DNA of 11,626 bases from Candidatus Omnitrophota bacterium. GTDB taxonomy: Bacteria > Omnitrophota > Gorgyraeia > Duberdicusellales > 4484-171. The notes under the pieces were generated by a model. That model saw only the letters and a list, made by a program, of their open reading frames with translations. It had not been told where the DNA came from and made no database searches. The position numbers and the translations under genes are program-made. The stretch is taken from positions 1-11,626 of the forward strand of contig JAMWCT010000045.1 in assembly GCA_023819525.1 (NCBI GenBank), read 5' to 3'. Position 1 is the stretch's first letter; the number at the start of each line of letters is the position of its first letter. Shown here one piece after another: positions 1-11,626 of this stretch.

Positions 1-288
1 TAGGTTATCATAAATAAATTCAGCTGTATAAGTTAAGTTTGCTAAAATTCCACCTACCTTTGCTGCTGCTAAAAATACATATTGTGGTCTTTCTTTTTTA
101 AAAAACTCTTCTGTATCTTTTTGACTTCTTAAATCTAATTTATAAAACTTTACTCCTAAAGAGGTTGGATTTTTACTAAAATAATTTGAAACGATATTTT
201 TATATTCTTTCTTTCTTAATACCCTTATTAAGGCAGAACCAACTAATCCTGTTCCACCGGCAACAAATATTTTAGAACTTTTTTTCAT
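1..288 (-). CDS. fcl: GDP-L-fucose synthase (GDP-4-keto-6-deoxymannose 3,5-epimerase/4-reductase), N-terminal ~96 codons; gene continues past the left window edge
   Basis: The ORF table omits this because it has no stop inside the window. My own translation of the reverse complement from the ATG at 288..286 gives [96 protein letters not shown]. The Rossmann GxxGxxG N-terminus and the [17 protein letters not shown] motif are typical of Fcl/WcaG. The ATG overlaps the gmd stop codon as ATGA (286..290). Confidence 0.75.
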
Positions 289-1430
289 CAATATTCTTTT
301 GGGAAAAAAGAATATATGTGGTTAGTATAACAGAAGCCTTTTTCTTGACAGATCTTTATCCCTTCGCCTTTTGGCTTAATACCAACTAATTTTAAATCAT
401 AATCAACCATAATTTTTATTAACTCATCAAAAGTAATCTTTGGGCTCCATCCTAATTTTTCCTTTGCTTTTGTTATATCTGCTCTTAAATTATCAGCTTC
501 AGTTGGGCGAAAATATCTTGGGTCAATTTCTACTAAAACAGCCCCTTTCTTTAAATACTTATTTTTTAACTTTAAATCCTTAACTATGCCTTTTTGATTA
601 ACTCCTTTACCTTCCCAACCTATTTTTATACCCACATAATAAAAAGCTTTTTCTAAAAATTCTCTTACAGAATGGCTTTTGCCTGTTCCAATTACAAAAT
701 CTTCCGCCTCTTCTTGTTGTAAAATTCTCCACATCGCCTCCACATATTCAGGTGCAAAACCCCAGTCTCTTTTTGCATCTAAATTTCCTAAATAAATTTT
801 TTTTTGTTTCCCTATTAATATTGAAGCAATGGCCCTTGTTATTTTTCTAGTAACAAAAGTTTCTCCTCTTCTGGGGCTCTCATGGTTAAAAAGTATTCCG
901 TTAGAGGCAAATAAATTATAAGCTTCTCTATAATTTACAGTGCTCCAATAAGAATAAACTTTTGAAGCTGCATAAGGACTTCTTGGATAAAATGGGGTTT
1001 TTTCATTTTGTGGCGCAGGAGCATTCCCAAACATTTCTGAAGATGCTGCATTATAAAATTTAATATTTTTGCCTAACTTCCTTATCGCTTCTAAAATTCT
1101 AATTGTACCAAGGCCGGTGATATCCCCTGTATATTCAGGGATATCAAAACTTACTCTTACATGAGACTGTGCCCCTAAATGATAAATTTCATCAGGCTTT
1201 ATACTATAAATTATATTAGTCAATTGTCCTGAATCAGCTAGGTCTCCATAATAAAGAAATAATTTTGCTCCCTTACTATGTGGGTCTATATAAATATGCT
1301 CAATCCTTTGAGTGTTAAAAGTGCTAGCGCGTCTTATCAAACCAAAAACTTTATAACCTTTTGAAAGCAAAAACTCAGCTAAATATGAACCGTCTTGACC
1401 AGTTATACCTGTAATTAGTGCTTTCTTCAT
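288..1430 (-). CDS. gmd: GDP-mannose 4,6-dehydratase
   Basis: 380 aa. It begins [37 protein letters not shown] and carries the short-chain dehydrogenase (SDR)-family extended catalytic residues (S..YAASK). It is collinear with Gmd over its full length, and the stop TGA overlaps the fcl start. Confidence 0.95.
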
Positions 1431-1457
1431 TTTTTAAAAAACAAAGCTTCGCCCTCT

Positions 1458-1478
1458 CAGTCACATTGACTGGTTTTT
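1458..1478 (-). promoter_or_regulatory. Perfect 6-bp stem / 3-nt loop hairpin (cagtca-cat-tgactg) followed on the plus strand by gttttt; it lies in the 107-nt leader between the NusG-paralog gene and gmd
   Basis: Read directly from the sequence. The arms are exact reverse complements, and this is the only GC-enriched structured element in this leader. Its function is unknown. On the mRNA (minus) strand the hairpin is preceded by an A-run, not followed by a U-run, so it is not a canonical terminator in the sense direction. Confidence 0.3.
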
Positions 1479-1537
1479 GAAAATAAACAATTTGTTTTAA
1501 TATGTTGCACTAACTAAAAAACTGTAAATATACTAAT

Positions 1538-2044
1538 TTAAGCTATCTCCACGCAATCAACATCTACAACGCACTGCACCGATGAACCAATAGCATCAAT
1601 TGATACAACAAGTCTTGTATTTTTATTTCTTTTTTCTACAATAAAACCTTCAACTCCTTTTAATGGCCCTCTTTTAATTATAACCCTCTCACCTATTTTT
1701 AGGTATGGGTAAGGTTCTAATCTAATTTGATTTTCTACTAAAATTTTTAAAGAATTTATCACACTATCTTGCACAGGAATATATTGGTCAAAAAAATGAA
1801 CTACCTCTACAACCCCTTTTTGTTTTAAAATTTGTATTTTATTCTTTAACGCAAATTTTGCAAAACAGTAACCTTTAAAAAGAGGCTCCTCGACAATTTT
1901 TATTCTATCTGACCAGCGTCTTTTAAATGTTAATTTTGGTGTGAATGCTTCTATTCCTTTTCTTAAAAACTCTTTCTCCACAAATTTTTCATGTCTTGGT
2001 TTAGTATACAAGGCATACCAATTTAAAACATCTAATTGGTTCAT
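1538..2044 (-). CDS. Specialised NusG-paralog transcription antiterminator (UpxY/LoaP/RfaH-like: NGN domain plus KOW domain)
   Basis: 168 aa. The N-terminal WYALYTKPRHEKFVEKEFLRKGIEAF.P matches the NusG N-terminal (NGN) domain. The C-terminal IGERVIIKRGPLKGVEGFIVE....RLVVSID matches a KOW motif. Its size and its position at the head of a nucleotide-sugar operon are typical of polysaccharide-locus NusG paralogs. Confidence 0.8.
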   Translation of the reverse strand: MNQLDVLNWYALYTKPRHEKFVEKEFLRKGIEAFTPKLTFKRRWSDRIKIVEEPLFKGYCFAKFALKNKIQILKQKGVVEVVHFFDQYIPVQDSVINSLKILVENQIRLEPYPYLKIGERVIIKRGPLKGVEGFIVEKRNKNTRLVVSIDAIGSSVQCVVDVDCVEIA

Positions 2045-2064
2045 AATAGTTTTTAAAAAAGAGT

Positions 2065-2286
2065 TTATTTTTTTTGAATTTTATTATTTATCCTGTTTAA
2101 AATCCAGGCATCTAATAAATCTTTCTTCAGTCGCCAAAGACCACCAATTCTAAAAGAAGGAATTTCGCCCTTTTTAATTAACCTATATAAAGTGATTAGA
2201 TGTATACCTAAATATTTTGCAGCTTCTTTTGTGGTCATAATTTGACTTCTTGAAGATTTCATTTTTTTTATACCCTCTCCTTCCAT
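2065..2286 (-). CDS. Small helix-turn-helix DNA-binding protein, excisionase/AlpA/MerR-superfamily type
   Basis: MTTKEAAKYLGIHLITLYRLIKKGEIPSFRIGGLWRLKKDLLDAWI is the classic excisionase-family HTH signature. The ORF is open from 2313, but the ATG at 2286 sits 4 nt after a perfect AGGAGG (2291..2296 on the minus strand), so I use that as the start. The gene ends 20 nt before the NusG-paralog start. Confidence 0.7.
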   Translation of the reverse strand: MEGEGIKKMKSSRSQIMTTKEAAKYLGIHLITLYRLIKKGEIPSFRIGGLWRLKKDLLDAWILNRINNKIQKK

Positions 2287-2386
2287 AAAACCTCCTATTA
2301 TAAGGAATATCATATTTTTTAAAAAAAATCAATAAAATAATAAAAAATTATTTTTTTGTTAAAATTGCTAAAAATTGATTAAAAAA

Positions 2387-3772
2387 TTAATTTTTTTGCG
2401 AAAGCAAGCTAAATGTTATAAGAAAAATCGCTGAGGCAAGAAATCCAAGAAGATTATGAGGGTAATTTGATGGGCTAAAAGTTTTTAAAATTATCCAAAA
2501 AAGCACTCCTCCAATCGCTGCGCCTGTTGCACCAAAACTATTAGCTTTTTTCCAATATACACCTGCTATCAAAGGTGCAACTACTCCTACTAAAAGTATC
2601 CCCCACGCCTCTAAACAAAGTTGGTATATGTTTTTAAAATAAATAGCCAAAACTAAAGAAAGGATACATAAAAAAACAACACTTAATTTACAACTATTCA
2701 ATTTAAATCTCTCACTTGCTTTTGGCAATATTAAAGGAACAATATTATGCCCAATAATGCTGGCTGGTGCTAAAAGTGCACTATCAGCGCTACTCATAAT
2801 TGCTGAAAGAAGCGCACCAACCATTAAAGCCATAAAAAGTGGTGATAGATAACGTAAAGAAAGTTCTATGAGGATATTTTTTTCACCGATTTCATTAAAA
2901 ACAATTCTGCCAAAAATCCCTAAAAAAACAGGAATTAATCCAACACTTACATAAAGAAAACCTGCTATTATAGAAGACCATCTTGCAATTTTTGGGCTTT
3001 TAGAAGCCATAATTCTTGCAAAAAGATCTTGTGCTGGAAGTGAACCTAACCCAACAATTATCCAAGCTTGAATATAATTTAACCAATCTAGAAAAGATTT
3101 ACTTTTCGGATAAAAATAAAAAAATTCTTTACTAATTTTTGCTTTTGCAATATTTAACCCACCTATATCTTTTATAAAAATAGGTAAAAGTATAACTAAT
3201 CCACAAATTAGAATTAATCCCTGAAATAAATCTGTTAGTGTATCTGCCCACATACCACCTGCATAAGTATAAACTATGACTACTATTGTAGAGATCATAA
3301 TAGAGTTTATAAGAGGTAATCCTGTTAAAGAATTTAGAATATAACCAAAAGCCAAAAGTTGCGCTCCTATCCAACCCAAATATACTGGTATATAAATGAT
3401 ACTTAAAAATGCTGCAACTTTTTTGCTATAACGAAATTGAAAATAGTCTATTATAGTTTGAATATTTAAACTTCTAAGATATCTTGCAAAAAATAAGCCT
3501 GAAATAATAAGACATAACCCTGCGCCAAAAGGATCAGCAATTACCCCTAATATTCCTTTTTCGTAAGCCGTCGCTGATGACCCCATACAAGTTTCTGCGC
3601 CAAACCAAGTGGCAAATAATGTCCCTATAGATAAAAACCAACCAAGTCTTCCGCCGGCTATAATGTAGTCTTTAGTATTTTTTATTTTTTTACTTGCAAA
3701 ATATCCAATAAATAGCATTACTATCATATAAAAGATTACACCCAAAATTATATAAATCTGTTTTTGTTCCAT
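2387..3772 (-). CDS. Sodium:solute symporter family (SSF; PutP/PanF-like) transporter, substrate unknown
   Basis: 461 aa and highly hydrophobic, with about 12-13 predicted TM segments. The N-terminal region Y..AGR.LG.F....TL.ATWFGAE...G....AY..G is the SSF signature region. The start lies 9 nt after the stop of the upstream metalloprotease gene. Confidence 0.88.
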   Translation of the reverse strand: MEQKQIYIILGVIFYMIVMLFIGYFASKKIKNTKDYIIAGGRLGWFLSIGTLFATWFGAETCMGSSATAYEKGILGVIADPFGAGLCLIISGLFFARYLRSLNIQTIIDYFQFRYSKKVAAFLSIIYIPVYLGWIGAQLLAFGYILNSLTGLPLINSIMISTIVVIVYTYAGGMWADTLTDLFQGLILICGLVILLPIFIKDIGGLNIAKAKISKEFFYFYPKSKSFLDWLNYIQAWIIVGLGSLPAQDLFARIMASKSPKIARWSSIIAGFLYVSVGLIPVFLGIFGRIVFNEIGEKNILIELSLRYLSPLFMALMVGALLSAIMSSADSALLAPASIIGHNIVPLILPKASERFKLNSCKLSVVFLCILSLVLAIYFKNIYQLCLEAWGILLVGVVAPLIAGVYWKKANSFGATGAAIGGVLFWIILKTFSPSNYPHNLLGFLASAIFLITFSLLSQKN

Positions 3773-3781
3773 TTCGTTTGA

Positions 3782-4330
3782 TTAAAAACCTAAAATTTTA
3801 ATACAATTGTTACAAAAATGATAATCTTTTCTATCTGTATCCAAAAGAGAATTAGAAAAATGCATTACGCATTTAGGGTTAGAACAATGATTTAAACCAA
3901 AAAGATGACCTATTTCATGGACCGCCTCTTTAAGTGCACGTTTTAAAAAAAGTTCTCTGTCTTCTTCTAAACCATAATACGATTGGCGCAATCTAGTAAT
4001 AGAAATAATACAAACACCTTTTTTTGGTTCTGCTTCGCCAAAGACAAAATTTAATCCTTCTGCATACAGGTCTTTATCGATGATTGCTAAAATTTTTTGA
4101 TTTTCTTTAGGGGTTTGGAGGGCATTTAAGATAAGCAAAGCAAGATATTGATCTCTCATTTGAGCATACGCATATCGAGGTATATCATATGAACCACCAA
4201 TATTAACTTTTGTAGAAAAAATCTCTTCTAAATTTTTGCTTAAGTAATTTAAAACTGCTTCTTCTATATTGCCAAAAGTAATAATTTCTAAAGACATTTT
4301 CTCTAATGCATAAACTTGATAGATATTCAA
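3782..4330 (-). CDS. amzA: Archaemetzincin-like zinc metallopeptidase (peptidase M54 family)
   Basis: HEIGHLFGLNHC-SNPKC-VM-(17 aa)-CNNC matches the archaemetzincin consensus HExxHxxGxxHCx4CxMx17CxxC. The start is uncertain: alternative ATGs at 4330 and 4297 both lack a strong SD. Confidence 0.8.
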   Translation of the reverse strand: MNIYQVYALEKMSLEIITFGNIEEAVLNYLSKNLEEIFSTKVNIGGSYDIPRYAYAQMRDQYLALLILNALQTPKENQKILAIIDKDLYAEGLNFVFGEAEPKKGVCIISITRLRQSYYGLEEDRELFLKRALKEAVHEIGHLFGLNHCSNPKCVMHFSNSLLDTDRKDYHFCNNCIKILGF

Positions 4331-4430
4331 AAATATAAAAAATAAAAAAAAGATAAACAGCGTTCTTTTTTTATAAATTAACCAACTTGTGTTTATAGTT
4401 ATCTTATGGAAAATGTAAATTATGTATATT

Positions 4431-5165
4431 TTATTTTTGTCCTAGTATTTTTGCAAATTCAACAGGAACTAAAATTATTAAACTATTCTGTTCTGCGCCA
4501 ATTTCTTGCCAAGTTTGTAATTGTCTTAAAACTAAAGCATTAGGGCTTTCAGCTATTGTTTTAGCGGCATTAGCAAACATCCTACTTGCTTCCTCTTCGG
4601 CTGAGGCTTTAGTTAATCTAGCTCTTTTTTCTCTTGCCGCTTCTGACTCTTTAGCCATTGCCCGCTTCATATTATCGGGTATCTCAATATTTTTTATTTC
4701 TACACTTAAAATATTTACCCCCCACTCATCTGTGGGTCCTTGTAGCGTTATTAAAACTTCATTTCCAATCTTATCTTTACTCATTAACAAAGTATCTAAA
4801 TCATACTTACCCACAATGTCTCTTAATTTTGATTGGGCTAACAATGTAGACGCATAAGAAAAATTCTCTACTGCAATTACAGATTTTTTGGCGTCAAAAA
4901 TTTTATAATATACAACCGCATCAATTTTAACAGGCACAGAATCTTTGGTCATGACCTCTTGTGGTATAACATCCATTGTGCGTATCCTCATATCTACATG
5001 ATATACGCTATCAATTATAGGAATAACCCATCGCAGTCCTGGATTTATTACTTTTACAAATTTACCAAACCTAAAGACAACTCCACACTCCCACTGAGAA
5101 ATAACTCTTATACCTGAAATGCCTATAACCACACCCATCCACAAAATTACTTTTATCCAAAACAT
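4431..5165 (-). CDS. SPFH/band-7 (stomatin-like, slipin) membrane protein
   Basis: 244 aa. An N-terminal membrane anchor is followed by the SPFH core (CGVVFRFGKF...PGL....P..D.V..VD.R....D...Q.V.TKD.V...DAVVYY.I.D) and a C-terminal coiled-coil and Ala/Glu-rich region. A strong SD, GGAGGTG (5170..5176, minus strand), lies 4-5 nt upstream of the ATG. Confidence 0.9.
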   Translation of the reverse strand: MFWIKVILWMGVVIGISGIRVISQWECGVVFRFGKFVKVINPGLRWVIPIIDSVYHVDMRIRTMDVIPQEVMTKDSVPVKIDAVVYYKIFDAKKSVIAVENFSYASTLLAQSKLRDIVGKYDLDTLLMSKDKIGNEVLITLQGPTDEWGVNILSVEIKNIEIPDNMKRAMAKESEAAREKRARLTKASAEEEASRMFANAAKTIAESPNALVLRQLQTWQEIGAEQNSLIILVPVEFAKILGQK

Positions 5166-5203
5166 TTCTCACCTCCTATATTTTATAGTACATATTAAAA
5201 AAA

Positions 5204-5914
5204 TTACAGGGTTTTAGCCAAAAGGCTAAGTCTTTGAAGAACCCCTATTAAGTTCTCTTGCTGTAGATCTCTTCTTAAAACACAATTTTCTTTTTTGATT
5301 ATAATCTTCTTACCATCTATAATAATAGCATTAAATCCATTATTAAACAACTCTCTTATTGTATTTTTTATACTCATATTGTTAAGATAAAACATTACTT
5401 CTGTTGGCTTATTTGAAAATATTAAAAATTCTCTATCAAACATTTCATCAGTGGTCTTTACTCTATTGAGAATGCCAAATTTTTTACCAAGATCAAGTAA
5501 AAAATAAATAGACTCTTTATAAATACTCAATCTAAAAAAAGAATTTTTAAATAAAGAAATTATTAAATAAAGTGGAGTAGTGTTGCTACCGGCTACAAGC
5601 GAAATAGAAAATTTAAGTCCTTGATATTCTCCAATAAAGGTTGGAGTAAAGTAATATTTAGAAACAGTGCCATTTAGGAAAGTTGATAATTCTTTTAGCG
5701 CATCTATTTTCTTTTTACTAGAATAAAAAATAAGTACAAGTATAAGTATTATAATTATAGGCGAAATTATTATATATATGATATTTTCACTCATAAAATC
5801 TGTTTTTGATTTTTTAAAATACTTACCTGTGTTTTCTTTAAACAAATATATTATACTACAAAACCTAAAAAAAATCAGTTTTTTAAAAATTTTGTATAAG
5901 AGCACTAAAGTCAA
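5204..5914 (-). CDS. Hypothetical single-pass membrane protein immediately upstream of, and probably co-transcribed with, the stomatin gene
   Basis: The ORF is open over 236 codons in AT-rich DNA. A strongly hydrophobic segment, IIYIIISPIIIILILVLIFY, is followed by a ~170 aa soluble domain. I recognise no family. The true start may be the internal Met at 5794 (MSENIIY..). The gap to the stomatin gene is 38 nt. Confidence 0.5.
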   Translation of the reverse strand: MTLVLLYKIFKKLIFFRFCSIIYLFKENTGKYFKKSKTDFMSENIIYIIISPIIIILILVLIFYSSKKKIDALKELSTFLNGTVSKYYFTPTFIGEYQGLKFSISLVAGSNTTPLYLIISLFKNSFFRLSIYKESIYFLLDLGKKFGILNRVKTTDEMFDREFLIFSNKPTEVMFYLNNMSIKNTIRELFNNGFNAIIIDGKKIIIKKENCVLRRDLQQENLIGVLQRLSLLAKTL

Positions 5915-5951
5915 AGACTTAAAATTATATTTATTTGTAGAAGATTTGTTT

Positions 5952-5957
5952 TATAAT
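5952..5957 (+). promoter_or_regulatory. Candidate -10 box TATAAT for the alpha/beta hydrolase gene, in a divergent promoter region
   Basis: An exact TATAAT lies 18 nt upstream of the ATG at 5975. No convincing -35 element or SD is visible. The region is AT-rich, so chance occurrence is likely. Confidence 0.2.
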
Positions 5958-5974
5958 ATTAAAATAGTAAAAGT

Positions 5975-6814
5975 ATGTTTTTAAAAAATCTTTTGCTAAC
6001 AGTAGTTGGTTTTTTATTAATTTTGGTTTCTTTTGTTATTTATTTAAAATGGTTTGAAAAAACAAAAGTTTTTTACCCTACCAAAATAGTTGCTATAACT
6101 CCAAAAATTTTTAATATAGAGTATCAAGAAATTTTTTACCAAACAAAAGATAATACTAAACTTTATGGATGGTTTTGCAAAAAAGACACCTTTTTGCCAA
6201 CAATTTTATATTGTCATGGTAACGGAGGTAACATTTCAGATAGGGTAGGTGTAATTAAATTATTTTTTGATGCAGGCTTTAATGTTTTTATTTTTGATTG
6301 GAGAGGTTATGGCTTAAGTGAAGGGACTCCTTCTGAAAAAGGTCTATATATTGATGTAGTTTCTAGTTACAATTATCTTGTAAACAAATTAAATATTCCT
6401 TCAAAAAATATAATCGTTTACGGTGAATCATTAGGTAGTGCTCCGGCAATCTATCTTGCAGCAAGAAAGACCGTAGGTTTACTTATATTAAATGGAGCAT
6501 TTAGTTCTGCTTATGATATGGCTAAAACTATTTTCCCGTTTTCACCAACTTTTCTTCTAAAGACTATTTTGAGTTTAAAATTTGATTCAATCTCTGAAAT
6601 TAAAAATGTACATATTCCAACATTATTCATCCACAGCAAATACGATGAAATTGTCCCCTTTGCTTTAGCAGAAAAACTTTTCAAAATCGCAAATCCTCCA
6701 AAAGAATTTTATATTACAGAAGGTTTGCACAATGAAGCTTTGTTACTTAACGAAGGGGTAATTAAAAAAATTAAGAATTTTGTTAAAAGCCATTTTTATT
6801 ATGAAGATTCTTGA
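5975..6814 (+). CDS. Membrane-anchored alpha/beta-fold hydrolase (BEM46/ABHD13/YqkD-like serine hydrolase)
   Basis: 279 aa. An N-terminal TM helix is followed by an HGNGGN oxyanion-hole motif, a GESLGS nucleophile elbow (GxSxG), an acid residue in HSKYDEIVP, and a His in EGLHNE. It is the only plus-strand gene. Confidence 0.9.
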   Translation: MFLKNLLLTVVGFLLILVSFVIYLKWFEKTKVFYPTKIVAITPKIFNIEYQEIFYQTKDNTKLYGWFCKKDTFLPTILYCHGNGGNISDRVGVIKLFFDAGFNVFIFDWRGYGLSEGTPSEKGLYIDVVSSYNYLVNKLNIPSKNIIVYGESLGSAPAIYLAARKTVGLLILNGAFSSAYDMAKTIFPFSPTFLLKTILSLKFDSISEIKNVHIPTLFIHSKYDEIVPFALAEKLFKIANPPKEFYITEGLHNEALLLNEGVIKKIKNFVKSHFYYEDS

Positions 6815-6838
6815 TTATAAGAATTAGGTGGGTTTAAT

Positions 6839-7162
6839 TTATTTATAGTTTCTAAGTTCCAAATTTTCTTTTTTTACTTTTTCTAATGCTTCTTGATTTT
6901 TTGCATACCATTCTTTTGTCCGCGCAAGTTGATCGTAAAGATCAGATTCCTCTTTCTTTTTTTCATTTAGTTGGTTTGCTAAAGATTCACATTCTTCTTT
7001 TAGTTTATCCCTTTCTTCTTTTATTTTTTCTATTTCATGTTCTAACTCGGAAATCTTAGCCTCAACGCCTTTGTCTTCTGCTTTAACAGAACTTGATTGT
7101 TTGAAAAAATAAACAGTAAGCCCAATTGCTACCACAATTAATAAGGATAAAAATAACGTCAT
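6839..7162 (-). CDS. Small membrane-anchored coiled-coil protein (FtsB/DivIC-like or YhcB-like architecture)
   Basis: The start is taken at the internal Met MTLFLSLLIVVAIGLTVYFF, a TM helix. It is followed by ~85 aa of heptad-like charged sequence (ELEHEIEKIKEERDKLKEECESLANQLNEKKKEE...). The ORF is open back to 7225, which would add a Cys/Asn-rich 21-aa extension that looks non-coding. No SD is present at either start. Confidence 0.5.
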   Translation of the reverse strand: MTLFLSLLIVVAIGLTVYFFKQSSSVKAEDKGVEAKISELEHEIEKIKEERDKLKEECESLANQLNEKKKEESDLYDQLARTKEWYAKNQEALEKVKKENLELRNYK

Positions 7163-7173
7163 ATTTTTATTAT

Positions 7174-7223
7174 AGCAACAATTTTTATTTATGCAACTAA
7201 CTTCTTTACTTGATTGTTGCAAC
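7174..7223. promoter_or_regulatory. Cluster of GCAAC-containing symmetric elements upstream of the coiled-coil protein gene
   Basis: gcaacaat (7175..7182) and attgttgc (7213..7220) are exact reverse complements 30 nt apart. A third tgcaac copy lies between them (7192..7197). The right arm extends into the 8-bp perfect palindrome gttgcaac (7216..7223). Confidence 0.3.
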
Positions 7224-7395
7224 ATAAAAAGTCAAGATTTTTGCAAAATAGAAATGCCACCTTCTAAAAGAAAATCTTCTAAAGAGTTTTCCCACTTCGT
7301 AAGTATAATGTGGTTTATAAAAACTCTTATATTTATTATCCAAATTTATCCTCGCTTGCTTGGGCAGGAATTGGTTAAAGGTTTTAATTATCTGA

Positions 7396-8607
7396 CTATA
7401 AATAGATTATATCGTCTTTATAAAACAAAGAAAGAAATAGTAACATATAATCTCTTAAGTGCCGCGTAATGAGAAAGTTATTTCGGATATGTTCCCTGCC
7501 ATTTTGGCCTAATTTTTTAGCATATTCTGGGCTATTTAAAAATTGTTTTAATGCAAATGCTGCGCCTTCAATAGACCGGCATAATAGCCCCGAATATTTA
7601 TGCTTTATCTGCAAAGGTATGCCACCTACATTAGAGGCAACTACTGGTTTTGCCTTCCAGAGGGATTCTGTAACAGTTAAACCAAAACCTTCCTTTAGAG
7701 ATTTTTGAATAATTATTGTTGAGGCGCGCTGTAATGCATTCACTTCTATATCATTATGTGGTAGAAGAATAACGTGAATGTCTTTATCTTGTTTTGCTTT
7801 TTCTTTTACTTCTTCAAAAACTTTTAAGCCTTCTGGATCATCAGCGGCTGTTCCCCCGGCTAAAATGAGTTGACAATCAATATATTTTTTTACAAGTAAA
7901 TAAGCATCAATCACGCCTATCGGATCTTTTAAGCGATCAAAACGAGAAATTTGGGTAATAATAGGTTTATCTTTTGAAATATTATATTTTTTTAGGACAC
8001 TATCTATAATATTCTGGGGCAATTCTTTATTTTTGTCACTTAAAGGATCAATGGAAGGTGAGATTAGAAATTGCCTAATCGGAAATCTGTGTGAGAAAGC
8101 CGGTGCAGAAAACACTGCTGCATCGTATTTGGTTATAAAATCCATAAGAAATCCAAAAATTCTTTCATTAGGAGTAGAGAGATCAATGTGACAACGCCAA
8201 ATCCATAGATTATTAGATTTTTTCTTTACAAGAACAATTGGTTGGGGATCATGAATAAAAACGATATCTCCATAGATATTTATCTCTTCGAGATTACGAA
8301 GGCTATTCTCCATAAATATATCAAAATCTCGCTGAGTAATTTCTTGTGGTTTCCCATGCAATGCATTATGAAACTTTTTAGTCACCTCAAAAAAATCTTC
8401 TCCACCTTTTATGATATCCCATCTTGCATCCACCCCAACTTCTTTTAATAGAGGAACCATGCGATTTAATATCTCGGCAACCCCACCCCCAACTGAAGTA
8501 GAATTAATATTTTGAATTATCTTACCTTTTAGTTTTTTTGCAATTAATCTCAGGTCATCAATTATAGATTGCCCAACAATAGGAATATAGTCTTCTATTT
8601 TTATCAT
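7396..8607 (-). CDS. treT: TreT-type trehalose glycosyltransferring synthase (GT4; NDP-glucose + glucose <-> trehalose)
   Basis: 403 aa. Against the Pyrococcus/Thermococcus TreT sequences I recall, it shares motifs along its whole length: NSTSVGGGVAEIL, VFIHDPQP, LWIWRCHIDLS.PN, SPSIDPLSDKN.EL, KPIITQISRFD, AGG.A.DDPEG, and EGFGLTVTESLWK.KPVVASNVGGIPLQI. The ATG overlaps the stop of the upstream gene as ATGA (8604..8607). Confidence 0.85.
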   Translation of the reverse strand: MIKIEDYIPIVGQSIIDDLRLIAKKLKGKIIQNINSTSVGGGVAEILNRMVPLLKEVGVDARWDIIKGGEDFFEVTKKFHNALHGKPQEITQRDFDIFMENSLRNLEEINIYGDIVFIHDPQPIVLVKKKSNNLWIWRCHIDLSTPNERIFGFLMDFITKYDAAVFSAPAFSHRFPIRQFLISPSIDPLSDKNKELPQNIIDSVLKKYNISKDKPIITQISRFDRLKDPIGVIDAYLLVKKYIDCQLILAGGTAADDPEGLKVFEEVKEKAKQDKDIHVILLPHNDIEVNALQRASTIIIQKSLKEGFGLTVTESLWKAKPVVASNVGGIPLQIKHKYSGLLCRSIEGAAFALKQFLNSPEYAKKLGQNGREHIRNNFLITRHLRDYMLLFLSLFYKDDIIYL

Positions 8608-9278
8608 ATGCTACTAATTCTATTTTCAATTATTTTTACTAAGGTTTTACGTAGATCTTCTAAGGTATAGGTGTAAGGGTCAAACCTTGAGATTTCTCTA
8701 GCTAATTCTTCATCAGAAAGAGAACTTTCTATCCAGTTAGAAAAATCATTGGTATTTTTTTCTAGTCTTAAGCGCGCTTCAAAAACATGAAAATATATAG
8801 AATCTATAGTTATCTTTTTTAAGATTTCCACGAATTCTTTTAAGTCATATGCAATAAAATTTGTGGGTAAAATAAAACTTATCGATTTCATAAAATGGAA
8901 TTCTTCGCCTTCTCTTGCAAAACTTAATTTAGCTAATGGATTTTCTTTTAAATAATTTTCTATTGTTTGGATTATTTTTTCTCTAAGGCTATGTATATTA
9001 GAAAATTGAATTGTATCAATACTGGCCAATTTTTCTGCCAATTCATCTTCTCCTAATACTTCTCTTACCCAATAGGCAAAATCATTGGGTGGTTCAGGAG
9101 AAAGATATTGGTGTTGTTGCAAGAATCTATGTGTGTGATGATAGATACAAGAACCAGACACTTTTTTTAGAAGTTCTAAAAGCTGCAATAAATTAGAAGC
9201 CTTAAAACCGGTCAACTCGGTTAAATGTATTCGCGTATAAAACCTAAATGGTGTTTTTGCTTTTTTTAATTCTGCCAT
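8604..9278 (-). CDS. Uncharacterised ~224-aa protein built from an internal tandem duplication, embedded in the trehalose operon
   Basis: The ORF-table start at 9296 is a TTG. The first ATG (9278..9276, MAELKKAKTPF..) lies 4 nt after the OtsB stop. The two halves align clearly: LLELLKKVSGSCIYHHTHRF with FVEILKKITIDSIYFHVFEAR; NDFAYWVREVLGEDELAEKLASID with NDFSNWIESSLSDEELAREISRFD; LREKIIQTIENYL with LRKTLVKIIENRI. I recognise no family. Confidence 0.7.
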   Translation of the reverse strand: MAELKKAKTPFRFYTRIHLTELTGFKASNLLQLLELLKKVSGSCIYHHTHRFLQQHQYLSPEPPNDFAYWVREVLGEDELAEKLASIDTIQFSNIHSLREKIIQTIENYLKENPLAKLSFAREGEEFHFMKSISFILPTNFIAYDLKEFVEILKKITIDSIYFHVFEARLRLEKNTNDFSNWIESSLSDEELAREISRFDPYTYTLEDLRKTLVKIIENRISSI

Positions 9279-9282
9279 TTTA

Positions 9283-10071
9283 TTATAGTTCTGCAATAAG
9301 CCTTAAAAAATTTCTTACCTCTTGTGTATTTTTTAGATAATACTGCGCTTCTGTTTTTTTAGGTCTTCCAACAAAAATAGTAATTCCTTTATTGTGCAAC
9401 ACCTCAAAAGCATCTTCATCAGTTAAGTCATCGCCAAGATAAATAGGCATAGTTTCTTTTTTTGTAAAACCAGCATTTAATTTCTCAAGTAGCCACAACA
9501 TTGCTCTACCTTTATTCCAGACCACTGGTGGTGTTATTTCAAAGGCTTTTTTTGCTTTTTTAATCTTTATTTTATTTACTTTTTTATAGGCAGCGGTTGC
9601 TTGATGTAGAATTTTTTTCACTTTTGGTATATTGTTTTTTTTAACTAAACGATAATGTAGGCTTAATGATAACCCTTTATCTTCTATAAACGTTCCTTTT
9701 ATTGTAGATAAATTTATTTTTAACTTATTCCTTATATTTTTAAGTATGTGTTTATATTTAGAGGAAGTTGGATACTTAAACTTTATTTTTGGGCCTTCTA
9801 TTTCTAAACCATGATTGGCGGCATAAATAACTCTATTAATACCTATCTTTTTTTTAATATCTTTTAATGCTCTACCACTAATAATGGCTAATTGACAATA
9901 CCTATTCTTTATCAATCTGCGCAATAGTTTTTTAGTTTCTGGCAATAATGTTGCTTCTTGAGGTGTTTTTGCAATAGGTGTTAGTGTGCCATCGTAATCC
10001 AAAAATAAAATTATATTTTTGTTATTAAATTTTTTCTTTAATTTATCCCACTCATCAAAAAAATATTGCAT
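9283..10071 (-). CDS. otsB: Trehalose-6-phosphate phosphatase (HAD superfamily, OtsB type)
   Basis: 262 aa. HAD motif I is LFLDYDGTLTPI, motif II is AIISGR, and the ANHG.E. and KG.A......GDDLTDEDAF motifs are typical of trehalose-phosphate phosphatase (TPP). The start lies 12 nt after the GT20 gene stop. Confidence 0.9.
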   Translation of the reverse strand: MQYFFDEWDKLKKKFNNKNIILFLDYDGTLTPIAKTPQEATLLPETKKLLRRLIKNRYCQLAIISGRALKDIKKKIGINRVIYAANHGLEIEGPKIKFKYPTSSKYKHILKNIRNKLKINLSTIKGTFIEDKGLSLSLHYRLVKKNNIPKVKKILHQATAAYKKVNKIKIKKAKKAFEITPPVVWNKGRAMLWLLEKLNAGFTKKETMPIYLGDDLTDEDAFEVLHNKGITIFVGRPKKTEAQYYLKNTQEVRNFLRLIAEL

Positions 10072-10083
10072 AAAACTTTTATG

Positions 10084-11626
10084 CTACATTTTCTTTAAGG
10101 CCGCCAATTCCTCAATAATATTTGCTGCCCAGCGGTAAACATTGTTTTCTATTATAGATTTTCGCATATTCTCCATACGTTTCCTTTTTTCTTCTATAGG
10201 CATTTCAATTGCTAACTTTATGGCATCTGCAAATTCTTCAATGTGATAAGGATTGATCTGTATAGCATCGGTTAACTCCTTCGAGGCCCCTGTAAATTGA
10301 CTTAAAATTAAACTTCCTGATAAATCCTTCTTTGCCGCAACATATTCTTTAGCGACTAAGTTCATCCCGTCATGCAAAGAACTGACGATACAAAAGTGTG
10401 CTAACATATAGTAAGGTTCTATTTTTTCTTGTGAGAAATGCCCTTTAAGATATATTATCGGCTTCCAGTTTTCATCAAGATACTTCCAGTTTTTCTTCTC
10501 GATTAGTTCATCTATTTCTCCTATAAGTTGATGATAGCGCTGGATATGCGTTCGGCTTGGAGCAGCCAATTGGATAAAAACAATTTTTTTCTTATATTTA
10601 GGATATTTTTCTAAAAATCTATCTATAGCCAATATCCTTTCTATTATACCCTTGGTATAATCAATTCTATCTACACCAACACCAACTATTTTATCTTTTA
10701 GGTTAAATTCTTCTTTCAATTTTTCAACCTCTCTTATTGCCTCACTATTAGATTTTATATTATTAATATAGCCATCTATACTTATAGGATAGGCCCGCAC
10801 ATATGTTTCCTTTCCGTGTCTTACTACACTAAATTTTTCTGTATCCACTCTAGATTCAAGAAGTCTATTTGCGGTGTCAAGGAAATTGTTGCAGTGATTT
10901 TGCACATGAAATCCAACAAGATCACTTCCTAACAAACCATTTAATATTTCTTCTTGATAAGGACAAATCAAAAAGTTTTCCGGATTTGGCCAAGGAATAT
11001 GCCAAAATAAAGCAATCGTTGCGTCCGGACGTTTTTCTTTAAGCATTTTTGGAAGCAAAGTAAAGTGATAATCTTGGATAAAAATAAAAGGGCTCTTTAC
11101 TGGTAGTTCTTCCAAAATACTTTCACAAAACTTTTGATTTACCTTTTTATACATCTGCCAATCCTTTTCTCTAAAAATAGGCCTTGTGTGGGCGTTGTGA
11201 CAAAGTGGCCACAAGCCTTCATTTGCAAATCCATAATAGTAACCTTCTTCTTCTTCTTTTGAAAGCCATACTCTTTTTAAGATATATCGGTTGTCTTCTG
11301 GTGGAACACCAAGTTTATTTTTAGAATTGACAAATTTTTTATCAGCATTTCCACTACCATGAGCAATCCAGGTGCCACCACAAGCGCATAAAATAGGGTG
11401 TATAGCAGTAACCACCCCACTTGCAGGTCTAATGCATTTTGGCAAGCCAGTAGTTTCATCTAAAACGTGCATATAAGGTTCTCTGTTTGACACCACAAAG
11501 AAAGCATTGTCTCCTATTTTTGCATGGATAAGGTCTTTTAATTTTTTCTCTGTCCAGATTTCTTCTTCGTGTAAACGCGCCTGGGCTTCATCAGAAATTG
11601 TTCTTCTAGCAACCCTTAAAGACAAT
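10084..11626 (-). CDS. otsA: GT20 alpha,alpha-trehalose-phosphate synthase family enzyme (OtsA-like); the 5' end may continue beyond the window edge
   Basis: At least 513 aa. GT20 core motifs are present: VVSNREPY, GG..IAHGSG, YYYGFANEGLWPLCH, FIQDYHF.LLP, LFWHIPWP, LLG.DLVGFH, GVDRIDYTKGI, and LHDGMNLVAKEYVAA. The first codon at the window edge is TTG (11625..11623), so the true N-terminus is probably outside the window. Confidence 0.88.
   Translation of the reverse strand, partial: LSLRVARRTISDEAQARLHEEEIWTEKKLKDLIHAKIGDNAFFVVSNREPYMHVLDETTGLPKCIRPASGVVTAIHPILCACGGTWIAHGSGNADKKFVNSKNKLGVPPEDNRYILKRVWLSKEEEEGYYYGFANEGLWPLCHNAHTRPIFREKDWQMYKKVNQKFCESILEELPVKSPFIFIQDYHFTLLPKMLKEKRPDATIALFWHIPWPNPENFLICPYQEEILNGLLGSDLVGFHVQNHCNNFLDTANRLLESRVDTEKFSVVRHGKETYVRAYPISIDGYINNIKSNSEAIREVEKLKEEFNLKDKIVGVGVDRIDYTKGIIERILAIDRFLEKYPKYKKKIVFIQLAAPSRTHIQRYHQLIGEIDELIEKKNWKYLDENWKPIIYLKGHFSQEKIEPYYMLAHFCIVSSLHDGMNLVAKEYVAAKKDLSGSLILSQFTGASKELTDAIQINPYHIEEFADAIKLAIEMPIEEKRKRMENMRKSIIENNVYRWAANIIEELAALKKM

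Follow-up and report, generated by a model that had tools for sequence, protein, structure and literature searches.

A conserved pairing of an excisionase-fold HTH gene with a UpxY-family NusG paralog ahead of surface-sugar operons in uncultured Omnitrophota

The signals that recruit specialised NusG paralogs are known for only a few of these proteins, namely RfaH, some UpxY proteins and LoaP. The UpxY/UpxZ system of Bacteroides was reportedly characterized by Chatzidaki-Livanis in 2009 and 2010. LoaP of Bacillus velezensis, a NusG paralog encoded in cis, works by way of a hairpin in the leader; its targets are polyketide operons, and its mode of recognition is reportedly RNA-based. In Bacteroides, UpxY is recruited at class-1 opsX, an element composed of a nascent-RNA pause hairpin and a non-template-DNA hairpin and possessing 'GCG-AGC stems' like those of E. 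coli ops; recognition by UpxY also involves upstream duplex DNA, and the small partner UpxZ modulates UpxY (Saba et al. 2024, PMC11685472). With regard to RfaH, Wang et al. 2020 (PMC7593976) noted enrichment of an HTH transcription regulator in the gene neighbourhood of cluster CL4, and within the literature searched this remark was the sole mention of an excisionase or HTH protein paired with a NusG paralog.

The window analyzed here is an 11,626-nt contig from a Candidatus Omnitrophota MAG, on the minus strand of which an HTH gene (2286..2065) is followed, in order, by a gene for a specialised NusG paralog (2044..1538), by gmd (1430..288), encoding GDP-mannose 4,6-dehydratase (TIGR01472, 550.7 bits), and by the 5' part of fcl (288..1), encoding GDP-L-fucose synthase (NF047922, 82.6 bits over 96 aa) and interrupted by the contig end. 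Direct reading of the sequence places the fcl ATG across the gmd stop codon (ATGA) and a Shine-Dalgarno-like AGGAGG hexamer (2291..2296, minus strand) 4 nt ahead of the ATG at 2286, while the HTH stop codon (2067..2065) is separated from the NusG paralog ATG at 2044 by 20 nt. The initial annotation had placed all four genes at these positions and had described both the AGGAGG sequence and the 20-nt gap; each was confirmed, and the family matches agree with the assignments it had made. No terminator-like sites were found between the HTH gene and the NusG paralog gene, and no open reading frame was found in the 107 nt between the NusG paralog gene and gmd, such that a UpxZ partner gene is absent from that interval.

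The NusG paralog, a protein of 168 aa containing NGN and KOW domains, is cis-encoded at the 5' end of the glycan operon as its second gene, behind the HTH gene. Its assignment to the UpxY family is based on a match to NCBIfam NF033644 (117.8 bits against a cutoff of 100), together with a match to the Pfam NusG NGN domain (57.2 bits), whereas scores fall below the cutoffs for RfaH (TIGR01955, 85.3 vs. 144.5; NF006534, 64.8 vs. 124) and LoaP (NF033641, 64.4 vs. 125). A total of 355 homologues were collected, and those with a named source are almost all labelled Omnitrophota. The AlphaFold model (pLDDT 85), which represents a single predicted state, combines an NGN fold with a beta-strand KOW domain; the beta-barrel form that the latter takes in this model gives no hint of the RfaH-type auto-inhibition that would make loading strictly ops-dependent, although a domain able to switch folds might also be modelled in this form.

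The HTH gene encodes a 73-aa winged-helix protein of the HTH_17 or excisionase fold (BldC/Xis-like), matching Pfam HTH_17 with 61.8 bits and the NCBIfam 'excisionase family DNA-binding' model TIGR01764 with 67.8 bits (cutoff 28.8), and its identity to 25 homologues in the family alignment ranges from 47 to 88%. While the longest possible open reading frame extends to 2313, the homologues and the NCBI gene call use the ATG at 2286 ('ME...'). The AlphaFold model (mean pLDDT 80) has a beta-alpha-alpha-beta-beta-alpha arrangement and no effector domain, and its top Foldseek matches in the PDB are the RdfS excisionase (8dgl), BldC (6ama/6amk), the Pukovnik Xis (4j2n) and the N-terminal domain of SoxR/MerR (probability 1.0), the BldC chains giving target-normalised TM-scores of 0.74-0.81 at that same probability. 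A sequence search of the PDB with a profile of the HTH family returned nothing meaningful, and the fold search alone was informative in this respect.

Comparison with related genomes demonstrated that the pairing of these two genes is conserved. In the window and in 23 of 80 related genome loci, all of them of Omnitrophota type, the NusG paralog gene is directly preceded by a co-oriented HTH gene, with intergenic gaps ranging from -43 to 173 nt, and the adjacency is retained both where paralog identity is 58-83% and where it is 43-51%. Consistent with this, a reverse search initiated from the HTH protein placed seven of nine evaluable family members beside a NusG paralog. In the closest relative, L161 (NusG identity 83%), the order symporter, HTH gene, NusG paralog gene and ops-like element (see below) is kept while the genes farther downstream differ. 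Additional HTH copies are found downstream of the ops-like site in L002, L013 and L086-L089, and another upstream HTH gene can be discerned in L002 by its 3' end, beside a masked run of N. Upstream neighbours are housekeeping genes (136 proteins) and the synteny is stable across loci; the downstream neighbours (104 proteins) include sugar dehydratases and epimerases, glycosyltransferases, ABC transporters, asparagine synthase and sugar transferases. The suggestion that the pair heads a GDP-fucose operon is correct for the window, where gmd and fcl follow, but does not extend to the cassette as such, which precedes varied glycan gene sets in relatives. No integrase or recombinase family occurs among the 25 commonest Pfam families of these 240 neighbour proteins, none of the other genes of the window matched a mobile-element family, and no consistent promoter-flanking inverted repeats were detected in six loci. 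The initial annotation had staked its view of the HTH protein, as more likely a regulator than the excisionase of a mobile element, on a lack of integrases nearby and on conservation beside the paralog; both were borne out in these comparisons, and that view is supported by the conserved pairing, the housekeeping and glycan neighbours, and the lack of integrase families among the commonest of the neighbouring genes. Taken together, the data support the HTH-NusG pair as a conserved two-gene cassette ahead of surface-sugar operons in uncultured Omnitrophota, and not a mobile-element remnant.

Since homologues of the HTH protein start at 2286 and not at 2313, the non-coding stretch ahead of the gene measures approximately 100 nt (2287..2386) rather than the 73 nt of the leader (2314..2386) previously proposed as a cis target, a length that had been counted from the longest open reading frame. 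The proposal nonetheless identified a region that carries a candidate operator (2355..2380, minus strand), beginning 7 nt past the symporter stop codon and composed of the boxes AATCAAT (2380..2374), TAGCAAT (2370..2364) and TAACAAA (2361..2355) at a phasing of 9-10 bp. Upstream of HTH genes no 7-mers show stronger enrichment than ATAGCAA and TAGCAAT, which occur in 15/24 and 14/24 regions, respectively, as compared to 59/2219 and 45/2219 background windows (enrichment p about 3e-18). TAGCAAT boxes with at most one mismatch number 51 against 18.3 in shuffled sequences, and direct repeats at an exact 10-bp box spacing were observed 10 times against 0.09 expected. A strict box is present in 19 of 24 HTH-positive loci but in only 3 of 53 loci that are HTH-negative (Fisher p = 1e-10), and the association of box and HTH gene persists when the comparison is made inside AT-rich regions alone (p = 1.6e-6). 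The boxes are kept in L161 (TAGCATTttaTAGCAAT), occur ahead of an HTH gene that has no NusG partner (L085), form arrays of three in L018 and L026, and in L026 are preceded by a strong terminator-like palindrome.

Immediately associated with the boxes is a candidate sigma-70-type promoter, TTAACA-17-TATTTT (2334..2362, minus strand; 9/12 in a consensus scan), positioned 1 nt past the central TAGCAAT box. A comparable layout, in which TAGCAAT-ac-TTGACA is followed about 17 nt on by a -10-like hexamer, can be aligned in 13 distant loci, as exemplified by L012 and L014 (TAGCAATacTTAACA). In DNA this rich in A and T the promoter scan gave 29 matches against 20.7 +/- 4.5 expected, which is not above chance, and the promoter call consequently derives from the cross-locus alignment only; close relatives moreover differ in how far the best -35 hexamer lies from the box array. 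The promoter assignment is accordingly a weak one. The stretch 2287..2386 looks like a promoter/operator region rather than a transcribed leader.

A second conserved element lies beyond the NusG paralog gene, in the leader of gmd, the first biosynthetic gene that follows it. This ops-like candidate loading or pause element (1442..1472, minus strand) consists of a hairpin, a conserved core and TTTG, and ends 12 nt before the gmd ATG. The hairpin is CAGTCA-atg-TGACTG (1472..1458), and the core GAGAGGGCGAAGC (1458..1446) contains a mini-hairpin, GCGAAGC (1452..1446). Elsewhere in the window the core has just one match, with one mismatch, and 0.03 matches are expected. Across 41 aligned instances GGCG[AG]AGC is invariant. 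Counts were made with two strict patterns, a looser regular expression having drawn many chance matches, and in the 80 loci plus the window these patterns gave 55 matches on the operon strand and none on the other. In 44 loci the motif falls no more than 700 nt beyond the NusG paralog gene, and in only seven (the Acidobacteriota loci together with L019 and L020) does it lie upstream of that gene, while extra copies are found within the operons of L008, L012 and L023. One variant, GGGACGAAGTC, carries a paired A...T insertion by which the hairpin is preserved. The element belongs to the NusG-paralog clade and is found also where the HTH gene is missing: numerous loci (L010, L021, L027, L039, L040, L045 and the Acidobacteriota loci) have the motif with neither the HTH gene nor the boxes, and the HTH protein is not obligatory for the NusG/ops system.

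Two other identities were considered for this sequence. The purine-rich GAGAGGG was rejected as a ribosome-binding site because the next start codon lies at so variable a distance, anywhere from 20 to 389 nt away. The canonical E. coli ops 12-mer, GGCGGTAGnnTG, has only four matches in the window, each with two mismatches, all located outside the leaders and at chance level; the related motif GGCGAAGC is present in its place.

With respect to secondary structure, sequences flanking the ops-like motif show more structure than do control windows (mean z -1.27 vs. -0.10; Mann-Whitney p = 3.5e-6), although the upstream hairpin is clear in no more than roughly one instance in three (35% have z < -1.5). 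The hairpin noted in the gmd leader (1431..1537), a proposed cis target, was confirmed, and the leader also contains the conserved ops-like motif (1472..1442). Folded as a whole, the 107-nt leader does not exceed shuffled sequence in stability (z = 0.07), and it is the conserved motif beside the hairpin that is informative. RNAalifold analysis of a MAFFT alignment of 16 leaders recovered only the mini-hairpin of three pairs, with no covariation or compensatory pairs; the larger hairpins were missed because they are variable and mis-align, and changes in the stems were instead tabulated from folds of individual sequences and from motif variants. Searches of Rfam returned nothing relevant, JUMPstart included, either for the window and L031 (E <= 10) or for 11 loci (at the gathering score).

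The functions that we infer for the parts of the cassette can be assembled into a single scheme, to which we give a modest preference over its being wrong: the HTH protein would act at the boxes to control initiation, and the NusG paralog, loaded at the ops-like pause site, would carry RNA polymerase through the operon. The candidate promoter just past the symporter gene bears helically phased TAGCAAT direct repeats, which the HTH protein, whose nearest structural relatives BldC and Xis have no effector domain, most likely binds head-to-tail, thereby setting, and auto-regulating, initiation. A single transcript would then encode the HTH protein followed by the UpxY-family paralog, as suggested by the 20-nt gap and the lack of terminator-like sites between the two genes. 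Approximately 80 nt past the paralog stop codon, RNA polymerase would meet the hairpin followed by GAGAGGGCGAAGCTTTG and, by analogy with RfaH/ops and Bacteroides UpxY/opsX, would be expected to pause there, allowing the non-template strand to fold the GCG-A-AGC mini-hairpin and to recruit the NusG paralog. From what is known of the family, the polymerase so modified would read through gmd, fcl and the remainder of a long glycan operon. With a loading site positioned beyond the paralog gene, synthesis of the regulator would need initiation only, while the biosynthetic genes would need both regulators.

Whether the HTH protein acts in this manner depends upon how several competing roles are weighed. 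A genuine role in excision or in setting the direction of recombination, as part of a mobile element or of an invertible promoter such as those of Bacteroides capsule loci, might be supposed from its best NCBIfam match, an excisionase domain, and from the presence of RdfS and Pukovnik excisionases among the top structural matches; against this, no inverted repeats consistently flank the promoter in the six loci compared, no recombinase family is among the 25 commonest of the 240 neighbour proteins and none was matched by the genes of the window, the stable housekeeping synteny and a non-coding stretch of only some 100 nt in the window speak against it as well, and we regard this role as extremely improbable. 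It is very improbable, too, that the HTH protein acts on the elongation complex, whether by engaging the paralog as a UpxZ-like anti-factor or by contacting the upstream duplex DNA where the paralog loads. Precedents for both activities exist in the recognition of upstream duplex DNA by UpxY and its modulation by UpxZ (Saba et al. 2024, PMC11685472), and in L086-L089 an HTH copy lies immediately past the ops-like site, but the sole DNA motif that tracks the HTH gene is at the promoter and not at the ops-like site, the flanks of that site do not differ between loci with and without the HTH gene, and the DNA-binding fold is unrelated to UpxZ. A distinctly unlikely account would make the HTH protein a general regulator of glycan or envelope genes in Omnitrophota that often stands beside the paralog merely as both head operons, with no functional coupling. 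Family members that lack any NusG paralog (L084, L085) and head ABC-exporter and O-antigen-ligase genes fit this account, as do the NusG/ops systems devoid of an HTH gene and the near identity of HTH sequence and box in all loci, by reason of which neither can encode locus specificity. Set against it are the same-strand adjacency, maintained across paralogs of 43-83% identity with gaps of -43 to 173 nt, and the outcome of the reverse search; and since a shared operon already couples expression, this account differs from the cassette scheme only in degree.

The ops-like element admits a different reading, which we consider unlikely, whereby it acts as RNA rather than as a hairpin of non-template DNA at a pause, either as a leader hairpin with a conserved single-stranded tail that is bound by the KOW domain or another factor, in the way put forward for LoaP, or as a cis-acting attenuator. 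Helices are maintained by compensatory changes in several copies (CAGTCA/TGACTG, CGGTC/GACCG, and GCCCTC/GAGGGC becoming GCCCGC/GCGGGC), the elevated structure of the flanks points in the same direction, and the strict strand bias suits RNA as well as it suits non-template DNA. The larger helices are not universal, however, no Rfam family is matched, and the invariant part is a GCGRAGC mini-hairpin of 7-9 nt, a very small target by the standards of RNA-protein sites and one that agrees with the 'GCG-AGC' hairpin formed in DNA by ops and opsX. The RNA and DNA readings are not exclusive of one another, as Bacteroides combines a pause hairpin in the RNA with a hairpin in the DNA.

With loading of the NusG paralog at the mini-hairpin as the preferred reading, a candidate recruitment signal, a hairpin followed by GAGAGGGCGRAGC, is now available for a large clade from uncultured phyla, and the retention by the mini-hairpin of the E. 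coli ops stem bears on the evolution of ops recognition. The partner is previously undescribed, being an excisionase-fold protein with a definite candidate operator and a probable regulatory role on the chromosome, which would caution annotators against taking HTH_17 genes such as this one for signs of a prophage. The entire cassette extends over the promoter boxes, two small genes and a 30-nt candidate loading site, and being compact and self-contained it could be tested in a heterologous host without the culturing of Omnitrophota.

Comparison of the HTH protein with described regulators of the same fold reveals both similarities and differences. BldC of Streptomyces (6ama, 6amk) is likewise a small MerR-like winged-helix protein with no effector domain and binds direct repeats head-to-tail, and the candidate sites here are likewise direct repeats, phased at 10 bp; the two proteins share no more than 24-26% of residues when aligned by structure, however, and BldC is a global developmental regulator with no known link to a NusG paralog, whereas the HTH gene of the window adjoins one. 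Excisionases and recombination directionality factors (RdfS 8dgl, Pukovnik Xis 4j2n, lambda Xis) have the fold and the domain families (TIGR01764, HTH_17) in common with the HTH protein, and Xis proteins also bind phased direct repeats, but the HTH gene occurs with no integrase, att site or mobile-element context.

Among NusG paralogs, LoaP resembles the window protein in being cis-encoded and associated with a leader hairpin, although the latter scores below the LoaP cutoff. The E. coli RfaH ops element, or JUMPStart (GGCGGTAGCGTG), and the window element have the same stem bases (G-C, C-G, plus a G/A pair), and both are co-oriented with, and located in the leaders of, long glycan operons, within which they may recur; the systems differ in that the paralog falls below the RfaH cutoffs and the canonical 12-mer is absent from the window, and in that the KOW domain of RfaH adopts an auto-inhibited helical form while that of the window protein is modelled, in a single AlphaFold state, as a beta-barrel. 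The CL4 cluster, too, joins a NusG paralog with an HTH neighbour, though it lies within the RfaH set, and the passage describing it gives neither the type of HTH nor a cis element.

The Bacteroides UpxY system differs from the present one in its host phylum, which is not Omnitrophota, in its partner, UpxZ encoded downstream rather than an excisionase-fold DNA-binding HTH protein encoded upstream, in its invertible promoter, of which none was found here, in a loading site that lies before rather than after the paralog gene, and in the mini-hairpin loop, which in the present element, unlike Bacteroides opsX, is a single base (A or G). In both systems, nonetheless, a NusG paralog is cis-encoded at the head of a surface-polysaccharide operon, a hairpin is combined with a GCG/AGC mini-hairpin, a small second regulator gene adjoins the paralog, and initiation and elongation are, or in the proposed cassette would be, under separate control. 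It is possible, if on balance doubtful, that Omnitrophota have assembled from other components an equivalent of the capsule switch of Bacteroides, in which a BldC-like polymer on phased TAGCAAT repeats would choose the glycan locus that fires and a UpxY-like paralog would load at GCGRAGC; the near identity of HTH protein and box between loci could then allow cross-talk between them, for example in the MAG that contains both L012 and L014. The GCGRAGC mini-hairpin is present also in loci labelled Acidobacteriota and Thermodesulfovibrionia, and an equivalent of this kind, if real, would suggest an ancient, cross-phylum recruitment code for the NusG-paralog clade.

With a single exception, the window ORFs to which a function was assigned by ORF calling and family matching lie on the minus strand. 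First in transcription order is a minus-strand trehalose set (7396-11625) made up of a GT20 OtsA-like gene, a trehalose phosphatase, a TreT-like trehalose synthase and, sandwiched between the phosphatase and synthase genes, a DUF5752 gene. These are followed by a coiled-coil ORF, an alpha/beta hydrolase (the plus-strand exception), an ORF of unknown function, an SPFH protein, a minus-strand archaemetzincin-family metalloprotease (3782-4330; NF033823, 198 bits) and the adjoining sodium:solute symporter (3772..2387), which is directly ahead of the HTH gene (2286..2065). The HTH gene, the NusG paralog (2044..1538), gmd and the start of fcl are the last four on the minus strand. The initial annotation, which proposed an excisionase-type HTH protein and a NusG paralog ahead of gmd and fcl, is borne out by family matches: the HTH protein matches HTH_17 and TIGR01764, the paralog passes the NCBIfam cutoff for UpxY (117.8 versus 100) and falls below those for RfaH and LoaP, and gmd and fcl are unambiguous. 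The 20-nt gap between the two cassette genes and the AGGAGG at 2296..2291 are likewise as first described, and translation of the HTH gene likely begins at the ATG at 2286 rather than at 2313, as homologues and the NCBI gene call concur. This perfect AGGAGG differs from the starts of the NusG paralog (2044) and gmd (1430), both on the minus strand, where A/T-rich runs precede the start codon and no Shine-Dalgarno sequence is recognisable.

A NusG-paralog profile search of one-genome-per-species contigs yielded 80 loci (related loci are designated L plus a number), in which ORFs were called and then searched with HTH-family and NusG-family profiles, a family HTH being one that scored above 110 bits. 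The HTH gene is conserved beside the paralog, being immediately 5' of it and co-oriented in 23 of the 80 loci and in the window, with gaps between ORF calls of -43 to 173 nt. These paired loci form two sets, close relatives with paralogs 58-83% identical to that of the window and a distant group at 43-51%; where a taxon is recorded it is Omnitrophota, with some loci labelled only 'uncultured Planctomycetia' or 'uncultured bacterium'. Among the 80 loci, none labelled Acidobacteriota, NC10/Methylomirabilota, Calditrichia or Thermodesulfovibrionia has a family HTH beside the paralog. The HTH core, RxQIMTPKEAAKYLGxHLxTxYRLxKKxExPxxKxGGQWRFKKDxLDxW, is almost constant even where the paralog is only ~45% identical. 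In the reverse search, in which the HTH profile was run against metagenome contigs, 10 family-level matches were recovered, and a NusG paralog adjoins seven of the nine that could be evaluated; the remaining two (L084, L085) each head an ABC exporter, L084 also heading an O-antigen-ligase gene. Further family HTH copies lie 3' of both paralog and ops-like site (L002 7294-7554, L013 3568-3792, L086 813-1040, L087 1883-2008, L088 759-992, L089 558-791), L037 has one (3485-3709) 2 kb upstream of its cassette, and L002 shows, beside a masked N run, the 3' end of one more HTH gene on the upstream side. MAG BLK3-3.bin.157 carries two complete cassettes (L012, L014) with near-identical promoters.

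The 7-mers most enriched 5' of HTH genes are ATAGCAA (15 of 24 regions) and TAGCAAT (14 of 24), as compared with 59 and 45 of 2219 background windows (p ~3e-18). At no more than one mismatch, 51 such boxes are present versus 18.3 in shuffles, and neighbouring boxes are spaced by exactly 10 bp on 10 occasions versus 0.09 expected, with three phased boxes apiece in L018, L026 and L004. A strict box occurs in 19/24 HTH-positive and 3/53 HTH-negative loci (Fisher p = 1e-10), or 19/24 and 1/18 when only AT-rich upstream regions are considered; the sole HTH-negative exception among the latter, L013, has its HTH copy 3' of the paralog, and the NusG-less HTH of L085 is also preceded by a box. The AT-rich region upstream of the window's HTH gene, initially put forward as a candidate cis target, contains conserved phased boxes (AATCAAT / TAGCAAT / TAACAAA, 2380..2355, minus strand), an array that the closest relative, L161 (paralog 83% identical), keeps as TAGCATTttaTAGCAAT inside an almost identical 70-nt stretch. 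In distant-group loci a good -35 hexamer directly adjoins one of the boxes (TAGCAATacTTGACA), with a -10-like hexamer ~17 nt on; the corresponding stretch reads TAGCAATacTTAACA in L012 and L014, and TAGCAATtTTAACA-17-TATTTT in the window. In L003, L005, L006, L012 and L014 the HTH start codon is 6-7 nt past a -10-like hexamer, which suggests leaderless mRNAs, and in the distant group (L029-L041) a conserved TAGA(T/A)TATAAC...GATCAA stretch marks the start of the HTH leader ~10-45 nt past the predicted -10 (for example L037, about 5650-5690).

The AlphaFold model of the HTH protein is a beta-alpha-alpha-beta-beta-alpha winged helix (pLDDT 80), whose best PDB structure matches are the RdfS excisionase, DNA-bound Streptomyces BldC and mycobacteriophage Pukovnik Xis, together with the DNA-binding domains of SoxR and MerR proteins; a PDB sequence search found nothing. 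Xis and BldC, like other proteins that bind DNA head-to-tail, use helically phased direct repeats, and we infer that the HTH protein binds the phased boxes and governs initiation of its own operon. Many loci have a box right beside the -35 hexamer, an arrangement that would fit activation. Two other readings, that the protein is a mobile-element excisionase and that the promoter is invertible, were rejected because recombinase families are absent from the 25 most frequent families among both 136 upstream and 104 downstream neighbour proteins scanned with Pfam, in keeping with the initial annotation's remark that no integrase is near, and because inverted repeats do not consistently border the promoter across six loci. 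The frequent upstream families are housekeeping ones (for example phosphoribosyltransferase, SpoU and RsmB methylases, CobO), and those downstream include sugar dehydratases/epimerases, glycosyltransferases, ABC transporters, asparagine synthase and sugar transferases. L026 also has, 3 kb 5' of its cassette, a c-di-GMP-I riboswitch (2636-2764; 63.4 bits against a gathering score of 35). In L161 the symporter-HTH-NusG order is kept and the downstream genes are unrelated; the conserved unit, as judged from these loci, is the cassette and not the GDP-fucose genes.

Comparison of the intergenic leaders that follow the paralog revealed an ops-like motif common to the close and distant groups, and the gmd leader, also named initially as a candidate cis target, carries it as GTGACTGAGAGGGCGAAGCTTTG (1464..1442, minus strand). 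Across 41 aligned instances GGCG[AG]AGC is invariant; in the window the core is unique save for one match with a single mismatch (two matches versus 0.03 expected). Two strict patterns, type 1 (...GGCGRAGC) and type 2 (...GGACGRAGT), give 55 matches on the operon strand of the 80 loci and the window and none on the other strand. The motif follows the paralog at a distance of no more than 700 nt in 44 loci and is just upstream of it in seven, six of Acidobacteriota type plus L020 (Thermodesulfovibrionia), with a copy 472 nt upstream in L019; every one of the 27 loci with a paralog sharing 58% identity or more with that of the window has it, and the 29 loci without a strict match all have divergent paralogs. 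In the Acidobacteriota/Terriglobia loci the motif, cccTGTAAGTGAGGGGGCGAAGCT, is directly 5' of the paralog, as in Bacteroides, rather than 3' as in Omnitrophota (L056 5888, L068 5936, L069 5889, L074 5846, L076 5887, L077 5893), and these six have neither HTH nor TAGCAAT box. Second copies deeper in the operons of L008, L012 and L023 may be re-loading sites; ops too recurs within long operons. Extra or displaced copies between deeper genes, likewise candidate re-loading sites, are at L008 9644, L012 3717, L023 4871 and L047 7010. The leader element matches no Rfam family, and the window does not contain the canonical E. coli ops 12-mer.

Relative to type 1, type 2 has an A and a T inserted together (G-GAC-GAA-GTC-C versus G-GC-GAA-GC-T), a change that would lengthen the stem and leave the loop unaltered; this paired insertion is the best structural evidence for the putative mini-hairpin. 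The type-2 core, GAGAGGGACG(A/G)AGTC, is found in ten loci (L007 6692, L009 4825, L015 6769, L016 6043, L017 3233, L019 836, L020 1426, L022 2666, L024 842, L025 6571), none of which has the HTH gene; in several, NusG is followed directly by a Gmd-like dehydratase, as in the window, and in L017 also by fcl. Often a hairpin lies directly 5' of the core, its 3' arm being a conserved GTGAC/GGGAC, with compensatory pairs (CAGTCA/TGACTG in the window, CGGTC/GACCG in L004 and L018); elsewhere GAGAGGGC is paired with a C-rich arm, GCCCTC becoming GCCCGC in copies with the core GAGCGGGC. Structure in these flanks exceeds that in control windows (mean z -1.27 versus -0.10, p = 3.5e-6); only 35% of the flanks show clear structure. 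A conserved CCTCGTAGG box 20-30 nt 5' of the core in L030-L049 and L059, in which the C-rich portion pairs with the core's GAGGG and GTAG is unpaired in predicted folds, may belong to a larger, two-part element in GC-richer genomes.

The best-supported model, drawn from comparative sequence data, is a two-tier one, in which the HTH protein, acting on the phased boxes, would control initiation and the paralog would act during elongation. The two genes would be co-transcribed, the paralog would load at the ops-like pause site ~80 nt beyond its own stop codon, and RNA polymerase would then elongate processively across the glycan genes. Transcription probably reads through from the paralog gene, since the 41-120-nt spacer of GC-richer relatives, as read by eye, holds no promoter-like sequence; in the window, by contrast, a promoter scan found a weak TTTACA-18-CATATT match (1528..1499). 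Because the KOW domain of the paralog is modelled by AlphaFold as a beta-barrel, nothing points to auto-inhibition of the RfaH type. The ops-like motif occurs in many loci with neither HTH nor boxes, and some HTH genes lack a paralog or are placed 3' of the ops-like site; on this distribution the HTH protein is an accessory of the NusG/ops system and not a requirement.

A literature search for excisionase together with NusG and polysaccharide found nothing relevant; an RfaH cluster, CL4, is reported to have a gene neighbourhood enriched for an HTH transcription regulator (Wang et al. 2020, PMC7593976). The most useful product of this analysis is a testable, cross-phylum candidate recruitment signal, along with a defined candidate operator for a chromosomal regulator with an excisionase fold. 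Experiments in Bacteroides have shown that UpxY is recruited at class-1 opsX sites, at which a nascent-RNA pause hairpin precedes a hairpin in the non-template DNA whose 'GCG-AGC stems' are like those of E. coli ops (PMC11685472). The element described here has the same layout and stems with a loop of a single A or G, and the paralog of the window itself belongs, by the NCBIfam cutoff, to the UpxY family. The systems differ in that the window lacks UpxZ, in that no invertible promoter was found in the six loci compared, in the partner protein, which in Omnitrophota is the HTH protein, and in the predicted loading site, which in the window, unlike in Bacteroides, lies downstream of the paralog gene.

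Follow-up and report, generated by a model that had tools for sequence, protein, structure and literature searches.

The window (the whole stretch of DNA analysed, 11,626 nucleotides of a Candidatus Omnitrophota contig) carries on its minus strand an operon of otsA, otsB, a gene of the DUF5752/OrfY family, and treT. The OtsA trehalose-6-phosphate synthase (GT20; positions 10084–11625, minus strand) matches PF00982 with an E-value of 5.6e-122 and TIGR02400 with 6e-127, the latter under its equivalog cut-off; its reading frame runs to the window edge, and the visible part excludes the true start and the upstream sequence. It is followed by an OtsB trehalose-6-phosphate phosphatase of 262 amino acids (9283–10071, minus strand; PF02358, 1e-44; TIGR00685, 3e-50, over the cut-off) and, beyond the DUF5752 gene, by a TreT-type trehalose synthase (GT4) of 403 amino acids (7396–8607, minus strand), which matches PF21269 (TreT_GT1) at 1.6e-52 and the TreT proteins of T. 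uzoniensis (6ZJ4; E 2.3e-124) and P. horikoshii (2X6Q; E 7.7e-101). These domain matches agree with the names that the first-pass annotation had given to all three neighbors.

The gene under study (8604–9278, minus strand) encodes 224 amino acids plus a stop, reading from an ATG at 9278 to a TGA at 8604–8606. Since its homologs begin at the same methionine, this ATG is taken as the start, and an alternative upstream TTG at 9296 was rejected. The otsB stop codon (TAA, 9283–9285) precedes the ATG by 4 nt, and the TGA shares an ATGA overlap (8604–8607) with the ATG of treT; both the 4-nt spacing and the stop/start overlap had been described in the first-pass annotation and are confirmed at the sequence level. 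The translational coupling of the DUF5752 gene with treT is real.

A DUF5752 protein with an internally duplicated fold

The protein had been set down as unrecognized and without a match to any family, but it is a clear member of the Pfam family DUF5752 (PF19027), scoring 237.4 bits (cut-off 23; E 1.3e-70), with residues 9–218 aligned to profile positions 2–208 of 208. A phmmer comparison placed residues 5–219 on residues 5–212 of the 216 in OrfY of Thermoproteus tenax (E 3e-23, ca. 29% identity), an orthologue for which a crystal structure has existed since 2014 (PDB 4CSO). The window gene is thus a new bacterial example of an already catalogued family; it is typical, and no new kind of thing. 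A literature search on DUF5752, PF19027, OrfY and 4CSO found nothing relevant; a CASP10 target-highlights paper with K. Zeth among its authors is said to describe OrfY. The window protein and OrfY are homologous over their full length, and in T. tenax, too, the gene that directly follows orfY is a PF21269 treT, with a 4-nt overlap; yet the host of OrfY is crenarchaeal whereas the window protein is bacterial (Omnitrophota), and T. tenax has the orfY-treT pair only, in contrast to the otsA-otsB-DUF5752-treT operon in which the window gene is embedded.

The 224-residue protein consists of two copies of a unit of ca. 105 residues. Self-alignment matched residues 10–108 with residues 127–219 at a local score of 117 (z = 19, relative to 2000 shuffles that scored 27.1 ± 4.7 with a maximum of 65), and hhalign matched the family profile of the first half with that of the second (built from 83 sequences) at a probability of 99.9% (E = 4.2e-31, 103 aligned columns); the internal duplication proposed in the first-pass annotation is well founded. 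Together with DSSP assignments on an AF2 model, these alignments delimit repeat 1 (residues ca. 5–112; 8943–9266, minus strand), a long beta-hairpin (11–27) followed by five helices, and repeat 2 (residues ca. 121–223; 8610–8918, minus strand), a beta-hairpin (127–143) again followed by five helices. The model is that of a soluble alpha/beta protein, and the fold match to OrfY is confirmed by the tandem beta-hairpin and helical repeats present in both; so far, this fold is known from T. tenax OrfY alone. A Pfam scan of the 224 residues detected DUF5752 and no transmembrane, HTH or nucleotide-binding domain, in line with what had been noted from the sequence earlier. The window protein is a soluble cytoplasmic pseudo-dimer of two beta-hairpin-plus-helical-bundle repeats.

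Both motifs quoted in the earlier description were recovered from sequence and family conservation, NDFAYW at residues 65–70 of repeat 1 (9069–9086, minus strand) and NDFSNW at residues 177–182 of repeat 2 (8733–8750, minus strand). Across 83 diverse relatives, F13, H48, W70, and W182 are invariant, and D66, F67, D178, F179, and H164 nearly so. The His-rich character ascribed to the first copy is present as the stretch IYHHTHRFLQQHQ, though only its H48, the counterpart of H164 in repeat 2, is kept family-wide; the His-rich helix of repeat 1 (HHTH..QQH) and the FEARLRL helix of repeat 2 are only partly kept in OrfY.

Histidine and aspartate residues that are invariant or nearly so in both repeats, conservation as tight as that of the neighboring enzymes, and a gene that always lies within sugar-metabolic clusters would suit an enzyme acting in trehalose or glucan metabolism; it might, for instance, supply or remove a substrate of TreT, with catalysis by the His/Asp pairs. 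Such a function is nevertheless highly improbable for a small, mostly helical pseudo-dimer in which fold comparison found no similarity to enzyme folds and Pfam no cofactor or nucleotide-binding motif; a domain that recurs at the C-terminus of unrelated proteins is better understood as a regulatory or adaptor module.

The same residues could also form a ligand site. Trehalose is a twofold-symmetric disaccharide, and contacts to sugars are typically made by Trp, Asp, Asn, and His; polar and aromatic residues of this kind are common to both repeats (H48/H164, N65-D66/N177-D178, F67/F179, W70/W182). DUF5752 might accordingly be a sensor in which a pseudo-twofold site of paired H/ND-F-x-x-W motifs binds trehalose, glucose, a sugar phosphate or a nucleotide sugar, the fused domain passing the signal in cis to its MscS channel, maltokinase or trehalose phosphatase (TPP), and the free protein passing it in trans to TreT. 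This is a possible but somewhat doubtful reading. In the AF2 model, NDFAYW lies at the N-terminus of helix 3, a position where N and D often act as structural caps, and fold comparison found no similarity to known sugar-binding proteins; the conserved NDFxxW may serve helix N-capping and core packing instead of marking a functional site.

The DUF5752–TreT gene pair

A genome scan retained 80 loci, all of Omnitrophota type, in which the order otsA-otsB-DUF5752-treT on one strand is kept wherever the contig extends; the DUF5752 stop mostly lies −17 to +6 nt from the treT start (73 loci). Wider diversity was sampled by 11 single-protein look-ups. In all 12 separately sampled contexts, the DUF5752 gene, free or fused, stood directly upstream of a TreT-type gene, and the two genes usually overlapped. 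Besides T. tenax, the gene directly downstream carries the PF21269 TreT domain in Pyrobaculum ferrireducens, in a Nitrospirota MAG, in three lineages where TPSP or TPP lies upstream, and also in the lineages where DUF5752 is fused to MscS, maltokinase or TPP. The remaining neighbors vary by lineage and include OtsAB, TPSP, GlgA-like proteins, TreS/Mak, amylase/GlgC, or none. The first-pass annotation had made no distinction among OtsA, OtsB, and TreT as associates of the protein; from lineage to lineage, however, TreT alone is constant, and OtsA and OtsB are lineage-specific. It had also made its proposal of an accessory factor in trehalose metabolism depend on a linkage of homologs to trehalose genes, and this part of the proposal gains strong support, with TreT adjoining in every sampled context from Crenarchaeota to Omnitrophota and with fusions to TPP, maltokinase, and MscS. 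Two further candidates in these neighborhoods were rejected: an apparent DUF5752-TreT fusion (P0260) contains garbled stretches, its contig abounds in broken genes, and it is most likely a frameshift artefact, and a 415-residue gene upstream of the Nitrospirota DUF5752 matched maltokinase only at E 0.007 over 84 residues and was not accepted as a split maltokinase.

The depositors of PDB 4CSO named the molecule “ORFY PROTEIN, TRANSCRIPTION FACTOR”, and regulators are often encoded beside their target genes, as a transcription factor of the trehalose operon would be. Against this role, which we regard as quite unlikely, Pfam detected no HTH or other DNA-binding domain in the window protein, and the family as a whole is slightly acidic (median pI 6.1, net charge −4; OrfY pI 5.7); the domain occurs joined to metabolic enzymes and to a membrane channel at its cytoplasmic end, and the mid-operon position with overlapping stop and start suggests an enzyme-like stoichiometry rather than the low expression of a regulator.

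DUF5752 is under strong purifying selection; its mean distance of 0.36 falls between those of TreT (0.27) and OtsA (0.40), and that of OtsB is far higher (0.81). Among the distance-matrix correlations, that of DUF5752 with TreT was the highest (r = 0.69, partial r = 0.59), and the remaining pairs ranged from 0.22 to 0.49 with partials of at most 0.25. As a caveat, this mirror-tree signal could simply reflect two genes inherited or transferred as one unit.

Domain fusions and a possible role as TreT partner

Within the best 150 cluster representatives, DUF5752 was found at the C-terminus of MscS channels (transmembrane and beta-domain; 15 representatives), of maltokinase (3), and of trehalose phosphatase (1); in one cluster, a short MscS-TM gene precedes a DUF5752 gene that is free-standing. 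In the MscS fusions (P0123), DUF5752 begins within 8 residues of the beta-domain, so that the usual alpha-beta domain has no room. The possibility that DUF5752 is a detached channel domain in Omnitrophota was rejected; the MscS genes there are complete (ca. 351 amino acids) and have their own C-terminal domain.

The bCNG channels are MscS-family channels with an added C-terminal sensor domain, and they share with the MscS::DUF5752 proteins the succession of an MscS pore module and a cytoplasmic domain of other origin; the latter differ in lacking room for the alpha-beta domain, and the window protein itself is free-standing. Such MscS relatives with C-terminal ligand-binding domains speak for a sensor, as does the presence of DUF5752 at the C-terminus of a channel and of two different enzymes, a distribution that resembles that of regulatory ligand-binding domains; a generic sensor, however, is not expected to hold one constant neighbor, and TreT is the next gene in 12 of 12 contexts, even where DUF5752 is fused. 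The sensor overlaps in any case with a TreT partner, the main difference being ligand binding as the primary activity.

Two known systems offer comparisons. The TPSP operon of Thermoproteus had been cited as a precedent, but the protein concerned is a different one: in the msc-gt-tpsp operon of T. tenax, the TPSP activator is a 387-residue GT4 glycosyltransferase and not of OrfY type (Zaparty et al., 2013; PMC3634074). This activator has a GT-B fold unrelated to DUF5752 in sequence and structure, and it targets TPSP instead of TreT; Pfam found no GT4 GT-B glycosyltransferase domain in the window protein, whose fold is unrelated. The logic is the same as that proposed here, in that a co-encoded protein from outside the pathway activates a trehalose-synthesizing enzyme through a complex, and the operon also carries a mechanosensitive channel gene (PMC3634074). 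In the mycobacterial TreS:Mak (Pep2) complex (PDB 5JY7), trehalose-pathway enzymes likewise form a stable hetero-complex, and its maltokinase half shares homology with the region that precedes DUF5752 in the maltokinase::DUF5752 fusions; mycobacterial Mak, in contrast, is without a DUF5752 domain, and TreS:Mak joins two enzymes directly, with no adaptor.

The best explanation, to which we give about an even chance, is that the DUF5752 protein is a non-catalytic, dedicated partner of TreT, a regulatory or adaptor subunit that ties trehalose synthesis to the osmolyte machinery; the gene pair, its translational coupling, and the mirror-tree correlation (r = 0.69) are indirect evidence for such an accessory subunit. 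DUF5752 and TreT would be produced in fixed proportion from the coupled genes, and the DUF5752 protein would then bind TreT, presumably with an effect on its activity in one direction or the other and possibly in response to a ligand. It would thereby link TreT-dependent trehalose synthesis to the OtsA/OtsB route, to maltokinase, and to MscS-type release valves; when fused to MscS, maltokinase or trehalose phosphatase, the domain would play this part while attached to them. The TreT genes of Thermococcales lie within the trehalose/maltose transporter cluster, which is not known to include an OrfY gene, and TreT as such therefore does not require OrfY. Kouril et al. (in 2008) reportedly found recombinant T. 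tenax TreT to be active without OrfY; the partner would therefore be dispensable for catalysis in vitro.

A further, unlikely reading makes DUF5752 a docking and sensing module, a physical link between TreT and MscS-type channels, in the fused and possibly also in the free form. If so, membrane tension or cytoplasmic trehalose would directly control how synthesis of a compatible solute is balanced against its release, in a one-step osmosensing circuit based on a fold unseen elsewhere and extending from Crenarchaeota to Omnitrophota.

For DUF5752 as a TreT partner, the context gathered here provides a concrete, testable hypothesis, namely that it acts together with TreT and links this enzyme with the release and conversion of osmolytes; the hypothesis rests on an invariant, translationally coupled gene pair found in two domains of life and on the domain fusions. 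Trehalose ranks among the major stress protectants, and confirmation of the partner role would add an extra regulatory layer to its metabolism and would supply an annotation for several thousand entries now named “DUF5752 family protein”.

The operon and the duplicated DUF5752 protein

Four closely packed genes lie on the minus strand in the 3' third of the window: those for a GT20 trehalose-6-phosphate synthase, OtsA (10084-11625; PF00982, E 5.6e-122), whose reading frame reaches the window edge, for the trehalose phosphatase OtsB (9283-10071; TIGR00685 above cut-off), for a protein of 224 amino acids (8604-9278), and for a TreT-type GT4 trehalose synthase (7396-8607; PF21269, E 1.6e-52) with homology to the TreT structure of T. 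uzoniensis (6ZJ4; E 2.3e-124) and to the TreT of P. horikoshii (E 7.7e-101). The 224-aa reading frame begins at ATG 9278, 4 nt past the otsB stop, and its TGA shares the tetranucleotide ATGA with the start of treT. Two types of OtsA were found among otherwise identical Omnitrophota operons, one with ~72-83% and the other with only ~50% identity to the window OtsA (10084-11625, compared with loci L009, L014, L032, L042, L043, L046, L057, L065, and L076), which suggests that otsA may have been replaced inside a conserved operon frame.

The 224-aa protein had been considered unrecognised in the first-pass annotation, a view that has to be revised: Pfam DUF5752 (PF19027) matches it end to end (E 1.3e-70), its relatives carry the NCBI label "DUF5752 family protein," and PDB entry 4CSO, released in 2014 under the title "The structure of OrfY from Thermoproteus tenax," is a homologue along the entire length of the protein (E 3e-23). 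By sequence homology it is assigned to an already known, functionally uncharacterised family of 5365 clusters at 90% identity (E<=1e-3) or 862 representatives at 50% identity; at least 579 species genomes contain matches, and the gene in the window is a typical member. No mention of DUF5752, PF19027, or OrfY was found in the searchable literature, the likeliest sources on OrfY lying outside its coverage.

In other respects the feature is real and was rightly described, including its placement against otsB and treT, its two-copy structure, the ND-F/W motifs in both copies, and the absence of a transmembrane segment, a nucleotide-binding domain, and an HTH, none of which was found in Pfam. The two halves align with a score of 117, compared to 27.1 +/- 4.7 in 2000 shuffles (z=19), and profiles of the two halves, built from 83 diverse relatives, match each other over 103 columns (probability 99.9%, E=4.2e-31). 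Each repeat has a conserved histidine (H48 and H164) and an N-D-F-x-x-W element (residues 65-70 and 177-182); no substitution of F13, H48, W70, or W182 occurs among the 83 aligned sequences. The conserved His and Asp could be read as signs of an enzyme; beyond these residues no specific point favors catalysis, and an enzymatic role appears highly improbable. An AlphaFold2 model with the 83 relatives as input was confident (pLDDT 94.7, pTM 0.87), and in it each repeat opens with a long beta-hairpin and continues with five helices. The mirrored H and N-D-F-x-x-W elements might build a site on the pseudo-dyad, with trehalose (itself twofold symmetric), a sugar phosphate, or a nucleotide sugar as candidate ligands; yet the motif sits at the N-terminus of a helix, where N and D may be mere helix caps. 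A primary function as small-molecule sensor domain is a less probable reading, the main alternative to the TreT partner discussed below and compatible with it.

Elsewhere on the minus strand of the window, genes for a GDP-mannose 4,6-dehydratase (PF16363, E 1e-145), a NusG-like protein (168 aa), and an HTH_17 protein (82 aa) follow in that order (288-2313) and resemble the antiterminator arrangement of polysaccharide loci; an M54 archaemetzincin-type peptidase (HEIGHLFGLNHC motif) adjoins a Band 7/SPFH protein (3782-5165), and a 236-aa reading frame with one apparent hydrophobic segment has no match in Pfam (5204-5914). A sodium:solute symporter is encoded at 2387-3772.

TreT as the constant neighbor

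In a sample of 80 species-level Omnitrophota genomes, otsA, otsB, DUF5752, and treT follow one another in that order on a single strand at every locus with a long enough contig. In 73 loci, the spacing between the DUF5752 stop and the start of treT was mostly between -17 and +6 nt. Of the 80 loci, 28 have a complete MscS gene of ~351 aa on the same strand, placed immediately before otsA or in the otsA/otsB interval (for example L010, 651-1328, and L019, 2204-2902); the window stops at the otsA start, and an MscS gene upstream would fall outside it.

Outside the Omnitrophota, 11 divergent family members were sampled and 10 counted; the eleventh, P0260 (L090, 5001-5930), an apparent DUF5752-TreT fusion from a contig where garbled stretches and broken genes abound, was taken for a frameshift artefact and rejected. 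In all 10, a PF21269 TreT gene comes immediately after the DUF5752-containing gene. In T. tenax, orfY overlaps treT by 4 nt; in Pyrobaculum ferrireducens, a divergent MscS gene adjoins the pair; in a Nitrospirota MAG, the pair is clustered with an amylase, GlgC, GT2, and a short MscS-TM protein. A TPS-TPP fusion gene lies directly upstream of the pair in two lineages, in one of them preceded by a full MscS gene, and a trehalose phosphatase gene lies upstream in two further lineages. The last three of the 10 are lineages in which DUF5752 is fused to MscS, maltokinase, or trehalose phosphatase. With the Omnitrophota loci and the window each added as one context to the 10 members, DUF5752 directly precedes TreT in 12 of 12 contexts, and the remaining neighbors vary by lineage. 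The proposed link to trehalose metabolism has strong support, and it can be pinned more closely on TreT, the sole constant neighbor. The Thermoproteus TPSP operon, previously invoked as a precedent, does encode an activator together with a mechanosensitive channel, but this activator is a GT4 glycosyltransferase (PMC3634074) unrelated to the DUF5752 protein, whose true T. tenax counterpart is OrfY of the orfY-treT pair.

The evolutionary rate of DUF5752 in 51 complete Omnitrophota operons is about as low as that of the enzymes encoded with it (mean Kimura distances 0.36 for DUF5752, 0.27 for TreT, 0.40 for OtsA, and 0.81 for OtsB). The distance matrices correlate most strongly for DUF5752 and TreT (r=0.69; partial r=0.59 with OtsA and OtsB removed), compared to 0.22-0.49 (partials <=0.25) for other gene pairs; this is consistent with co-evolution and supportive only, since joint inheritance or transfer of both genes would also produce such a correlation.

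Domain fusions

Among the best 150 of the 862 representatives at 50% identity, DUF5752 is fused C-terminally to the transmembrane region and beta-domain of MscS in 15 (P0123, P0124, P0126, P0130, P0135, and others; loci L081-L083, with the gene at 2948-4330 in L081), to maltokinase in three, and to trehalose phosphatase in one; in all three fusion types looked up, the TreT gene follows directly downstream. DUF5752 begins no more than 8 residues past the beta-domain in P0123, with no space for the usual alpha-beta domain; in the MscS-type lineage it stands in place of this cytoplasmic domain. The N-terminal part of the maltokinase fusion matches M. tuberculosis-type Mak structures (E 3.5e-49). 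The metagenomic cluster L084 (3354-5591, 8050-8751, 8846-9499) encodes a TreS-like amylase, GT4, the maltokinase fusion, TreT, and GT2, and further on a 233-aa MscS-TM-only protein and a second, free DUF5752 protein, an arrangement reminiscent of the MscS fusion split in two. From these fusions and the L084 cluster, the domain is predicted to act at the cytoplasmic face, and it accompanies the synthesis and conversion of trehalose as well as the release of solutes. GT-A-like proteins of ~415-430 aa with weak GT2 matches recur in DUF5752/TreT clusters alongside a 232-aa MscS-TM protein (L087, 6750-7997 and 14288-15580; L084, 6799-8046). The L087 copy has an HDCD motif; these proteins may be part of a further compatible-solute route.

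The molecule name in PDB 4CSO, "ORFY PROTEIN, TRANSCRIPTION FACTOR," would make the family a group of DNA-binding regulators, which is unlikely: a DNA-binding domain is absent by sequence (Pfam) and by fold, the family is mildly acidic (median pI 6.1), fusions join the domain to a membrane channel and to enzymes, and the gene lies in mid-operon with enzyme-like coupling.

A proposed partner of TreT

The DUF5752 protein would be a non-catalytic partner of TreT, produced alongside it from a translationally coupled gene pair; it would bind TreT and, as a regulatory or adaptor subunit, tie it to the remaining osmolyte system. This is the favored reading, at about even odds. Two points count against the partner model: T. 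tenax TreT is reportedly active alone, and the trehalose/maltose cluster of the Thermococcales contains TreT but is not known to contain an orfY gene; the partner would therefore be dispensable for catalysis as such and would be a modulator. The family-wide pattern of DUF5752 offers a clear path toward the assignment of its function.
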